Assembly (NCBI GenBank): GCA_964503955.1 | Contig: CAZDCG010000001.1 | Span: 382,864-446,863, forward strand | DNA: 64,000 bases | Reading direction: 5' to 3' | Source: an uncultured Gammaproteobacteria bacterium | Lineage (GTDB): Bacteria; Patescibacteriota; Patescibacteriia; VMEV01; CAYQCH01 | Shown here: piece after piece, positions 1 to 64,000 of the stretch | Numbering within the stretch: the first letter of the stretch is position 1 | Layout: each line of letters begins with the position of its first letter | Translations under genes and position numbers: made by a program | Notes under the pieces: generated by a model | Told to the model about the DNA's origin: nothing | The model's input: the letters and a program-made list of their open reading frames with translations, nothing else | The model's database searches: none

Positions 1-515
1 ACCCGAGCAAGGACGTTGACGGATTTCATCCGCAAACCATGCGTGATTTTCTCAGCGGGAAAAATGATTTCATTCCGGGACTTTCCGAAGGTATTGTTCG
101 TCTCATTGAAAGTACGAATGAGCCTCTGCAGAACAAGCAGGCCGTGATCATCGCCAATAGTGAAATCTTCTCTCAGCCTCTGACCAAGCTTCTCAGCGAC
201 CGAGGCGTGAAAACGTCCGTCGTCGCTCCCGATGACAAACAACTTGCGCAAACAAGCGTGGCAGCCGATATTCTCATCACCGCGGTCGGCCGGCCGGAAT
301 TTATCGACGCGTCCATGATCAAAGAAGGGTCCATTGTCATTGACGTTGGCACGACGCGCGAAGATGAACGCGTGGTCGGCGACGTTGATTTTGCTTCCGT
401 TAAAAAGAAGGCCGGCTATGTCACCCCTGTGCCGGGAGGTGTGGGACCTGTCACCGTTGCCATGCTGCTTGAAAATACCGTGGAACTTGCCAAACGGCAA
501 AAAAACAAACTATGA
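1..515 (+). CDS. folD: Bifunctional methylenetetrahydrofolate dehydrogenase/cyclohydrolase FolD, 5'-truncated at the window edge
   Basis: The frame-3 translation from nt 3 reads PSKDVDGFHPQTM, matching the FolD DVDGFHP motif. The ORF continues through a C-terminal NAD(P)-binding Rossmann region (VVIIANSEIFSQPL...GGVGPVTVAMLLENT) to the stop at 515. Confidence 0.8.
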   Translation, partial: PSKDVDGFHPQTMRDFLSGKNDFIPGLSEGIVRLIESTNEPLQNKQAVIIANSEIFSQPLTKLLSDRGVKTSVVAPDDKQLAQTSVAADILITAVGRPEFIDASMIKEGSIVIDVGTTREDERVVGDVDFASVKKKAGYVTPVPGGVGPVTVAMLLENTVELAKRQKNKL

Positions 516-1168
516 AAAAATATATCACCGCCGCCGTGGTCCTTGGACTTATCTTCGTGGCGACCTGGCTTTTGCAATCATCCTTTTCACGTGTTGAGGA
601 AGAGCGTATTGAGCAACAGTCTGCAGCTTCGATGATCGACGCTTCCCTGCTATCAACCGAAGGGCTTGAAACTGCCACCCACCGCGCTGAACGCTATAAA
701 ACGCTCACTGAGAAACTCACTCAATTATTCCCGGTCATTGCTGAATGTCCCAATGCGGACGATCCGTTTTTTGAATGGTCCGCCATGTTCGAGGTGCATC
801 AGCTCACCGGCGGGCGCCTTCTTTCTGTCACTTGTTTTATGGGAGCCTATCAGGGGCCGTCCATTTGGTTCGCGCTCGGCGCTGAAGAAAACGGCTCCGT
901 CCCGGTTAAACTCCTTTCATTTGAAACACGGACGGCTCAAGGAGAGAGAAACCAAACCTTGATGCCCGTTGGCGCGTACTATGACGATACGACAGGCAAG
1001 ATTATGGTTTTTGACCGAGGGCGCGCGATTGGCGACTGCGGCACATTCGCGCAATATGCGTTTGACGAATCAACGCAAACACTTGTGCTTGAACGATTTC
1101 AGCTGAAAGCGGACTGCGACGGACAATTCATTCCGCCGGCTGAATGGGGCGTGCTTTATCAGCGATAA
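512..1168 (+). CDS. Hypothetical N-terminally anchored/secreted Cys-containing protein
   Basis: Its start overlaps the folD stop (ATGA). It has an N-terminal hydrophobic helix (AAVVLGLIFVATWLL) and four Cys. No recognisable catalytic motif. Confidence 0.5.
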   Translation: MKKYITAAVVLGLIFVATWLLQSSFSRVEEERIEQQSAASMIDASLLSTEGLETATHRAERYKTLTEKLTQLFPVIAECPNADDPFFEWSAMFEVHQLTGGRLLSVTCFMGAYQGPSIWFALGAEENGSVPVKLLSFETRTAQGERNQTLMPVGAYYDDTTGKIMVFDRGRAIGDCGTFAQYAFDESTQTLVLERFQLKADCDGQFIPPAEWGVLYQR

Positions 1169-1220
1169 TGTTTTTAAAAATGATGAAGCCCGCCTGTTGC
1201 CAAGCGGGCCTGCGCGCTGA

Positions 1221-2114
1221 TCAGGCTCTGAAGGGCCTGGCGATCAGCAGCGTCTTTTCATCCGTATGGTCGCCCATGGTTCGGATGATGTACTCGCGGA
1301 TCTCATCTTCGCTTCCAACGCAGATGAGCTCGCGGAAAATACGGTCGTTGAGAACAAAGGGCATGGCGCCGTCGCTGTAGAGCACGAGCGCGTCGCCCGC
1401 TTTCAGCTTCTCAATGCCGGTTCGGACATAATTCATGGCCGAAGGCTCGCCGGTGAGAACGCCAAAACCTCCCGGCTGCCCGTCGTTTCGGTTGCGGAAG
1501 TCGCGCCGCACGCGAATGAACCGCTGTTGCAGGCCGACTTGGCCGACGGATGGGAAATACGGCCGCGCGGGCGTTACCTCGTCAGGCGTATGCCAGAGAA
1601 GCTCCGCTTCCGGCGAGATCCTGGCCACGCCGCAGTCTCCAATGAAGCCGTAAACGAAACGGTCTCCATCGATCATGGCGGCGCTGGCCACGGTGCCCGC
1701 GTAATCACCCTCAAGGTAATCACCGCGGCCAAGTCCGAGCTCGCTGTTGAGCGCGGCAATCGCACGGTTCGCCTTCTCAAATGCCTGCCGGATTACCTCC
1801 TGCGAGGGCGATGCCTTCGCAAGCAGCTCTGCGGCGACGTGCACAGCCATGTCCGCGGCCATGCGAGCCGGCGAAGGATGCGGGTACTCCTGGTTGCCAG
1901 ACACAAACCTTGTCACTCCGTCAGCAACCACCATCACGAGCCCCTCCTGAAGGCTCGCGTCTTCGCTCTGTTTCTTTGGTCCCGTTACCGGATCCCAGGC
2001 CAATGACAAGAATTCCACGTTCTTCTGACCTCGTACCCCCCAGAAGAGGTTTGCGATCCATGCTTTGAGCATAGGCAAGGCAGCTTTGATGATTTCATCA
2101 GAGCGCCTGGCCAT
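1221..2114 (-). CDS. PP2C-family (SpoIIE-like) serine/threonine protein phosphatase
   Basis: PP2C metal-binding motifs are present (VMVVADGVTR, GDCGVARI, VLYSDGA). Confidence 0.7.
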   Translation of the reverse strand: MARRSDEIIKAALPMLKAWIANLFWGVRGQKNVEFLSLAWDPVTGPKKQSEDASLQEGLVMVVADGVTRFVSGNQEYPHPSPARMAADMAVHVAAELLAKASPSQEVIRQAFEKANRAIAALNSELGLGRGDYLEGDYAGTVASAAMIDGDRFVYGFIGDCGVARISPEAELLWHTPDEVTPARPYFPSVGQVGLQQRFIRVRRDFRNRNDGQPGGFGVLTGEPSAMNYVRTGIEKLKAGDALVLYSDGAMPFVLNDRIFRELICVGSEDEIREYIIRTMGDHTDEKTLLIARPFRA

Positions 2115-2129
2115 GGCAGACTCAATGTC

Positions 2130-2522
2130 TCACGCTCTGCGTACGGGCCGGCGCATCGGCCGAAGCGTCAGCTCAACAATGGATCCGGGAGTCACCCTGG
2201 AACGCATCATTTTCGTGCAGACGCTTGGGTGGACCACCAGGAAGGCGCCATGCGGAAGCCTTCTTAGGAATGGCCCGATGTTTGCCGGATCGAATCCCTC
2301 GGCGCAAAGAGCCTCCACGTACTCAGGCTCCCTGCGTTCATGCAAAAGGCATCGGTGAATGATCACCAGAGCCGGACCTGTCGCATCATGCGCCAGGAAC
2401 GGCAATCCGTTTGCCTCGACCATCCTGCCCAGCCGCTGAGAAAGCGACGCAAGCAGAGGATCATTCTGCGCCGAGAACCTAAGCTCCGGCGCGTAGGCAA
2501 TAAGATAAACCGATTTCTCCAT
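2130..2522 (-). CDS. Hypothetical protein (about 130 aa)
   Basis: The ORF reaches 2612, but the internal ATG at 2522 (MEKSVYLIAY) follows GGAAG. No family assignable. Confidence 0.4.
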   Translation of the reverse strand: MEKSVYLIAYAPELRFSAQNDPLLASLSQRLGRMVEANGLPFLAHDATGPALVIIHRCLLHERREPEYVEALCAEGFDPANIGPFLRRLPHGAFLVVHPSVCTKMMRSRVTPGSIVELTLRPMRRPVRRA

Positions 2523-2697
2523 GCTTCCCCCTGAAACGACAAAGATCCGCTCCCAACCAGAGCGAACCTTCCAATACATGCAAACTATGGCAAAAAACCT
2601 GTTTTGCGTCAAACCTCACTGAAAAATTTCCATGCGGCAATTGCGTCTGGAAAATACAAAAGAACCTCGGTGCAAGGTTCTTTTGTCAGAGTTTAGG

Positions 2698-3459
2698 TTA
2701 GGCTTGAACGAAGAGCTGTTCCCAGCCTTCTTTGCTGCCGTTCATCCTGATCTCAAAATTATCTGAATAGAGTTTGATCGTCTCTTCAATTTGCGCTTTG
2801 ACTTGCTCTGCTTCGCAATTATCCGCAAATGCCGGCTCGCCGACAAAGTCAATGATGCGGACACCTTCTTCATAGTGCACGTTTTCAAGGGTAATGCCAT
2901 GCGAAATCACAGAATTGACCAGTCCCTCATCCTGATAGGCAGCCTTCTTTGTCACAAGAAGCTGCACGATAGCGGTTGCCAAATCGCTTTGCGATTTCTC
3001 AAGTTCGACGGTAACCGGAACGAGAAGCGCGTCGCATGACAAGGAAAAGACTGCATCTTTTCCTTCGTATTCCCCTGCTTTGCCGACAAGAAAAAAGGCA
3101 ATGGAATCCTCATCAACTTCTGCTTCAAAGTCTTGCAGACGTTTTACGCCTGTTTTTGACTCCTCTTCATTTTGTTCATGATCTTCTTCACGGACAGTGT
3201 CCTGCTTCTCCTCTTCTCCGGCGCGGCCCATTCCATCCTGGGCATTGTCCGTTTCTTTTTCCTCTCTATCCTCATCATTATTCTTCTCCTCCTCTTCTTT
3301 CACGTTGGCAGGCGGGGCTTCTTTGCGCGGCGGTGTCTTTGTTTCGACAGCAGGTTGCTTCTCCTCATCGGGAACAACCGGAGGCTGGTAGCGGCATGAT
3401 GCTCCCATTAGAGCGAGAACAGAGAGCAGCGCGATTCCCAAAAACGAACGTTTTTTCAT
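2698..3459 (-). CDS. Lipoprotein with an acidic low-complexity linker and a C-terminal globular domain
   Basis: Signal peptide with a lipobox-like LMGASC. A roughly 100-aa E/D/K-rich linker follows. The C-terminal domain is possibly GerMN-like, which is uncertain. Confidence 0.6.
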   Translation of the reverse strand: MKKRSFLGIALLSVLALMGASCRYQPPVVPDEEKQPAVETKTPPRKEAPPANVKEEEEKNNDEDREEKETDNAQDGMGRAGEEEKQDTVREEDHEQNEEESKTGVKRLQDFEAEVDEDSIAFFLVGKAGEYEGKDAVFSLSCDALLVPVTVELEKSQSDLATAIVQLLVTKKAAYQDEGLVNSVISHGITLENVHYEEGVRIIDFVGEPAFADNCEAEQVKAQIEETIKLYSDNFEIRMNGSKEGWEQLFVQA

Positions 3460-3606
3460 ACAAAAAATTGGTCAATGCTGATGAAAATGTAACAAATCCC
3501 CCTCCCATCGACAAGAAACGGCTGTGGCTGCAAAAGCTTACTTCAGTTGACAAAACAGGGGAAAAAACCTATGGTTTGGTGCCATTTCCAGGAAAGGAAC
3601 CGTATC

Positions 3607-3993
3607 GTGGCAAAAACGCCTCAAGAGCAGGCGCTCGCACAGATCGAAGAGATGGCTGCCAAGCTCACCCTTGGGTATGAGCTGATCAAAACCAGGTCAC
3701 GCTTTCACCCGCTCGTCATCCAGCAATTCAGCCGTATCCAGCAGGGAACGGACAGAATCACTTCGCTTGTGCGCCAAATCCATCGTGGAAAGAAACTGGA
3801 TCGCGAAGCGCTGCTTGATCTTTGTTTCAACGAGCAGCGGCAGATGAAAGCCTGCCTCGATGCCATGGAAGTGTTCATCCGCATGAAGGGTGAAGCATTT
3901 GTCTTCCCCGCATCGCTTTACTGGAAGTGGTTTGAGGGAGTCTCCCTGTTCTTCCAGCGCTTTTACTCCTTTGTCGAGACGCTCGATTGCTAA
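3607..3993 (+). CDS. Hypothetical protein
   Basis: The ORF runs 3547-3993. The best start is GTG at 3607, preceded by GGAAAGGAA with a 7-nt spacer. Confidence 0.35.
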   Translation: MAKTPQEQALAQIEEMAAKLTLGYELIKTRSRFHPLVIQQFSRIQQGTDRITSLVRQIHRGKKLDREALLDLCFNEQRQMKACLDAMEVFIRMKGEAFVFPASLYWKWFEGVSLFFQRFYSFVETLDC

Positions 3994-3997
3994 GGAG

Positions 3998-4040
3998 CCG
4001 CAGCCCCTTGTGCCGTCCGGCGCGAGGGGCTGTAAAATAA
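3998..4040 (+). terminator. Putative rho-independent terminator
   Basis: GC hairpin cagcccct-N16-aggggctg followed by a weak U-run. Confidence 0.4.
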
Positions 4041-4170
4041 CCGCTGAAACTTGCCGTTCGTTCATGAGCCTGCTAACGTGTTCGCAACACATCTGTTTAT
4101 TATTGTTTGATACGTTCGGCCAATTTTGCATGTTCGGCAACGTTTGGCTCGTTTGGTAATGTTTAATACT

Positions 4171-5253
4171 ATGTCCTTCTCCATCGGAATTGTCGGTCTT
4201 CCCAATGTAGGCAAATCAACAACCTTTAAAGCGCTTACCCGCAAACAGGTCGACGCAAGCAATTATCCGTTTTGCACGATCGATCCCAATGTCGGCGTGG
4301 TAAAAGTTCCGGACGCGCGCATTGACCAGCTCGCGTCTGTTTATCCGTCGGAAAAAATCCTTCCGACAACGATTGAATTCGTTGATATTGCCGGACTTGT
4401 CAAAGGCGCTTCGCAAGGTGAGGGGCTTGGCAATAAGTTTCTTGAAAATATCCGCGGGGTTGATGCCATCGCGCAGGTTGTCCGCACGTTTGATGATGGG
4501 AATATAATCCATGTTGCCGGGAAAGTGGATCCGGAAAGCGATATCAATACCATCAACCTCGAATTGATCCTCGCGGATCTTTCCCTGGTGGAAAAACGAC
4601 TGAAAAACGCTCAAAGCGCGGCCAAAAACCCCAATGACAAAGAGGCAAAAAAAGAGGCGGAAGCATTTGCCAAACTGTTTGAAGCACTCAATAACAATCA
4701 GTTCGCCTCAACGGTCAGCCTGAATGAAGACGAAACGGAAATCGTGAAATCACTCCGCCTGCTCACCATGAAGCCGATGCTTTATCTGCTGAATGTGGAT
4801 GAAAACGAACTCACAAAGGAAATCACCCGGCCAGCCTGGCTGGCTCAGGACGCGGTTATTGTCCGCATCTGCGCAAAGATCGAATCGGAATTAGCAGAAC
4901 TTTCTCCTGAAGATGCCAAAAGCATGCTTGAGGATTTAGGAATGCGTGAATCGGGTCTTGATCAGCTTATCAAAGCCAGCTACCAGCTGCTCAACCTTGA
5001 AACATTCTTTACCTGCGGCCCCAAAGAAACACGCGCGTGGACAATGGAAAAAGGAACCAAAGCACCTCAAGCGGCAGGAAAGATTCACACCGATTTTGAA
5101 AAAGGCTTCATCCGCGCCGAGGTGATCAACTGGAAAGACTTTGTGGAATACAAAGGCGAATCCGGCGCGCGCGATGCCGGTAAACTCCGCACGGAAGGAA
5201 AAGAATATGTGATGCAAGACGGAGATGTTTGTCACTTCTTGTTTAATGTTTAA
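4171..5253 (+). CDS. ychF: Ribosome-binding ATPase YchF (Obg-like ATPase)
   Basis: P-loop [13 protein letters not shown]-domain motifs and a C-terminal TGS domain. The true start is the ATG at 4171 (MSFSIGIVG), downstream of the 4126 ORF start. Confidence 0.9.
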
Positions 5254-5425
5254 AGGGTTAACGTGTTCACGGGTTAACGAGTTAACGGGTTGATGCGTTG
5301 AGAGTGCAATGTCATCCCGACCTAGCGCAGCAGTCGGAAGAATCTCCTCCTTTCCGGGTACAAGAGCTGTCATCTGTGTGTCTGAACCGTCTGTGATGTC
5401 TGTGCGTCTTAGCGTCTGTGAATCT

Positions 5426-5476
5426 AAAAAGCCGGGAGATATCCCGACTTTTTTGATTCAACTTTCCCGGCTTTTT
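5426..5476. terminator. Bidirectional rho-independent terminator between convergent ychF and the Nudix gene
   Basis: aaaaagccggga...tcccggcttttt is a 12-bp perfect inverted repeat flanked by A-run and T-run. Confidence 0.55.
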
Positions 5477-5478
5477 CA

Positions 5479-5958
5479 TCACATCTTCCCAAACTCCTTA
5501 AATACTTTCTTCAGCACATCGATTTCATCGTCAAACATCACCATCTCGCCGGAGTAATCCATTCCCTTTTCCTGCTTCACTTTGGAATACGGCTTGATGC
5601 TCTTCACTTCATCTTCCCCGACAAGGATAAACTCTGAAACCTCCTGCGTCGGCCTAAGTGTTTCAAGCAGGACATCAGGCATAATGGCGGCATGGTAGAA
5701 GGTATGTTCCCTGGTTGTATCCCCAACCTGCGCTTCGCCAAGATCAATGATATTGGTCAGCCGGTGATAGTCTCCTTTGAGCTCTTCCTGGAATTCCCGC
5801 TTCATGGCCAGTTGTGAAATTTCCCCCGGCTCGATCTGCCCATGCACGCTTGCCTGAAGCAGTCCAGGTTTTTTTTCGAGTCTGCCACGTCGAGAAAGGA
5901 CAACCTTTTTCGCCTCAGGAAGATAGAGGAACAACGTAATGGTTTTGCGATCAGCCAT
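5479..5958 (-). CDS. Nudix hydrolase
   Basis: Nudix box GQIEPGE-x7-REFQEELKG, one residue off the canonical GX5EX7REUXEEXGU. Confidence 0.6.
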   Translation of the reverse strand: MADRKTITLFLYLPEAKKVVLSRRGRLEKKPGLLQASVHGQIEPGEISQLAMKREFQEELKGDYHRLTNIIDLGEAQVGDTTREHTFYHAAIMPDVLLETLRPTQEVSEFILVGEDEVKSIKPYSKVKQEKGMDYSGEMVMFDDEIDVLKKVFKEFGKM

Positions 5959-6033
5959 ATTCGGATTGTTAACGTGTTAACAGGTTAACGCATGAACGCA
6001 TGAATACGCTAACACGCTAACGAGAGTATTATA

Positions 6034-7236
6034 TCATTTTTTCCTTAAAACGAGGATCTCACGTCCCACATGCTGGTTTGCTCGCTTATAATCCACCCCG
6101 CCGCGTTCGCTTGAACTCACGTCTTTTGGCAAGGAAACAACTTCCCACTGCCGCTTCATTGAGCGGGGAATCGGCACGCGTTTTGTTCCAATAAAAGGGA
6201 AAATCATGACAAGCACGCCGTCATTTTTCAATACCCGGTGCATGGCAAGCAGTGCTTTGTCGTACAGGTCAGAAAGCGCATCCTGCCGTTCATTCACTTC
6301 TCCAGGTTGCAGCTTTTTGCGAATGGGTGTTCCAAGATACGGTTCTGTCACAATCAGATCGACGAATGCTTCAGGCAGCCACTCATCCACTTCCATCACA
6401 TCAACCTGTTCAATGGTGGATTGAAATTCATGCCCGCGCTCGCCTCGCAGCCAGTCGAGGTTGCGCCGTGTATCATCGATGGCTTTGTCTGACAAATCGC
6501 TGCCAAGAACTTTTCCCGCACCAAGCAAAACCGCTTCCTGCAGAACCGTCCCCGATCCGCAGAACGGATCAAGCAAAACGGTTTGTTTGCTGATGGGTTT
6601 TCCGGAAAGGTTGATCATCATGCGCGCGAGTTTGGGAGGCAGCATGCCCGAACGGTCGTCTCGGAATGGACGGGCAAAATCACGGTCGGAAAAAGCTTGA
6701 AAATCCTGCACGCCAAGCGTTTTTCCAATCCAGATATGCTCACTCGCCAGCCCGAGCAGAAGCTCAACTCCTTGGCCTGTCAGCAGCTTGTTCTTTTTCA
6801 CCACGACAGACGAAAGCTGCTCCTCTTTGCTTTCCACAACGCGAACAGAGGCACCCTGTTCCTTCAATGATGCGCGGATACCGAATAATCGCTTGCGCAC
6901 GTCCTCCTGGAATAATCCCAGCTGCTTGCCTGAAACCTTGTCGTCAGCTTTGTAAACGCTTGCTCCAAAATAGAATTTTTCTTTGCCGGCGGGCTTTACG
7001 AGTTTTTGCATATGCTTGTCCAGGTCAGATGCGGTTATCTCACGCACGGCGGCGACTTTGATACTTCCGCCAAGCAGGGGGAATAGTTCCGCCAGATCGC
7101 GCTCTGACGCAAAGACCGCCAGATCAGATGAGCGGTCGACTAAATCGGCTTTGATTTCAAATGCGGAAAAAACTCGCAGAATTTCGGCTAGAGACAGCTT
7201 ATCTTCACGGCCGAGAATGAAGGCGAAATGAGACAT
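6034..7236 (-). CDS. THUMP-domain RNA (guanine-N2)-methyltransferase-like protein
   Basis: SAM motif I LDPFCGSGT and motif IV-like TEPYLG. The N-terminal half has a THUMP-like fold. Resembles the Trm11/RlmL class. Confidence 0.65.
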   Translation of the reverse strand: MSHFAFILGREDKLSLAEILRVFSAFEIKADLVDRSSDLAVFASERDLAELFPLLGGSIKVAAVREITASDLDKHMQKLVKPAGKEKFYFGASVYKADDKVSGKQLGLFQEDVRKRLFGIRASLKEQGASVRVVESKEEQLSSVVVKKNKLLTGQGVELLLGLASEHIWIGKTLGVQDFQAFSDRDFARPFRDDRSGMLPPKLARMMINLSGKPISKQTVLLDPFCGSGTVLQEAVLLGAGKVLGSDLSDKAIDDTRRNLDWLRGERGHEFQSTIEQVDVMEVDEWLPEAFVDLIVTEPYLGTPIRKKLQPGEVNERQDALSDLYDKALLAMHRVLKNDGVLVMIFPFIGTKRVPIPRSMKRQWEVVSLPKDVSSSERGGVDYKRANQHVGREILVLRKK

Positions 7237-7618
7237 GTGGCCAACGAAAAAAGAATAATAGCTTCATACTGCCCTAAAATACGATTCCTTGCCAATTTCC
7301 GCTATTTCTGTTAATGTTGAGCAACCGTAAAGGCCCATTTTGCCGCCATTTACGGAGCTATTTACAACATTTATTTCGCTATTCTTCGCCGAAGGCCGTC
7401 CTGCCGGAAGACTAACTAGACGAAACTAGATTAGCCAGACGGGAGATCGAGTCGCTGCATCGAGCCCAAGGTTTTGAAGATTCGGTGCCATGCAAGGAAG
7501 ATTCGAGGATCGAACCGAGGCGTACGAAAAGGTACGCTGAGGAAGAACCGCAGAATCTGACAAAGCAGGGTGCCGAAGATACAAAACCGCTTAGATGCAG
7601 GTGGAATAGACATGCTTT

Positions 7619-8263
7619 ATGGCAACTGCCACAGCAACCGCTCAAGCGGAAGACACAAAAGACGCGCGCGTGCGACGCTATGAATTGCTCGCTATCGTGC
7701 CGAACAAATATACCGAGGATGAAATTCCTCAGATGCAAAAGACCATTGGCGCGCTCGTTGAAAAAGTCGGAGGGGAAACCGTAAAGGAAATCAATTACGG
7801 CAAACGGCGCCTTGCCTATCCGATCAAACACAATCACTACGGATACTACCTGCTCAGCCATTTTGATCTCACCTCCGGCCAGGTAAAAGAACTCGACGCG
7901 TACCTGCGCGTGCAGGATGAAATCATCCGTTATCTGATCACCTTCGCCCTGCCGGAAGGATCCGTGCCAAAAGAAGCAGGCGACCTGCGGGCACAGGAAG
8001 AACCAAAGCGCGAAGAGAAAACGGAAGACAAACGCAGCGCGAAGAAACCTTCCATCACCGACGTACAGGCAACAGACGAAGAACGCAAGAAAATGGCCAA
8101 AGGAACCGCATTCGATCTTGAAAAAGAACTGGGCGTTACCGCGGAAGAGGCGAAAAAATCCCTTGAAGAAAGCGGGAAGGAAAAATCAAAGAAAGACGAA
8201 AGCGTTGATCTTGCAGGGTTGGATAGCAAGCTTGACGAGATCATGGGAGACCTTGAAAAATAG
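7619..8263 (+). CDS. rpsF: 30S ribosomal protein S6 with a long charged C-terminal extension
   Basis: The S6 core is RRYELLAIV...INYGKRRLAYPI. AGGTGGA sits 6 nt upstream of the ATG at 7619. About 110 aa of K/E-rich tail follow the core. Confidence 0.8.
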   Translation: MATATATAQAEDTKDARVRRYELLAIVPNKYTEDEIPQMQKTIGALVEKVGGETVKEINYGKRRLAYPIKHNHYGYYLLSHFDLTSGQVKELDAYLRVQDEIIRYLITFALPEGSVPKEAGDLRAQEEPKREEKTEDKRSAKKPSITDVQATDEERKKMAKGTAFDLEKELGVTAEEAKKSLEESGKEKSKKDESVDLAGLDSKLDEIMGDLEK

Positions 8264-8352
8264 ACGTTTCAGACTCACAGATCTTAAAGACATCACAGAC
8301 GCAAAGTCTGCGTGTCTGGCCAACCTGTGATGTCTGTGAGTCTGCTCACGAT
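8264..8352. repeat. Palindromic intergenic repeat (GTCTGTGAGTCT family) downstream of rpsF
   Basis: agactcacaga ... tctgtgagtct inverted repeat. The same family occurs at 5380-5425, 8808-8903, 34821-34905, 55590-55635 and 56588-56641. Confidence 0.6.
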
Positions 8353-8367
8353 TAAATCCAATTATCT

Positions 8368-8805
8368 ATGGATCTCAACAAAGTCATGATCATCGGCCGT
8401 CTTACCAAGGACCCTGAGGCAAAGACAACGCCAACGGGTGCCAGCGTCACCTCGTTCAGCGTCGCGACAAACTTCTCATGGAAGGACCAGGCAGGCAATA
8501 AACAGGACAAAACCGAATACCACAATGTGGTTGCCTGGAGAAAGCTCGCGGAAATCTGCGCGCAATACCTGCGAAAAGGTTCAAAAGTCTATATCGAAGG
8601 CCGGCTGCAGACCCGCTCCTGGGATGACCAGTCCGGCAATAAGCGCTACATGACGGAAATCATTGCCGACAATATGATCATGCTCGACAGCAAAGGCGCG
8701 GGAATGAGTTCTTCAACCCCGTTCCCGGCAGGCAATGCCGCTCCGGCAGTTCCTCCGGCTCCTCCTGCTGACGACGAGATCCGCATTGAAGATATTCCAT
8801 TCTAA
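8368..8805 (+). CDS. ssb: Single-stranded DNA-binding protein
   Basis: OB-fold SSB core (MIIGRLTKDPE...YHNVVAWRKLAE) with an acidic C-terminal tail DDEIRIEDIPF. Confidence 0.85.
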   Translation: MDLNKVMIIGRLTKDPEAKTTPTGASVTSFSVATNFSWKDQAGNKQDKTEYHNVVAWRKLAEICAQYLRKGSKVYIEGRLQTRSWDDQSGNKRYMTEIIADNMIMLDSKGAGMSSSTPFPAGNAAPAVPPAPPADDEIRIEDIPF

Positions 8806-8904
8806 CATCAAGACTTTTCAGACCCACAGAATAGGCAGACAGCACAGACAAATACCACCGTCTGTATGCCTGAAAGATCTGTGGCGTCTGTGAGTCTCTC
8901 ACTT

Positions 8905-9144
8905 ATGCGTAAGAAACAACCTCAACAGCAGCAGCAAGCAAAGGAGAAATCCTGCTACTTCTGCGTAAACATGTACCACGAAATTGACTACAAAGACCCG
9001 CAGATGCTTCGACGCTTTATGTCGTCCTACGCCAAAATCGCACCGACGCGACGCAGCGGTCTCTGCTCAAAGCATCAGCGAAAGTTGAGCGTGGCAATTA
9101 AAAAGGCCCGCATCATGGCCATTGTTCCATTCACACGAAGATAA
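8905..9144 (+). CDS. rpsR: 30S ribosomal protein S18
   Basis: The protein starts MRKKQ...CYFC and continues through IDYKD and SGLCSKHQRKL. It is the third gene of the classic rpsF-ssb-rpsR order. Confidence 0.85.
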   Translation: MRKKQPQQQQQAKEKSCYFCVNMYHEIDYKDPQMLRRFMSSYAKIAPTRRSGLCSKHQRKLSVAIKKARIMAIVPFTRR

Positions 9145-9225
9145 AAAGGTCGTAGTGGGTAGTGTGTAGGAGGTAGGATTGGATCGCATTCCTGCCCACG
9201 CACTGCACACTACATCCTACCCACT

Positions 9226-9795
9226 ATGTTATCGATGAACGAAATCAAGCTCGGAAAAGTTCTTAAATGGGATGGCGACCCGTATGTGGTTATCAAAACC
9301 GAGCATTCCAAAAAGGCGCGCGCCGGCGCCGTGCTCCGCGTCAAGATGAAAAATGTCTTTACCGGATCCGTCATTGAGAACACATTTCAAGGAGCCGACA
9401 AGGCCGAGGAAGCAGATCTTGAACGAGGCAAAAAAGCGCAATACTTGTATAAAGACGATCAGGCGGCGCACTTCATGGATCAGGAAAGCTTTGAACAATT
9501 CGGACTTGACCTTGACCAAATCGAACAGCAGCTCAATTATCTCTCTGAAGGGGAAAATGTCCTCTACATGAGCTATGAAGGCAAGCCGGTTGCGCTGGAC
9601 CTTCCTCCAAAAGTGGATCTTCGCGTAACCGAAGCTCCCGAAGGCGTGAAGGGCGACTCGGCGCAGGGACGCGTGATGAAGCTAGCCACCGTTGAAAGCG
9701 GATATGAACTGCAGGTGCCTCTCTTTATCAAAGAAGGCGACCTCATCCGCATCAATACGGAAACGGGTGAATACGTAGAACGAGTGAAGGAATAA
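9226..9795 (+). CDS. efp: Elongation factor P
   Basis: Full-length three-domain EF-P. The tip-loop sequence is SKKARAGA, with Arg at the position of the usually modified Lys. Confidence 0.9.
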   Translation: MLSMNEIKLGKVLKWDGDPYVVIKTEHSKKARAGAVLRVKMKNVFTGSVIENTFQGADKAEEADLERGKKAQYLYKDDQAAHFMDQESFEQFGLDLDQIEQQLNYLSEGENVLYMSYEGKPVALDLPPKVDLRVTEAPEGVKGDSAQGRVMKLATVESGYELQVPLFIKEGDLIRINTETGEYVERVKE

Positions 9796-9802
9796 AGGAA
9801 AG

Positions 9803-9862
9803 AGCCAGTGCGAGCATATTCAGCAGATTGCTGAGCGCTTGCACTGGTTCTTTTTATTGCAC
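9803..9862 (+). terminator. Rho-independent terminator after efp
   Basis: agccagtgcgagc...gcttgcactggtt stem followed by TCTTTTTATT. Confidence 0.5.
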
Positions 9863-10056
9863 GGACATTGTGGTACACTGAAGTTAGGAGGTATAAAGGA
9901 AGCCTCCCCTTATGAAAAACCCGCTTATCATCTGGACATGATCCTGCTGATAGGTGGGTTTTTCTCTTTTTCAGGAAAAACCGCTCTGGCACGCAGCATG
10001 GGTTTTAGAGCCGTGTTTCCTGAATGTTCTTTCAACCCTCAGAGAAAGGATTGCAC

Positions 10057-10755
10057 ATGGTCCCCCATCCCCATGGGTCCTGGGAGCATGTCAACCCGCG
10101 TGCTCGCAAGATCTTTCGCCGCGGCCAGGAACGGCGCCGGCGCAAGGATCAGAGCGCGGCGCACCGCCTTCGCAAGGGCAAGCATGATGTCCGCTACTCC
10201 TTCGAGATCAGCTCCGAAGACGGACCTCTCTCCTTTCTCTTCGAGGAGATCAGCCGGATCACGCTCCACGCGCTGACCTCGCGCAAGATGATCGACAAGG
10301 TTCGCCGCCGCCAGGCGCGCGATATCCTGCCGCAGACCCTGAAGCTCAGGATCATTCGCCGGCGCACGGAGTCTGGCGCGTACGTGATCATCCCCGGACA
10401 GCAGTACGACGACTTCTGGGTTCCGATCCGTGAGTCGGAGTGCCGGGTGCTTGATGCCTGGCAGTGGGTGATGCGCTATGAGCCCTGGCAGCAGAAGATG
10501 CTGCTGGAGGTGAAGAGCATCTACTCCAACATCAGCCGGGCTCAGCTCGTCTCTCTGATCACTCGCGGCGAAACCCGCTACTACTCGCCGCGCGTGCGGG
10601 TCGTCATCCTCATCGAGGTCGTCGGACAGAGCTTCAATGCTCATCCGCTCAATCCCGTTCCTCTGCCGGACAACGATCCGCAGAACAGCCTGGACGACGG
10701 CCGCCTCGAGATGGACGCCGCACTGGAGAAGATCGGCGCCGAAATCGCGGCCTAA
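10057..10755 (+). CDS. Hypothetical protein encoded in a locally GC-rich segment with a basic N-terminus
   Basis: ORF 10024-10755 with an ATG at 10057. GC and GC3 are far above the surroundings. A GC hairpin lies at 10758-10795. Confidence 0.4.
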   Translation: MVPHPHGSWEHVNPRARKIFRRGQERRRRKDQSAAHRLRKGKHDVRYSFEISSEDGPLSFLFEEISRITLHALTSRKMIDKVRRRQARDILPQTLKLRIIRRRTESGAYVIIPGQQYDDFWVPIRESECRVLDAWQWVMRYEPWQQKMLLEVKSIYSNISRAQLVSLITRGETRYYSPRVRVVILIEVVGQSFNAHPLNPVPLPDNDPQNSLDDGRLEMDAALEKIGAEIAA

Positions 10756-10869
10756 CAGCGCGCCCCCCTTTATTCCTCACGGGATGAAGGGGGGCGTCTG
10801 CATTGAAAAAGAGGAAAACCGGAGCCCTGGAGCCTGACTTTAACATCTCTCTTCAGATAGGTTTAGCAA

Positions 10870-11430
10870 CTACCCATTGACGGAAGACAGACTATAATGA
10901 GCTAAAAACTCGTTTGTGAATTCTTGAATACGTTGTTCAAAGTTCGCTATAGGAATAAGATTACTTGATTTTTTAGTCAGTTTATACGAGGCGTTCGCAC
11001 CTTTTTCCATAGTGACTAAATTCCCCGCTTTTCCCGTAACCACGTCAGCCTTAGACCATACTCCGAAATAGAGTTCGTTTGGAGTTACCCCTAAACACAA
11101 GACAGCATCATATTCTCTATGATAGCGTATATGATTGAACTGAAAATTACCTCCGGTATCTTCTGTTGCTGTCTTAAGTTCATATTTAATACCATAAAGT
11201 TGAATATCCCATGAACTTTGTTTTGCTCTTGAATTGGCCTTATTCAACGGGAAATCACATGGAATTGAAAGCACATTACAAAGGCCCTCAATAAAATCCT
11301 GTCCAACGTTACCGACTTTTGTATTTGAAACAGTTTTGATTCCAATAAAATCACCCTGTTTCCATTTAGGATTGTCAACATTTTTCTTTAATGCCTCTAC
11401 GAACAACTGTTTATAATCAAGATTTTGCAT
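10870..11430 (-). CDS. Putative type II restriction endonuclease (partner of the adjacent MTase)
   Basis: AT-rich ORF overlapping the MTase stop by 14 nt. No other function is recognisable, so the call rests on position only. Confidence 0.45.
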   Translation of the reverse strand: MQNLDYKQLFVEALKKNVDNPKWKQGDFIGIKTVSNTKVGNVGQDFIEGLCNVLSIPCDFPLNKANSRAKQSSWDIQLYGIKYELKTATEDTGGNFQFNHIRYHREYDAVLCLGVTPNELYFGVWSKADVVTGKAGNLVTMEKGANASYKLTKKSSNLIPIANFEQRIQEFTNEFLAHYSLSSVNG

Positions 11431-12355
11431 GTGTTGGAAGATGATCTAGTAAGGCCAACTTGATATGGTACATCGAAATATGACGACAATTATGGGTTGC
11501 AAGATTACTATACTTGTCCCAGTTAATACCACTTAGTATTTTTTTCACTTTTCTTTTTTCTTTTTTTATGATGATTCCATATCCGCAAACATATTTCACT
11601 TTTGAAAAATCACTCACCAGCACGGGCGGTTTGTTGAAATATGTCCTTTGCAAAAAAGTATTGCATTTACTCATCTTTTTCATTCCACAGAGTCGTTCTT
11701 TTCTTAGATCAACTGTAAATAGGTCAATGTACTCATCAGCCAAACTCAAATCCGGTAATGCTGCGGCTTCACCTTTTTTCCAAATCTGCCAAAGCGTATT
11801 CACTTGTTTTGTCTCTCCATTTGGTTGAACGAAAACATCCCCAGAAAGAATTTGAGAATGTACTAACCTCATTCCTAGTACTCTATTTTTGGGACTACCT
11901 TTACCGTCACTCTGAAACGACATAGGGAGAATGAAACCAACATAGTCACAAAATTCTGCTGCACGATTCAAAAAAGCTAAAGCTAGCCACCCGCGATACC
12001 CAAAGGGAGGATTGCCTATAGCTACACAAGGGCGGTTGTCTGTATGATTGGGTTCCCAAGTAAGGAAATCTTGTTGGATGTATTCTCTACAATAATTTTC
12101 AACGTCAATTCCTATACGTTGTTTTTTGGGTAACAGATTGTAAAAAGATCCAGTCCCTGCACTTGGCTCTATAATTTTATAATTGGTTAAAATTGTTCCG
12201 TCCATTTTGAGGTATTTTTGGAATGAATTCCAACAGTACTCCGCGACTTTGGGCAAGGTATTAAATTGATCGAGACCAACTTCCCTTCCACGAACCCAGT
12301 CCGGGATACGATTAGAGCTGGCCCATGCCTTATCTCTAAGTTTGATTGCATTCAT
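11417..12355 (-). CDS. N6-adenine-specific DNA methyltransferase (gamma-class)
   Basis: Motif I EPSAGTGSF precedes motif IV GNPPFG, the order seen in M.TaqI-like gamma-class enzymes. AT-rich, about 38% GC. Confidence 0.8.
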   Translation of the reverse strand: MNAIKLRDKAWASSNRIPDWVRGREVGLDQFNTLPKVAEYCWNSFQKYLKMDGTILTNYKIIEPSAGTGSFYNLLPKKQRIGIDVENYCREYIQQDFLTWEPNHTDNRPCVAIGNPPFGYRGWLALAFLNRAAEFCDYVGFILPMSFQSDGKGSPKNRVLGMRLVHSQILSGDVFVQPNGETKQVNTLWQIWKKGEAAALPDLSLADEYIDLFTVDLRKERLCGMKKMSKCNTFLQRTYFNKPPVLVSDFSKVKYVCGYGIIIKKEKRKVKKILSGINWDKYSNLATHNCRHISMYHIKLALLDHLPTHAKS

Positions 12356-12363
12356 ATTTTGTA

Positions 12364-12699
12364 TTATATCCTGATTTTGGATTTCAGGATAGAGGGCAAT
12401 CTTAATATTACAAACACATCAAATAGGAACCCGAAGACAGCAAACCCAGGGGTGCGTTTAACGGATAAAAATCCGGGGCATCTCAGCTCCGACTTTTGCT
12501 TCTGTTCACTGAAAAGACTCTTCTGAATCTTCTTTTTCCATTTCTGGCATGCCGTTTCCGCTCGAAACTTCTCGAGACAAAGCTCGCATATTATGGCAGA
12601 GTGCTCAGGGTTCGGTGCATCCTGGTGGCCGACACCGAGCTTTTTTCTCTGAACGCTGTTCCTACGCTTGGCGATAATGCCTATGCTGACCGCAACCAA
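12364..12699 (-). pseudogene. Degenerate duplicate of the recA 3' end
   Basis: The translated segment GIIAKRRNSVQRKKLGVGHQDAPNPEHSAIICELCLEKFRAETACQ aligns to the RecA C-terminus [52 protein letters not shown]. Nucleotide similarity is also visible between 12500-12700 and 12780-12960. Confidence 0.6.
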
Positions 12700-12758
12700 G
12701 GGGGGCGGCTTTCTTTAGTAAATTTACTCCCCCGGTCCTGCTTGTTTATGTAGCTGTT

Positions 12759-13850
12759 CTATTCTTCAGATTCGTTCTGTTTCACTGAGGGCTGTGCATT
12801 TTCCGTGCGGAACTTTTCTGCGCAAAGCTCGCGGATTTTGGCGACAAGTTCAGGTTTGTCGCGCAGGTAATCCGTCGCGTTTTGCTTGCCGACTCCAAGC
12901 TTTTCTTCTCCATAACTATAGCTGTTTCCACGCTTGGTAATAATGCCCATGCTGGCGGCAACTTCAAGCAAATCCGCTTCTCTGGCAATTCCCTGATTGT
13001 ACATGATATCAAATTCCGTTGTGCGGAATGGCGGAGCAACTTTGTTTTTGACAATCTTCACCTTTACGCGGTTTCCGATAATCTGCTCGCCCTGCTTAAT
13101 CTGCGCAGACCGGCGGACTTCCACACGGATGGATGAATAGAATTTCAAGGCATTTCCGCCAGTGGTTGTTTCAGGATTGCCAAAAAAGACACCGATTTTC
13201 ATACGGATCTGGTTGATGAAAATCACGGTGCAATTCGATCGGTTGATGATACCCGTCAACTTGCGCAGAGCCTGGCTCATCAGACGAGCTTGAGACCCCA
13301 TTTGCGATTCGCCCATTTCTCCTTCGATTTCGCTTTTAGGAACAAGCGCCGCAACCGAGTCCACCACAATAACATCCACTGCATTTGAGCGCACAAGCGT
13401 ATCAACGATTTCAAGCGCCTGTTCTCCCGTATCGGGCTGGGAGACAAGTAATTCATCAATATTCACGCCAATGCGCCGCGCATATTCAGGATCAAGGGCA
13501 TGCTCGGCATCCACGAAAGCCGCCGTTCCCCCTGTTTTCTGCACTTCAGCCACAATATGCTGGGCCAAGGTCGTTTTTCCTGATGATTCAGGACCGTAGA
13601 TTTCAATAATACGCCCTCGGGGAACACCGCCTACGCCCAGCGCCATATCCAGAGAAAGACATCCCGTGGAAATCGCATCAATATTCAGGCGCTTGGCTTC
13701 TCCAAGTTTCATGATGGAGCCTTCGCCGAATCGCTGCCGGATCTGTTCGATCGCATCCTGCGCAGCCCGCTGCCGCTCCTTCTGGCTTGTTTTTGCTTGT
13801 TTATCATCTGACATACATGGCTGTTTAACGTAAAGATTCTCAAGATTCAT
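12759..13850 (-). CDS. recA: Recombinase RecA
   Basis: Walker [10 protein letters not shown] plus the full RecA core. The start is either 13850 or the ATG at 13814 (MSDDKQ). Confidence 0.9.
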
Positions 13851-14023
13851 GGTTTTGGATGCAGTTCAAGGAAGAGGCGAGTACCGGAACCAAACCTCTG
13901 ACGAAGAAATGCGCCAAAACCATGAATCTACAAACAAAAAAGAACATCTCTAACTAAAGATTCGAGATGTCCTCCACACCATATAAATTGCTCTGTTGCC
14001 ATTATACCACATCTGCCCTGTGG

Positions 14024-14048
14024 AAAAAAGAAGGCCCTGATTGTGGGC
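14024..14048 (-). terminator. Rho-independent terminator after the rodZ-like gene
   Basis: On the minus strand aggccc-acaatca-gggcct is followed by TCTTTTTT. Confidence 0.5.
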
Positions 14049-14049
14049 C

Positions 14050-14784
14050 TTAGGAGCGATGATCCGGCTCTTGCGCATTCGTAAATGTCTGTTTCTCCTG
14101 CACAATCACTTTTCGATAGACGCTGCTTTCACGGCTGTATTTCTTCCTGGCCCCGATTTCAATCACATTCAAACCTGGCTGCAAAGTCACGCGTTCGGTG
14201 AAATTACCTTCCACATCGCTTAACACTGTTTGATTATTGATAGAGAGCGTTACTTCCGGCTCGGTCTTTCCGCTGATTTCAACGACCTGCTTATCCGTAA
14301 TCAATTCTTCTTGCGGGGTATAAATTGACAAAAGCGGCGGCTGGCGCAAATCGTATAATTCAAAGCCCAGATAACCAAAGATTGCCACAACAAGCAAACT
14401 TGCTCCAGCCCAGCGGAGCCAGCGCGGCAATGTCCAAAAATCCGACCGGGAAATTCCAAGCCGGCTGCGGTTCACAGGAAAGAGCTGCTGCTGATGTTTT
14501 TCAAAGAGTGTCCACTCCTGTTCAAAAAGCGTCAGAAGGGGCTCAGTTCGCAAACCAAGATACTGTCCATAGCAGCGGACAAAATTGCGAGTATAAACGT
14601 ATGAAGGAAGCTTGCCGTAGTTTCCTTCTTCAAGCGCTTCAAGATAAAAAGGAGAAATTTGCAAATGGCGCGCGATCTCATCAACAGTCAAACCGGTTTG
14701 CGAGCGAGTGTACACAAATAACTCGGCCACGGTCTGGATCACATCCAGGGATTTCGTTTCAAATTGAACACGGTATGACGCCAT
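14050..14784 (-). CDS. RodZ-like cytoskeleton protein (HTH + TM + C-terminal domain)
   Basis: N-terminal XRE-type HTH (LTVDEIARHLQISPFYLEALEEGNY), a TM segment and a DUF4115-like C-terminus. The start is set at 14784 so it does not overlap ftsK. Confidence 0.6.
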   Translation of the reverse strand: MASYRVQFETKSLDVIQTVAELFVYTRSQTGLTVDEIARHLQISPFYLEALEEGNYGKLPSYVYTRNFVRCYGQYLGLRTEPLLTLFEQEWTLFEKHQQQLFPVNRSRLGISRSDFWTLPRWLRWAGASLLVVAIFGYLGFELYDLRQPPLLSIYTPQEELITDKQVVEISGKTEPEVTLSINNQTVLSDVEGNFTERVTLQPGLNVIEIGARKKYSRESSVYRKVIVQEKQTFTNAQEPDHRS

Positions 14785-14794
14785 AATACGAAGG

Positions 14795-17128
14795 TTACCT
14801 GAGCTCTTCTTCGCCCTCCTCGTCAGAATCGGAATCGGATTCCTCCTGAACGATTTCTTCATCTTCCAAATCATCGTCCTCGCTATCATCAAAATCCGGA
14901 GTTTCGTCCGTTTCTTCCTCAATGGTACCACCCTCATCGGGCTGGATCAAGACATCACGCGCTTTTGCTCCGTCCTGAGCGCTGACCACCCCGGCATCTT
15001 CAAGCAAATCCATCAAACGGGCGGCTCTGGCATAGCCGATGCGGAGCTTGCGCTGCAGATATGAAGTTGATGCTTTTTGCGAATGCACCACAATCTCTTT
15101 TGCTTCTTCAAATAAATCATCTCCGCCTTCATCGTCGGCCATGAACGCGGTTGGCGTTTGCTGTTTCTCCACGACCTCTTCAATGTATTCAGGTTCGCCC
15201 ACCTCTTCGGCCAGGAAAGAAACAATGCGCTTTACTTCATGTTCTGAAAGATACGCACCCTGAATACGCTTCGGCTTTGAAACTTCCGCGGAGCTGAAGA
15301 GCATATCTCCTCGTCCGACAAGCTTCTCCGCGCCCAATGAATCAAGAATGGTTCTTGAATCAACCGCCGAAGCAACACTGAACGCGATGCGTCCCGGAAT
15401 ATTCGCCTTGAGCAGACCGGTAATGACATCTACGGAGGGTCGCTGGGTCGCAAGCACGAGATGGATACCCACGGCGCGAGCCATCTGCGCCAGGCGGATA
15501 ATATGCGTTTCCACTTCCGCCGCCGCGACAATCATGAGATCCGCCAATTCATCGATAATCAAAACGATATAAGGAAGCGGTTCATCCGCTACCTGATTAT
15601 AATCGGCGATATTGCGCTTCCCTTTTTGCGCCAGCGTTTCATAGCGTCGATCCATCTCAACAACCAGCCATTTCAAGGCATTGATGGTTTTTTTCACATC
15701 CGTGATCACAGGCGTGAGCAAATGCGGAATACGGTTATAGACCGGCAATTCCACGCGCTTTGGATCCACCATGATGAATTTCAAGTCATCGGGGCCGTAC
15801 TGGTAGAGCAAGGAAACGATCATGCCATTCACGAAAACGGATTTACCGCTTCCGGTCGCACCGGCTACCAAGAGGTGAGGCAGCTTATCAAGCAAGGTGC
15901 AGTATGATTTTCCGGCCACATCAAGGCCAAGAGGCAAAACCAGTCCGCCGTTCTTTTTCATCTTGCGGTAATCGCGGGAAGAAATGAGTTGTTTTAAACC
16001 GATCAGCGCATTCGATTTATTCGGAACTTCAATACCGATCAGCGAGCGGCCAGGAATCGGCGCTTCGATACGGATGGGGTGGGCGGCCAGGGCAAGCGCC
16101 AAGTCATTATTGAGCGCGAGAATGCGCGTCAGCTTAATGCCTTCCGCCGGCTTGAGCGTATACTGCGTCACCGTAGGACCGACATTGACTTCGTCCATTT
16201 CAACAGGGATATTGAAATTCTCAAGCGTGCGTCGAATGATTTCCTGATTGGCTTCAACGTCGCCGCTGTCGGCTACTGACTGGCGTTCATCAAGCAATTC
16301 AATAGGAATTTTCACGCGGCGGCGGCGTTTTACCGGTTTCATTTCAATCGCTTCTTCATCTTCGTCTTCTTCAGCATCATCAGCTGCGGAAGCGTGCACC
16401 GGTGCAGCTGCCGGAGCAGGAGCTTTCTCCTCTTCCCCTTCCTCTTCTTCAACTTCCTCCTCGTCTTCAAGATCCTCCTCTTCTTCATCCTCTTCGGCTT
16501 CCTCGGCTAAGCGGCGCTCCTCAGCAAGCAATGCTTCTTTTTCTTCCTGCCAGCGCTGCCATAATCGCGCAAGCCAGCCTGGGTTGTCTTCCGTTCCCAA
16601 GGCAAGGCTGCTGAGCGGGATATTGAAAAAGATGAGAAAACCGGCCAGACAGGAAGCAAAAAGCACGAAGAGCCCGACAATGAATCCAAAAAACCGATGA
16701 AGATTAAACGCGATCAAATACCCAAGCCATCCTCCGCCAAGGCCGTCGGCGGCGGCAATCTGCATTTCAGAAGGCGGAATAAAGTGGTGAAAGAGACCGG
16801 CAAATCCGACGAAAAGGAAAAACATCCCCAGGTACTTGCTTAGAGGAACTTCAAACATTTCTGATTTCAGGAGGAAATAGATAATCCCAAGCAGGACAAA
16901 CGGAATCCCCACGCGCACCCAGCCAAAACCTAGTGCGAGCAAATGATTGGTCCACTCGCCGACAACACCGGCATATCCGAGAAAACCAAAAAGCATCATC
17001 AGCACCAATGCAAATAAAACGAGAATCCATAAACCTCGTTTTGTCGCAGAGGACAATCCTTCGCCTTCTTCCACGTGTTTTCGTCTTCCCATAAAAAATC
17101 CAGGGGAAAACATGAATAATTCGCACAA
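14795..17128 (-). CDS. ftsK: DNA translocase FtsK/SpoIIIE
   Basis: N-terminal TM segments, an acidic linker, a motor domain with Walker A GATGSGKSV, and a gamma domain. An extra acidic tail of about 45 aa follows. Confidence 0.9.
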   Translation of the reverse strand: MCELFMFSPGFFMGRRKHVEEGEGLSSATKRGLWILVLFALVLMMLFGFLGYAGVVGEWTNHLLALGFGWVRVGIPFVLLGIIYFLLKSEMFEVPLSKYLGMFFLFVGFAGLFHHFIPPSEMQIAAADGLGGGWLGYLIAFNLHRFFGFIVGLFVLFASCLAGFLIFFNIPLSSLALGTEDNPGWLARLWQRWQEEKEALLAEERRLAEEAEEDEEEEDLEDEEEVEEEEGEEEKAPAPAAAPVHASAADDAEEDEDEEAIEMKPVKRRRRVKIPIELLDERQSVADSGDVEANQEIIRRTLENFNIPVEMDEVNVGPTVTQYTLKPAEGIKLTRILALNNDLALALAAHPIRIEAPIPGRSLIGIEVPNKSNALIGLKQLISSRDYRKMKKNGGLVLPLGLDVAGKSYCTLLDKLPHLLVAGATGSGKSVFVNGMIVSLLYQYGPDDLKFIMVDPKRVELPVYNRIPHLLTPVITDVKKTINALKWLVVEMDRRYETLAQKGKRNIADYNQVADEPLPYIVLIIDELADLMIVAAAEVETHIIRLAQMARAVGIHLVLATQRPSVDVITGLLKANIPGRIAFSVASAVDSRTILDSLGAEKLVGRGDMLFSSAEVSKPKRIQGAYLSEHEVKRIVSFLAEEVGEPEYIEEVVEKQQTPTAFMADDEGGDDLFEEAKEIVVHSQKASTSYLQRKLRIGYARAARLMDLLEDAGVVSAQDGAKARDVLIQPDEGGTIEEETDETPDFDDSEDDDLEDEEIVQEESDSDSDEEGEEELR

Positions 17129-17267
17129 ACGCAGGGGTTTTTACCCCTTTCAAGACTTCTCTAGTATAGCACAATTACACTGATTTTACAGTGATTTTGT
17201 ACACAAGCTCCTCTTGCTCGCCTCGCCGAGCGTGTTCTGATCGCTTGAGCGTATGAGATACCGTTTA

Positions 17268-17300
17268 TAAACCAAAACCCCTCCCGATAATGGGAGGGGC
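17268..17300 (-). terminator. Rho-independent terminator after rpoC
   Basis: On the minus strand cccctccc-attatc-gggagggg is followed by TTTTGGTTT. Confidence 0.55.
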
Positions 17301-17340
17301 TGGTAAAAGACTGGGCAAGTCTCTCTTTATCAGGTGGCGG

Positions 17341-20300
17341 CTACGCAGCCACTTCAACTTCTTCGCTTACCTCTTCCTGCGATTCTTCGCCGTCTTTCTT
17401 ATAGCCGGTTCCGGCTGGAATCAAGCGGCCGATAATCACGTTTTCTTTCAAACCTTCAAGCGGCTCAACGCGGCCATTGATCGCTGCGTTGATGAGCACG
17501 CGAGCGGTTTCCTGAAAGGATGCCGCAGAAAGGAAGCTGCGTGTGGTCAAAGAAACCTTGGTGATACCAAGCAGCATGCGGTCAAATGTCGCGGGCTTCT
17601 TGCCATCGGCAATGGCTCGGTCATTTGCCTCCATTGCTTCCTGATACTCAGCGATTTCTCCCGGGAGAAGATCCGTATCACCGGCATCTTTGATCATCAC
17701 GCGCGAGAAGAGCTGACGCGCAATGATTTCCACGTGTTTGTCATTGAGCTTCTGTCCTTGAGAGCCGTAAATATCCTGAATCTGCTCCATGATGTACTTC
17801 TGCGTGGCGCGCCGTCCGCGAAGATCAAAGAGTTCCTGCAGACTGAGATGTCCTTCCGTGAGCGGAGTTCCCTTTTCAATTTCTTGTCCGTCCTGAACGA
17901 GGATTGAGTAGCCAAGCGGAATAACGTATTCCATCACGCCAGGAGTAGCCATGGCCACTTCAATGTACTCGTCGTGAACGGCCACCTTGCCGCCACGCAA
18001 TGCGCGCACTTCATCGCCATTTTCATCGAGGTAGAGGATGCCGTCAGCTTTCACCTTGCCGCCATCCTTCACCTTCAGCTTGGTCTTCTTGGCGATTGGA
18101 TAGGTGTCAACCTCGTTTGCCTCATGTGCGATGCGAATGACTTTCTGTTTGAATGAGCTGTTTGGCACATTCGCCTTGGCAAGATCCTGATTCACAACCG
18201 TAATCTCTTCGATCTGCACCTTGCCGGCAACCTCGCTGATAAATGCCTTACGCTTTGGATTGCGGGCTTCAAACAATTCTTCCACGCGAGGGAGACCCTG
18301 GGTAATATCCGCAGAGCTTGCGATACCTCCGGTATGGAAGGTCCTCATCGTCAGCTGGGTACCAGGTTCACCGATACTCTGCGCGGCGATGATTCCCACC
18401 GCGGTTCCCATTTCAACAACGTCCGCATGTCCAAGATCCCATCCATAGCATTTCTGACAGATGCCTTTCTTGGAAGCGCATTCCATAACCGTGCGGACAG
18501 CCACTTCTTCAAGGCCGGCTTTGTCGATGGCAATGGCAGCATCTTCGTCAATCAATTCAGCCTTCTTTACAAGGGTTTTTGAACCGCTCTTGATATCGGT
18601 GAGCGCGAAGCGGCCGATGATACGGTCTTTCAGATCGCGGTTCATGGCGACACTTTCTGCGCGGGTGATGACAAGGCCCTCTTCGGTTCCGCAGTCAATT
18701 TCGCGGATAACCACATCCTGCGACACGTCAACAAGACGACGCGTCAGATATCCAGCATTTGCGGTACGAAGCGCGGTATCGGACAGACCTTTGCGGGCAC
18801 CGTGAGTTGAGATGAAGTATTCAAGAATCTCAAAGCCGTCCTTGAAATTACCGCGCACCGGAAGCTCGATAATTTCACCGGCAGGGTTGGTTACAAGCCC
18901 CTTCATACCGACGATCTGGGTGAGCTGCCCCCATGAACCGCGGGCTCCGGATTCCACCATGGTATAGACCGGTCCTTCCGTATCCATGGCTTCATGGCTG
19001 ATCGCCACGATTTCATCTTTCACCTTGGTCCAAATTTCAATGATCTTGCTGTAGCGTTCGCTATTGGTGAGCAGCCCCATATTGTACTGCTCCTGTACTT
19101 CGTCCACCTTCTTTTCAGCGGCTTCAAGGATTTCTTTCTTCTTATCAAGATGCGGAATATCATCCATACCCCATGACCATCCAGAGAGGGTAATGAACTT
19201 GAATCCAAGGTGTTTGATGGTATCAAGCAATTTCGCGGTCTTTTCGATTCCAAGTCTTTCAAATGAACGCTGAACGATGCGCGAAAGAACCTTTTTATCG
19301 ATCAGTTCGTTGATATATGGCAGTTCAGACGGCATCTGGCGGTTGAAGACAATGCGGCCGACACAGGTTTCTTGCAGCCCGGCTTCAAAATCCGTGTGGG
19401 CATCGAATCGTACGCGGATGCGTTCGCGCAGGTGAATCGCGCCAAGGTTATAAGCAGCCAGGGCGTCTTCTTCGCTCGCGAAATGCTTGAGATCTTTGAC
19501 ATCTTTCTCTTTATCTTCCTTGCGAAGCGATGTCATGTAGTACACGCCCCAGATCATATCTTTACTTGGCGTGGCAATCGGTTCACCGGTTGCTGGCTTG
19601 AGCAGGTTCTTGGCGGAAAGCATGATTTCTTTCGCCTCGGCTTGCGCTTCATCGGTCAAAGGCAAGTGAACAGCCATTTGGTCACCGTCGAAGTCGGCAT
19701 TGAATGCGGCACAAACAAGCGGATGCACCTGGATGGCTTTTCCTTCAATCAAAATCGGCTTGAATGCCTGGATACCAAGACGGTGCAGGGTCGGAGCGCG
19801 GTTGATCAAGACATGTTTGTTCTTGATCACGTCAGCGAGAATATCCCAGACTTCAGGACGGTTTGATTCGATATAGCGGCCAGCGGAACGGACATTATGC
19901 ACATATCCTTCCTGAATCAAGCGGCTGATCACAAACGGCTTGAACAATTCAAGCGCCATTTTCTTTGGCACGCCGCATTCATCAAGCTGAAGGTGCGGAC
20001 CGACAACGATCACCGAACGTCCGGAGTAGTCTGTTCGTTTACCAAGCAGGTTCTGGCGGAAGCGTCCCTGTTTTCCTTTCAGGATATCGGCAATCGATTT
20101 GAGCTGGCGTTTCTGCCCGGTAGACGCGGTCACGGTTTTTCCATGGCGCATGCCATTGTCGATCAGCGCGTCGACCGCTTCCTGCAACATGCGTTTTTCG
20201 TTTCGGGTAATCACTTCCGGCGCGCGCAATTCAATCAGCTGTTTAAGGCGGTTGTTGCGGTTGATCACGCGGCGGTACAAATCATTCAAATCGGAAGTCG

Positions 20301-21282
20301 CGAAACGTCCACCATCAAGCGGAACCATCGGACGAAGGTCCGGAGGGATAACAGGAAGCACCTTCATGATCATCCAGGAAGGATGGATGTCGTTCTTTTC
20401 AAGACTCTTAAGCAGCTTGATGCGGCGGACCAGCTTGTCGCGTTTCGCGCCGGAAGACTTTTTGTGCAGCTTCTCAAGTTCCTTGATGGTCTGCGGAATG
20501 TCGATCCGTTCAAGAATTTCGTAAATCGCTTCCGCGCCAATACCGGCCGTGAAGACATGGCCGTATTTCAGGGAAAGATCGTGGTATTTCGACTCAGACA
20601 AGATCTGAAGCGGTTTGAGCTCTTTCAACTCGGTATTCGCCATTTTGAAGACTTCTTCAAGTTCCTCAAGCCGGCTCATCTGGCTTGCTTCAAGTTTTTC
20701 GATTTCCGCCTTCTTTTCCTTTTCGGGTTTGTCGGCCGTTTTGATGCGGTTGAGCTGTTGAGTTACTTCCGCTTCAATGGACTTCTTCTTGCCTTTGTAT
20801 TCCTGCTTGATCTGATCAATGGTCTGTTTTTTAAGTTCTTCATTGACGCCGGTTACGATGAAGTTGGCAAAATACACAACTTTTTCCAGATTCTGGACAG
20901 ACAAGTCAAGGACCAGGCCGAGCTTTGACGGCACGCTGCGCAAAAACCAGATATGCGTGACAGGAACAGCAAGTTCAATGTGCCCCATGCGTTCGCGCCG
21001 CACAATCGCGCGGGTAACTTCAACGCCGCATTTGTCGCAGACAATGCCTTTGTAGCGGATTTTCTTATACTTCCCGCAATAACATTCCCAGTCTTTTGAC
21101 GGTCCGAAAATGCGCTCGCAGAAGAGCCCGTCTTTTTCCGGACGCTGGGTGCGATAGTTGATGGTTTCCGGTTTGAGTACCTCCCCATGCGACCAGGACT
21201 TGATATCGGCCGGTGACGCGACGCGCAGGCGGATGGCATCGAAATCGGTTGTTTTGATTGGGTTAAACATAGATGTGTTCAA
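17341..21282 (-). CDS. rpoC: DNA-directed RNA polymerase subunit beta'
   Basis: 1313 aa. Zinc-binding Cys motifs and the NADFDGD catalytic motif are present. Confidence 0.95.
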   Translation of the reverse strand: MNTSMFNPIKTTDFDAIRLRVASPADIKSWSHGEVLKPETINYRTQRPEKDGLFCERIFGPSKDWECYCGKYKKIRYKGIVCDKCGVEVTRAIVRRERMGHIELAVPVTHIWFLRSVPSKLGLVLDLSVQNLEKVVYFANFIVTGVNEELKKQTIDQIKQEYKGKKKSIEAEVTQQLNRIKTADKPEKEKKAEIEKLEASQMSRLEELEEVFKMANTELKELKPLQILSESKYHDLSLKYGHVFTAGIGAEAIYEILERIDIPQTIKELEKLHKKSSGAKRDKLVRRIKLLKSLEKNDIHPSWMIMKVLPVIPPDLRPMVPLDGGRFATSDLNDLYRRVINRNNRLKQLIELRAPEVITRNEKRMLQEAVDALIDNGMRHGKTVTASTGQKRQLKSIADILKGKQGRFRQNLLGKRTDYSGRSVIVVGPHLQLDECGVPKKMALELFKPFVISRLIQEGYVHNVRSAGRYIESNRPEVWDILADVIKNKHVLINRAPTLHRLGIQAFKPILIEGKAIQVHPLVCAAFNADFDGDQMAVHLPLTDEAQAEAKEIMLSAKNLLKPATGEPIATPSKDMIWGVYYMTSLRKEDKEKDVKDLKHFASEEDALAAYNLGAIHLRERIRVRFDAHTDFEAGLQETCVGRIVFNRQMPSELPYINELIDKKVLSRIVQRSFERLGIEKTAKLLDTIKHLGFKFITLSGWSWGMDDIPHLDKKKEILEAAEKKVDEVQEQYNMGLLTNSERYSKIIEIWTKVKDEIVAISHEAMDTEGPVYTMVESGARGSWGQLTQIVGMKGLVTNPAGEIIELPVRGNFKDGFEILEYFISTHGARKGLSDTALRTANAGYLTRRLVDVSQDVVIREIDCGTEEGLVITRAESVAMNRDLKDRIIGRFALTDIKSGSKTLVKKAELIDEDAAIAIDKAGLEEVAVRTVMECASKKGICQKCYGWDLGHADVVEMGTAVGIIAAQSIGEPGTQLTMRTFHTGGIASSADITQGLPRVEELFEARNPKRKAFISEVAGKVQIEEITVVNQDLAKANVPNSSFKQKVIRIAHEANEVDTYPIAKKTKLKVKDGGKVKADGILYLDENGDEVRALRGGKVAVHDEYIEVAMATPGVMEYVIPLGYSILVQDGQEIEKGTPLTEGHLSLQELFDLRGRRATQKYIMEQIQDIYGSQGQKLNDKHVEIIARQLFSRVMIKDAGDTDLLPGEIAEYQEAMEANDRAIADGKKPATFDRMLLGITKVSLTTRSFLSAASFQETARVLINAAINGRVEPLEGLKENVIIGRLIPAGTGYKKDGEESQEEVSEEVEVAA

Positions 21283-21290
21283 TTGGCGGG

Positions 21291-24200
21291 TTAAGCAGAA
21301 AGCACTTCTTCGGCCTGTTCTTCTTTCACCTGTTCCGCGGCCTGCGGTTCACGGCGATCGCTGCTAACATTTGAGCGCAGCGCCTGTTCGCTGATGCGTT
21401 CACCGCTGTCATCAAGCAGCTCAACATCAAGCCCCAGTCCTTTCAACTCGCGAACCAGGACATTGAAGGATTCCGGAACATTCAGCTTTCTGATCTTTTC
21501 CCCTTTGATGATGGATTCATATGCTTTCGACCTTCCAAGCACATCATCGGATTTAATGGTGAGGATTTCCTGCAAGGTATGCGCGGCACCGTATGCTTCC
21601 AAAGCCCATACTTCCATTTCACCGAAACGCTGGCCACCAAACTGCGCTTTTCCTCCGAGCGGCTGCTGCGTAATAAGCGAGTAAGGACCAATAGAGCGCT
21701 GGTGGATCTTATCTTCCACAAGATGGTTCAGCTTGAGCATATACACCATACCGACCGTGACCGGCTGATCGAATTTTTCACCCGTGCGGCCGTCGAATAG
21801 TTCAAGCTTACCGGTTGAAGGATATCCGGCGCGTTCAAGTTCGCTCTTGATCTTCTCTTCTGGTACTCCGTCAAGCGCCGGCGTTGCAACCGTATATCCA
21901 AGCGTATGCGCGGCCAAGCCAAGATGCGTTTCAAGAATCTGTCCGATATTCATACGGGAAACCACACCAAGCGGACTCAAGATGATGTCAACCGGGCGTC
22001 CGTCAGCCAGGAACGGCATATCTTCCACGGCAACAATGCGGGAAATAACACCCTTGTTTCCGTGCCGTCCGGCCATTTTGTCGCCCACCTGCACCTTGCG
22101 GAGCTGGGCAACGGAGACCTGGATGCTCTTGATCACGCCCGTCGGGAGCTTGTCGCCCGCTTCACGGGAGAAGGTGCGGATATCAACCACCTTGCCATGT
22201 TCTCCATGTTTGAGATACAGCGAGCTGTCGCGGACATCTTTTGCTTTTTCACCGAAAATCACGCGCAGGAGTTTTTCTTCAGGAGACAATTCGGTTTCAC
22301 CTTTTGGTGTAATTTTTCCTACGAGAATATCGCCGGAAGAAACTTCCGCACCAATACGGATGACACCTTCCAGGTCAAGGTCTTTGAGGCGCTCTTCGCT
22401 GATATTTGGAATATCGGAGGTAACGACTTCCGGACCAAGCTTGGTGTCGCGGACATCGATTGTATAGTCTTCGATGTGAATTGAGGTATAGCGGTCATTA
22501 TGCACCAGGCGCTCTGAAAGCAGAATCGCATCTTCATAATTGCCGCCTTCCCATGACATGAACGCCACCAAAATATTCTGGCCAAGCGCGAGCTCAGCAT
22601 TTTCCATGGAAGGACCGTCCGCCAAGGCATCGCCTTTCTTCACTTTCATGCCGACTTCAACAATCGGTTTCTGGTTGATACAGGTAGAAGCGTTTGAGCG
22701 GACGAATTTGTTCAATTTATGCTCTTTTGTATCAAGATCCTTGCCGGTGCTCTGCACCACGATACGGTCGCCATGGACTTCAACGACTTCACCGTCGATC
22801 GCGCTTGTCAGCAGCTGCCCGGAATAGCGGGCGGCAATAGCTTCAACGCCGGTTCCCACAATTGGAGCCTGCGGACGCACAAGCGATACGGCCTGGCGTT
22901 GCATGTTTGTTCCCATCAAGGCGCGGTTCGCGTCATCATGTTCAACAAATGGAATCAATGAAGTAGCCAGACTGAAAATCTGTTTTGAAGAAACATCCAT
23001 GAGCTGCACTTCATCCGCGGCAATGGTCCCCGGTTTTCCATAGACGCGCGCTTCAAGCTTCGGCAGTCTGAAGTATCCTTTTTCATCCACCGGAGCGGTA
23101 GCCGGAGTGGTGATATGTTTTTCTTCCGTAAACGCGTCGATGTATCGGACTTCATCCGTTACGCGCGCTTTCAAAGGAATTGCCGCCAGATCTTTGTCCT
23201 TGGCAAGTTCTTTTGCAATGGCGGCCGTGATTTCTTCTCCTTCTTTGACGACCACCTTGCCGTTCACCTCAAGATCGCGGCGGGCGTATTCTCCAACAGA
23301 GGCTTTTCCGTCATTGGCCGCCGTGTTTTTCACGATGCGATACGGAGCCTCCACAAATCCATATTCATTCAAACGGGCATAGCTTGCCATATGGCCGACA
23401 AGACCGATATTCGGACCTTCTGGCGTTGCGATCGGACAAATGCGGCCATAGTGGGTGGTATGCACGTCACGTACGTCAAAGCCCGCTCGTTCACGCGAGA
23501 GACCTCCAGGTCCCATGGCGGACAAACGGCGCTTATGTTCAAGCTCGGACAGCGGATTGATCTGATCCATGAACTGCGAGAGCTGTGAAGACATGAAAAA
23601 TTCCTTGACCACACCCATGACCGGACGTGCGTTGATCAGTTTATTCGGTGTAATCGTTGCGATATCGTAGGTGCTCATGCGGTCTTTCACGATGCGCTCC
23701 ATGCGGGCAAGACCGACGCGGAATTTGTTCTGCAGCAATTCACCAACCGCGCGCACGCGTCGGTTGCCCAGATGGTCGATATCATCAGCGTCTTTCTGCG
23801 TGATATTCAGGCGGATGATTTCCTTGACGATTTCCACCACGTCTTCTTTGCGCAAAATGCGGTTCTCTTTCACGTTTGGAAGATCAAGGCCGAAACGCTG
23901 GTTCATTTTGTAGCGTCCAACGCGGCCGAAATCATAGCGGTCGAAGTTGAAGAACATGGAATGGATGAGCTGGCGCGCATTATCAACGGTCGCCAAATCG
24001 CCCGGGCGGATGCGCTTATACACTTCGCGCAAACCTTCTTCCTCGTTTTTTGACGGATCTTTCTTAAGAGTCGCGTCGATATAGTTGATTTCAGGGTGCG
24101 TATCAACGCCCTCAAACAGCGCTTTGATTTCCTCGTTGGTAGAATATCCGAATGCACGGAGAAGCGCAGAAACAGCTACTTTTCTCTTTCGGTCGATTTT

Positions 24201-24728
24201 TACCCAGATGACATTGTTGACGTCGGTTTCCATTTCAATCCATGCCCCTCGGTTTGGAATGACCTTCGCTGAGTATGCCTTGCGTCCCCGGTGCAATTCA
24301 GACGTGAAGAAAACACCCGCAGACCTGATCAGCTGCGAGACAACCACGCGTTCGATGCCATTGATGATGAAGGTACCTCGATCCGTCATCATCGGAATGT
24401 CGCCCATGTAGATTTCCTGTTCTTTGATTTCACCGGTCTTCTTATTGACCAGCTTTCCTTTTACGCGCAAAGGGGCTTCGTAGGTGACATTTTTCGCGCG
24501 GGAAACTTCTTCGGAAAATTTCGGATCGTCAAGATAATATTCCAAAAAGGAGAGCTCCAGATTGCGGCCGATAAAATCGGTGATGGGAGAAACTTCGTCG
24601 AACAGTTCACGAAGTCCTTCATCAATGAACCATTTATATGAATTGAGCTGTATTTCAATGAGGTTTGGCATCTCAACTGCTTCATGCAGGTGAGTGAAAT
24701 ACTGCCGTTCCTGGACGTGTTTGGGCAT
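21291..24728 (-). CDS. rpoB: DNA-directed RNA polymerase subunit beta
   Basis: About 1145 aa with conserved beta-subunit regions. The likely start is the ATG at 24728 (MPKHVQ). rpoB and rpoC are separated by 8 nt. Confidence 0.95.
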
Positions 24729-25194
24729 ACCTTCACTTGCGCTCTGTGCGGGGGACTTGCACAAGGCACAATCGATTAAATTTCAAAGGAGAACAAAAGG
24801 ATTGCCATGAAGACACAGCAACCTTTCACGGAAGAGACCTCCCTGGCGGAGTACGCATCAGCAAGAGGCCAGGTCGGGGACATAACCCGGCATCATGGCT
24901 GATACTTACCCCCAAAATATCCACAGAAGACAAAAAGGACCCGTTCCCAATAGTTTGAGAACGAGTTTCGCTTTTATGAACTGAGTTGTTGGGCCATCTC
25001 CTGAGGGGACATGAGAACCGAGAGATGACTCAACCGTGCTGACGGCGCCAATGTTAGCGCCTTTTTTGTAGATGGGAGGACTCATCCACAGCTTATCCGA
25101 GATGCAGCACAGTCTCTCTTGAAATGCAAGAGATTGTGGATTATGGGTGCATTGTAATAAAAGAGCGAAAAGTTGTCAAGAGCAAAAGAGGTCG

Positions 25195-26028
25195 TTATTG
25201 AGCCACGTAGGCGAATCGTCCCCCTTCTGTTTTAGAGAAGAGATCTTTACACATAGCTGAATTTCCACCCTGCTGATCAGCCTCATCACAAACGAACGGA
25301 TCATTGGCATCCAGCGCCCTGGCTAAAAAGACATGTGATACACAGATAAGAGCATCCGCGCTTTCACAGTAAGATAACTCATTCGTTCTATAGGCAGCGT
25401 AAACGGCGGTTTCGAAGGGACAGCGCTGAGCGACAAAGCCTTGGGTTGTCGGACACAATGACGCGTCGTAAGCATTGAGCGCCACAAGCGACTGAGCCCG
25501 TTCCGATTCACAAAGAGCATCTCCCTCGCAATCAAGCGAATATCGAACAAGCTCCTCATTTGTAGGAATATCCTGATCAGCCGCCAGCTGGGGGGATGAA
25601 GAACGTCCGCAAACAGACCGCAGTTCCGCATCAGCGATAGAGGCACAACTTGCTGAATCAGTGTTTTCGGCGGCGAGAAGAACCGTAAAGAGGTCGCGGC
25701 AAAGCTCTTCCTCTTGGCTGTTCTGACAATGCGCAAGACCGAATGCCTCAAGCGCAAGGAAATCCTCCACTTCTTGAGCGCATGTTCTTTGTACCTCTGC
25801 TGACAAACGGCCGCACAGGCCCTGATCCTTGTTTTGTTTCGCTGAACGAATAACGGATGTGATTTGGCATGCCTTTAGATCAACCGATTTCAAGCCTTCG
25901 CAAAAACCGAAATCTACCTCAGGGAATTGCGCGGCCACACGAGCAGACTTAAGAGAAGGGAACATTAAATAGCCCAAAATGGCTGCGACAGCCAGAACAA
26001 GCACGAAAATGAGGATGTTTTTCTTCAT
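25195..26028 (-). CDS. Secreted Cys-rich hypothetical protein
   Basis: Signal peptide MKKNILIFVLVLAVAAILG followed by about 20 Cys. Confidence 0.5.
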   Translation of the reverse strand: MKKNILIFVLVLAVAAILGYLMFPSLKSARVAAQFPEVDFGFCEGLKSVDLKACQITSVIRSAKQNKDQGLCGRLSAEVQRTCAQEVEDFLALEAFGLAHCQNSQEEELCRDLFTVLLAAENTDSASCASIADAELRSVCGRSSSPQLAADQDIPTNEELVRYSLDCEGDALCESERAQSLVALNAYDASLCPTTQGFVAQRCPFETAVYAAYRTNELSYCESADALICVSHVFLARALDANDPFVCDEADQQGGNSAMCKDLFSKTEGGRFAYVAQ

Positions 26029-26031
26029 ACA

Positions 26032-26799
26032 TTACAGAGAGATGAGAACAGTAATCGTTCCTTCAATATTGCCCGTTCCCGTCGAAGTGTAGTTATCGTC
26101 GCCATTCCAGCCGCCGGAGCTGCCCGTCGTATGTGTCACCGGCATCGGACAATAACCTGTGATGGTATAGGTGTTGGTGTTTGAATTTACGTCGCTGCTT
26201 TGAATAACTGCAGGAACATAGTAATTTGTTGTCGCATACCCTGATAAACGGCATCGGATGGATTCGGAAAGAACCGCAGAAGCAGTTCCTGTGGTCACCT
26301 GGCCTTGTACCGTAAAGGTCTGGTTACATGTGGCTAGGTTCACGTATTCAGGATACGTATCATAATCATTGTCGCGCCAATAAGCGTAGTTTTGATTTCC
26401 GTAGTTCGCGTAATAATACGATTGGTTGATAATATTTCCTGCTCCAGGAAAGGGGAAGAGTTCCACAACCGAGTTATTGACCTGCTGTACGGTTTGGCCA
26501 AATGAACAGTTGATGTTCTGATTAGTAATCGTCACCACCTGGGTCGTTGTGGTACCGCCCCCAAGAGAATCCGAACAATCCCCGTTCATACAGATTTCCC
26601 CATTCACCGACAAAGTACCCTGAACGGTCAGATTTCCCTGCTTGATTTGCGCGTCCGGACCGACATTCAACGGCGCATAGACTCCAGCGGTTCCGTCCGG
26701 TGCGGTTGTAGGGGCGGCAAAAACATAGCCGGTGCCGGCGAGAATAATAATCGCAAGGGATGTGATTCCAATATTGTGCCAAATCTGCTTGGTTTTCAT
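26032..26799 (-). CDS. Secreted hypothetical protein with a Thr/Asn/Tyr-rich beta-rich domain
   Basis: Start at MKTKQIW. The signal peptide ends VFA|AP, and the mature N-terminus AAPTTAPDGTAG resembles that of the collagen-like paralogs. N/Q/T/Y-rich, with conserved Cys. Confidence 0.5.
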   Translation of the reverse strand: MKTKQIWHNIGITSLAIIILAGTGYVFAAPTTAPDGTAGVYAPLNVGPDAQIKQGNLTVQGTLSVNGEICMNGDCSDSLGGGTTTTQVVTITNQNINCSFGQTVQQVNNSVVELFPFPGAGNIINQSYYYANYGNQNYAYWRDNDYDTYPEYVNLATCNQTFTVQGQVTTGTASAVLSESIRCRLSGYATTNYYVPAVIQSSDVNSNTNTYTITGYCPMPVTHTTGSSGGWNGDDNYTSTGTGNIEGTITVLISL

Positions 26800-26853
26800 A
26801 AAGCCAATCTTATTAGTTGCTTTCAGTATAGCAAAGAACACTCTCAGATAACA

Positions 26854-28350
26854 TCAGCGAACCAGCAAGACCAAGAAAGCTGTTGCTATTAGGTTCAAGA
26901 AAAAGACCGGTTCTTCTTGATACTGCTTTCTTGCCACAAGCAGAAACTGAACACAACCGGTGAGAAGAAATGCCAGGAGAAGCACGGGGTGATTCACCGT
27001 AAAATAGGCAGAAAAAACAGCGTATGCCAATGGAAACGTGAATAAATAAAAGCCTCCAATCAGTAGTTGCGCGCGTCTTTGTCCAAGCATGACGGGCAAG
27101 GTTTTGATGCCAGCCTCTCGGTCGCCCTCGGTATCCTTTAAATCGATAAAATTGTTGGGGGCCGTAAGCCAGAGGAAAAAGAGCACGATCGATAAAGAAG
27201 GGATGAATTCCGGGTCCAAGAACCATGCCCCAAGCAGAAATAGCAGCAAAGAGTTCAACGCGATCACAGATTTTGAAAAAAAGGGAATCCTTTTGATACG
27301 TAAGGGAGGAACAGAGTAGATGAAGTAGAAACCAAGATACAAGCCGATAACCATGAAGGCTGTGATACTTACCATGGCGCCCAAAACAAGCGCCCCTCCA
27401 CCCATTAACCACATGAGTTTTCGATACGTCGCAGTATCCACACCGCCTATCACGGTGGGCCGATCAGGGTTGGTAATTCGATCGATCTGCACATCTTCGA
27501 GATTATTGCTCATGACGGAAAAGATCCAGGCATAAACGATTGCCAAGACGAGAAAAAGCCAATCAAGGAAGGCCAGCTGGTCCGGCACACGGTGAACTCC
27601 GTCAATAAGCGCAGCTCCCAAAATGAGCATCAAAAGATAATGCGCCAACCGATAAGGGCGGATGTCTTTTAACATCATGAGGAACCATTTTTTTTGATCG
27701 ACAAAGAATAAGAATCCCGACGCCATGAGCAGCAGGAGAACATAGAACTTGAAGAAGAACCAATCATCGTAGACATGTGTGATCTTCAGAATGGAAAATC
27801 CTCTCTCTAAAAGGAACGGCATGGTGATGAAAAAGAAAATCAGCACATAACTACTCAAGCTGGCCAGCAGAGCACGCAGGATCGAGGAAGTTGCGAAGTA
27901 CACGTAGAACGCAGAAAAGATAAGAAACAGGGCAATTTCCAGACGCATCCCAATGGTCACCCCTCGTTCGGTTATCGGTCCAAAGTAAGTAAGAAAGAGC
28001 GCGACGAACTCACTAAGACTGCGTGGCGAAAGATAGCTGATATCCATCCCCCCCGAAACAACCATGTCAATCACAGGTGTCAAAGGCAGAAGCAAAAAAG
28101 TGAAGGGAATAACGCGCAGCAATTTTCCAACTTGAATCTTGAAGATGAGATGAAGCACTGCCGCCGCCGTCAAACCAACAGCCCAATAAGAAACAAAGTA
28201 ATGGCCAAACGCCGCCCAGTTCGCTGGATACGCGTCGGAATACTGTTCAAGAAAGTTGCGAAGGAAAATAAAAAACGATCCAAAAAGGATCGCTGAGGTA
28301 AGCGAAGTAGCTTCGATCTGGGCGATGAACTTGCGGAAAACTTCTCGCAT
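26854..28350 (-). CDS. Polytopic membrane protein with a C-terminal UbiA-family prenyltransferase domain
   Basis: About 15 predicted TM segments. The UbiA motif NNLEDVQIDRITNPDRP (NxxxDxxxD) lies in the C-terminal half. Confidence 0.55.
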   Translation of the reverse strand: MREVFRKFIAQIEATSLTSAILFGSFFIFLRNFLEQYSDAYPANWAAFGHYFVSYWAVGLTAAAVLHLIFKIQVGKLLRVIPFTFLLLPLTPVIDMVVSGGMDISYLSPRSLSEFVALFLTYFGPITERGVTIGMRLEIALFLIFSAFYVYFATSSILRALLASLSSYVLIFFFITMPFLLERGFSILKITHVYDDWFFFKFYVLLLLMASGFLFFVDQKKWFLMMLKDIRPYRLAHYLLMLILGAALIDGVHRVPDQLAFLDWLFLVLAIVYAWIFSVMSNNLEDVQIDRITNPDRPTVIGGVDTATYRKLMWLMGGGALVLGAMVSITAFMVIGLYLGFYFIYSVPPLRIKRIPFFSKSVIALNSLLLFLLGAWFLDPEFIPSLSIVLFFLWLTAPNNFIDLKDTEGDREAGIKTLPVMLGQRRAQLLIGGFYLFTFPLAYAVFSAYFTVNHPVLLLAFLLTGCVQFLLVARKQYQEEPVFFLNLIATAFLVLLVR

Positions 28351-28374
28351 GCGGATTGCTCAAAAGGAAGAATT

Positions 28375-28953
28375 CTACTGAGAAAAATTGTTCTGGGTTT
28401 GAGGCTGATAGATGATTTGCAGCGGAGTCAGTTCAGACGCAAACAAATCTTGAGAAGTTGCCGGAATGATTTGAATGATGTCGCCCGGATAGAGATCTTC
28501 AATAGAAAGAGGTTCTGAGTCCGTCAGCTGAATTTGATCTGTTGTTAAGCCCCGGCTTCTTCCCTCTTCCAGGGCCTGAATATATGCTTCGTCCTGTAGA
28601 AGGGTGACTTTTTCCACAACAACATCCTCGGTGATCAAAAGCCGCTGCGTGAATCTTTCTTTGCGTAGAGGATTATTGAAACGCTGGTTGAGTATCTCGA
28701 TTTCAAGCGCGTTTGCCTGCACTGAAACGATTTGCCCGAATAGGATCTGCTTTTCCTCGCTTGCTGCCGATGAAGCAAGCAACCGGTCCACCGCCTCGAT
28801 ATTCAACCGGGCCTGCTCTTCTCTTGCTGATGTGTAGCCTTTTTCAAAATAGAAAGGCTTTCCAACGAATAAAACGAGCGCGACCGAAGCAACTGCGGCA
28901 AGCCAGCCGGCAGTGGAAACAATCACAACGGATTTATGGGATTGTTCAGACAT
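28375..28953 (-). CDS. Membrane-anchored hypothetical protein (paralog family member 1)
   Basis: N-terminal TM segment and a C-terminal domain shared with 28957-29547 and 33704-34177. Confidence 0.5.
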   Translation of the reverse strand: MSEQSHKSVVIVSTAGWLAAVASVALVLFVGKPFYFEKGYTSAREEQARLNIEAVDRLLASSAASEEKQILFGQIVSVQANALEIEILNQRFNNPLRKERFTQRLLITEDVVVEKVTLLQDEAYIQALEEGRSRGLTTDQIQLTDSEPLSIEDLYPGDIIQIIPATSQDLFASELTPLQIIYQPQTQNNFSQ

Positions 28954-28956
28954 AAT

Positions 28957-29547
28957 CTATTCCAGAGGAATATCAATAATGGCAATTTCGTCCGCGATAA
29001 ACGATGACGAAGCGACATCTTGATTAGTGCGGGCAGTGATTTCAACTCTTTGTCCAGCTTCAAGAGACTCAGGCGCTGTCAATACATCTTCATATGGTGG
29101 AACAAGCATAGGATTTTGCCCTGCCTGATCAGCTTGCTCCCTGCGCTGCTCGTATTCATCAGGGCCTAAAATCTGCCGGAGCACAATGCGGGTTTGGCCA
29201 TCGATGATAACCGCTTGTTCCTCAGCCTGTTCAGCAAAGGGGAAATTTGGAGCAAGCACGATTTCTTTTACAATCAACTGCTGTCCGCTTACACTCATAA
29301 CCTTTGCCTGCAAAACATTGTTCAGGTCGGCAGGTTGTGTAAGAGAGCCAAATGCCTGCTCATAGACCGCCTGATCTTCCACGTTTTGATCGGCAATACC
29401 CGCAGACCAGCCTTTGTCATAAGCAGCCGAAGATGCCAGAACGAAAAACCAGACAATGACTCCCGCTGTGATAATCCACCCCAAGGAAGCGAGAAAAACC
29501 GATGGTGATGACGAGGTCTCTTTTGAAATGGTCTCTTGCATATGCAT
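28957..29547 (-). CDS. Membrane-anchored hypothetical protein (paralog family member 2)
   Basis: The C-terminus LEAGQRVEITARTNQDVASSSFIADEIAIID aligns with LQAGQEAEISFVRSDSETQNASRIVIFD of 33704-34177. Confidence 0.5.
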   Translation of the reverse strand: MHMQETISKETSSSPSVFLASLGWIITAGVIVWFFVLASSAAYDKGWSAGIADQNVEDQAVYEQAFGSLTQPADLNNVLQAKVMSVSGQQLIVKEIVLAPNFPFAEQAEEQAVIIDGQTRIVLRQILGPDEYEQRREQADQAGQNPMLVPPYEDVLTAPESLEAGQRVEITARTNQDVASSSFIADEIAIIDIPLE

Positions 29548-29609
29548 TCAGTATACAAGAGTTCAAAAGTGATTGTGAAGTGAATGACAAAGCGTTATAC
29601 TACAGGTGT

Positions 29610-30041
29610 ATGAGATCAGAAAAGTTTTCATTTCAAATCTTCTCCGCGGCTCTGGCGGTTTTTTCGATCACACTTCTCTTTTCTTTTGATTTCGCTTCTG
29701 CTCGCCCAACCCAATCGCCTCCAAATGGCAGTCCGTCATGGCCGCCGGGGCCTCAAGGACCTCAAGGACCGCAGGGACCGCAAGGATCTCAAGGACCACA
29801 GGGAGCTCAAGGGCCTCAGGGTCCTCAAGGACCACAGGGACCCGCAGGAACAACGACATGCGACTGGAATGGGAGCTTTTGGATCAGCCATGGATGGGAC
29901 GGCAACTGTGCTTGGTATGTCGGAGTTCGCATCAATTGCAGTGGAGGACGAGTAACATCCTTCACAAATTATAACTATACTGGAGCCGGTACTTGCGGAT
30001 ATATGTGCTACGCGGGGGGCGCCTGCCACCAGCCTTCTTAA
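29610..30041 (+). CDS. Small secreted collagen-like (Gly-Pro-Gln)n protein with a Cys-rich C-terminal domain (paralog 1)
   Basis: Signal peptide ending ASA|RP, then PPNGSPSWP, about 11 G-X-Y triplets (mostly GPQ), and a CDWNG...HGWDGNC Cys-rich domain. Confidence 0.6.
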   Translation: MRSEKFSFQIFSAALAVFSITLLFSFDFASARPTQSPPNGSPSWPPGPQGPQGPQGPQGSQGPQGAQGPQGPQGPQGPAGTTTCDWNGSFWISHGWDGNCAWYVGVRINCSGGRVTSFTNYNYTGAGTCGYMCYAGGACHQPS

Positions 30042-30047
30042 GGCGTC

Positions 30048-30461
30048 GTGTTTACATTTCGTATGACAATAGCTTTCTTGCGAAAACAACTTCAAATTCT
30101 GATGGCTTGTCTTGTTGTTTCAGGCGTGATTATGCTCTTCAACGCTGTGAAAGCTGCGCCCACTCAAAACCCGCCTGCAGGCAATCTCTCCATTCCTGCA
30201 GGCCCAGCCGGACCCCAGGGACCGCAAGGACCACAGGGATCTCAGGGACCGCAAGGACCACAAGGACCTCAGGGATCGCAAGGTCCACAAGGAGCTCCTG
30301 GAAACGCCAGCTGCAGCTGGAACGGCTATATGTATCTGAATCATGGATGGGATGTTGGCACAGGATGCCAGGGATACCGCGGCATTCTCGTTCGATGCAG
30401 CGGCGGACAAACCTATGACTTTTCACGCATCACCAATTGCGGGCCTTTCGCAGGATTCTAA
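30048..30461 (+). CDS. Small secreted collagen-like protein (paralog 2)
   Basis: Signal peptide ending VKA|AP, a (GPQ/GSQ)n run of about 12 triplets, and CSWNG...HGWDVGTGC. Confidence 0.6.
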   Translation: MFTFRMTIAFLRKQLQILMACLVVSGVIMLFNAVKAAPTQNPPAGNLSIPAGPAGPQGPQGPQGSQGPQGPQGPQGSQGPQGAPGNASCSWNGYMYLNHGWDVGTGCQGYRGILVRCSGGQTYDFSRITNCGPFAGF

Positions 30462-30463
30462 TT

Positions 30464-30877
30464 ATGAAATCACTTAACCAGTTCAATCTACTACTCAGTA
30501 TTGCCGCCACCGTCACAATCGCGGGCTTATTTGCGATGAGTTCAGTGAAAGCGGAACCAAGTATTGCCCCTCCGGGAGGCAATCCGAGTTTTCCTGTTGG
30601 TCCGCAGGGTCCACAGGGACCCCAAGGACCTCAGGGACCCCAAGGACCTCAGGGAAGCCAGGGGGCGTCAGGATCCCAGGGCCCGGCGGGACTGTACGGC
30701 ATGGGGTTCTGCTACTGGAATGGCCCTGAGTTCGTCAGCTACGGATGGGATGGATGGTGCGCGGGTGATATCGGTGTCTTCTTCCATTGCGACGGCTACC
30801 GTCTCTACCATCTTTCTCAACGATACACCGGGTGCGGAAGCTCAGGAACATATCCAAGTACGCCTTACATCAACTAA
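30464..30877 (+). CDS. Small secreted collagen-like protein (paralog 3)
   Basis: The ATG lies 2 nt after the previous stop. Signal peptide ending VKA|EP, a (GPQ)n run and CYWNG...YGWDGWC. Confidence 0.6.
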   Translation: MKSLNQFNLLLSIAATVTIAGLFAMSSVKAEPSIAPPGGNPSFPVGPQGPQGPQGPQGPQGPQGSQGASGSQGPAGLYGMGFCYWNGPEFVSYGWDGWCAGDIGVFFHCDGYRLYHLSQRYTGCGSSGTYPSTPYIN

Positions 30878-30896
30878 GCCGCAATCAGTAGAACGA

Positions 30897-30926
30897 AAAA
30901 TCCAAAAAGCCGCCTGAATAGGCGGC
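30897..30926. terminator. Bidirectional rho-independent terminator
   Basis: aaaaagccgcc-tgaata-ggcggctttttt. Confidence 0.6.
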
Positions 30927-30948
30927 TTTTTTCTTTCTTATGAAGGCC

Positions 30949-32931
30949 TTAGCGAGGGACAATGCGCCTGAACTCCGGAAGGAGAACTCCCACGGACGCG
31001 TCCGTGCTGGTTGAGCAAGAGTACCCATCGGAATCGGTTACGGACAAAGATATTTGAACATCCTCTTCCGTTACATATTCATGCTCAGGATTCTGGTGCA
31101 CGCTTTCATCACCGCCGGTCAGGGTAGTGCCATCACCAAAATCCCAGTCCCACTCGGCAATGGTCGCACCGCCATACGTGATGGTTTCATCAGTAAACTG
31201 CGTTGGCTGACCCAAGGTTGGCTGAGCAGGGTCAAGGCTGAACGCGCATTGCGGAGCCGGGTGCAACGGCGTTCTAAAACAGTTGCTTTCGCCAACAGGC
31301 CCTTGTTCTCCCCACTCAGACCAAGAGTCGTCTGCCGCGCTCTGCACGCGCACTCTCCAATAGTAGGTCGCATTGTAGACCAGTTCGCCAAGCCCGACCG
31401 TATAGAGAGAATCCGGTGCTTCCACGACTTCGTCAATGAGAGGAGATCCAAATAAAGGATCATCATCAACTTGGACGTGATACGCTTTTTGTGATGATCC
31501 ATCAAGGGCAGAGTATTCACTCCAATCAAGCACCGGCGTGAGCGCGGATGTCGGATACAAGGTATAGGTATCAACACAAGCAAGCGGCTCGATAAGCGTT
31601 GGCGCAAGCGGGCCGGCTTCGATTCTCAGCTGGGTGATAACCGAACCGAAAACGTGGTTGTACTGAATCCACCCGATCGTATCACTCCAGGCCCAGCCGC
31701 TCCATCGATTGTTCGTCTGATTATATTGAACTCCGTATGAGATAGCCCCTGTATCGCGCAGCTTTACCCAGCCATCATCTCCGGCCGCATCGATTCCAAC
31801 AAACTTGGCCCAGCCGGAAACTTCTCCTGTGGCCTGGTTCCAATGCGCGGAATGCTGCGGAGATGTCGGATACGGCCCGGCGGGATCATAATCAAGCCAG
31901 CCGATTTGAGACCAGGCATATCCTGTGATATTTCCATCTTCTTCCACATTCACACCGTATTGGATGTCGTAATTGGTGAAGCGAAAAGCAATCCAGCCAT
32001 AATGATCATTCCATGCCCAGCCTGACAAACTTGGCACCTGCCCTTCGTTAAAAACCACTCCGCCCAAAGCTGGGGCAAAATCGATCCAGCCTGTTACATC
32101 ATTCCAGGCATAACCGGTGAGCGAGCCATCAGGAAGAAGGTCAATGCCAAATCCTCCGCAAGAAGGAGTACAGTCTCCTCGTAGTTCAATGAGATTATTC
32201 GCACCAAGCGAGGTAATTTCAGCCGTCCCCGACAATTCCCCTGTTTGCGGGTCAAAAGCGGCTCCAGAAAAATCGATGTATGCTAAGTAATCATTCCAGG
32301 CATGCCCGCTGACATCTCCGGTTTCCGTATCGACATGCACGCCGAACTCCGGAGTGGATGGATCATCAACGCTATTGTGAAAAATCCAGCCGATATTGTC
32401 TGACCAGGCCCAACGACATGTATTGAAAGGGGAAGCGGAACAGACGCCCTCCTCTGGAGTCGGGGTTAGCTCGCTCATCTGGATCCAGCCGATATTTTCG
32501 TTCCAGGCCCAGCCGGAAACGCTTGGAGTTTGGGCGGAATTTTGCGATACCCCGCCGTAAACCGGGTCAAACTGCACCCAACCGATGATCTGGTTCCAGG
32601 CCATGCCGGCGAAGTTTCCTCCGCTGTCCACGCTCACGCCGTAACCGCCGCAGGTTGGGCTGCAGTCGCCGCTCATATGTAAAAGTCCGTCTTGCCCTTG
32701 ATTCTGCAGCTCAATGATTAGTGCGGTTCCGCTAAGCGCGCCGGTATTCACATCGTAAATGGCATTGTTGAAATCGATCCAGCCTACTCCCTCACTCCAC
32801 GCGTACCCATTAACATCGCCATAGACTTCGTCGATATGCATGCCGTAGTAGACCTGCTGCGCCTCAACAGACATGGTAAACCCAGCCGCAAAGAGCAAAC
32901 TCGCAAAGAAAATAAGAAAAGACTTCCTCAT
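30949..32931 (-). CDS. Large secreted repeat protein: about 10 Trp-rich ~45-aa repeats plus an FN3-like region and a C-terminal PKD domain
   Basis: Signal peptide ending VEA|QQ. The repeat motif G(Y/W)AW(S/N)xxxGWI(D/Q)F recurs about 10 times. YYWRVRVQS...WSEWGE looks FN3-like. WDFGDGT...HEY matches a PKD domain. Confidence 0.65.
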   Translation of the reverse strand: MRKSFLIFFASLLFAAGFTMSVEAQQVYYGMHIDEVYGDVNGYAWSEGVGWIDFNNAIYDVNTGALSGTALIIELQNQGQDGLLHMSGDCSPTCGGYGVSVDSGGNFAGMAWNQIIGWVQFDPVYGGVSQNSAQTPSVSGWAWNENIGWIQMSELTPTPEEGVCSASPFNTCRWAWSDNIGWIFHNSVDDPSTPEFGVHVDTETGDVSGHAWNDYLAYIDFSGAAFDPQTGELSGTAEITSLGANNLIELRGDCTPSCGGFGIDLLPDGSLTGYAWNDVTGWIDFAPALGGVVFNEGQVPSLSGWAWNDHYGWIAFRFTNYDIQYGVNVEEDGNITGYAWSQIGWLDYDPAGPYPTSPQHSAHWNQATGEVSGWAKFVGIDAAGDDGWVKLRDTGAISYGVQYNQTNNRWSGWAWSDTIGWIQYNHVFGSVITQLRIEAGPLAPTLIEPLACVDTYTLYPTSALTPVLDWSEYSALDGSSQKAYHVQVDDDPLFGSPLIDEVVEAPDSLYTVGLGELVYNATYYWRVRVQSAADDSWSEWGEQGPVGESNCFRTPLHPAPQCAFSLDPAQPTLGQPTQFTDETITYGGATIAEWDWDFGDGTTLTGGDESVHQNPEHEYVTEEDVQISLSVTDSDGYSCSTSTDASVGVLLPEFRRIVPR

Positions 32932-33008
32932 ATGCCTACAGTATACCACAAGAAAGAAGACACCTGCGTCAAAAACGTGTTATACTTTGATCGAAATAAT
33001 CTTTTTGT

Positions 33009-33656
33009 ATGCGCAATCACATTTTGCTGCACGGAGTTCTGGGAGTTTTTATCGGCATGTTCGGTGCCGCTCTAGGGATCTCCATTATCAACTACACATT
33101 CGCTGCTCCATCAGAAGCTCCTCCTGGGGGCAATCCAACGTTTCCCTTGCAAGGTCCAACCGGACCGCAGGGTCCACAGGGACCTCAGGGGCCGCAGGGG
33201 CCGCAGGGACCACAAGGACCGCAGGGACCGTCAGGGACAGTTAGCCCATCACAGACAATCAGCTTGCGAACCTCGAGTTCGATCTGGTATTGCACGCAGG
33301 CAAATCTACAAGCTGAATGCGGTGACGCGGATGGGTGCCGAATTCGGATGGTTATGGACCACAAAACCGCTGGAAACGACGACACGCGTATCATTGAAGA
33401 GCACCTGTACATGGAGAACTGGAGTGTGAATTCCGCTAACGGTGTATACGGCTTTACGCGTCAGCTTGGCGGAGGCGATGGCGGATGGATTTCAGGTCCC
33501 GGCTATCATTATGCAGTCGCCGCCCCATGGGATTGGGCCTGGATCCACACCTTTCGACATGCGAATTGTTACGGTTCAAACCAGTCGCTTTCTGCTTACA
33601 ACTTCAATTTCATGACCCATCCGGATGTCGCGACAACCTTCTACGTCTTTGACTAA
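33009..33656 (+). CDS. Secreted collagen-like protein (paralog 4) with a distinct, larger C-terminal domain
   Basis: Signal peptide ending FAA|PS, about 9 GPQ triplets, and a roughly 130-aa C-terminal domain unrelated to paralogs 1-3. Confidence 0.6.
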   Translation: MRNHILLHGVLGVFIGMFGAALGISIINYTFAAPSEAPPGGNPTFPLQGPTGPQGPQGPQGPQGPQGPQGPQGPSGTVSPSQTISLRTSSSIWYCTQANLQAECGDADGCRIRMVMDHKTAGNDDTRIIEEHLYMENWSVNSANGVYGFTRQLGGGDGGWISGPGYHYAVAAPWDWAWIHTFRHANCYGSNQSLSAYNFNFMTHPDVATTFYVFD

Positions 33657-33663
33657 AAGCGAA

Positions 33664-33692
33664 AAAAAAGCGCCCCGGCCGGGGCGCTTTTT
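33664..33692. terminator. Bidirectional rho-independent terminator
   Basis: aaaaaagcgccccggccggggcgcttttt. Confidence 0.6.
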
Positions 33693-33703
33693 GATTTCCT
33701 GAT

Positions 33704-34177
33704 TTAGTCAAAAATCACGATTCGACTTGCGTTCTGTGTCTCAGAATCTGATCTGACAAATGAGATTTCCGCCTCCTGACCGGCCTGCAAATCACTTGCG
33801 CGGATTGGCTCGTCTTGGGCAGAGCCTCCCTGCAGCCCGGTTTCAGGATCCACCGGCCGCGCAACCAAGGTCCGACGGATAAATTCGGTTGCGTTAGTGA
33901 TCACAAAGATGTGTTCCTGTCCGTTAGAAAGGAGCACTAATCGATCTTCATCAACTGACTGGATTTCACCTATAGCTGATTGGATAAACATTGTCATATC
34001 GATCCCATCTCCTTGAGGAGCAGGCGGCAAAGCTGTGCTTGCGGGCTGAGCACCGGCAAGTGCTCCTTCTTTTACTTTTGCGGGGCCGTATACAAAGACT
34101 CCGTACAAGGTTACTGAGATGAAGGCCCCCCAGCCGATCGCGGCGAAGAAAGTACATTTTTTGATTTGAGTTTCCAT
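33704..34177 (-). CDS. Membrane-anchored hypothetical protein (paralog family member 3)
   Basis: N-terminal TM segment and the C-terminal motif shared with 28375-29547. Confidence 0.5.
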   Translation of the reverse strand: METQIKKCTFFAAIGWGAFISVTLYGVFVYGPAKVKEGALAGAQPASTALPPAPQGDGIDMTMFIQSAIGEIQSVDEDRLVLLSNGQEHIFVITNATEFIRRTLVARPVDPETGLQGGSAQDEPIRASDLQAGQEAEISFVRSDSETQNASRIVIFD

Positions 34178-34229
34178 ACGAAAAAATTAGCTATTTCCAT
34201 TATACTCTGAAGCTTGCGTTCATGAAATA

Positions 34230-34814
34230 TCATGAGCTTTTCATAGATTTGAGCACGTCTCTGACCGCCTCTTGCAAAGTCATGGACGAATAGTCCCGGT
34301 TGCCCAGGTGAGCAAGTATTTCCTTTGAAGAATATCCAAGCGCTTCAAGCGCGGAAATGAGATCGCCTCGCTGCGAAGAAGCATTCGAGTCGCCGGATTC
34401 CACTTGAAATTCCTCCGCGTCAATCGCATTTCGCAGCTCCATCACCAGCCGCTTGGCGGTTTTAGGGCCGATGCCCGGAACCGCGTCAAAAACTTTGTAA
34501 TCTTCCATGTGAATGGCCTGCACCAGCTGCGGCATCGGGGCTGCACTCAATGCTGCCATGGCACTTTTGGGTCCGATGCCGCTGACGGAAATCAGCTTGC
34601 GAAAGAGTTTGCGTTCTTGTAACGAAGAAAACCCGAACAAGGTATGGGCATCTTCTCGGATATGCAAATGCGTGTAGAGCATCAAGGAATCTTCTACTCT
34701 GATTTTTTGCAAGAGCGACGGAACGGCGACGACTTCATACCCAACTCCCTGCACATCTAAAATCAGCGCGTGCTCCAATATTTCTTGAACCGTTCCTTTA
34801 AGAGAGGAAATCAT
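34230..34814 (-). CDS. ruvA: Holliday junction branch-migration protein RuvA
   Basis: Start MISSLKG. The OB-fold N-terminus, HhH motifs (GIGPKSA, GIGPKTA) and C-terminal domain III are all present. Confidence 0.85.
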   Translation of the reverse strand: MISSLKGTVQEILEHALILDVQGVGYEVVAVPSLLQKIRVEDSLMLYTHLHIREDAHTLFGFSSLQERKLFRKLISVSGIGPKSAMAALSAAPMPQLVQAIHMEDYKVFDAVPGIGPKTAKRLVMELRNAIDAEEFQVESGDSNASSQRGDLISALEALGYSSKEILAHLGNRDYSSMTLQEAVRDVLKSMKSS

Positions 34815-34896
34815 AAGGTAAAGACTCACAGACACACAGACTTCACAGACGCACAGACCTTACATTGTCTGTAAGTCTTGAGATTCTGTTCGTCTG

Positions 34897-36402
34897 CTAT
34901 GTCTGGGCAGCTTGCTGCCTTAGCCATTCTACCACGACGCGGGCGCCTGCTCCCGTACTGCCAGGAGCAAGATGACTTTTTCCATTGCTTTCCCAGGCAA
35001 CCCCTGCGATATCCAGATGCGCCCAGTCATATTTGTCTGCCACAAAGTGATTAAGGAAAGCCGCAGCCGTAAGAGCTCCTCCATAAGGAACCGAGGCAAT
35101 ATTGGCGATATCAGCCACCTTGCTGTTTAACAACTTTCGGTAATGATCCGGCAGCGGAAGTCTCCAGACATGGTCGCCTGTTTTCTCGCCGGCTGCTTCA
35201 AGCGCGTCGGCAAATGCATCGTTCTTGGTAAATAGCCCGGCCGCATAATCATGCAAAGACAATGCGCAGGCGCCAGTCAGGGTGGCCAGGTCAATAACGG
35301 TTTTTGGTTTGTATTGCCGCGCGTAGACAAGCGCGTCCGCCAAAAGCAGCCGGCCTTCCGCATCGGTATTAAGCACTTCAATCGTTGATCCGTCCATGGC
35401 ACGCAAAATGTCGCCGGGTTTATAGGCTTCATGGCCCGGCATATTTTCGCTGGCCGGCACAAGCGCCACCACGTTGAGAGGAAGCTTGAGTGCGGCCGCC
35501 GCGCGGACAATGGCAATGGCCGCGGTGCCGCCGCTCATGTCAAACTTCATTTCATGCATATTCGAGCTTGGCTTGATCGAAATTCCACCCGTATCAAACG
35601 TAATGCCTTTTCCGATCACAATATATGGCGCGGCGGATTTCTCGGTTCCCCAATATTCCATGATAATAAACTGCGCTTCTTCCGCAGATCCGCGGGAAAC
35701 GCCTAAAATCGCTCCCATGCCAAGCTCTTTCATTTCCTTTTCTCCAAGAACTTTCACGGTGATGGTGCCTGCTTTCTTACCCGCTTCTTTGGCAAAGGCA
35801 GCCAGCTGCTTTGGCGTAATTTCATTGCTTGGATGATTGGCGACCTCGCGGCTTTCATTGACCTGTTCGGCAATGAGCGCGCCGGCTTTCACTCCCTGCG
35901 ATACGCTGGCAAGTTCTTTCTTATTTTCCACATAGACAATCATCTGTTTCATGCGCGGATGTTTTTTCTTCAAAAACGCGGAATATTCATAACTTGCAAG
36001 CATGGCGTACTCACCGATGATTTCAGAAAGATGTTCGACTTCAGAGAAACTCTCGGCAAGCGCGTCGCGAAACCAAAACCCGGCCGTGGCTACTTTATGC
36101 GTTTGAGCATGCCGCAATGCCTGACCGAGGAGTTCACCAAAATCTTTCGCTTTCAAGTCATTCATTTTGCCCACGCCGAGAAAGAAAACAAACCGGAGTC
36201 CTTTTTTCCCTCCAGTCGGCAGAACAAAGTGCTTGAATTCGCGGGCTTTGCCGGCAAATTCTTTCCGCGCGAGCGCATCTTTAAGCAATTCTTCTGCGGT
36301 TTTGGGCAACCCCTTTGGGATAGGTTCTTTTTCAGCAATCGGCACGAATAATGCCTCAACATCTTTCTGCGACCACTTTCCTTGTTTGACGCTTATTTTC
36401 AT
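34897..36402 (-). CDS. pepA: Leucyl aminopeptidase (M17 family)
   Basis: M17 signature NTDAEGRL and the metal ligands are present. Confidence 0.85.
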   Translation of the reverse strand: MKISVKQGKWSQKDVEALFVPIAEKEPIPKGLPKTAEELLKDALARKEFAGKAREFKHFVLPTGGKKGLRFVFFLGVGKMNDLKAKDFGELLGQALRHAQTHKVATAGFWFRDALAESFSEVEHLSEIIGEYAMLASYEYSAFLKKKHPRMKQMIVYVENKKELASVSQGVKAGALIAEQVNESREVANHPSNEITPKQLAAFAKEAGKKAGTITVKVLGEKEMKELGMGAILGVSRGSAEEAQFIIMEYWGTEKSAAPYIVIGKGITFDTGGISIKPSSNMHEMKFDMSGGTAAIAIVRAAAALKLPLNVVALVPASENMPGHEAYKPGDILRAMDGSTIEVLNTDAEGRLLLADALVYARQYKPKTVIDLATLTGACALSLHDYAAGLFTKNDAFADALEAAGEKTGDHVWRLPLPDHYRKLLNSKVADIANIASVPYGGALTAAAFLNHFVADKYDWAHLDIAGVAWESNGKSHLAPGSTGAGARVVVEWLRQQAAQT

Positions 36403-36669
36403 AACGAGATGGTTTATAATTCAGGTACAAATACGAAGCAGATACGAATGGACAAATGAAATTAACGAGAAGCAATGAGAAGCTAAGTATTTGCAAGAGT
36501 GTTTTTTATCAAAAAATGTGGAAATTGTAAATCATGCCGTATGGACTCAATTGATTGTGCTCGTATCCAGAACGACGTTTAAAGAAGCTGCCCCACCAAA
36601 ACAAAAAGCCCGCTCATCGCGGTGCTTTTTGTCTCTGGAGGATCTCGTTTCTCTCATGGGTGGAAGCCA

Positions 36670-39600
36670 TTATGCCTTCATCACTCCAAATTTCATTTCA
36701 TGTTCATGGAATTTCAATTTGCCTTGCGATTCTCCTTTAGTCGCTTCCGGCAGAATCGCATTGGCCAAAGTTTGCTGTTTGATCTGCTCATCAAATTCTG
36801 TCAGCGCATGCTCGATGAAATCTGAATCTGTCTCGTACGTAATCATGACACGATCCGCAATGCTTAATCCCGCTTTTTTACGAAGGAAATTGATCTGGCG
36901 CACAAATTCACGAACAAAGCCGTCTTTTAGCAAAGCCTCAGAAAGCTCGGTTTTCAACGAAACGGTCATGCCGTTTCCTTCCTGCACATGATAGCCGGGC
37001 TGCTCCTCAATGCTGCTAACCGCTTTAACGGATTTCACATTCAACTCTTCAGCCAGAATCTGCTCATAGGTATCAAGCGAAGACAGGCCGGCCGGCAGCT
37101 TCACCAGCAAGGTTTCAAGCGCCTGACGGATCTTGAGGCCGGACTGCGCGCGGGCTGCCAAAGCTACTTCAACGATATCGCGGACTGCCTGCATTTCTTT
37201 TAAGATGGTTTCATCCGCAAAAGAGGCTTCAAGCTCCGGCCAGTTCTGCAAATGCACGGAAATCTCTTGCGAATTGCAAAGCTGCTGATAGAGATACTCT
37301 GTCATGAACGGCGTATACGGCGCGAGTACCAGCAGCAACTGTTCAAGCACGAATCGAGTCGTCGCTAGAGCTGCTTCTTTGTCTGCCAAATCGCTGCCTT
37401 TAAACCGGTCGCGTGACCGGCGCAAGTACCAAGTGGAAAAATCATCCATGAATTGCACCAGGCTCCGAGCCGGTTTAACAACATTATATTGATCAAGCTG
37501 TTCCGTTGTTTCCTTCAATGTTTCCTGCCAGCGCGCAAGAATCCATTTGTCCATCGCAGACAAAGGCTGAGCAAGAACATCGCTTGCCGAAACGGAGCCG
37601 CGCCCCTCTCCCGCATACATCATGTATAAGCTCTGGATATTCGTCAGCAGCATGATGACTTTGCGGAATGCTTCTTTGACGCCGTCATCTGAAAAGTTCA
37701 AATTCTCACCAAGCATGACAGGCGACTGCATGAGGTAGAAACGGAATGCGTCCGCGCCATACTGGTCAAACAGAATAAGCGGATCGGTATAATTTTTTTT
37801 GCTCTTGGACATTTTCTGTCCGTTCTCCGCCTGAATGGTTCCGGTGGTAACCGCATTCACAAATGATGGTTTGTCAAAAATGGCCGTTGAAAGCACATGC
37901 AGCGTATAGAACCATCCGCGCGTTTGCGCGATATACTCGGCAATGAATTCACCCGGGAAATTCGCTTCGAATTTTTCCTTGTTCTCGAATGGATAATGCA
38001 CGGAAGCAAATGGCATGGAACCTGATTCCACCCAACAGTCAAACACTTGCGAAACACGTTTCATTGTTCCCTCGCACGATGAACAAGCCCATGTATACTT
38101 GTCGATGGCCGGCAGATGAAGATCCGTGATCTGCTCTGCCGAAACTCCGCTCTTTTCTGACAGTTCCTGAATGCTTGAAATAATGTCGAGCTGGTCACAT
38201 TCCTGGTTTTCACACTGCCAGACCGGGATGGGAGAACCCCAATAGCGGTTGCGGGAAATATTCCAGTCCGGAGCGTTTTCCAGTCCATGCAAAAACCGTC
38301 CATGCTTGAGGTGCTCCGGATACCAATTGATCTGCTCATTGAGCTTGATCATCTTGTCTTTGATCTTTTGGACATTGATAAACCAAGCAGGCACCGCATT
38401 ATAGTAGAGCGGAGTTGAACAGCGCCAGCAGAAAGGATAGCTATGCTTGTACGGTTCATCTTTAAAGAGCAAACCGCGTGACTGCAAATCATCAATGACC
38501 GGTTGTTCAGCATCTTTGTAAAACATGCCGGCAAAAGGCGTGACAAATGCAAAAAAGCGGCCTTGTTCATCAAGCGTTTGCACGCGGGGAAGATCTTTTT
38601 CCAGAGCGAGTTTATAGTCGTCTTCGCCGTACATTGCAGCCGTATGCACGATGCCGGTCCCGTCTTCAAGCGAGACAAAATCGGCAGCCAGAACCTCATA
38701 GGCTTTTTTGCCTTCCGTAGGCATATAAGTATAGAGCGGCTCGTACGCTTTGCCGATAAGCTCAGCCCCTTTCACCGTTTCAACAATCAAAACTCCTTCG
38801 CCAAAAAGCTGCTGCGCAAGATCCTTAGCCGCGTAGAATTTTTCTCCATCATGTTCAATAAGGGCATAATCGGCATCAACCTGAACGGCCAGCCCCACAT
38901 TGCCCGGCAAGGTCCATGGCGTGGTCGTCCAAGCCAGGAAGAACGTTTTCTCCTCCCCTTTGACGGGAAACTTCACAAAAGCGGAGTGGTCGACAACGTC
39001 TTTGTAGCTATTGTCCATGGCAATCTCAAAATTTGAGAGCGGTGTCGCGCAGCGAGGACAATACAAAGAGATATGGCGTCCCTCATACGCCAGTCCTTTA
39101 TCGTAAATCTGCTTAACCCCCCACCAGACAGACTCGATAAAGGAGTTGTCCATGGTTTTGTAGGAATTATCAAAATCCACCCAGCGGCCGGTGCGCTCGA
39201 TATAGGCTTTCCACTCCCGGTCATATTTCAACACCGACGCGCGGCAAGCATTGACGAATTTATCCACGCCAAGCGCTTCAATATCCTTTTTGGAATTGAG
39301 TCCAAGCTCTCCCTCAACAAGATTTTCAACCGGCAAGCCATGGCAATCCCATCCCCAGACGCGGTCCACACGATAGCCGCGCATGGTTTTATAGCGGGGA
39401 ATAAGATCCTTGATCACGCTGGCCAGCAAAGAACCGTGATGCGGCAGGCCGGTCGCGAACGGAGGACCATCGTAAAACACAAAACGGCGGTCGTCCGGCC
39501 GTTGTTCAATCGATTTGGTGAACGTATCGTGTTCCTGCCAAAACGCGAGAATCGATTTCTCAATGTCGGGGATATTTAATCTCATATATACTGCGACCAA
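36670..39600 (-). CDS. ileS: Isoleucine--tRNA ligase
   Basis: HIGH-type motif PHHGS, the GWDCHGLP motif, KMSKS, and a C-terminal Zn-less type-2 architecture. 976 aa. Confidence 0.9.
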   Translation of the reverse strand: MVAVYMRLNIPDIEKSILAFWQEHDTFTKSIEQRPDDRRFVFYDGPPFATGLPHHGSLLASVIKDLIPRYKTMRGYRVDRVWGWDCHGLPVENLVEGELGLNSKKDIEALGVDKFVNACRASVLKYDREWKAYIERTGRWVDFDNSYKTMDNSFIESVWWGVKQIYDKGLAYEGRHISLYCPRCATPLSNFEIAMDNSYKDVVDHSAFVKFPVKGEEKTFFLAWTTTPWTLPGNVGLAVQVDADYALIEHDGEKFYAAKDLAQQLFGEGVLIVETVKGAELIGKAYEPLYTYMPTEGKKAYEVLAADFVSLEDGTGIVHTAAMYGEDDYKLALEKDLPRVQTLDEQGRFFAFVTPFAGMFYKDAEQPVIDDLQSRGLLFKDEPYKHSYPFCWRCSTPLYYNAVPAWFINVQKIKDKMIKLNEQINWYPEHLKHGRFLHGLENAPDWNISRNRYWGSPIPVWQCENQECDQLDIISSIQELSEKSGVSAEQITDLHLPAIDKYTWACSSCEGTMKRVSQVFDCWVESGSMPFASVHYPFENKEKFEANFPGEFIAEYIAQTRGWFYTLHVLSTAIFDKPSFVNAVTTGTIQAENGQKMSKSKKNYTDPLILFDQYGADAFRFYLMQSPVMLGENLNFSDDGVKEAFRKVIMLLTNIQSLYMMYAGEGRGSVSASDVLAQPLSAMDKWILARWQETLKETTEQLDQYNVVKPARSLVQFMDDFSTWYLRRSRDRFKGSDLADKEAALATTRFVLEQLLLVLAPYTPFMTEYLYQQLCNSQEISVHLQNWPELEASFADETILKEMQAVRDIVEVALAARAQSGLKIRQALETLLVKLPAGLSSLDTYEQILAEELNVKSVKAVSSIEEQPGYHVQEGNGMTVSLKTELSEALLKDGFVREFVRQINFLRKKAGLSIADRVMITYETDSDFIEHALTEFDEQIKQQTLANAILPEATKGESQGKLKFHEHEMKFGVMKA

Positions 39601-39678
39601 CCAATTAATCTGAATCCTGAATTCTAGGTCTGATTTCTGGTTCTGAGGCAGCTCAGAGTCAGATCAAGAGTTCAGAAT

Positions 39679-40122
39679 TCAGAGCTCAGATCCATTAAAG
39701 AATGATTTTCCGGTTTCAACTTCATCCATGAATTCATTCACCCATCCAACGCAATCCAATTCCCTCTTCGCCTCTTCAAAACTCATCCAGCGGTAATCCT
39801 GATGTTCATGACTGATCTGGACTTCCTGATGTTCTGCTTTGCCAAGAAAGAGAAAGGAAACGAATTCCACATTTGGATCAATGGCTCCGCGGATAACTTT
39901 ATAGCGCAGAAATTTTTCAATATGCACATCAAGCCCTGATTCCTCTTTGCACTCGCGCAAGACTGCTTGTTCAGGGGTTTCCAGAAACTCTTTTGAACCG
40001 CCCGGGAAATCCCATTGATTGGCGCCAAATTCCTCATTTTTTCCACGCTGTAAAAAAAGAAATTGTCCGTGCTCATTTCGGACAACGCACACGCAGGTGG
40101 CGATTGTCTTGTACTCGCGCAT
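39679..40122 (-). CDS. Nudix hydrolase
   Basis: Nudix box GGSKEFLETPEQAVLRECKEESGL. The start is MREYKT at 40122. Confidence 0.6.
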   Translation of the reverse strand: MREYKTIATCVCVVRNEHGQFLFLQRGKNEEFGANQWDFPGGSKEFLETPEQAVLRECKEESGLDVHIEKFLRYKVIRGAIDPNVEFVSFLFLGKAEHQEVQISHEHQDYRWMSFEEAKRELDCVGWVNEFMDEVETGKSFFNGSEL

Positions 40123-40202
40123 AAAGAGAGAAAGGCAATTCAATGTACTGAAAGTAGGCAAATTGTACGGAAAATACGTGAGTTCGTCAAAGATAGGCTT
40201 CC

Positions 40203-40560
40203 AAGAACCCCCTCATCAAGTCCATGACTCTAGACAGTTGATCCCTGTCCCCCTTTTCTAGGGGGAAGAAGTCGCTTCTCCCCTCTTGAAAAGAGGGGCT
40301 GTGAGAGACGTGGAGTAAAAATCAACATGCTTGGGGGAGTTCTGGGCTTGGTAATCCCTAATTTTATCCTCATCCTTATCTCTCATTACTCCCCAACTCC
40401 TCCACCTAATTCCTAAGTCCTAATTCTTTGAGCGGCTTTATGACATTAGCATCTTAAAGAATTAGGGGAAGGAATTAAGAATTAGGGAAATAAAAATACG
40501 CCCATGAATAGGCGCTGCTTTATTCGTAAATTTGTATTCGATTCGCACATTCGTACCCCC
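40203..40560. repeat. Composite cluster of palindromic intergenic repeats (families B, C and D)
   Basis: Contains cccccttttctaggggg / cccctcttgaaaagagggg hairpins, the cctaattcctaa...ttaggaattagg hairpin, and a copy of the groES-groEL spacer element ttcgtaaatttgtattcg. Confidence 0.65.
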
Positions 40561-40659
40561 ATCACTTCTCTATAAGTAACATCTGTTCCTTACAAAGAGG
40601 TGTTCTGCGCCGCGCTCCGGAAAGGAGGCGGCGCAGAAGCGCTCAAGGTTCTCGCGAAC

Positions 40660-41565
40660 CTAGAAGTCGCTGGCGATCTCGCGGTACTGCAGCAGCTCGT
40701 AGAGCATCCGCGTGACCTCGTCGAAGATCACCTGCGGGTTGTCGGCCGGATCGGTGAGCGGCGGAGCCATGAGGTAGGCAGGCTCCAACCCCTCCTTGAG
40801 GTAGTTCAGCATGCGGAAGAGCCGCTGGCAGGTGAAGACCTGCCGCACGCCGAAGGGCTGGTGGCTGACCAGAGCCAGCGGGGTGTCGCTGTCCCCCATG
40901 AAGTCGACGAGCGAGGCGATGGTCTCGTCGGCCCGGGCGGGCTTGCCGTCCGGCTGGTTGTGCGCGACCCGGAACATCAGGTCCAGGTGCGCCGGGAGGC
41001 TCAGCTTGAGCGCCGCGAACTTGGCGGCGTCGCGCTCGGTGCCGCCCACGGGCACGACACCGGACATGATCTCCTGCTCCTCCTTGTTGAGCGGACGCTC
41101 GCTGGTCAGGAAGAGCATGGAGCCCACCCCGTTGTTCAGGAACTTGATCGCGAAGCGGCCGCGGTGGACCATGGACTTCGCGGTCGAACCCAGGATCACG
41201 AGGAGGCGCTCCTGTCCGTCCTCGGGCATCCCGTGCGGCTCGAGCAGGCCGAGGCGGTCGAGCGCGGTCATGAGCTGCACGCGGTTGACCTCGCGGCCGG
41301 CCATCTCCCAGCGCGCCTGGCCGGGCTTGCGCTGCAGCGGCTGGGTCTGCTTGACCACGGCCGAGAGTTCGCGCGAGGCGAGATCCACGCCGAAGGCCTG
41401 GAAGAAGTCCAGGACCGGGTCGGTGACGATGTCGCCGGCCAGCCAGAGGTTGACATTTTCGCTGATCGAGAACGGCTTCACTCTACATTCCCCCTTTTCG
41501 GGTGATTCCAGGGCACCATGCCAAGGAAATCGTGGCATTTTCACTGATTTTTCACTCTTTGTCAA
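40660..41565 (-). CDS. Hypothetical protein encoded in the high-GC island
   Basis: 301-aa ORF with about 65% GC and strong GC3 bias. No confident family. Confidence 0.45.
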   Translation of the reverse strand: MTKSEKSVKMPRFPWHGALESPEKGECRVKPFSISENVNLWLAGDIVTDPVLDFFQAFGVDLASRELSAVVKQTQPLQRKPGQARWEMAGREVNRVQLMTALDRLGLLEPHGMPEDGQERLLVILGSTAKSMVHRGRFAIKFLNNGVGSMLFLTSERPLNKEEQEIMSGVVPVGGTERDAAKFAALKLSLPAHLDLMFRVAHNQPDGKPARADETIASLVDFMGDSDTPLALVSHQPFGVRQVFTCQRLFRMLNYLKEGLEPAYLMAPPLTDPADNPQVIFDEVTRMLYELLQYREIASDF

Positions 41566-41590
41566 ATCAATTCGGAATGAGTAAACAGAC

Positions 41591-41625
41591 TTGACAAAAC
41601 TGATCTTTTGTGATATTTTGAAACG
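41591..41625 (+). promoter_or_regulatory. Sigma70-like promoter for the island lipoprotein gene
   Basis: TTGACA, a 17-nt spacer, then TATTTT. AGAGGGGGGG lies 6 nt before the ATG at 41697. Confidence 0.45.
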
Positions 41626-41696
41626 TTAAACAAATACTCACTGTTCTCTCAAGCTTTTCTCATCCAGGTGCTCCACGCACAGAGGGGGGGTTCACC

Positions 41697-43502
41697 ATGT
41701 CGTTTGTCGCCAGCTTCTTTCGGTTCATTTCGCCGGTCCTCGTGGCCGGCATCCTGTCGATCTTCTGTGGGATGATGGTGCTGGGCTGCGCCAAGTCAGG
41801 CGGCCGTTCCGGCGGCGCGCCCATCAGCCCCGGCAACCCGCTCCCCAGCCCCGTGCCCCCGGCGCCGCAGGCGGACGACCACGGCGGCGATGCGGGCTCG
41901 GCTACCATCCTCACCCCCGGCACGGCCGTGACGGGGGAGATCGAGGAGCCGTATGACCGCGACATGTTCGCGGTCTGGGTCCAGGGCGGACAGACGGTGA
42001 CGTTCTCCGCGGATTCCACCAGCTCGATCGAGCTGTGGGTCCAGGAGAACGGGAACTGGACGAACTCCGCCCACGGCACCACGGCCAGCGTGCAGGCCAC
42101 GCCGACCAGCGACGGCTACATCTACTTCTACGTGGAGAACTACTCCTTCACCAACACGCCGGCGTACTCGGTCGTCGCCAGCCTCAGTGGGAACAGCACC
42201 GGCTTCAATGCCCAGGCGCTGCTGGTGAACACGGTCATGGACTGGAACAACCCGTCCAATCCGACCCGTGACACCACCCCCACCGAGCTGCTCGGCGTCT
42301 ACAAGATGGTCGCGCTCATGGACGAGACCGCGCTGCGGTCCTTCGTCCTGAACACGAGCCGGCCTCTGGACTTCGTCACGATCAACGTCTGGAATAACAA
42401 GACCGGACAGTCGGTGTCGAGGACGCTCTACGGTCCCGCCACGCGGTTCGAGTTCCGGGCATCCAGTCTGCTCGAGCTCGGCTACTGCGCCGCGGCTACC
42501 GACGAGCTCGCGATCCAGGTGATCACAGACAGCTCGCAGCTCGACGGCCAGGACGTGACTGCTTCGGTCGAGCGCATCAGCGTCTCGATCGGGAGCGGCA
42601 GCGAGGAGGACATGCTCAACAACCTCCCGCCCGCCGTCACCGTGCGCTACCGCGAACACTCGCGGCTCCAGCACACGGCGATCATGCCCCGCAGGGTCGA
42701 CGAGCGCAGCACCGATACCGTCTTCGCTGAGGTCGAGCTGGCCAATACCAGCGCGATCCACACCGCGAGCGTGTCGGAGATCAACTTCATCGACAACGGC
42801 AACAACACCGGAGTGAGCAACCTGCGCCTGGTCATCGACGGACAGACCGTCAACCTGACCGGCTCGGGCATCATCCGTGCCGACCTGTCGATGAGTCCGG
42901 TCGAGCTGAGCCCGGGCGAGGTCACGAGCTACCGCGTCCTCGCCGATACCATCGCCTCGGTCAACACCAACGTGTGGATCCAGGCGAACGGTGTGTCCAC
43001 CACCGTAGATCATGGCAGCCAAGACCTGACCATCTACGAGGGCGGCGCGCGCGACGCGTACGGCAACTTCGTCTGGTTCGGGGTCGAGTTCAACAAGGTC
43101 CTGACCATGACCCAGCGGGTCATCACCACGACCGGCCCCTTCAACGGACGTGATGTTTTCGCCGCCGACCTCATGTCAAGCGAAGATGTCAACATCCGCG
43201 GCGCCGTCTACACGCTGGTCAGCAACAACGCCCAGCTGGTCGGCGAGGTCCACCTCGTCTTCGACGGAACGAGCAAGGCGTCGACGCAGGAGAACGTCAA
43301 CAAGCTGGTCGAGCTGCCGTTCGGATGGCAGACCACCAGCTTCGAGCTCATCAGTGGCGTCTCCTACTCGTTCAACGTTCCGCTCCACCTGAACACCAAC
43401 CAGTCAGGCGACACCGTCCAGATGGTTCTGCACGCCATCCTGGACGACTGGGGGCGGGCTCACATGGTCCGCCAGACCGGGCCGTCTCACCTCGTGCAGT
43501 AG
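41697..43502 (+). CDS. Surface lipoprotein with a PPC-like (pre-peptidase C-terminal type) domain, encoded in the high-GC island
   Basis: Lipobox VLGC|AKSG and a Pro-rich linker. DHGGDAGSATILTPGTAVTGEIEEPYDRDMFAVWVQGGQTVTF looks PPC-like. High GC3. Confidence 0.55.
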   Translation: MSFVASFFRFISPVLVAGILSIFCGMMVLGCAKSGGRSGGAPISPGNPLPSPVPPAPQADDHGGDAGSATILTPGTAVTGEIEEPYDRDMFAVWVQGGQTVTFSADSTSSIELWVQENGNWTNSAHGTTASVQATPTSDGYIYFYVENYSFTNTPAYSVVASLSGNSTGFNAQALLVNTVMDWNNPSNPTRDTTPTELLGVYKMVALMDETALRSFVLNTSRPLDFVTINVWNNKTGQSVSRTLYGPATRFEFRASSLLELGYCAAATDELAIQVITDSSQLDGQDVTASVERISVSIGSGSEEDMLNNLPPAVTVRYREHSRLQHTAIMPRRVDERSTDTVFAEVELANTSAIHTASVSEINFIDNGNNTGVSNLRLVIDGQTVNLTGSGIIRADLSMSPVELSPGEVTSYRVLADTIASVNTNVWIQANGVSTTVDHGSQDLTIYEGGARDAYGNFVWFGVEFNKVLTMTQRVITTTGPFNGRDVFAADLMSSEDVNIRGAVYTLVSNNAQLVGEVHLVFDGTSKASTQENVNKLVELPFGWQTTSFELISGVSYSFNVPLHLNTNQSGDTVQMVLHAILDDWGRAHMVRQTGPSHLVQ

Positions 43503-43641
43503 ACTCCCGCTGAAACCGGCTCGATAGCCACAAGGTTTCTTCGGTGAACCAAGCACCCCCTTTCGAAAGCTTTACGCGAGTAGAAAGGGGGTCTTGTTGT
43601 TTTAGACCACCTGTTTTGTTCCACAATTTGATGACAGAAGC

Positions 43642-44727
43642 ATGGACAAGAGAATTTTCCATTCATATGGTTACCTATTGCCACGTCGGAGCGTACAAAA
43701 ACAAGCGAGGTGTTCTCTGAGCAAATGCAGGAAGTTTTTCCTGGCTGGCCTATTGTCTGTCATGCTGACGGGCTGCCACGATCACAACCATTCCCACGCG
43801 GCCGAGCGGCTGCTGATCACGGTCGACCGTGCTCCAGTCGCCACCATCCCCGAATCGGCCACTGCCCTGCTCGCGCGCTTTGACGCGACCGCCCTTGAAG
43901 AGCAAATGGCCGTGCACGAGATCCGGGTGCGGACAAGCCTTCCCACCTTCGGCGCGTTCATTACCACCGAGGAGGGGGTCGTGGGAGTCAGCCGGGAAGT
44001 TGATCCGTTCACCCAGTCTGATCCGCAGCAGGTGCGCAAGAATCTCAAGAAGCGCGTTCGCAACCTGCGTATCCTGCCGGTCGACGGGCGGACAGCCCTC
44101 TTTCGCATGGATCAGATCCGTGAAGTCCGTCAATTCAGCCTGTTCTTTAACACGCTTGGGCTCGATGACGAAGTGGTGAATTTTCAAATAACCCATATCG
44201 TCGTTTCATGGCGGGGAAAAGGCCGTGAACGCGACGGTGTGCGCGATTTGCAGTTCACGCTTCTTGTCACCGCGCCGCCCATCGTGCTCGCCGAAGCGAT
44301 CCAGCCGCTGCGCGTGCACGTTTCGCACGGAGCGCAGGAAATCCTTGCTGAAATGACACTCACCGAACTGTCCAATGAACATTCAGTGACGGTGCAGCTG
44401 GTGCAAGCCCGTCTTGATAGTCCATTGCCGACGATTTTCTACCTGACGGATTCGTTCGGGAATGTGCTGAGCCAGGGAATCTTCGACCCTGTTGATCCAA
44501 GAGCAATCTTCTTTGATCTGGGATTGGGAGGAATCTTAAGCATTGCTCCCGGGCAGGCCCGCCGCGTCTTCGTGATCGCGGATCTGACGCCCTTCCCAGG
44601 ACTCGACACACTGACGCTTGAAATCCCTCGCATCATTGTGGAGAACGACAATGGCGAGGTCGATGGCATCGACGGTCCCGTGGATCCGACCACGCGCAAT
44701 CTTGTCCAGTTCGTCAACGTGTTCTAA
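43642..44727 (+). CDS. Lipoprotein, tandem paralog A (C-terminus NLVQFVNVF)
   Basis: Lipobox LTGC. About 50% identity to the following gene over roughly 300 aa. Confidence 0.55.
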   Translation: MDKRIFHSYGYLLPRRSVQKQARCSLSKCRKFFLAGLLSVMLTGCHDHNHSHAAERLLITVDRAPVATIPESATALLARFDATALEEQMAVHEIRVRTSLPTFGAFITTEEGVVGVSREVDPFTQSDPQQVRKNLKKRVRNLRILPVDGRTALFRMDQIREVRQFSLFFNTLGLDDEVVNFQITHIVVSWRGKGRERDGVRDLQFTLLVTAPPIVLAEAIQPLRVHVSHGAQEILAEMTLTELSNEHSVTVQLVQARLDSPLPTIFYLTDSFGNVLSQGIFDPVDPRAIFFDLGLGGILSIAPGQARRVFVIADLTPFPGLDTLTLEIPRIIVENDNGEVDGIDGPVDPTTRNLVQFVNVF

Positions 44728-44899
44728 GACTAAGCCCCGTTCACCCTTTCACGAGGAAGAAGCGGGGCTTGCTGTTTATCGTCCAAAAATGGCGACGTTT
44801 TTCATGGAACAGTTGACGCGATCTCAGGCGAGCTCTAGCATAACTGATTGGCCCGATAACCGGGACAAACCATCAACCTACGATTTTGCGGAGGGATTG

Positions 44900-45928
44900 A
44901 TGCATCGACTCGTCCGTTCCTGGTGGGGTCGACAGCTGAAGCTGGTGCTCGGCTTCCACCTCTTCTTCATAGGCTGCGGGGATGAAAGACGCCATTTCTT
45001 CATCCTCAACGACGTGGTGCTCACCGTTGACCGAGCGCCCGTCGCGACGATCCAAGAAGCTCCTGCGGCACAGCTCGCCCGATTCGACGCGACCGCCCAG
45101 GCAGCCGACATTGTCATCACGCAGATGACCGTGCAGACCTCTCACCCCACGTACGGCGCTTTTATCACGACCAATGACGGCGTGGTAGGCAAGTCCATTC
45201 AGGTTGATCCGTTCACCGTGAACGATCCCGCTCAGTTCCAATTTTCCGTCCGGCAGTCGCTGCTCAACATTCAGCCGACAAATGGAAGGAACGCTCTGCT
45301 GCGGCTTGACCAGATCGGACAGGTCGAGCAAATGTCCTTGTTCTTCAACACGCTCGGCCTGGACGATGAGGTGGTGAATTTCCGCGTCCTCTCGATCACC
45401 GCCTCGAGCGCCTCATCTCCCCCAAAGGAGATCCCGCTTCCCGGGTTGAACTTCACCCTGCTCGTGACGGCCCCGCCTCTTGTCCTGGCTGAAGCCATCC
45501 AGCCGGTGCGCGTGCATGTTGCCCGCGGCGCGAGCGAAGTGCTGGCTGAAGTCGTCCTGACGGAGCTTTCCAACGAGCACAGCGTGGTACTCCAGCTCAT
45601 GGAAGCGCGCTTTGACAAGGCTTTGATCGGACTGAATCCTCGCCTGGTGGACAGTTTCGGCAATATCCTGGGTTTTGGGATCCTGGATCCGGACGATCCG
45701 CGAACGGTTTTTTTCGATCTCTCGACGGGCGGGGCGCTCTCTATCGCTCCCGGGCAGGCCAAGCGTGTCTTTGTGGCCGGAGATATGACGCTCTTTCCAA
45801 GCATCGACACGCTGACGCTTGAAATCCCCACCTTCATCTTCGAGAACGATAACGGAGAAACCGACAGCATCGACGGTCCGGTCGACCCCGCGACCAGGAA
45901 CCTGGTGCAATTCGTCAACGTGTTCTAA
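44900..45928 (+). CDS. Lipoprotein, tandem paralog B
   Basis: Start ATG at 44900 preceded by GGAGGG. Lipobox FFIGC|GDE. The C-terminus is identical to paralog A (RNLVQFVNVF). Confidence 0.55.
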   Translation: MHRLVRSWWGRQLKLVLGFHLFFIGCGDERRHFFILNDVVLTVDRAPVATIQEAPAAQLARFDATAQAADIVITQMTVQTSHPTYGAFITTNDGVVGKSIQVDPFTVNDPAQFQFSVRQSLLNIQPTNGRNALLRLDQIGQVEQMSLFFNTLGLDDEVVNFRVLSITASSASSPPKEIPLPGLNFTLLVTAPPLVLAEAIQPVRVHVARGASEVLAEVVLTELSNEHSVVLQLMEARFDKALIGLNPRLVDSFGNILGFGILDPDDPRTVFFDLSTGGALSIAPGQAKRVFVAGDMTLFPSIDTLTLEIPTFIFENDNGETDSIDGPVDPATRNLVQFVNVF

Positions 45929-46313
45929 CCGGTTCATCCACCGAGAACCCCGCTTTTCCTTCACCGGTCAGGCGGGGTTTTTGCTTCCATCTAGCGTCTA
46001 ATATCTCTATCTACCTCTAAATCTAAACACACTCTCTATCATTAACCTTCTCGATATTTAAGTACCTTTGCAATCTAGTCTCTAATCTTTGTGCCTATAT
46101 CTCTATCTCCATCTCCCCCTCCCAAACAAAAGAGCGCCCTCGCAATCGAGAACGCTCTTCGTGTTTACTTGTTTCTTGATTTTCTATCCTTTCCGAAGCA
46201 TCTGTTTGGATGAGACGCGAGAAAGGATTGAGAAGCGGAGCGATGCGTACCTATCGTACGGTGAGCGAGCATCGAAGATCCTGACGAAGCAGATCGCCAA
46301 ACAGATGCTTCGT

Positions 46314-48029
<1,716 letters not shown>

Positions 48030-48093
48030 TTACGAATATGCTGTGAAGCAGGTTTATTTGTAAATTTGTATCCGATCTGTGATTTGTACCCAA

Positions 48094-48387
48094 TTACTCA
48101 ATCACCGCCAAGACATCACTCTCAGCGATGATGAGGAATTCTTCTCCGTCGATTTTTACTTCATCGGGCGCGTACTTTTTGAAAATAACTTTGTCGCCCG
48201 CTTTAACGGACATTTCCAATCGAGTGCCGGATTCGGTCAATTTGCCAGGACCTGCGGTAATGACTTCGCCCTTTTCCGGACGTCCTTTATCAACCGTGTC
48301 AGGCAAAATGATGCCAGCCTTTGTAGCCTGTTCGTCTGAAATGGCTTTGACGATAAGATGATCGTGCAAAGGAGTGAGTTTTGCCAT
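48094..48387 (-). CDS. groS: Co-chaperonin GroES
   Basis: Start MAKLTPLHDHLIVK. 97 aa. Confidence 0.9.
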   Translation of the reverse strand: MAKLTPLHDHLIVKAISDEQATKAGIILPDTVDKGRPEKGEVITAGPGKLTESGTRLEMSVKAGDKVIFKKYAPDEVKIDGEEFLIIAESDVLAVIE

Positions 48388-48415
48388 AGAGATGAGCAAA
48401 GAATTAATGATCTCA

Positions 48416-48442
48416 TTAGCACTCTCCACAAAAGAGTGCTAG
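48416..48442 (-). promoter_or_regulatory. CIRCE operator (HrcA-binding inverted repeat) with an upstream sigma70-like promoter
   Basis: The minus strand reads CTAGCACTC-N9-GAGTGCTAA, a perfect 9-N9-9 CIRCE. TTGACA-N17-TTAATAT lies just upstream at 48447-48479. Confidence 0.85.
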
Positions 48443-48550
48443 CTGCTCTATATTAAGAAAAATCATTTCCCCGTGTCAAGAGAAAAGGAGGAAAAGAAGA
48501 CGGCCCTTTCTCCGCATGGAAGAAAAGGCCGTATGAGTTCCCCACTTTGT

Positions 48551-48886
48551 TCACGCGCCCCTATTGGAATCCCCCCGCTCAGGATCTTCAAAGATTTCAA
48601 ACTCGCTTTTGGTCAAAGGCTGTCTCAGTTGAAAGGATCCCAGGGTTTTATCGCCCGCTGGTTCCATGTGCCGGTTTTCCACCACCCCGTATTCGGACAG
48701 GATTCTCTCCAGTCCTTCCAGCAGACTCTCGGCTGAGTCAGCACCGTTCAGCACGAGGAGGAATTTCCCGGCAATACAATCGCCTATGCGCTGCACGCAG
48801 AGATTATCCACGCTCCCTTTCTTACAAAGAAACTCATCAATCTTTCTTTTCAGATCGGGAATGGAAAAGGCCTCGAAAGACCACAT
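48551..48886 (-). CDS. Hypothetical protein
   Basis: 111-aa ORF. Together with 49002-49229 it may be one disrupted gene. Confidence 0.35.
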   Translation of the reverse strand: MWSFEAFSIPDLKRKIDEFLCKKGSVDNLCVQRIGDCIAGKFLLVLNGADSAESLLEGLERILSEYGVVENRHMEPAGDKTLGSFQLRQPLTKSEFEIFEDPERGDSNRGA

Positions 48887-49155
48887 GCAAAAGATCCCTC
48901 CTGTTAAATTCCCTCCTTTGCCAAGGTACCATGCAGAGACAGAATCGCAAAAAGATCAGCATGGAAGACCGCTCCTCGTCCGTCTTGATTATCTGCATCG
49001 CTTACGGCTTAGCTCCGACGGAATCACCGCTACCGCTCCTCTCAGATTCTTTGGCGCAGAAAAAGGCTGACAATCTGTATCCGCCGCCCTGGATCACCGA
49101 TGTTTCATCCAGTGTCACTGCCACAGCCTCATATCCCTGTTCAAGCAGCCAGGCT

Positions 49156-50577
49156 TCAAACTGCGTTCGAAGATGCTCCATGTCCCCTCCTCTTTTGCAA
49201 ATCCAGCATGGTTGCAAGCATAAAACCAAGCAGCACCCCGGTCAATCCAAGCCCAAACCAAAGCGTCCACCAATGATGTTCAAAGTAGAACATCGTGAAG
49301 AGGGAGATCATCAGTGAAAGAGACAAAGCAGCTTCAATGCGGAATGCCGGCAATCGCTTCAGCCACAGCAGCGTCCGGTAGAAAAAGGCCACGGCCAATC
49401 CAAAAAGGCAGAGGCCCGCAAGCCCCAATTCCGCCCAGACAAGCAGCCAGACATTATGTACCGGCTGATACGCGTAAAGAGCCTGCCCAGGATGCTGGAT
49501 CATGGACTCGACCACATATTGCCCCGCTCCGCTGCCTCGCAAAGGGTGTTTTTCAATGATCAAGCGAGCCGTTTCGTTCAGATCCATCCGCTCCTGGGAT
49601 GACATCACCGCAAGCCGCGATTCTGACGCAATGCGCTGCGTCCAAAGCGGGCCAAAAATCAACTGAAAGACGCAAAGAATGATTCCGCCTGCAGCCATCA
49701 ACTTCAAAACCGGTACAAAAACCGTGCTCCACGTTTCTCCTTTGCGAGCGAATAAAACAAGCGCGGCAAATCCAACGGCAAAACCAAGCCACGCGCTCCG
49801 GCTGAAGGTAAGCAGCAATCCCGAAACGGTGAGCAGAAATGCCAGCAAAGAACCAATGGATTCAATGCGCAACTGCTTGAAAAAAGCATTCCCAGCTCCG
49901 CGCAAACGGCGATACACCGAAAAGTACCAGCCTGCGGCAATCAATGCGCAAAGGGATAAAAATCCGCCCAGGATATTTGGATGCGGAAGCGAACCATAGG
50001 CCCGCAGCCATCGCTCATCAGCTGATTCAATCACGGAAACGCCAAGCTCGCGCGGATCCTGCGCGGACATGCCAAGCCAGGTGCTGGCAGGTATTTCCTG
50101 CAGAAAAAATTGCCAGAGAGCAAGCAAGCTTTGCATGACTCCGGCCAGGAGCAGAACAAGCAGCATGGCGCGGATCGGAACGGAAACCGTCATTACCATA
50201 AGCGCGAGCAAAAGCGTTTGCATGACGCGCAGAGCAAAGATCAAGCCAAGGAATGGCTCGGGCGACCAAAGAAGGGAGAGAAAGAGGAAAACCAAAAAAA
50301 GGGAAAAACAGCAAAGCACAATGCGATGTGCTTTCGCCCAGTTAACAATGTCTGAAGCATGGCTTGCGATCCAGACAATAAGCAATAAAGCAAAGAGCAG
50401 GTCCGTGGCATACAATGAGAGTCCTCCGTAAAAAGGCGTTTCAAGGGAGTATTCAGAAAAAAGATAGCGAGCCTGCCAAGGAAGCAAAAAAAGATAAAGC
50501 AGGAACCCAAGACCAAACCATCGTCTCATACCTGATTCATTCCCCGAGAGCCTGGCGATGACGTTCTTCATAAGCAT
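49156..50577 (-). CDS. Polytopic membrane protein, O-antigen ligase/polymerase (Wzy_C)-like
   Basis: About 12 TM segments and a periplasmic loop with FSRSAWLG. Confidence 0.45.
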   Translation of the reverse strand: MLMKNVIARLSGNESGMRRWFGLGFLLYLFLLPWQARYLFSEYSLETPFYGGLSLYATDLLFALLLIVWIASHASDIVNWAKAHRIVLCCFSLFLVFLFLSLLWSPEPFLGLIFALRVMQTLLLALMVMTVSVPIRAMLLVLLLAGVMQSLLALWQFFLQEIPASTWLGMSAQDPRELGVSVIESADERWLRAYGSLPHPNILGGFLSLCALIAAGWYFSVYRRLRGAGNAFFKQLRIESIGSLLAFLLTVSGLLLTFSRSAWLGFAVGFAALVLFARKGETWSTVFVPVLKLMAAGGIILCVFQLIFGPLWTQRIASESRLAVMSSQERMDLNETARLIIEKHPLRGSGAGQYVVESMIQHPGQALYAYQPVHNVWLLVWAELGLAGLCLFGLAVAFFYRTLLWLKRLPAFRIEAALSLSLMISLFTMFYFEHHWWTLWFGLGLTGVLLGFMLATMLDLQKRRGHGASSNAV

Positions 50578-51463
50578 GTTTATACATCAATCTGCGGTCA
50601 TTGGTATGAAACTTGAGCATGATATCGTTGACAACCACTTCCGTTCCTCCCTTTTGTAGCGCCGTTTGGATCGTTTCCGGAAAGCGCTTCTGCTGCCATG
50701 ATTTTGTTTTTTGCTCCATGAGGCGATGAAAGGGCTTGAGCAGCCAATGTCCCAGAGCCTTTATTGCACCATGCCAACGGCTCGCAGGAACAGCCTGTTT
50801 TTCTGGAAGAACATGCGCTCTGCAAAGCCCGCGGTTTTCCTCTTTGAGACGATCAACTAGACAGCAGGGATCATAGAGCGGCGTAAGCGTGCGGATCCAG
50901 TAATCAAGATAAATATCTTCCTTAAGCGCGACGGATCGCAGATCAAGCCTGTCCGCCTGAAGGAAGAAACTCAGGCAGATTGTTCCATACTCATTTCCCG
51001 GCTTTGGCCTCTTTCCAAGCAGGTGCAAAAAGGCCGTAAGAAAAAACCTCGTCTGCCAAAGCCAGCCGGGTTTTGTGAGAATAAAGAAATCGATATCACT
51101 GTCTTCGCCTGCATGTCCGAAAGCGACTGTATTGCAAACCGCGATGGCCTCAACCCCTGGAAACAGAGCAAGCGCCTTGCTCCAGGCTTTCGCTGATTTC
51201 AGCAATGCGCGAGAGCGCTCCTGCGCCTGTTGATAATCTGCGGAAAAGTTCCCCAAGCGCTCGGGAAGACAGAAAAGCGAGCCCGCAGAACAGATTTTTT
51301 GCTCATCAAGCAGAGTTTGAACGGCTTGCTCGAAGATATGTTCATCAGGTTGATGCTTCGCTTCCCATAAGAGATACGCAAATAATTGATCCTTACCAAC
51401 CGGAATACCAAGCACGTCAAAAAAGGCTGTGGTCTTTACAATTTGTCGGCGCATCTCATCCAT
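50537..51463 (-). CDS. Nucleotidyltransferase-domain protein
   Basis: GHAGEDSDIDFFIL matches the Pol-beta-like NTase motif G[SG]x9-13Dx[DE]. It overlaps the upstream gene by 41 nt. Confidence 0.5.
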   Translation of the reverse strand: MDEMRRQIVKTTAFFDVLGIPVGKDQLFAYLLWEAKHQPDEHIFEQAVQTLLDEQKICSAGSLFCLPERLGNFSADYQQAQERSRALLKSAKAWSKALALFPGVEAIAVCNTVAFGHAGEDSDIDFFILTKPGWLWQTRFFLTAFLHLLGKRPKPGNEYGTICLSFFLQADRLDLRSVALKEDIYLDYWIRTLTPLYDPCCLVDRLKEENRGLCRAHVLPEKQAVPASRWHGAIKALGHWLLKPFHRLMEQKTKSWQQKRFPETIQTALQKGGTEVVVNDIMLKFHTNDRRLMYKHAYEERHRQALGE

Positions 51464-51479
51464 ACGCCGGATAGCTTAG

Positions 51480-51930
51480 CATGGATAGCAGCACGCCAGA
51501 ACCCCCTCATCATCCTTGTGATTTTATTGTTTTCTCCATCTCCCTTTTCTAGGGGGAAGGACTAGGCACGCAACCATCTTCCCCCCTCTAGAAAAGAGGG
51601 GTCGCGATAAAGATACTAAATGCAAAAACCTTCTTGGGGGAGTTCTTATTAACCCAGAACCCCCTCTTCATCTTTGTGATTTTATAGGTTTTCTCCCCTC
51701 CCCCTTTTCTAGGGGGAAGATTATCCTAATACACGCAACCATCTTCCCCCCCTCTAGAAAAGAGGGGGCGCGATAAAGATACTAAATGCAAAAACCTTCT
51801 TGGGGGAGTTCTTATTAACCCAGAACCCCCTCGCCAGGTTTACGATTTGCCAGGCTTTATCCAGTCCCCCATTTCTAGGGGGAAGAAGAAACATTTATCG
51901 GTTGAGTAGAACATGCTATAATACTGTCGC
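51480..51930. repeat. Tandem array of about 130-bp composite palindromic repeat units, left part
   Basis: About 2.5 copies of the unit acgcaaccatcttcc-cccctctagaaaagagggg-...-cttgggggagttcttattaacccagaaccccctc-...-ccccttttctagggggaag. Confidence 0.8.
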
Positions 51931-51963
51931 TTGCCCACAGCTAATCATTGTGGGCATTTTTTT

Positions 51964-52407
51964 ATGGACCAAGAAATTCGTTTATATGACCTCTACTATC
52001 GTCGCATGAACAATGATGGCAAGCTTGTTTGGTTGGATGAAGCATTTATGCATCGCCTTAAAGAGCTGCGCAAGAATCAGACAGCAGCAGAAAATATCCT
52101 TTGGCAGAAATTAAGAAGAAAGCAGCTTGGCTCTAAATTTTTGCGCCAACACCCTATTAATGGGTACGTAGTCGATTTCTACTCGCGTACTTATAAGCTC
52201 GCAATTGAACTTGACGGTGCTGTTCACCACGATATTGCAGTAAAATTCCGAGACGCGGCAAGGCAAAAAGAGCTTGAGTTCTATGGAGTCCGTTTCCTAC
52301 GATTCACGAACGAAGAAGTTATAAATCAGCTCGATGGTGTCATTGAAAAAATTAAATCGACGATACGCAACCATCTTCTCCCCTCTAGAAAAGAGGGGCA
52401 AAGATAA
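51964..52407 (+). CDS. DUF559-family (Vsr-like PD-(D/E)xK) endonuclease-domain protein embedded in the repeat array
   Basis: YVVDFYSRTYKLAIELDGAVHH...GVRFLRFTNEEV is the DUF559 core. Its 3' end reads into the next repeat unit. Confidence 0.7.
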   Translation: MDQEIRLYDLYYRRMNNDGKLVWLDEAFMHRLKELRKNQTAAENILWQKLRRKQLGSKFLRQHPINGYVVDFYSRTYKLAIELDGAVHHDIAVKFRDAARQKELEFYGVRFLRFTNEEVINQLDGVIEKIKSTIRNHLLPSRKEGQR

Positions 52408-52570
52408 ATGCATCGCGAAAAACGAAACCTTCTTGGGGGAGTTCTTGTTAACCCAGAACCCCCTCGTTACGTTTACGTTTTGCCAAGCTTTATCCAGTCC
52501 CCCTTTTCTAGGGGGAAGGACTATCCTAATGCACGCAACCATCTTCTCCCTGCACATCGTTCAATCCTCA
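52363..52570. repeat. Tandem array of about 130-bp repeat units, right part
   Basis: About 1.3 further copies of the same unit as 51480-51930. Confidence 0.8.
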
Positions 52571-52709
52571 CCTCTCCGTCGTTATTTGGGAGAACACGAT
52601 AGCAGTAAAGAATGTTCCGAAAAATCCGACGAGATTCCCGTTTGCCAGCCTTTGCGCCTTGCACAGCAAGAGACCCAACAAAGAAGGGCATGATCACGGT
52701 TGTAACTCT

Positions 52710-55502
52710 CTACAATATCTCCTTCAAATACTTCCCCGTAAACGAACGTTTTACCTTCGCGATATCCGGCGGGGTTCCTTCAGCAACCAATTCGCCTCCT
52801 TTGTCTCCGCCGTCAGGGCCCATATCAAGCACCCAGTCGACGTTCTTAATCACGTCAAGATTATGTTCGATAATCAGAACGGTATTGCCTTTGTCCGCGA
52901 GCTTATTGAGAACAAGCAGGAGACGTTTGATATCTTCAAAATGCAAACCGGTCGTCGGCTCGTCGAGAATATACAAAGTTTTTCCGGTTGAGCGGCGGGA
53001 AAGTTCGGTCGCCAGTTTAATGCGTTGCGCTTCTCCGCCGGACAAGGTTGTCGCGCTCTGCCCAAGTTTGAGATAGCCAAGTCCCACGTCTTTAAGGGTG
53101 GAAAGCTTCTCAAAGATCGCGCTGGTATCTTTAAAGAAGAGGCGCGCTTCTTCAATCGTCATCTCAAGCACGTCAGCAATCGTCTTTCCTTTATAATAGA
53201 TCTCCAATGCTTCGCGATTGTAACGGCGGCCCTGGCAGACATCGCATGTCACGTAAACGTCTGAAAGCATTTGCATTTCAATTTTCACCTGGCCGTCTCC
53301 CTGGCAGGCTTCGCAGCGGCCGCCCTTCACATTAAAAGAGAAATGTCCCGCCTTATACCCTTTCAGCTTGGCTTCGGCCGTTTCCGTGAACAGATCGCGG
53401 ATATAGGTAAAGACACCCGTATAGGTTGCCGGATTGGAACGCGGCGTGCGTCCAATCGGACTCTGATCAATGCTGATCACTTTGTCGATATGCTCAATGC
53501 CGGTGATTTTGTCATGGGCAGCCGGCAAATCTTTGGCGCGATAAAAATGATGCGACAATGCTTTGCCAAGGATATCCGTCATTAAGGTTGATTTTCCTGA
53601 GCCGGACACACCGGTGATCGCCACGAGCTTGCCAAGCGGAATGCTGACCGTAACATTCTTGAGGTTGAACGCGGTGGCATTATGAATGGTGATCGATTTG
53701 CCGCTGCCTTTGCGGTATTCTTTTGGCCGATCGATAGTTTCTTTGCCGGAAAGATATTTGCCTGTAACCGATTTCGGATTCTTCATCAATTCCTGCGCGG
53801 TCCCCTGCGCGACGACTTGCCCGCCATGCTCGCCCGCGCCCGGTCCCATATCAATCACGAAATCAGCCGCCACCATGGTGGCTGGATCATGTTCTACCAC
53901 AATCACGGTATTGCCGATATCCCGCAGCCGGGTGATGGTTTTGATCAGCTTTTCATTGTCACGCGAATGCAAACCGATGGACGGTTCATCAAGCACGTAG
54001 ATCACGCCGGTCAGCTTGGTGCCGATTTGCGTGGCCAGACGAATTCGCTGCAATTCCCCGCCGGACAAGGTCACCGCTGATCGATCTAACGTAAGATATT
54101 GCAGCCCGACATCTTCAAGATAGCCAAGCCGGGCGGTCACCTCTTCAATCAGCTGCTGCATGATCGTCCACTCCTGCTTTTCAAGCGGATGCATGCTTGT
54201 TTTTCCTGGCTTGAGCTGTTTAAAAAATTCTTTTAAATCAGAAATAGTCATCGTCACCAAATCCTCAATCGATTTATCCGCGACCGTAATGGCTAGAATC
54301 ACCGGCTGCAGTCGTTTGCCCTGGCAGGTCGGGCAAATCATCAGCCTCATGAATTTTTCAATTTCCTTGCGGACATAATCCGAATCCGTATCCGCGTGCT
54401 TTTTTTCAAGATCAGGAATAATCCCCTCAAAGCCGGCATGCCCGTAGAGCAAGGCTTTTTTCTGTTTGGTATCAAGCTTGTTCATTGGCGTATCCATGGT
54501 CACCCCAAGCGGATGCATGGCTTCTTCCACGCGGCGCATGATACTTGTGCTATTGGCGTAGACGCGCGTCCATGGACGGATGGCGCCTTCTGAAATGGTG
54601 AGTTTGTCATTTGGAATCACCAATTCCTCGTCAACAACAAGGCGCGTTCCAAGTCCGCTGCAGGCCGGGCAGGCTCCCTGCGGCGAATTGAAGGAGAAAA
54701 TGCGCGGCTCGATTTCCGGCAAAGAAATATCTCCATCGGAAAAAACATAGTATTGGCTGAATGTGGTTTCCTCATTTGAACCGGCAAGCGACCCTGAAAG
54801 GAATCCATTACCCAGATCAAGCGCCTGCTTGATGAATTCAAATGCCGCGTCTTTTGACGTATCTTTTTGAATGAGCTGGGGAAGCATGACTTCGATCGTA
54901 TACGCCTTCTTTTTATCAAGCTCAATCCCTTCGATATCGGCGATATCGTAAAAGACGCCGTTGATGCGGACCTGCTGGTATTCCGAGCGGCGGATTTCAT
55001 CAAGCGTGCGTTTGTGGTTGCCGCGCGCGTCTTTTGTCAAAGGCACGATAATGCGCACCGGGCCTCTCTGTGCCAGCTCAAGAATCTTTTTCGTGATTTC
55101 TTCGGGATGCTGCTTTTTGACTTCCTGGCCGGTGACGGGATCATGCGGCTTGCCGATGCGCGCGAACATCAAGCGCAAATAGTCGTAGACTTCGGTCATG
55201 GTGCCAACGGTTGAACGAGGATTGCTGCTGCCGCTGCGTTGGTCAATCACAATGGTTGGGGAAAGTCCTTCGATGCTGTCTACATCCGGTTTGTCGAGCA
55301 CTCCCAAAAATTGCCGCGCGTAGGAGGAAAGACTCTCCACATAGCGGCGCTGTCCCTCCGCGTAAATGGTGTCAAATGCCAGCGACGATTTTCCCGAACC
55401 GGAAACCCCGGTCAGCACCACGAGCTTGTCGCGGGGAATGGAAACGGAAATGTTTTTTAAATTATGCACGCGCGCGCCTTTGATATCGATGGATGTAGGC
55501 AT
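52710..55502 (-). CDS. uvrA: Excinuclease ABC subunit A
   Basis: 930 aa. Two ABC ATPase modules ([18 protein letters not shown]) and Zn-finger Cys clusters. Confidence 0.95.
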
Positions 55503-56645
55503 GTTAGCAAAAAATTAAGACCGATCCGTCAAATAGAGTAACAGGCAGTGTAGCGGATTTTTTCGATTTGATCAATACGAAAAAATCCGCAGACGGATCA
55601 GACATCACAGACTTCAAAGACGCGCAGATTGGTGAGAACACCCCCCCTAATTCCCAATTCCTAATTCTTTAAGCATCTTAATTGCTTGAAAGTAATTTCA
55701 AAACAAAAACGCTCCCGATCGCCGTAAAGCAATCAAGAGCATCTTTTCTTTCGTCGTGCGTGTGGAATGCCCTTTGTCGTCGGGCGTGGGGCTCCGTCCC
55801 CGCCCGACACCTTGTCGGACGCGAGGCTGCGTCTCCGTCCGACCTTTTCCACCTCAAATCCGCTACCTCTATACCCCGCTTGATTCAACATCAACCATTC
55901 TTGACCCTTTACCCGCCTCTCAAATCCGGTACCTCTATACCTCCCTCACCTAAAACCAAGGTAAGACAGGGGTATGAGCAAGATAACGGATGAGAAAAAA
56001 CCAGGCTTGAGCAAAGCTCGTGTACCTCATATCGTTTTTCGATACAAAGCGCCTGAATGAGAGGCTTGCAAAGTCATTTGCCACCTTCCCTTGCAGGCCT
56101 GCGGCAAACGGCTTCTCACGAGGCAGGGTAACGGATCCCGGTGTATCAGTTGCTCACCGGCTGCCCCGGCCATCCCGAAAGATGACACTTCAACCTAGAT
56201 TGAAATGGGGGTATTGTCAAGGCTGTTGCTGATCCCAGAACCCCCTCGCTACGTTTTCTTTTCCTCCATGCTTTATTCAGTTCCCCCTCCTGCCTGCCGG
56301 TTTACCCGCCGGAGGAGGGCAGGCAGGTTTCTAGGGGGAAGAAGAGCAGACTCCCCCCCTCTTAGGAAGAGGGGCTAGGAAAAACTTTCTAAAAGAAGAT
56401 ATCCGCTTGGGGGAGATCCTACCCTAATTCCTAATTCCCAATTCCTAATTCTTTGAGCATCTTCACCCGCGATATAAGTTTCCCGCCTGCTAAGCTTTAC
56501 AGCCTGCATAGCAAGAAGGGGCTTGATGCGCGGGGATGATGATCCGCAAGGAGGGGTGATAGCAGCAACACTGTACAATCAAAAAACCCACAGCCGATCG
56601 TCTGTGAGTCTTGAGAGCCTGAAAAGTCTGTGAGTCTGTGCACTC

Positions 56646-58001
56646 CTAGCGCGCCCCGAAATTCTGCACCCAGTACAGTTCAAACCCGCTCTGGCTTTTG
56701 CCATAAGCAAGTCCGAATCCAACCTCGGTGAATTCACCGAGGATATTCGCCAGATGATCCGGGCTGTCAATCCAGGCCTGCATGACTTCTTCAACCGAGA
56801 ATTGTCCTTTGGCGATATTTTCCGCGGAGCGAATGGCTGGATAGCCGGTTGCCGTGATGCGCTCATGCGGTGTCATCCCTTCTGGTGTTTCATGCGCATA
56901 GTACGCGCGGTCGAACATATCCTGCGCATGCGCCTGCGCCGACTGTGTTAACTGGACCTGTAACGTGAGCGGTGCAAGTCCTGATTGCGCGCGGCGGGTA
57001 TTTAATCTGTTAAGCATCTCATTGCGTACCGCGTTCAAATCCGCCAGCGAAGCGGTTTTCTCTGTAAAAAACGATTCAAGCGAACGGGCGAAAACCACAA
57101 AGTAGAAAGAAATATTCTGATACATGCCAATGCCGATTCCAACATTTTCATAATCGGCGTCAACGACATTCTGGTAACTGATATCCTGCTCGGATTTCCA
57201 GACGTCAACGATATTCGTGACCTCATGATTGGTTTGGATCAAATTCTGCGCGACGACGTATGCCACGTATCCGGCTTCTTCAAGACGTTGGGGGATTTCA
57301 ATTCCCTCCGGAGACGTAAAGGAGAAATAGGATCTCTGCGTCATATCATCCGCATGCGTTTGCGCGGCCTGTGACAATTCTTTGATCAATGTATACGGAG
57401 CAAGCCCCTTGCTGGCGCGCTCCAGATTCATTTCATTCAGCAAGGAAATCCGTTTTGTGGTCAGCTCATCTCCAAGCGTGCCTTGCGTCGCATGTCCGTC
57501 GGCGCGATTGCCTCCATTGGAAGGAACCGCCGATTCTTCCGCCACCGGAATGGCAAGCAAATTCTCATCGCTGATGCCAAGACCAAGTTCGCGCATCACC
57601 TTAAACGCGTCGTCCGGTCGTCCAAGATAGGAGCGTTTCAGCGTATCTGGAAAGACATACCAGGCCTCGCCTTTTGATTCCACCTGCAAAAGAATTTTCC
57701 CGCTCAATCGGCTGCGCAAAGAAAGAGAGCCGGTTTGCGAAGAACCGGCTTCAGGGACCAGCGAGAGATCGGCATTGCTGATACCAAGTCCGAGATTGCG
57801 CATAATCGCAAACGCGTCGGCGGGGCGGCCAAGATAGAAGCGCTCATGCGTATCCGGATAGACATACCAGGCTTCTCCATTCGCCTCGACCTGCAATAAG
57901 ATTTTCCCGCTCAAGCGCTGCGCGAGTGTTTGCGCAAAGACAGGCTGATACAAAGACGCGCCAGCCGCGAACAAAAGCGCGGCCAAGATGAATCGTTTCA
58001 T
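56646..58001 (-). CDS. Secreted protein with two CAP (SCP/PR-1-like) domains, each preceded by a conserved ~45-aa repeat
   Basis: Signal peptide. The module SGKILLQVE..GEAWYV.PDT...YLGRP.DAF..MR.LGLGIS occurs twice. The CAP-like C-terminus contains ...ELYWVQNFG. Confidence 0.55.
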   Translation of the reverse strand: MKRFILAALLFAAGASLYQPVFAQTLAQRLSGKILLQVEANGEAWYVYPDTHERFYLGRPADAFAIMRNLGLGISNADLSLVPEAGSSQTGSLSLRSRLSGKILLQVESKGEAWYVFPDTLKRSYLGRPDDAFKVMRELGLGISDENLLAIPVAEESAVPSNGGNRADGHATQGTLGDELTTKRISLLNEMNLERASKGLAPYTLIKELSQAAQTHADDMTQRSYFSFTSPEGIEIPQRLEEAGYVAYVVAQNLIQTNHEVTNIVDVWKSEQDISYQNVVDADYENVGIGIGMYQNISFYFVVFARSLESFFTEKTASLADLNAVRNEMLNRLNTRRAQSGLAPLTLQVQLTQSAQAHAQDMFDRAYYAHETPEGMTPHERITATGYPAIRSAENIAKGQFSVEEVMQAWIDSPDHLANILGEFTEVGFGLAYGKSQSGFELYWVQNFGAR

Positions 58002-58003
58002 AT

Positions 58004-58708
58004 TTAGTTGATGCCTAATGAATCGAGAACGCGAACCCAGCTCTCAAAAGAAAGATAGCCCTGCAGCAGCTGTCCGTTCACGATCCATGACGGCGTTCCT
58101 CTTCCTTTGCGGCTTACAATAGCCGCGAGATCCTGGTCGATTTCATCATACCAGCGTCTGCTGCTGTGGCAGCTTTGAAATTTCTGCATATCAAGCCCCA
58201 CTGCCCGGGCATGATCAAGAAGCGTTTCCGTTGTCAGATCATCCTGGAATTGAAAGAAGCGGTCATGCAAAGCCCAGAATTTTCCCTGCTCATGCGCGCA
58301 CATGGACGCATGCGCGAGCTCTCTTGCCTGAGGATGAAGGGAGACAATCGGGAAATGGCGGTAAACGAGCCGGATTTTGTCGGGGTATCTGTTGACCAGG
58401 CGCCTGACCGGCTCAAATGATGCTTTGCAGAATGGACAGTGGAAATCTCCAAATTCAATAATGGTGATGTCTGCATCTTCAGGGCCAAGCGTTGGAGCCC
58501 AGACCGGAATCAGTTCGCCTTGATCGCTTTCCTCGTATGAGGCGCCAGTATACGCGGAGATACCTTCCGCTTCGTCGGTAAGGCTCGGGGGTTTAAACCA
58601 AAGTGCCGCGGACAAAATCACAACCAACCCGGCTGTTACTCCCAGGTAAAGAAGAATGCCGTAGAGAATTTTTTTTCCGAGTGTGATTTTTTCAACTGGC
58701 TGGTCCAT
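58004..58708 (-). CDS. Membrane-anchored DsbA-like thiol:disulfide oxidoreductase
   Basis: TM anchor and a CPFC active site in a thioredoxin fold. Confidence 0.7.
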   Translation of the reverse strand: MDQPVEKITLGKKILYGILLYLGVTAGLVVILSAALWFKPPSLTDEAEGISAYTGASYEESDQGELIPVWAPTLGPEDADITIIEFGDFHCPFCKASFEPVRRLVNRYPDKIRLVYRHFPIVSLHPQARELAHASMCAHEQGKFWALHDRFFQFQDDLTTETLLDHARAVGLDMQKFQSCHSSRRWYDEIDQDLAAIVSRKGRGTPSWIVNGQLLQGYLSFESWVRVLDSLGIN

Positions 58709-59007
58709 AATAAGAAAAGTATATCATGACGGAGCTCATTTCTCCTCGCTTGCTCGCTGTTCCATTTATCACTTGGACGCCTTGTCGGGCGGAGGTTACA
58801 TCTCCGTCAGGCAAGACGGGGCCCAACAAGGCAGGACCAAACCTCCGTCCGACTTGAAAAATCTCCATGGCTCAGCTTTCCGTCAGAAATTTAGCCTCTG
58901 TCACGGACAAAATCGGAAAATCCTCCTTCCATTGACAGATAAGGCGAAAAACGCTATATTGAGCATGTCATAAGAGGCCTAGAAACGGGCCCTTTTCATT
59001 TCAGACT

Positions 59008-59223
59008 ATGAATACTCCTATTGCCGTTGTTCAGCTTAGTTCAGCCATTATTCTCATGCTTAGCATTCTCCTGCAGCAGCGCGGCACCGGCCTTGGCAAT
59101 GCCTTTGGCGGAACAGGGAATGTCTACCGAACAAAGCGAGGAATCGAACAGGTCCTTTATTGGATCAGCGTGGTATTCGCATTCCTCTTCACCTTGAGCT
59201 CATTGCTCGTCGTGATTTTCTAA
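59008..59223 (+). CDS. secG: Preprotein translocase subunit SecG
   Basis: 71 aa, two TM segments, with the SecG signature region LLQQRGTGLGNAFGG. Confidence 0.7.
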   Translation: MNTPIAVVQLSSAIILMLSILLQQRGTGLGNAFGGTGNVYRTKRGIEQVLYWISVVFAFLFTLSSLLVVIF

Positions 59224-59270
59224 TATCGCTCGTTGTCCGGCCCGCACACAACGAAGGCGATTTTCGTAAC

Positions 59271-61220
59271 ATGCTCGATCGATTCCGATCAAAACTCCCC
59301 CGAAAACTGCGGCATTCCGCAGTCTGGGAAAAACCATCAAAACGCGCTCAGGAACGTTTAGCCTATGACCAGCAGCTTGTCTGGCAGGGGCAAAAGAAGA
59401 AACGCATTCCAAGCTGGCGGCAATTGCGCTATATCAGCAGCTTTTTCACGGCCCGCGAACGATTCCTCGTGCTCGTTTCTTTCGGCTTCATCTTTGCCGG
59501 CCTCACGCTTGGTTCTGCCATCGGCTATGCCAAGCTGGTCGAAGAAGTTCCCGCCCAGGGCGGATCGTATCGAGAAGGTCTGCTGGGATCCCCGCTCTAT
59601 GTAAATCCCATCCTTGCCAATACAAGCGATGTGGATTTAGATCTCTCAAGCCTGATTTTCTCCGGCTTGCTGAGATACGACAAAGAGCTGGAATTTCAGC
59701 CTGATCTTGCCCAATCCTGGGAAATTTCTGAAGACGGAAAAACCTATACGGTTGTGCTTCGCTCCGGTTTGCAATGGCATGACGGTGCGCCGCTCACGGT
59801 TGATGACGTGCTTTTTACCTATCGAGCCATTCAGGAGCCGGCGGTAAACAGCCCGTTGCAATCAGCCCTGCGCGACGTGCAAATCACCAAGTCAGACAAC
59901 CTGACCATCCAGTTTGTTTTGCCAGAACCGTTCTATCCATTCGTTTCCGTGCTGACAACCGGCATTATCCCCCAGCATCTCTGGGCGAATCTGCCGGCAA
60001 ACAATATCCGTTTGGCAGAGCTGAATATCAAGCCGATCGGATCAGGACCTTGGAAATTTGAGAAGCTGGAAAAAGACAAATTCGGCAGCATTCACACCTA
60101 TACGCTCGTTCCGTTTGAAGCGTATCATCTGCAAAAGCCATTTTTGTCTGAATTGACCTTCCAGTTCTTCTCAGATTTCGGCTCTGCGATCGAGGCGCTT
60201 AATACCGGCAAAATCCAAGGCATCAGCTATCTGCCCCAGCAGCTGCTCGCAAGCGTGGGCCAGGGGCAGCGCAGCAATGTCCACCAGATGCAATTGCCTC
60301 AGTATACGGCCGTTTTCTTCAATACAGCCAATAATTCCGCGCTGGCAAGCAAGCAGGTGCGCAGCGCTCTGGCGCAAAGCATCGACCGCGAACGGCTGAT
60401 CCGCGAAGGATTGAACGGCAATGGCCGGCTTGTAAACGGGCCGCTGCTTGAAGGAATGAATGGATTTGATCCGTCAGCCACCGGCTACAGCTTTGACCCG
60501 GTTCTTGCCCAGCAGCAATTGACCCAAGCTGGCTGGGAGGCGATTGATGAAGAAGCCTTTGTTCGCCTTGAGCAGGAACGCCTCACGGCTGAAACGGACA
60601 CGGATGAGCAAGAAACCGACCACAATGCTTCGCTGCAGGAGCTTGTTGACCAGGGGCTGATCGACACAGGCAACCAGGCAGTATTTCGCGCCAAAGACGG
60701 TGAGATTCTCCGCGTAAGATTGACAACCGTGGATCAGCCGGAGAATGTGCGCGCGGCTGAATTGATCCGATCCGCCTGGCAGGCCGCCGGCGTGAAAGTG
60801 GATGTTGAAATCGTTCCGGTTAGCGTCTTGCTCACTAATATTCTGCCCGCCCGCGACTACGAAGCCCTCTTGTACGGACAGATCCTCAACGTGCCGGCGG
60901 ACTTATACGCCTTCTGGCATAGTTCGCAGATCGAAAGCCCGGGACTGAATCTCGCGCTGTATGCCGACAAAGACACAGACGAATGGCTTGAACAGGCGCG
61001 CATTTCTGTTGACGAGCAAAGCCAGGCGGATCTGTATCGGCTGGTTGAGACAAGGCTGAGAGAAGATATACCGGCGATTTTCCTCTTCACACCAAGATAT
61101 AATTACCTCCTGCCCGATACCATCAAGGGATTTGATGTCGAACGGCTGCGCATCCCTGCCGACCGGTTCAAAAACCTGCAGGAATGGTATAGCAAAACAA
61201 AGCGCATCATCGCGCGATAA
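59271..61220 (+). CDS. ABC transporter substrate-binding protein, family 5 (Opp/Dpp-like), N-terminally TM-anchored
   Basis: The SBP_bac_5 core starts around LLGSPLYVNPILANTSDVDLDLSSLIFSGLLRYD. There is an N-terminal basic region plus a TM anchor. The ATG at 59271 lies after the secG stop, and the ORF track start at 59160 is TTG. Confidence 0.7.
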   Translation: MLDRFRSKLPRKLRHSAVWEKPSKRAQERLAYDQQLVWQGQKKKRIPSWRQLRYISSFFTARERFLVLVSFGFIFAGLTLGSAIGYAKLVEEVPAQGGSYREGLLGSPLYVNPILANTSDVDLDLSSLIFSGLLRYDKELEFQPDLAQSWEISEDGKTYTVVLRSGLQWHDGAPLTVDDVLFTYRAIQEPAVNSPLQSALRDVQITKSDNLTIQFVLPEPFYPFVSVLTTGIIPQHLWANLPANNIRLAELNIKPIGSGPWKFEKLEKDKFGSIHTYTLVPFEAYHLQKPFLSELTFQFFSDFGSAIEALNTGKIQGISYLPQQLLASVGQGQRSNVHQMQLPQYTAVFFNTANNSALASKQVRSALAQSIDRERLIREGLNGNGRLVNGPLLEGMNGFDPSATGYSFDPVLAQQQLTQAGWEAIDEEAFVRLEQERLTAETDTDEQETDHNASLQELVDQGLIDTGNQAVFRAKDGEILRVRLTTVDQPENVRAAELIRSAWQAAGVKVDVEIVPVSVLLTNILPARDYEALLYGQILNVPADLYAFWHSSQIESPGLNLALYADKDTDEWLEQARISVDEQSQADLYRLVETRLREDIPAIFLFTPRYNYLLPDTIKGFDVERLRIPADRFKNLQEWYSKTKRIIAR

Positions 61221-61424
61221 TGGTACAATATCCATGAGATCATCCGTGTCCTGAACAGCGTATCAACGTTGTTCATCCACGCATGATGTCTACAAAGACA
61301 AGAGCGGCTCGTCGATGCCTCTCTCTAACGTGTTAAAGCACTTCCGTTTCATGGAAGACGCTTTGAATTGATTCTTAATCTCAGAAACGGCAGATGCCTG
61401 TTCAGGCACCCGTTCAACACAGAC

Positions 61425-63335
61425 ATGATTGCACAACAAAATCGCCGAACCGGCGGATCGTCTCGTGGTGCCAGCAAACAACGGCAAGGCTCCACCCGGC
61501 GCGCCGGCCATGGCCGATCAAATCACAAATCACAAACGAAACGCGGCGACCGCAAGCGTCCCCGCATCCCAGGCGCACCCGATCTCTCTGACTTCACAAG
61601 CCAGATGCAGTTCACGTCAACCGGACAAAAAGCCGTTCGCGTACCCGACGGAACGATTTTTGACGACGGAAAGCTCCGCGTCTACTGCCTTGGAGGACTT
61701 CAGGAAGTCGGCCGAAACTGCACGATCATTGAATATAAAAACGATATTATCGTTATCGACATGGGATTGCAGTTCCCGGAAGAAAATATGCCCGGGATCG
61801 ACTATATTATCCCGAATTTCTCTTCCTTTCGAGGAAAAGAAAAGAATGTCCGCGGCGTGATTATCACACATGGACATTTCGACCATATCGGAGGCATTCC
61901 TCATATCCTCCCTCAGCTTGGGAACCCGCCGATTTTCATGGCCCCGCTCACGGCCGGCATTGTCAAAGCGCGCTATGAAGAATTCCCGCAGAATCCGCCA
62001 TTGAAAGTGAATCTGATTGATTCCAAAGTAAAGTATAAGCTTGGCAAAGCATTCGAAGTGGAATTCATCCGCATGAATCACAGCATCCCCGATTCATTTG
62101 CCATTGTCGTGCATACGCCGGTTGGAACGCTTATGCATACGGGCGATTTCAAAATCGACCGCAATAATCCGTTCGATCAACCGGCCGATGTCGACAAAAT
62201 GAAAGCGCTTGCCAAGAAAGGACTTAAGATCCTCATGGCAGACAGCACCAATGCCGAACAACCGGGACGGCAGAAATCGGAAAGCGACGTGCTTCGTGAA
62301 ATGGAAACGATTTTCCAGACTTCACCCGGGCGCATCATGATCGGAACATTCTCCTCCATGATTTCGCGCGTGCAAATGATTTTGCAGCTGGCGGAGAAAT
62401 ACAACCGCAAGGTGGTAATCGAAGGGCGCAGCATGCATACCAATGTGGAAGTGGCCCAGCAGCTTGGGTACCTTAAATTCAAGCCGGCAACGCTCATTGA
62501 ACCCGAAGACGCGAACCGCCTCCCGGACAACCGCGTCGTGGTGGTCGGCACCGGAGCGCAGGGTCAAAAATCCGCATTTCTGATGAAGCTCGCCATGGAT
62601 GAACATAGAAAATTCCGATTGAAAGCCGGTGATACGGTGATTTTCTCTTCATCCGTTATTCCAGGAAATGAACGAACCATTCAGGGATTGAAAGATACGC
62701 TTTGGCGCAAAGGCGCGCGCGTTCTGCATAAATCAGAATTGCTCGACGTGCATGCCGGCGGCCATTGCAAACAGGAAGACCTCAAGGAATTCTACGAAGT
62801 GATGAAGCCGGAATACTATATTCCTATCGAGGCGTATCATTACATGCTGCGTATTCACCAGCAGTTGATTATCGAAGAAATGGGACATGATCCGAAGAAA
62901 GCCTTGGTGGCTGATAATGGCCAGATCATGGAATTCACCAAGACAACCGGCAAACTTACGAATAATTACGTCAATGCCGAATACGTTTTTGTCGACGGCA
63001 TGGGCGTGGGCGATGTCAGCCATGTTGTCTTGCGGGACCGCATGCATTTGGCAAGCGATGGAATGGTGATCGTTGTCGCGCAGGTTGATAATAAAACCGG
63101 CCGTCTCATTGACCACCCCGATATCATCTCCCGCGGTTTTGTCTATATGAAAGAGAACCGCGAATTGATTCAGCAGGCGCGCCACCGGATCTCAAAAGTC
63201 CTTGAAGACAAAGATCCTCGCTCAGGTCCTGATCCTTCTTACCTGCGCGATAAGATTCATGACGGACTGGCACAATTCCTCTGGGCCAAAACCCGCCGTC
63301 ATCCGATGATCCTTCCTATCATCATCGAAGTCTAA
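61425..63335 (+). CDS. rnj: Ribonuclease J (beta-CASP metallo-beta-lactamase family) with a basic N-terminal extension
   Basis: HxHxDH motif VIITHGHFDHIGG plus beta-CASP and C-terminal domains. An Arg/Lys-rich N-terminal extension of about 60 aa precedes them. Confidence 0.85.
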   Translation: MIAQQNRRTGGSSRGASKQRQGSTRRAGHGRSNHKSQTKRGDRKRPRIPGAPDLSDFTSQMQFTSTGQKAVRVPDGTIFDDGKLRVYCLGGLQEVGRNCTIIEYKNDIIVIDMGLQFPEENMPGIDYIIPNFSSFRGKEKNVRGVIITHGHFDHIGGIPHILPQLGNPPIFMAPLTAGIVKARYEEFPQNPPLKVNLIDSKVKYKLGKAFEVEFIRMNHSIPDSFAIVVHTPVGTLMHTGDFKIDRNNPFDQPADVDKMKALAKKGLKILMADSTNAEQPGRQKSESDVLREMETIFQTSPGRIMIGTFSSMISRVQMILQLAEKYNRKVVIEGRSMHTNVEVAQQLGYLKFKPATLIEPEDANRLPDNRVVVVGTGAQGQKSAFLMKLAMDEHRKFRLKAGDTVIFSSSVIPGNERTIQGLKDTLWRKGARVLHKSELLDVHAGGHCKQEDLKEFYEVMKPEYYIPIEAYHYMLRIHQQLIIEEMGHDPKKALVADNGQIMEFTKTTGKLTNNYVNAEYVFVDGMGVGDVSHVVLRDRMHLASDGMVIVVAQVDNKTGRLIDHPDIISRGFVYMKENRELIQQARHRISKVLEDKDPRSGPDPSYLRDKIHDGLAQFLWAKTRRHPMILPIIIEV

Positions 63336-63776
63336 AAAAACATGCCCCGCATCAAGGGGCTGTTTTTTTATCCCTAATTCCTAATTCCCAATTCCTGATT
63401 CCTCCTTGCCCCCCACTAGCCATGCTTGAGAGGGGGTTCTTGATCAAGAACCCCTCCAACCAGATACCTGATTTTAGAAAGTTTATCACCCCTGAAAAGA
63501 GGTGAAGTCACTCTTCTTCCCCCTTGAAACCTGCCTGCCCTCCTCCGGCGGGTAAACCGGCAGGCAGGAGGGAACTGCATAAAATACCAAGCGAAAGGAA
63601 GCCTGGAGAGGGGATTCTTTCCAAAAGACCCGCGAAGCGGTACCGCGATCTATGTCTATTTTCTAGGTCTAGATCTGTATCTATACCAGCAAAAGCGATA
63701 AAAACGGCGTTAGATATAGACGTAGAAGTTAGAAAAATGAGAAAGAGCGACCATTCCCGCCGAATTTCTTTAAGCA

Positions 63777-64000
63777 TGCTAAACTACAGATACATCATTT
63801 CGCTTTTGCCTATGTTCAAACGCAAACCAAAACTTCGCTCTCTTTGGCCCGCTTTCGCGTTTACAGCCATTGTCCTGCTTGGAATCGTACTGAGGGTGCA
63901 GGGCATTGAAGGACGCGACTTCTGGTATGACGAAACCTTCACGGGCGTAACGCTCAACCAGTCCTGGTCTGAAATGCATGCGGTGATTATCGCCGATGTG
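63777..64000 (+). CDS. Membrane glycosyltransferase (GT39/ArnT-PMT-like), 3'-truncated at the window edge
   Basis: MLNYRYIISLLPMFKRKPKLRSLWPAFAFTAIVLLGIVLRVQGIEGRDFWYDETFTG: a TM helix followed by a DE-type motif typical of the GT-C family. Confidence 0.45.

Follow-up and report, generated by a model that had tools for sequence, protein, structure and literature searches.

The question raised by this locus is whether four unusually GC-rich genes between ileS and groEL were imported recently or belong to the genome that carries them. Within the window (the whole stretch of DNA analysed here, 64,000 nucleotides), the GC content is 0.63–0.64 at 41–43 kb and 0.55–0.59 at 43–46 kb, compared with ∼0.47–0.53 in the flanks (also profiled in 100-bp steps); genes A and B are 65% GC. 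Among the relatives of the IleRS, those with informative names are MAGs of Gottesmanbacteria, Microgenomates, Woesebacteria or Patescibacteria, and by these sequence affinities the host belongs to the Patescibacteria (CPR) and is Microgenomates-like. In our judgement the block is probably a surface-protein locus that is conserved in position yet hypervariable, with a GC3 regime particular to its gene family.

The variable ileS–groEL interval includes a NUDIX hydrolase gene on the minus strand (39679–40161; Pfam NUDIX, E = 1.8e-21; GC 0.44), for which tblastn of the same interval in the relatives L006, L087 and L091 gave no match. A copy of a host-specific intergenic repeat, with palindromes and CCTAATTCC-type runs, lies at 40250–40500; related copies are found at 55.64, 56.33–56.47 and 63.37–63.56 kb (11 matches in the window, 0.55 expected). 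A sequence-only reading of this DNA had the block start past palindromic repeats of the host and end at a low-complexity CT/AT-rich tract before groEL, and both borders were located correctly: base counts place a G-poor (7% G), CT/AT-rich spacer at 45985–46135, before the 3′ end of groEL. On the gene A side, the terminator scan gave a terminator-like hairpin inside the repeat copy (40498–40515, minus strand), and inspection of the sequence gave a GC-rich hairpin with an 11-bp stem just downstream of the A stop codon (40603–40638, minus strand).

Gene A is encoded on the minus strand, as judged by GC3, and is transcribed divergently from B, with which it shares extreme codon bias. The divergent arrangement described earlier stands, but the length of 301 aa probably does not: the reading frame is open to 41565, and translation most probably begins from the GTG at 41481, which is preceded by the ribosome-binding site AAAGGGGGAA and gives a product of 273 aa (40660–41481), the same as that obtained from two Logan gene calls. 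The protein has no signal peptide and no match to Pfam, NCBIfam, PHROG, PADLOC, PDB, plasmid or phage entries; a search of 5.8 billion proteins returned only self matches, and AF2 gave no usable model (pLDDT 36).

The 215-bp region between A and B (41% GC) contains back-to-back σ70-like promoters (41537–41619), TTGACA-17-GAAAAT for A (41565–41537, minus strand) and TTGACA-17-TATTTT with a TG-extended −10 element for B (41591–41619, plus strand); the promoter scan found six sites where 1.7 were expected. The B promoter had been picked out in the sequence-only reading together with the ribosome-binding site AGAGGGGGGG; this Shine–Dalgarno (SD) site is present at 41681–41690 (plus strand) and has a run of seven G. 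Genes B, C and D are all on the plus strand. B encodes a 601-aa lipoprotein (41697–43502) and is followed by an intrinsic terminator (CCCCCTTTC...GAAAGGGGG and then a T-rich tail; 43556–43603). C, the start of which is tentative (43642–44727), has a terminator-like hairpin behind it (44733–44779). D encodes a 342-aa lipoprotein (44900–45928) with a promoter-like site (TTGACG-17-TAGCAT; 44813–44841), a strong GGAGGG ribosome-binding site and an intrinsic terminator (AACCCCGC...GCGGGGTT and then TTTGCTT; 45947–45986); the terminators and hairpins after B, C and D were found by inspection and the promoter-like site by the scan. Promoter, ribosome-binding site and terminator would be separate for each gene. 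The SD sites of A, B and D are the strongest in the region, with a duplex energy of −10.4 kcal/mol between B and the anti-SD, against about −4 to +3 kcal/mol for housekeeping genes in the window; most window genes have no SD site, and some further small accessory genes of this host carry strong ones too.

B begins with a signal peptide ending in a lipobox (VLGC, Cys31), followed by a Pro-rich linker, a PPC-like domain (residues ∼55–165; 41859–42191) and three β-sandwich domains (residues ∼172–300, ∼310–440 and ∼480–595). None of the four proteins matches any Pfam, PHROG or PADLOC family; for the B domain, Pfam PPC (PF04151) gives no match even at E ≤ 10, short of its gathering threshold of 25.9 bits, and among the homologs the best score of the family is 17.7 bits (the P0019 domain, same cut-off), with no match for P0021. 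The domain is, however, directly similar over its whole length to bona fide PPC repeats: phmmer finds two PPC-repeat proteins, P0013 (11 Pfam PPC repeats) and P0014 (17), with E values of 1e-39 and 8e-36, and BLASTP aligns B residues 56–160 with single repeats of P0013 at E = 7e-8 and 32% identity. Residues ∼55–165 align full length with the ‘DDHG...D.DWF.V...G.YY..V’ repeats. The description of B as a lipoprotein with a Pro-rich linker and a PPC-like domain is thus borne out; in B this domain lies N-terminally in a lipoprotein that lacks a protease part. For the other 430 residues no described family matched. The AF2 model of B is all-β (pLDDT 75), and Foldseek returns arrays of Ig-like and MG domains for it, with matches to integrin leg domains, α2-macroglobulin MG domains and collagen-binding domains of the clostridial collagenase ColG (the s3a–s3b structure).

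C and D are 58–59% identical, not ∼50% as had been estimated; their tandem paralogy and common C-terminus (TRNLVQFVNVF) are as originally reported. A C/D profile aligns with the B-family profile (hhalign probability 98.4%, E = 1e-14), with C homologous to B residues 192–464, and by this measure B, C and D are paralogs in one lipoprotein family, of which C and D would carry only the two central domains of B. A PROSITE PS51257-type lipobox test ([LIVMFWSTAG]2-[LIVMFYSTAGCQ]-[AGS]-C, no charged residue in the six positions before) matched B (Cys31), C (LTGC, Cys45 of the long ORF), D (FIGC, Cys26) and four of six full-length homologs; the exceptions, P0021 and P0019, end in IGC and SGC and have Asn at −4. 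Signal peptides of the lipobox type occur in the three proteins and in every full-length homolog. B, C and D are very probably lipid-anchored, all-β surface proteins, as the lipobox signals and folds suggest, in agreement with the surface exposure proposed earlier. A further lipobox protein (...LMGASC) is encoded at 2698–3459 of the window, which suggests that a lipoprotein-processing pathway exists in this bacterium.

The high-GC block with strong GC3 bias that first drew attention is confirmed by the GC profile and by codon-position GC, with GC1/GC2/GC3 values of 0.68/0.38/0.96 for A (273-aa reading), 0.57/0.46/0.91 for B, 0.64/0.40/0.67 for C and 0.64/0.39/0.74 for D. Relative to the 40 other ORFs of the window (mean GC3 0.54, s.d. 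0.06), the GC3 z-scores are 7.2, 6.4, 2.2 and 3.4, respectively; A and B are thus clearly atypical of the host. The high GC sits almost wholly at synonymous sites: GC1 and GC2 of B are close to those of a secreted PKD protein of the host (0.56/0.48), which has a GC3 of only 0.55. The intergenic DNA upstream of B-family genes is 39–44% GC, and GC falls steeply at the gene borders. Nc is 29–34 in the genes with a GC3 of 0.91–0.96 (29 for A), near the value predicted from GC3 alone (Wright's curve, computed by hand). Other compositional outliers in the window are a low-GC restriction–modification pair and one ORF with a GC3 of 0.82.

An exhaustive search gave 315 matches; among the best 150 of them the family is tiny, with at least eight clusters, and three of the homolog contigs have too little flank for their context to be assessed. 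Wherever the flank sufficed, all eight clusters lie in mid-GC, CPR-like contigs (52–56% GC, CPR-type gene content). In three lineages, that of the window, L087 and L091/L092, a B homolog (B′) lies between ileS and groEL and is encoded on the other strand from these two genes. In L087 (IleRS 68% and GroEL 78% identical) the order is PKD–RuvA–M17–IleRS–152aa–438aa–B′(+)–170aa–GroEL, and in L091/L092 (IleRS 68% identical) it is IleRS–B′(+)–135aa–GroEL; the genes for 170 aa and 135 aa are homologous to each other. In L006, the nearest relative in the sample (IleRS 70% identical), this site is an empty gap of 1.1 kb. A second conserved site, FA_desaturase–B′–YgjP–DUF3298–DnaX, is seen in L088/L089 and in part in L086 (YgjP side) and L090 (FA_desaturase and DnaX-type genes). 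Between L087 and L091 the B′ proteins are 31–37% identical although IleRS is 86.5% identical; identity at fourfold-degenerate sites is 0.383 for B′ (0.385 expected) and 0.51 for IleRS (0.35 expected). B thus diverges far faster than the flanking genes and the gene content of the interval varies between relatives, which fits the surface-variation module that had been proposed. Across the family, members are 22–51% identical with fourfold-site identity near the compositional expectation, yet all nine B-family genes outside the window have a GC3 of 0.83–0.94 and an Nc of 33–37, with adenine at only 2–5% of third positions, against a GC3 of 0.55–0.77 in their neighbours.

Taken together, the segment would be this bacterium's version of an ileS–groEL surface locus shared by a small Patescibacteria clade (CPR, Microgenomates-like), with B, C and D belonging to one rare lipoprotein family seen, among the matches listed, only in CPR-like contexts. 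At the cell surface, a chain of β-sandwich domains would be carried on a flexible, Pro-rich linker with an N-terminal lipid anchor; for B the chain comprises one PPC-like and three Ig-like domains. The most likely role would be binding of a partner cell or a substrate, and the proteins are probably adhesins; such binding would place them under diversifying selection, which would explain the fast divergence and the gain, loss and duplication of genes. From the comparison with relatives, high GC3 is a long-standing family trait in every genome with the family among the matches listed and not a fading recent import. Some force must keep the G/C-ending codons; it may be selection acting on the mRNA or, if the locus is prone to recombination, GC-biased gene conversion. 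In bacteria, the GC content of genes is reported to increase with recombination, independently of codon selection (PMC4450053). Gene conversion, or another process that acts regionally, would not be an obvious cause of the steep fall in GC at the gene borders, and the only moderately raised GC3 of C and D would also fit older, partly ameliorated imports. With the L006 site empty, the B homologs of the other lineages could have been gained repeatedly at a hot spot rather than inherited.

Two known kinds of surface locus offer partial analogies. The O-antigen cluster of Escherichia coli lies between galF and gnd, and the pneumococcal cps cluster lies between dexB and aliA; the present locus appears similar in its housekeeping flanks, varying contents, very divergent alleles and lasting atypical composition. 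It differs in its cargo, between one and three lipoprotein genes that stand alone instead of a polysaccharide pathway, and in a shift towards high GC that is confined to synonymous sites; swapping was not observed directly. Variable surface lipoprotein families occur in wall-less or monoderm bacteria, such as Vlp/Vsa/Vsp of Mycoplasma, and a likeness may be seen in the tandem paralogs with their own signals, fast evolving in a small-genome bacterium that depends on a host. Here, however, the protein is a chain of β-sandwich domains rather than a repeat-peptide protein, and the locus showed neither tandem repeats in coding sequence nor invertible promoters nor homopolymer tracts of varying length; in an assembly-level comparison the G7 run in the B ribosome-binding site had the same length in seven assemblies.

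Recent horizontal acquisition of A and B, or of the whole block, from an SD-using donor of ∼65–70% GC, with codon usage not yet ameliorated, was the interpretation offered by the sequence-only reading, and we now regard it as unlikely. The GC3 of 0.91–0.96 and the low Nc do resemble native genes of high-GC bacteria, the strong SD sites stand out among window genes that mostly lack one, the block is missing from its nearest relative, A is unique to the population sampled and the other compositional outliers in the window imply that transfer does occur here. As with classical genomic islands, the compositional contrast is sharp and one close relative lacks the block; here, though, other lineages have the family, with its bias, at this very site. 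The homologs with high GC3 lie inside mid-GC genomes, two other ileS–groEL lineages among them, and this comparison of homologous loci, which the sequence-only reading had itself suggested, argues against recent transfer. The same GC3 persists in homologs with fully randomised silent sites, so amelioration is not occurring in the B family. The excess is purely synonymous, the promoter regions are AT-rich and host-like, and strong SD sites are also used by other accessory genes of this host. The window holds no tRNA or tmRNA, and no integrase, transposase, att-like site or flanking direct repeat was found at the block; nor does the 64-kb window contain other copies of island DNA such as a diversity-generating retroelement template. 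Among the matches listed, no possible donor lineage of similar composition carried a relative of the cargo. Viral, phage and plasmid collections gave no B-family member, and searches of 1.84 billion cluster representatives, of JGI metagenome contigs and of viral contigs gave none in a high-GC context. Transfer may hold for gene A, which has no relatives in the databases searched and whose bias need not be long-standing.

It is likewise improbable that, as in a capsule or O-antigen locus, old, divergent alleles are swapped as cassettes by homologous recombination through the conserved flanks from an external GC3-rich pool, perhaps an unsampled high-GC reservoir such as the bacteria on which these epibionts live. 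Site and orientation are conserved while B′ is far more diverged than IleRS, B′ has lost the fourfold-site similarity that IleRS retains, the content of the interval differs per lineage with one site empty, and B looks mosaic: among the matches listed, its PPC part is closest to ileS–groEL-type homologs (36%) and its C-terminal part to P0011 of the other locus type (44–48%). Such a reservoir has no member in the cluster representatives, metagenome contigs and viral contigs searched, and the population sampled is nearly clonal at the locus. Flank-based swapping moreover needs donors that are close relatives and therefore mid-GC, so the GC3 excess would still need a force inside CPR genomes.

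Selection for efficient translation of abundant surface proteins, acting on promoter, SD site and codons alike, is a very unlikely cause of the bias. It would account for the near-consensus B promoter with its extended −10 element, the strong SD sites of A, B and D and the low Nc of 29–34, but GC3 is not raised in GroEL (0.57), RpoB/RpoC (0.56–0.58) or EF-P/SSB/S6-like genes (0.55–0.63), the bias is near that predicted from GC3 alone and does not look tRNA-specific, and the most biased gene is A, which is not a surface protein.

A chimeric assembly, or contamination from a high-GC organism, which the sequence-only reading had raised and for which the compositional jump alone speaks, can practically be dismissed, short of a systematic artefact common to every assembly: contigs spanning both junctions were recovered independently in four to five sequencing runs, host-like intergenic DNA lies within the block, the host repeat adjoins A and relatives have the same layout. 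The order IleRS–NUDIX–A–B–C–D–GroEL is 100% identical in separate Logan assemblies of SRR11843815, -16, -27 and -30, a fifth run (-35) spans A to D, and near-identical strain variants are present in runs -34 and -36.

The rise in GC between ileS and groEL is due to four genes, A, B, C and D. Mean GC is about 50% for the window, 0.63–0.64 at 41–43 kb and 0.55–0.59 at 43–46 kb; at a resolution of 200 bp the block extends from the onset of the rise at about 40.6 kb to about 45.93 kb, and the spacers have a GC of 0.42–0.52 (A to B) and 0.47 (B to C). The GC at third codon positions (GC3) is 0.96 for A, 0.91 for B, 0.67 for C and 0.74 for D, compared with a mean of 0.54 (s.d. 0.06) for 40 other ORFs in the window, so that both the profile and the codon positions confirm the GC jump described in the sequence-only reading. 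Gene A (− strand) is the divergent ORF that had been noted upstream of B (41697–43502, + strand, 601 aa), but its proposed length of 301 aa does not hold: the ORF is open to 41565, and the most likely start is a GTG at 41481, which has AAAGGGGGAA upstream and gives a product of 273 aa (40660–41481) that is also present in two Logan gene calls. C (43642–44727, from a putative start) and D (44900–45928, 342 aa) follow on the + strand and are indeed tandem paralogues with a common C-terminus, although at 58–59% identity rather than about 50%. Also present, as reported, are the host repeat at the left edge of the block, the low-complexity tract at its right edge (which is G-poor), the TTGACA-N17-TATTTT promoter and ribosome-binding site of B (the latter G-rich), and the lipobox, Pro-rich linker and PPC-like motif of B. 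A and B have divergent promoter-like sites, D has a promoter-like site of its own with a GGAGGG ribosome-binding site, and terminator hairpins can be read from the sequence after B, after C and after D; each of the four genes is predicted to be a separate expression unit. A run of seven G (41684–41690) within the ribosome-binding site of B, which has the same length in all seven assemblies, could in principle allow slipped-strand switching.

The block is not the product of a chimeric assembly, which had been one of the two explanations offered for it. An exact-protein look-up of B returned five contigs from separate assemblies of sequencing runs SRR11843815, -16, -27, -30 and -35, with the gene order IleRS-NUDIX-A-B-C-D-GroEL-GroES and 100% identity to the window over the block and, in at least four of the five (the -35 contig covers A to D), both junctions; identical junctions in separately assembled runs refute a chimera. 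Strain variants in two more runs carry 4 and 13 (contig L095) substitutions, located in A and the start of B. In the assembly L001, which is otherwise identical to the window, all 14 differences lie inside 39 bp (51667–51705), where a second, gapped alignment of the two also begins; either the sequence is locally hypervariable or a repeat led the assemblies to differ.

Nothing usable was found for A, B, C or D in Pfam, NCBIfam, PHROGs or PADLOC, and in a word-indexed search of 5.8 billion proteins A, B and C/D matched only themselves. Homologues of B surfaced only in an exhaustive HMMER search with B as the query, and are of two kinds. The first comprises several hundred proteins in which the match is limited to residues ∼55–165 of B; the best of these carry 7 to 17 Pfam PPC repeats each, and the alignment of the repeats to B spans the whole domain (E of 7e-8 per repeat). 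As the score of B itself falls below the Pfam PPC threshold, we name the domain 'PPC-like'. The second kind, found among the best 150 of 315 matches, consists of eight clusters (P0011, P0012, P0015, P0016, P0019, P0021, P0042 and P0055) that match the rest of B with 22–44% identity in global alignments. All full-length homologues start with a lipoprotein-type signal peptide, and P0019 and P0021 also have the full layout of B including the PPC-like domain. A profile of C and D aligns to the B-family profile over B residues 192–464 (hhalign probability 98.4%, E of 1e-14), and B, C and D are thus one family, with C and D as short forms. The homologue in contig L090 (1956–3436) is split, with P0016 matching B residues 173–300 and P0011 matching 344–591; a pseudogene or a frameshift error (the contig has ∼1.1× coverage) would explain the split.

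The AlphaFold model of B (from a nine-sequence alignment; mean pLDDT of 75) predicts a signal helix, a disordered linker and four β-sandwich domains. Foldseek relates it to integrin leg domains, α2-macroglobulin MG domains, ColG collagen-binding domains, fibronectin type III arrays and pilus adhesins, and the modelled protein would have no enzyme fold, only a generic array of domains for binding or spacing. Run against PDB sequences, the B-family profile hit nothing beyond the signal peptide and linker of an unrelated lipoprotein. Gene A lacks a signal peptide and has no relatives in any library searched, including phages and plasmids (tblastn) and PDB sequences (phmmer), and its single-sequence AF2 model (pLDDT of 36) was unusable. 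A search for a DGR-type template was negative.

Comparison of the contigs of all eight homologue clusters showed that the family occupies recurring sites. Contig L087 (IleRS 68% and GroEL 78% identical to the window) has a syntenic left flank (PKD protein, RuvA, peptidase M17 and IleRS), followed by a 152 aa gene, a 438 aa sensor-like gene, P0021 on the opposite strand, a 170 aa gene and GroEL. In contigs L091 and L092 (IleRS 68% identical), IleRS is followed by P0019 on the opposite strand, then by a 135 aa gene homologous to the 170 aa gene of L087, and then by GroEL. Three lineages therefore have a family member in the ileS–groEL interval, in the same orientation. In the closest GTDB relative (L006; IleRS 70% identical) the interval is just a 1.1 kb gap, and the NUDIX gene and A are present only in the window. 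A second site, FA_desaturase-B'-YgjP-DUF3298-DnaX (B' being the B homologue), recurs in L088 and L089; its YgjP side is also found in L086, and FA_desaturase and DnaX-type genes in L090. The longer homologue contigs have a CPR-type gene content (DUF5671, type IV pilin, DUF87/TraG-like ATPase). None of 80 IleRS loci from GTDB representatives contains a family member, two JGI metagenome scans found no relative and three scans of viral contigs for A, B and C/D gave no match; as sampled, the family is thus rare and limited to a few CPR lineages. Around the B-family genes, a search for conserved motifs at cassette boundaries found only terminator hairpins common to the syntenic loci. The PPC-like part of B is nearest to the homologues at the ileS–groEL site (36% to P0019) and its C-terminal half is nearest to P0011 (44–48%), located at the other conserved site; judged from these alignments, B may be a mosaic.

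The GC3 excess follows the family. All nine members outside the window have a GC3 of 0.83–0.94, with A at 2–5% and T at 4–13% of third positions and a codon-usage measure Nc of 33–37; their neighbours have a GC3 of 0.55–0.77, the contigs are 52–56% GC overall and the regions upstream of the family genes are 39–44% GC. At the first and second codon positions B (0.57/0.46) matches a secreted PKD-domain protein of the host (0.56/0.48) with a GC3 of 0.55, so the GC excess is synonymous. Nc lies within 3–5 units of the prediction from GC3 alone (Wright's curve), which points to compositional pressure and not to a tRNA-specific preference. We screened ∼1.4 Mb of Patescibacteria loci for genes with coding-type codon-position periodicity whose GC3 is at least 0.8 and exceeds the locus median by 0.17 or more; family members and two other genes were returned, a biased estimate as the homologue loci had been chosen for the family. 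A 209 aa ORF beside groES (L006 3133–3762, − strand) has a GC3 of 0.83 against a locus median of 0.64, and a 190 aa ORF (contig L042 15591–16163, + strand) has 0.84 against 0.36. High GC at the homologous loci of relatives, which the sequence-only reading had said would argue against recent transfer from a high-GC donor, is thus what was found, and for B, C and D such a transfer is not supported. A sharp GC jump is here no evidence of recent transfer, since the GC3 excess accompanies the family in all genomes where members were detected, mid-GC relatives included.

Family members are 22–51% identical to one another, and their identity at conserved fourfold sites is near the compositional expectation. 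Between L087 and L091, the IleRS proteins are 86.5% identical and retain signal at fourfold sites (0.51 versus 0.35 expected), whereas the B homologues are 37% identical and retain none (0.383 versus 0.385). GC3 would have been kept up over a time span that randomized the synonymous sites several times over, with neighbours and the genes' own promoters remaining host-like; a foreign GC3 would have decayed to the host level well before the silent sites were randomized to this extent. The combination of randomized silent sites and high GC3 leaves a restoring force toward G/C-ending codons or a recent and independent supply of each genome, at the same site, from a reservoir that is absent from every database. 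We consider a restoring force to be far more likely. We tentatively propose, with somewhat less than even confidence, that this surface-lipoprotein family carries its own compositional regime, with about 90% synonymous G/C in several mid-GC Patescibacteria genomes. Such a regime would require a gene-autonomous force, as genome mutation bias and transfer history would not be enough; A may be subject to it as well, as a second gene with no relation to the family.

Two forces are candidates for maintaining the excess. Strong GC-biased gene conversion could act at a permanently recombining, diversifying locus; it should be effective where recombination is frequent and would fit the allele-like divergence of the family, but the sharp drop in GC at the gene borders is unlike a regional process, unless the promoters are strongly constrained. 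GC-biased gene conversion has been reported in bacteria, independent of codon selection, and shown so far only as a weak genome-wide trend (PMC4450053); if it maintains the excess here, this would be an unusually strong, local example of the process in bacteria. The other candidate is selection on the mRNA itself, for stability or for avoidance of A/U-rich sites. Translational selection is an unlikely cause, as the GroEL, RpoB, RpoC, EF-P, SSB and S6-like genes show no shift (GC3 of 0.55–0.63). B, C and D are encoded opposite to the flanking genes, as are those homologues that have oriented neighbours; GC skew suggests that theirs is the lagging strand. Head-on orientation is linked to faster evolution; as a cause of the bias it was rejected, because A has the bias too, yet is co-oriented with its neighbours.

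By sequence, B has a predicted lipid anchor, then a flexible linker and a series of predicted β-sandwich domains headed by the PPC-like module, and no enzyme domains. This anatomy, the extreme divergence of the family, its tandem duplication and the turnover within the interval together make surface recognition or adhesion under diversifying selection the most likely role of B, C and D, and support in modified form the earlier idea of a surface-variation module. The PPC-like module is of the kind that binds collagen in ColG. To our knowledge, cryo-EM of ultra-small groundwater bacteria and Saccharibacteria has shown no outer membrane, so that a lipoprotein of such a cell would be exposed. The divergent promoter and matching codon bias suggest that A is linked to B. 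The lifestyle of Patescibacteria is thought to be one of attachment to other microbes, and we know of very little on the molecules that mediate this contact outside Saccharibacteria. On the basis of a handful of contigs, a fast-diverging and putatively lipid-anchored β-sandwich family at a fixed hot spot is a good candidate for a module by which Microgenomates-like CPR bacteria recognize a host or substrate. The components are of known kinds (lipoproteins, domains resembling PPC and Ig modules, a fixed site with variable content); the B/C/D family itself is undescribed, and its GC3 behaviour is unusual. Our literature search found no description of the family or of GC3-outlier genes in CPR, and no counterpart of a family-tied, persistent synonymous GC excess in mid-GC genomes; the closest analogy is with O-antigen and capsule loci, which stay low in GC over long periods. 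In a Gracilibacterium, a surface-protein gene described as hypervariable varies within a repeat region (PMC6851277), a mechanism different from that of the B-family locus.

The IleRS of the window has several hundred relatives, of which the informatively named are Gottesmanbacteria, Microgenomates, Woesebacteria, Pacebacteria and 'Patescibacteria group' MAGs (43–52% identity); the top match is that of L006, at 70%. The genome of the window is not among the GTDB species representatives. Most housekeeping genes of the window have no Shine–Dalgarno (SD) sequence, as in L087 and L088, and in several such genes of these two relatives a TATAAT-like box lies ∼7 nt upstream of the start codon, pointing to leaderless transcripts. 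The minority of genes that have a strong SD site (about −7 to −10.6 kcal/mol) is made up mostly of small or accessory ones: A, B, D, 48551–48886 and 49002–49181 in the window, 7836–8294 in L087 and 5546–5953 in L091. Strong SD sites were rejected as a marker of foreign origin, as other small host genes carry them too. Neither the Rfam nor the tRNA scan of the window gave a hit. A composite, host-specific repeat lies in intergenic DNA at 40250–40500, 55640–55680, 56330–56470 and 63370–63560; it is made up of G/C palindromes of the type tctaggggga...cccctct and then CCTAATTCC/CCCAATTCC runs, and may be a small non-autonomous element. A low-GC type II restriction enzyme and methyltransferase pair (10870–12355, − strand; GC of 0.36–0.38, GC3 of 0.30–0.33; PADLOC REase_II 9e-9 and MTase_II 4e-56) adjoins an ORF without a family match (10024–10755, + strand) that has a GC3 of 0.82, which places low-GC and high-GC outliers side by side. 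A PP2C-like phosphatase gene (1221–2114, − strand) has a moderately raised GC3 of 0.71, and in the gene beside it (2130–2612) a GGGGGAA ribosome-binding site precedes an internal ATG.

Follow-up and report, generated by a model that had tools for sequence, protein, structure and literature searches.

Rickettsia palindromic elements (RPE) and bacterial MITEs are short, dispersed, gene-less palindromes that can be tolerated in-frame in protein-coding genes. Another class of bacterial repeats, BoxC/PIT/TMECO, has been known since the 1990s; these repeats are conserved, widespread and triplex-forming in vitro, and their origin has been left open in the literature. They follow the consensus CCCTCNCCC N3-6 GGGNGAGGG N3 GGGNGAGGG and lie dispersed in intergenic DNA, often as tandem inverted pairs, and are linked to local indels (Holder et al. 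2015, PMC4666352). Their sites are reported to be indel hot spots that may recruit repair, according to the 2015 survey mobility-related activity was never found near them, and the literature on BoxC reports no transposase (PMC4666352).

Here we analysed a 64,000-nt stretch of bacterial DNA (hereafter the window), for which GroEL homologs point to Patescibacteria, in the candidate phyla radiation, as the source. In it, an array of palindromic units carries a gene for a DUF559 protein of the YcjD type and has as neighbours the genes for UvrA and for a 308-aa protein of unknown function. The locus is like REP/RAYT systems in that a single-copy nuclease-type gene lies between inverted copies of a dispersed short GC-rich hairpin repeat, which is the criterion for this likeness, and also in that the repeat occurs many times without a gene, as singlets, in inverted doublets and in clusters, and in the mostly chromosomal location of the system. 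It differs from them in that the enzyme is a PD-(D/E)xK protein of the Vsr fold rather than an HUH/Y1 (IS200/IS605-like) transposase, and in that the repeats and arms lack the GTAG/CGTC tag. Moreover, REPINs are described as vertically inherited, whereas the exact hairpin found here is common to several phyla.

With I-Bth0305I and the other EDxHD homing endonucleases, the window protein shares a homologous catalytic domain in both sequence and fold, fulfilling the criterion for that comparison. Like free-standing homing endonuclease genes, the gene is compact, carries a promoter of its own and is preceded by a hairpin 5' of its start codon, and DUF559 modules are inserted inside or between conserved host genes. 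Unlike I-Bth0305I, however, the window gene is intergenic without any intron or intein context (no intron was found with Rfam), and its protein lacks an I-Bth0305I-type N-terminal DNA-binding domain; unlike homing endonuclease genes in general, DUF559 genes have flanking inverted hairpin repeats, lie on the chromosomes of diverse bacteria and hardly occur on phages. Vsr and DUF559 have been grouped in one clade (PMC3424549). The Vsr repair endonuclease is of the same fold superfamily as the window protein, but the latter belongs to the Pfam family DUF559 and no cytosine methyltransferase gene is adjacent to it. JGI names like 'very-short-patch-repair endonuclease' were rejected as annotation transfer.

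The array and its gene-bearing unit

A preliminary description of this DNA had reported about four near-identical units of about 130 bp in tandem, with solo or partial copies at 40203-40350, 56225-56400 and 63400-63580. Tandem Repeats Finder reported the array (51496-51886, period 166, 2.4 copies, 86% matches), and a repeat search recovered units at every one of these sites; the repeats themselves are real. Four palindromic units indeed lie head-to-tail at 51496-52550, two of them gene-less, one split by a cassette and one truncated, and three solo unit copies occur elsewhere in the window (Table 1). The reported length and near-identity had to be given up: the period is 158-166 bp (about 160), and the copies are 70-89% identical to one another. 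The end motif AGAACCCCC occurs seven times against 0.41 expected, on every occasion inside a unit, and the hairpin pattern eight times against 0.10 expected.

Each element consists of two inverted half-sites, in which the C-run end motif (AGAACCCCC) is followed by a hairpin. The hairpin has a pyrimidine 5' arm and a purine 3' arm (CCCCTCT-AGAAA-AGAGGGG), and the distance between C-run and hairpin is 34-35 nt in the units of the window. As single-stranded DNA, U2 folds into one long imperfect hairpin (-24.5 kcal/mol, z = -2.6). U4 has neither hairpin C nor a right end, hairpin B of U5 holds a nested 39-nt palindrome (CCTGCCTGCCGG...CCGGAGGAGGGCAGGCAGG), and U6 is joined head-to-head with an additional end fragment (GAGGGGGTTCTTGATCAAGAACCCCTC). 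The array had been judged not to be a CRISPR, and we concur: the whole unit of 158-166 bp is repeated, including the segments between the hairpins, no cas-like ORFs lie nearby, and neither a tRNA nor a CRISPR-like feature was detected at the array. PADLOC returned weak matches only, leaving a reading as a defence system unsupported.

Table 1. Coordinates of the repeat units and of the features of the cassette in the window
Feature	Position	Strand	Details
U0, solo gene-less unit, short linker	40201..40347	+	hairpin B 40249-40265; hairpin C 40280-40298; right end 40330-40343
U1, gene-less palindromic unit	51496..51653	+	158 bp; left end CCAGAACCCCCTC; hairpin B 51540-51556; linker; hairpin C 51583-51601
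U1 right end CTTGGGGGAGTTCT	51633-51646	+	
U2, gene-less unit	51654..51819	+	166 bp; hairpin B 51700-51716; hairpin C 51749-51767; right end 51799-51812
U3, gene-bearing unit	51820..52452	+	633 bp; alignment of U1, U2 and U4 to U3; hairpin B 51866-51882; hairpin C 52380-52398; right end 52432-52445
Cassette, U3 only	51887..52364	+	promoter, leader hairpin, conserved part of DUF559 ORF
Extended -10 promoter-like TGCTATAAT	51914..51922	+	direct sequence reading
Leader hairpin	51932..51963	+	9-bp stem, then T7 up to ATG
DUF559 (YcjD-type, Vsr-fold) nuclease ORF	51964..52407	+	147 aa from ATG
U4, truncated unit	52453..52550	+	left end; hairpin B 52499-52515; linker to CATCTTCTCCC
U5, solo unit	56233..56415	+	altered right end
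U6, solo unit, reverse orientation	~63415..63620	-	nested palindrome as in U5

The ends and hairpins of U3 are the same as those of the gene-less units, with a 478-bp cassette in place of the linker of 10-14 bp. The promoter-like TGCTATAAT was not called by a sigma-70 two-hexamer scan because it has no -35 element; at the equivalent relative position, the homolog locus L003 has TGATATAAT. The leader hairpin of the cassette looks like a terminator or a translation block. Its arrangement of hairpin and T-run is also found in L003, an analogous 17-bp hairpin precedes E. coli ycjD, and Vsr-like free-standing homing endonuclease genes have comparable 5' hairpins. An alternative start of the ORF, TTG at 51931, would give a protein of 158 aa. 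The gene interrupts the array, as had been described, but its 3' end enters hairpin C of its own unit U3 and not the next unit as was first thought. Its last 14 codons are made of sequence that is present in gene-less units too (ACGCAACCATCTTC...), and the tail of the protein (IRNHLLPSRKEGQR) comes from unit sequence plus hairpin C.

The window protein matched Pfam DUF559 (PF04480) with E = 1.4e-30, residues 31-134 aligning with profile positions 6-108 of 109; its Pfam matches were DUF559 and MTES_1575 only, and the NCBIfam YcjD model matched at 7e-17, below its equivalog cutoff. The conserved catalytic-type pattern of DUF559 is D...E-x-D-G-x-x-H...D, and D71, E82, D84, H88 and D97, which are (near-)invariant in 44 sequences, are all kept in the window protein. 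A profile of 44 homologs matched PDB 3HRL at 3.5e-32 and I-Bth0305I (3R3P) at 5e-6. In the AlphaFold model (pLDDT 90.9), the protein has a restriction-endonuclease-like fold with a target-normalised TM-score of 0.90 to 3HRL. In a Foldseek search with this model, I-Bth0305I (3R3P) matched at E = 1.6e-4, its target-normalised TM-score being 0.78, and 1vsr was a weak match at rank 7 (E = 0.06).

Flanking repeats across the DUF559 family

When 80 metagenomic homolog loci were searched for the exact window hairpin with up to three mismatches, zero matches were found; the association is therefore with an architecture and not with a single sequence. We therefore used a generic inverted-repeat test, with same-geometry placements as controls. 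Flanking inverted repeats above the 95th percentile of the controls were found in 41 of 64 metagenomic homologs, and a score of at least 16 was reached at 29 of the 64 versus 2 of 64 neighbouring genes, while random placements never reached this score (maximum 15). In about a third of the 64 homologs, no flanking inverted repeat was detectable. Two further loci that were checked later again had the association.

The arms of the homologs share a common architecture of a C-run, a short spacer and a pyrimidine-loop-purine hairpin. A perfect hairpin of at least 5 bp is present in 26 of 37 arms, compared with 9.5% when the arms are shuffled. Pyrimidines make up 96% of the 5' stem arms, and 18 of 32 arms have a C-run outside their hairpin. 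The arms extend past the hairpin and have no T-runs, the elements at metagenomic homolog loci are 430-690 bp long, and arm similarity tracks protein similarity (Spearman 0.27, permutation p = 0.002). The gene lies between the hairpins in the window, in L003 and in most metagenomic loci, and between the C/G-runs in L052 and L077, a variation in position that is not predicted by a simple fixed-ends transposon model.

The closest homolog (P0002, 55% identity) is from a different genome and is flanked by equivalent inverted hairpins: its gene is enclosed by a hairpin pair of 27 nt with 96% complementarity, and there is an outer inverted pair as well. Its layout also includes a promoter of the form TGnTATAAT, and its leader hairpin likewise ends in a T-run. 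DUF559 genes that are moderately related (65-69% identity) are located in quite different operons, each with its own arms. It had been stated beforehand that homologs in unrelated contexts without repeats would refute the proposal of a nuclease within its cognate repeats; the outcome was the opposite, in that the contexts are unrelated and the repeats accompany the gene.

In a collection of reference genomes that excludes the window's own genome, the exact 19-nt hairpin was found in 103 stretches from many phyla, against about 9 expected under uniform composition. Six of these stretches also contain a DUF559 gene, and in all six the gene and the hairpin are no more than 320 bp apart. Ignavibacteria and Caedibacter have one gene-bearing copy each and several gene-less ones, and gene-less copies far outnumber gene-bearing copies. 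In Cysteiniphilum, hairpin half-sites lie within larger elements with their own outer inverted ends (TTACGCAC...GTGCGTAA). Together, our data demonstrate that the module of a gene between inverted hairpin motifs is a property of the DUF559 protein family across phyla. No paper on an association between DUF559 and repeats was found in the literature searched, the coverage of which was incomplete, and an earlier description is not excluded.

On the other strand, the BoxC/PIT consensus reads as a C-run, 3 nt, a pyrimidine arm, a loop and a purine arm, like the arms of the homologs. A relaxed form of the BoxC/PIT pattern is matched at many homolog loci, among them L052 (with TTA as its second loop), L110, L163 and L187. 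The window stems (CCCCTCT/AGAGGGG) are unlike the strict consensus, and the third block in the window (AGAACCCCC or GGGGGAG) is 34-35 nt away from the hairpin, so that the strict BoxC/PIT triplex consensus is not met; the strict E. coli TMECO pattern had no match in the fetched homolog loci. In E. coli, the 3' end of ycjD enters such a hairpin, the inverted partner of which lies at a distance of 154 nt, and the repeat adjoining the gene is a BoxC/PIT/TMECO member. The partner repeat beside ycjD is dispersed, with a median of 18 places per E. coli genome. These data establish that the flanking motif of the DUF559 family is a repeat of the BoxC/PIT intrastrand-triplex type. Compared with BoxC/PIT/TMECO repeats as described, the hairpin modules here have a specific nuclease family associated with them.

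Proposed mechanism and competing explanations

On balance, we lean towards reading the locus as a REP/RAYT-like or homing-like module in which a Vsr-fold nuclease acts on the hairpin repeats flanking its gene, although both the activity and the mobility are inferred. A homing or selfish element, or a repeat-associated nuclease within its cognate repeats, had already been suggested for the array; the association has been substantiated, while cutting and repeat spread remain inference. To our knowledge, no biochemical activity has been reported for the YcjD-type subfamily of DUF559. In the mechanism that we propose, the DUF559 protein would recognise the hairpin or triplex structure of the flanking repeats and nick or cut there, and repair would copy from a homologous repeat, by gene conversion or homing, through which the cassette may spread into gene-less copies. 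The same repair process might duplicate or delete units, giving rise to the tandem array and the dispersed solo copies. Such a lifestyle would be like that of REP/RAYT, with one resident nuclease gene and many gene-less repeats. The lineage-specific insertion of the array block and the in-frame elements in host genes, both described below, count in favour of this reading. Counting against it are the missing target-site duplications, the single genomic context of exact gene copies, the rarity of the gene on phages and plasmids, the homologs without a flanking inverted repeat, and the E. coli genomes that keep the repeats but not ycjD.

A wider hypothesis is offered only tentatively, as one that we hold to be somewhat short of probable. 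YcjD-type DUF559 and its C-run-plus-hairpin repeats would form an unrecognised, phylum-spanning minimal selfish element of about 0.45-0.7 kb. Its Vsr-fold nuclease would be directed not by sequence but by non-B DNA, in the form of a hairpin or an intrastrand triplex, and would propagate by break-induced copying. The gene-less BoxC/PIT repeats found in E. coli and in thousands of further genomes would then be its non-autonomous progeny, and the element would survive in-frame in essential genes such as LeuRS.

Alternatively, though in our view this is unlikely, DUF559 may be a domesticated nuclease that benefits the host by resolving the hairpin or triplex non-B DNA of the repeats, for instance where forks stall; the flanking copies would serve autoregulation or merely mark the birthplace of the gene, and the repeats would have spread by slippage or recombination and not through the protein. 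Such a role is consistent with a gene that is single-copy and stable at one locus, chromosomal and not phage- or plasmid-borne (the YcjD type is rare on phages and plasmids), and preceded by a leader hairpin suggestive of tight expression control, as well as with the reported BoxC/TMECO indel hot spots and their possible recruitment of repair (PMC4666352). However, the genes of 65-69% identity lie in very different operons with their own arms, and ycjD is present in only 62% of E. coli genomes and dispensable in the other 38%, whereas the repeats are present in all. Genomes without ycjD, O157 Sakai among them, were rejected as a clean empty site, the fabI-sapF spacer being wholly replaced there by an efflux-gene island.

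The array block, too, is missing from syntenic relatives, which argues against domestication. These relatives have a spacer of 50-85 bp or an unrelated gene at the array site; for example, only 50 bp lie between uvrA and the 308-aa gene in L193, and an unrelated 211-aa gene lies between them in L190. Over 12-17 kb, the syntenic relatives contain no units, no DUF559 gene and no H1-like hairpins, and the block is therefore a lineage-specific insertion. A Logan contig (L001) with exactly one 166-bp unit fewer was not counted as evidence, as collapse by the assembler is possible because U1 and U2 have a 60-nt identical stretch. A further argument against domestication is that elements occur in-frame within essential genes. 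Host genes that are read in-frame through an element include those of LeuRS (a 187-residue insert in the allele from L187), a type ISP enzyme and ArgB (L133), as expected of a selfish insert filtered by selection. The in-frame copies, such as those in ArgB and the Ignavibacteria T9SS tails, are like RPE and MITEs, but a coding version with a nuclease gene exists here and no target-site duplication was seen.

It is more doubtful still that the units are non-autonomous MITEs moved by an unrelated transposase encoded elsewhere, with DUF559 as their cargo or as a free-standing endonuclease gene that prefers palindromic intergenic sites. Gene-less copies are indeed far commoner than gene-bearing ones, and the Cysteiniphilum half-sites lie inside larger elements with inverted ends of their own; insertion sequences that target REP hairpins are also known (PMC12288879). 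Nevertheless, a transposase was absent from about 90 loci inspected, as it is from the BoxC literature, and no known transposase family was detected by Pfam at the window. Inverted ends are present on the elements. Neither the ends of the window's units nor 25 elements at other places showed a consistent target-site duplication. DUF559 is repeatedly the sole cargo, across phyla and with very different arm sequences, and arm and protein sequences vary together. For two homologs, exact copies were found on 9-10 contigs each, always in one genomic context per homolog across samples, and recent multi-copy spread was rejected on this ground. The single locus and the absence of target-site duplications suggest a single-copy resident of the REP/RAYT type more than an actively jumping insertion sequence.

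Coincidence, meaning an ordinary repair gene among REP-like terminator or insulator hairpins and an array formed by plain tandem duplication, is already disfavoured and seems to us very improbable: GC-rich hairpins are frequent in intergenic DNA and strong flanking inverted repeats also occur at 2 of 64 neighbouring genes, but the enrichment to 29 of 64, the arms that lack T-runs and extend past the hairpin, and the recurrence of the arrangement both at the closest homolog (55% identity) and across other phyla speak against it. We likewise give hardly any credence to an array that encodes small RNAs or a riboregulator with hairpins acting at the RNA level; the units fold well and some hairpins are transcribed within mRNAs or ORFs, yet Rfam gave no relevant match for the window, for the region at a permissive threshold or for ten related loci (none at gathering or E-value threshold), the units occur in both orientations, and the inverted-pair symmetry around the gene is a DNA-level feature. 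The pyrimidine-then-purine polarity of the stems is equal on both strands and thus gives no clue to the transcribed strand.

Significance for the DUF559 family and its repeats

Our findings point to DUF559, a large family without a known function to which E. coli YcjD and the solved structure 3HRL belong, as a previously unlinked partner enzyme of an orphan class of repeats that is widespread. Linking the two assigns a testable function to each and provides a candidate enzyme for BoxC/PIT/TMECO repeats and a candidate substrate for DUF559, with E. coli ycjD and its 23 repeat sites as a tractable model. How proteins come to contain inserted domains is a question to which the in-frame copies in LeuRS and elsewhere are relevant; these copies also account for mis-annotations such as DUF559 proteins labelled 'HisF/cyclase'. 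If the nuclease is structure-specific, the REP/RAYT lifestyle would have a second example with an independent mechanism, and the module might furnish a small enzyme for nicking DNA at hairpins or triplexes.

A hairpin array with an embedded DUF559 gene

Reading of positions 51000-53200, together with Tandem Repeats Finder and a repeat search, established a head-to-tail array of palindromic units, as the preliminary description had claimed; Tandem Repeats Finder reported 51496-51886 with a period of 166, 2.4 copies and 86% matches. Unit phase was set from the left end motif CCAGAACCCCCTC. Hairpins B and C are approximate reverse complements of each other, as are the left and right ends; the unit is thus one long imperfect palindrome, and its fold energy as single-stranded DNA is -24.5 kcal/mol (z = -2.6). 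For the end motif, 7 occurrences were counted in the 64 kb versus 0.41 expected, and for the hairpin pattern 8 versus 0.10, all of them within the array or the solo copies U0, U5 and U6, where three dispersed copies had already been recognized. No tRNAs, Rfam families or CRISPR-like features were found in the window, and the earlier exclusion of CRISPR holds. Logan data from a different run also contain this organism, and in that assembly the array is shorter by exactly one 166-bp unit (L001 9673-10010 against window 51470-51970), which may be real copy-number variation or an assembly artefact, that is, a collapse over a 60-nt identical stretch.

Units, unit elements and cassette features in the window (U0-U6, copies of the palindromic unit)
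Feature	Position	Length	Description
U0	40201-40347		solo copy
U1	51496-51653	158 bp	
U2	51654-51819	166 bp	
U3	51820-52452	633 bp	
U4	52453-52550		truncated
U5	56233-56415		solo copy
U6	about 63415-63620		solo copy, reversed
Full unit, element 1			left end AGAACCCCC, then about 34 nt
Full unit, element 2			hairpin B, CCCCC-TTTTCTA-GGGGG-AAG, then 10-14 nt linker
Full unit, element 3			ACGCAACCATCTTC, between linker and hairpin C
Full unit, element 4			hairpin C, CCCCTCT-AGAAA-AGAGGGG, then about 35 nt
Full unit, element 5			right end CTTGGGGGAGTTCT
DUF559 ORF	51964-52407	147 aa	Pfam DUF559 match 1.4e-30
Extended -10 box	51914-51922		TGCTATAAT, read from sequence; cassette's own signal
Leader hairpin			9-bp stem + T7, ends at ATG; cassette's own signal

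Alignment of the gene-less units to U3 showed that U3 is a unit with 478 bp (51887-52364) in place of the short linker. The ORF takes its last 14 codons and its stop codon from unit sequence and hairpin C, both of which also occur in gene-less units. A profile of 44 homologs matched 3HRL, a solved DUF559 protein, at 3.5e-32 and the I-Bth0305I homing endonuclease, in its catalytic domain, at 5e-6; the same two were the top fold matches of the AlphaFold model of the window protein (pLDDT 90.9), with Vsr lower in the list, and all family-invariant residues are present in this protein. In having its own promoter and 5' hairpin the cassette resembles homing endonuclease genes, and both features have been described in the literature for free-standing Vsr-like endonuclease genes.

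The GroEL encoded in the window shares 72-75% identity with named proteins of Patescibacteria (Komeilibacteria, Uhrbacteria and others), which places the host in the candidate phyla radiation. In relatives the order uvrA, 308-aa gene, Wzy_C, GroES, GroEL is conserved. In one of them (L193) the spacer between uvrA and a 316-aa gene is 50 bp with a plain terminator, and three others (L190-L192) have an unrelated 211-aa gene at the uvrA-side site. Since no unit, hairpin like that of the window or DUF559 gene was found in the 10-17 kb stretches of these four relatives, the 1.25-kb block of the window is a lineage-specific insertion. Its DUF559 gene is antisense to the neighbouring genes.

Other repeats were seen in the window. 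Short arrays of the CCTAATT heptamer (CCTAATTCCTAATTCCCAATTCCTAATTCTTTGAGC; 40405-40423, 55649-55667, 56423-56451 and 63373-63403) directly adjoin the three solo units, make a hairpin with a roughly 35-bp stem at 40400-40480, and may be a second repeat module travelling with the units; a single CCTAAT also lies in the U2 and U4 linkers. In U5 and U6 the loop of hairpin B contains a 39-nt palindrome, CCTGCCTGCCGG...CCGGAGGAGGGCAGGCAGG (56289-56327, 63530-63568), whose CCTGCCTGCC motif also makes up the outer inverted pair round the homolog in L003 (9851-9873 / 10496-10518). The repeat search also found a dispersed repeat of roughly 44 nt with GTCTGTGA-like octamers (5372, 8306, 8860 and 56600, one copy just after U5), and long 9-nt repeat runs at 29715-33254 that encode collagen-like Gly-Pro-Gln triplets in several ORFs (Tandem Repeats Finder periods 9, 18 and 27).

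Inverted hairpins around DUF559 genes in other phyla

According to the preliminary description, a link between nuclease and repeat would have been refuted by homologs that lie in unrelated contexts without the repeat; many homologs elsewhere were found to carry flanking inverted hairpins. The closest, P0002 (55% identical), lies among different neighbours in a low-GC genome, with ACGTTTCCCTCCCTTTTCAAGAGAGGG on one side and a 96% complementary copy on the other at a distance of 508 nt. Besides an outer inverted pair, its locus has a TGATATAAT box and a leader hairpin followed by a T-run. A scan of reference genomes found the exact hairpin CCCCTCTWGAAAAGAGGGG in 103 stretches, where our own arithmetic under uniform composition gives about 9, with multiple copies in Cysteiniphilum, Caedibacter, an Ignavibacteria MAG, a Planctomycetia MAG and others. 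Six of these stretches contain a DUF559 gene, always with the hairpin within 320 bp. The Ignavibacteria locus L052 has CCCCCTCTTGAAAAGAGGGGG-TTA-GGGGGTGTTCT on one side of the gene and the exact complement on the other, the two motifs being the window's own. Arm-like segments are multiplied in tandem beside or near DUF559 genes in L052 (3560-3680; 26-nt units, four copies), the Patescibacteria contig L021 (about 4000-4090; the 19-nt hairpin three times with a 34-nt period) and L010 (200-330); the window array is thus not unique.

Half-sites were also observed in other settings. In Ignavibacteria GWF2_33_9 (L022, L055, L060, L068), the hairpin and GGGGGTGTTCT half-site lie at the same position in several paralogs resembling T9SS C-terminal sorting domains, apparently secretion-tail coding sequence, and as half-sites inside genes they are similar to Rickettsia palindromic elements. 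In Cysteiniphilum and Caedibacter (L006-L078), half-sites made of AACACCCCG, a small hairpin, CA, CCCCTCTTGAAAAGAGGGG and AAT form inverted pairs in elements of about 190 bp; these elements are bounded by outer inverted ends of their own, TTACGCAC...GTGCGTAA, and each genome has many of them.

A metagenome scan with the protein alignment gave 80 loci, none with the window hairpin sequence, and 64 had enough flank for an inverted-repeat test. The flanking inverted repeat exceeded the 95th percentile of controls (260 same-geometry placements, maximum score 15) in 41 of the 64, and scores of at least 16 were reached by 29/64 DUF559 loci versus 2/64 neighbouring genes. Elements are 430-690 bp long and have a common arm architecture: a C-run, 2-5 nt, and a hairpin with 96% pyrimidine in its 5' arm. 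Perfect stems of 5 bp or more were found in 26/37 arms versus 9.5% of shuffled arms; the C-run lies outside the hairpin in 18/32 arms, and a G-run inside in only 2/32. Stem sequences vary while pairing is kept (CCCCC/GGGGG, CCCCTCTCC/GGAGAGGGG, TCTCCCC/GGGGAGA and others). Higher protein identity tends to go with higher arm similarity (Spearman 0.27, permutation p = 0.002), in part from common ancestry of orthologous insertions. Two further loci, fetched afterwards for another purpose, likewise show arms. The gene's position varies: between two hairpins in the window, L003 and most metagenomic loci, and between C/G-runs with the hairpins outside in L052 and L077.

Several elements occupy narrow gaps between the genes of biosynthetic operons (hisA-hisF, argF-argB, leuC-leuD, identified from translated flanks), and the JGI naming of DUF559 proteins as, for example, 'HisF/cyclase' is thereby explained. 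Complete elements, both hairpin arms included, are read through in frame by host ORFs (L187 2014-5574, also L125; L163 2161-3927; L133 585-1901). A leucyl-tRNA synthetase contains DUF559 at residues 348-452, between its catalytic domain and its editing domain; in a type ISP restriction enzyme the C-terminal domain is split; and an ArgB fusion carries an additional solo hairpin in frame. No intein or intron features were found at the elements in these three hosts.

ycjD and the BoxC/PIT/TMECO repeats of E. coli

The only DUF559 gene of E. coli K-12, ycjD, has its 3' end within ACCCTCTCCCTGAAAGAGCGAGGGGG, a BoxC-like hairpin, with the inverted partner CCCCTCGCCCCTCTGGGGAGAGGGTTAGGGTGAGGGG 154 nt downstream towards fabI (L188, NC_000913.3 1351195-1351760). 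This partner is a BoxC/TMECO copy, and part of the ycjD 3' end is duplicated between the hairpin and fabI as well. BoxC was first described beside envM (fabI), at this same locus. The gene is present in 3,378 of 5,426 complete E. coli genomes (62%), and the repeats in all: the 56-nt partner segment is a dispersed repeat found in 5,426/5,426, at a median of 18 places. O157 was considered as an empty ycjD site and rejected; an efflux island replaces the locus there. The segment corresponds to repeats tabulated by Holder et al. 2015 (PMC4666352; Table 1, e.g. row 22). In that paper BoxC, PIT and 'TMECO' are treated as one intrastrand-triplex motif, with consensus CCCTCNCCC N3-6 GGGNGAGGG N3 GGGNGAGGG, reported to be present in 23 copies in MG1655 (five as tandem inverted pairs) and widely distributed over more than 5,000 genomes; the triplex forms in vitro, local variability is raised, and mobility-related activity was never found near the repeats. 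Neither ycjD nor any endonuclease is mentioned there. On the other strand, the consensus is exactly the C-run, spacer, pyrimidine arm, loop and purine arm of the DUF559 arms.

A repeat-bounded gene and its possible spread

A YcjD-type DUF559 gene between inverted BoxC/PIT-like hairpin motifs constitutes a conserved, phylum-spanning module, gene-less repeat copies occur in the same genomes, and the window is a locally amplified, recently inserted example. No published link between DUF559 genes and BoxC/PIT-type repeats was found in the literature; searchable coverage is incomplete, and we therefore do not claim the link as categorically new.

Evidence of mobility is limited: exact copies of two homologs are each in one context only, the gene is nearly absent from phages (2/50,697) and rare on plasmids (34/72,556), and no target-site duplication was apparent at the elements examined. 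Among the alternatives, we rank first a domesticated structure-processing repair nuclease, and second a passenger in MITE-like elements that are moved by another enzyme. Coincidence ranks third, and an RNA function last.

We infer instead that the Vsr-fold protein is the structure- or site-specific nuclease for these repeats. If this nuclease reading is right, break repair by copying would spread the cassette and reshape the arrays, a lifestyle that we liken to that of REP repeats and their resident RAYT transposase gene.
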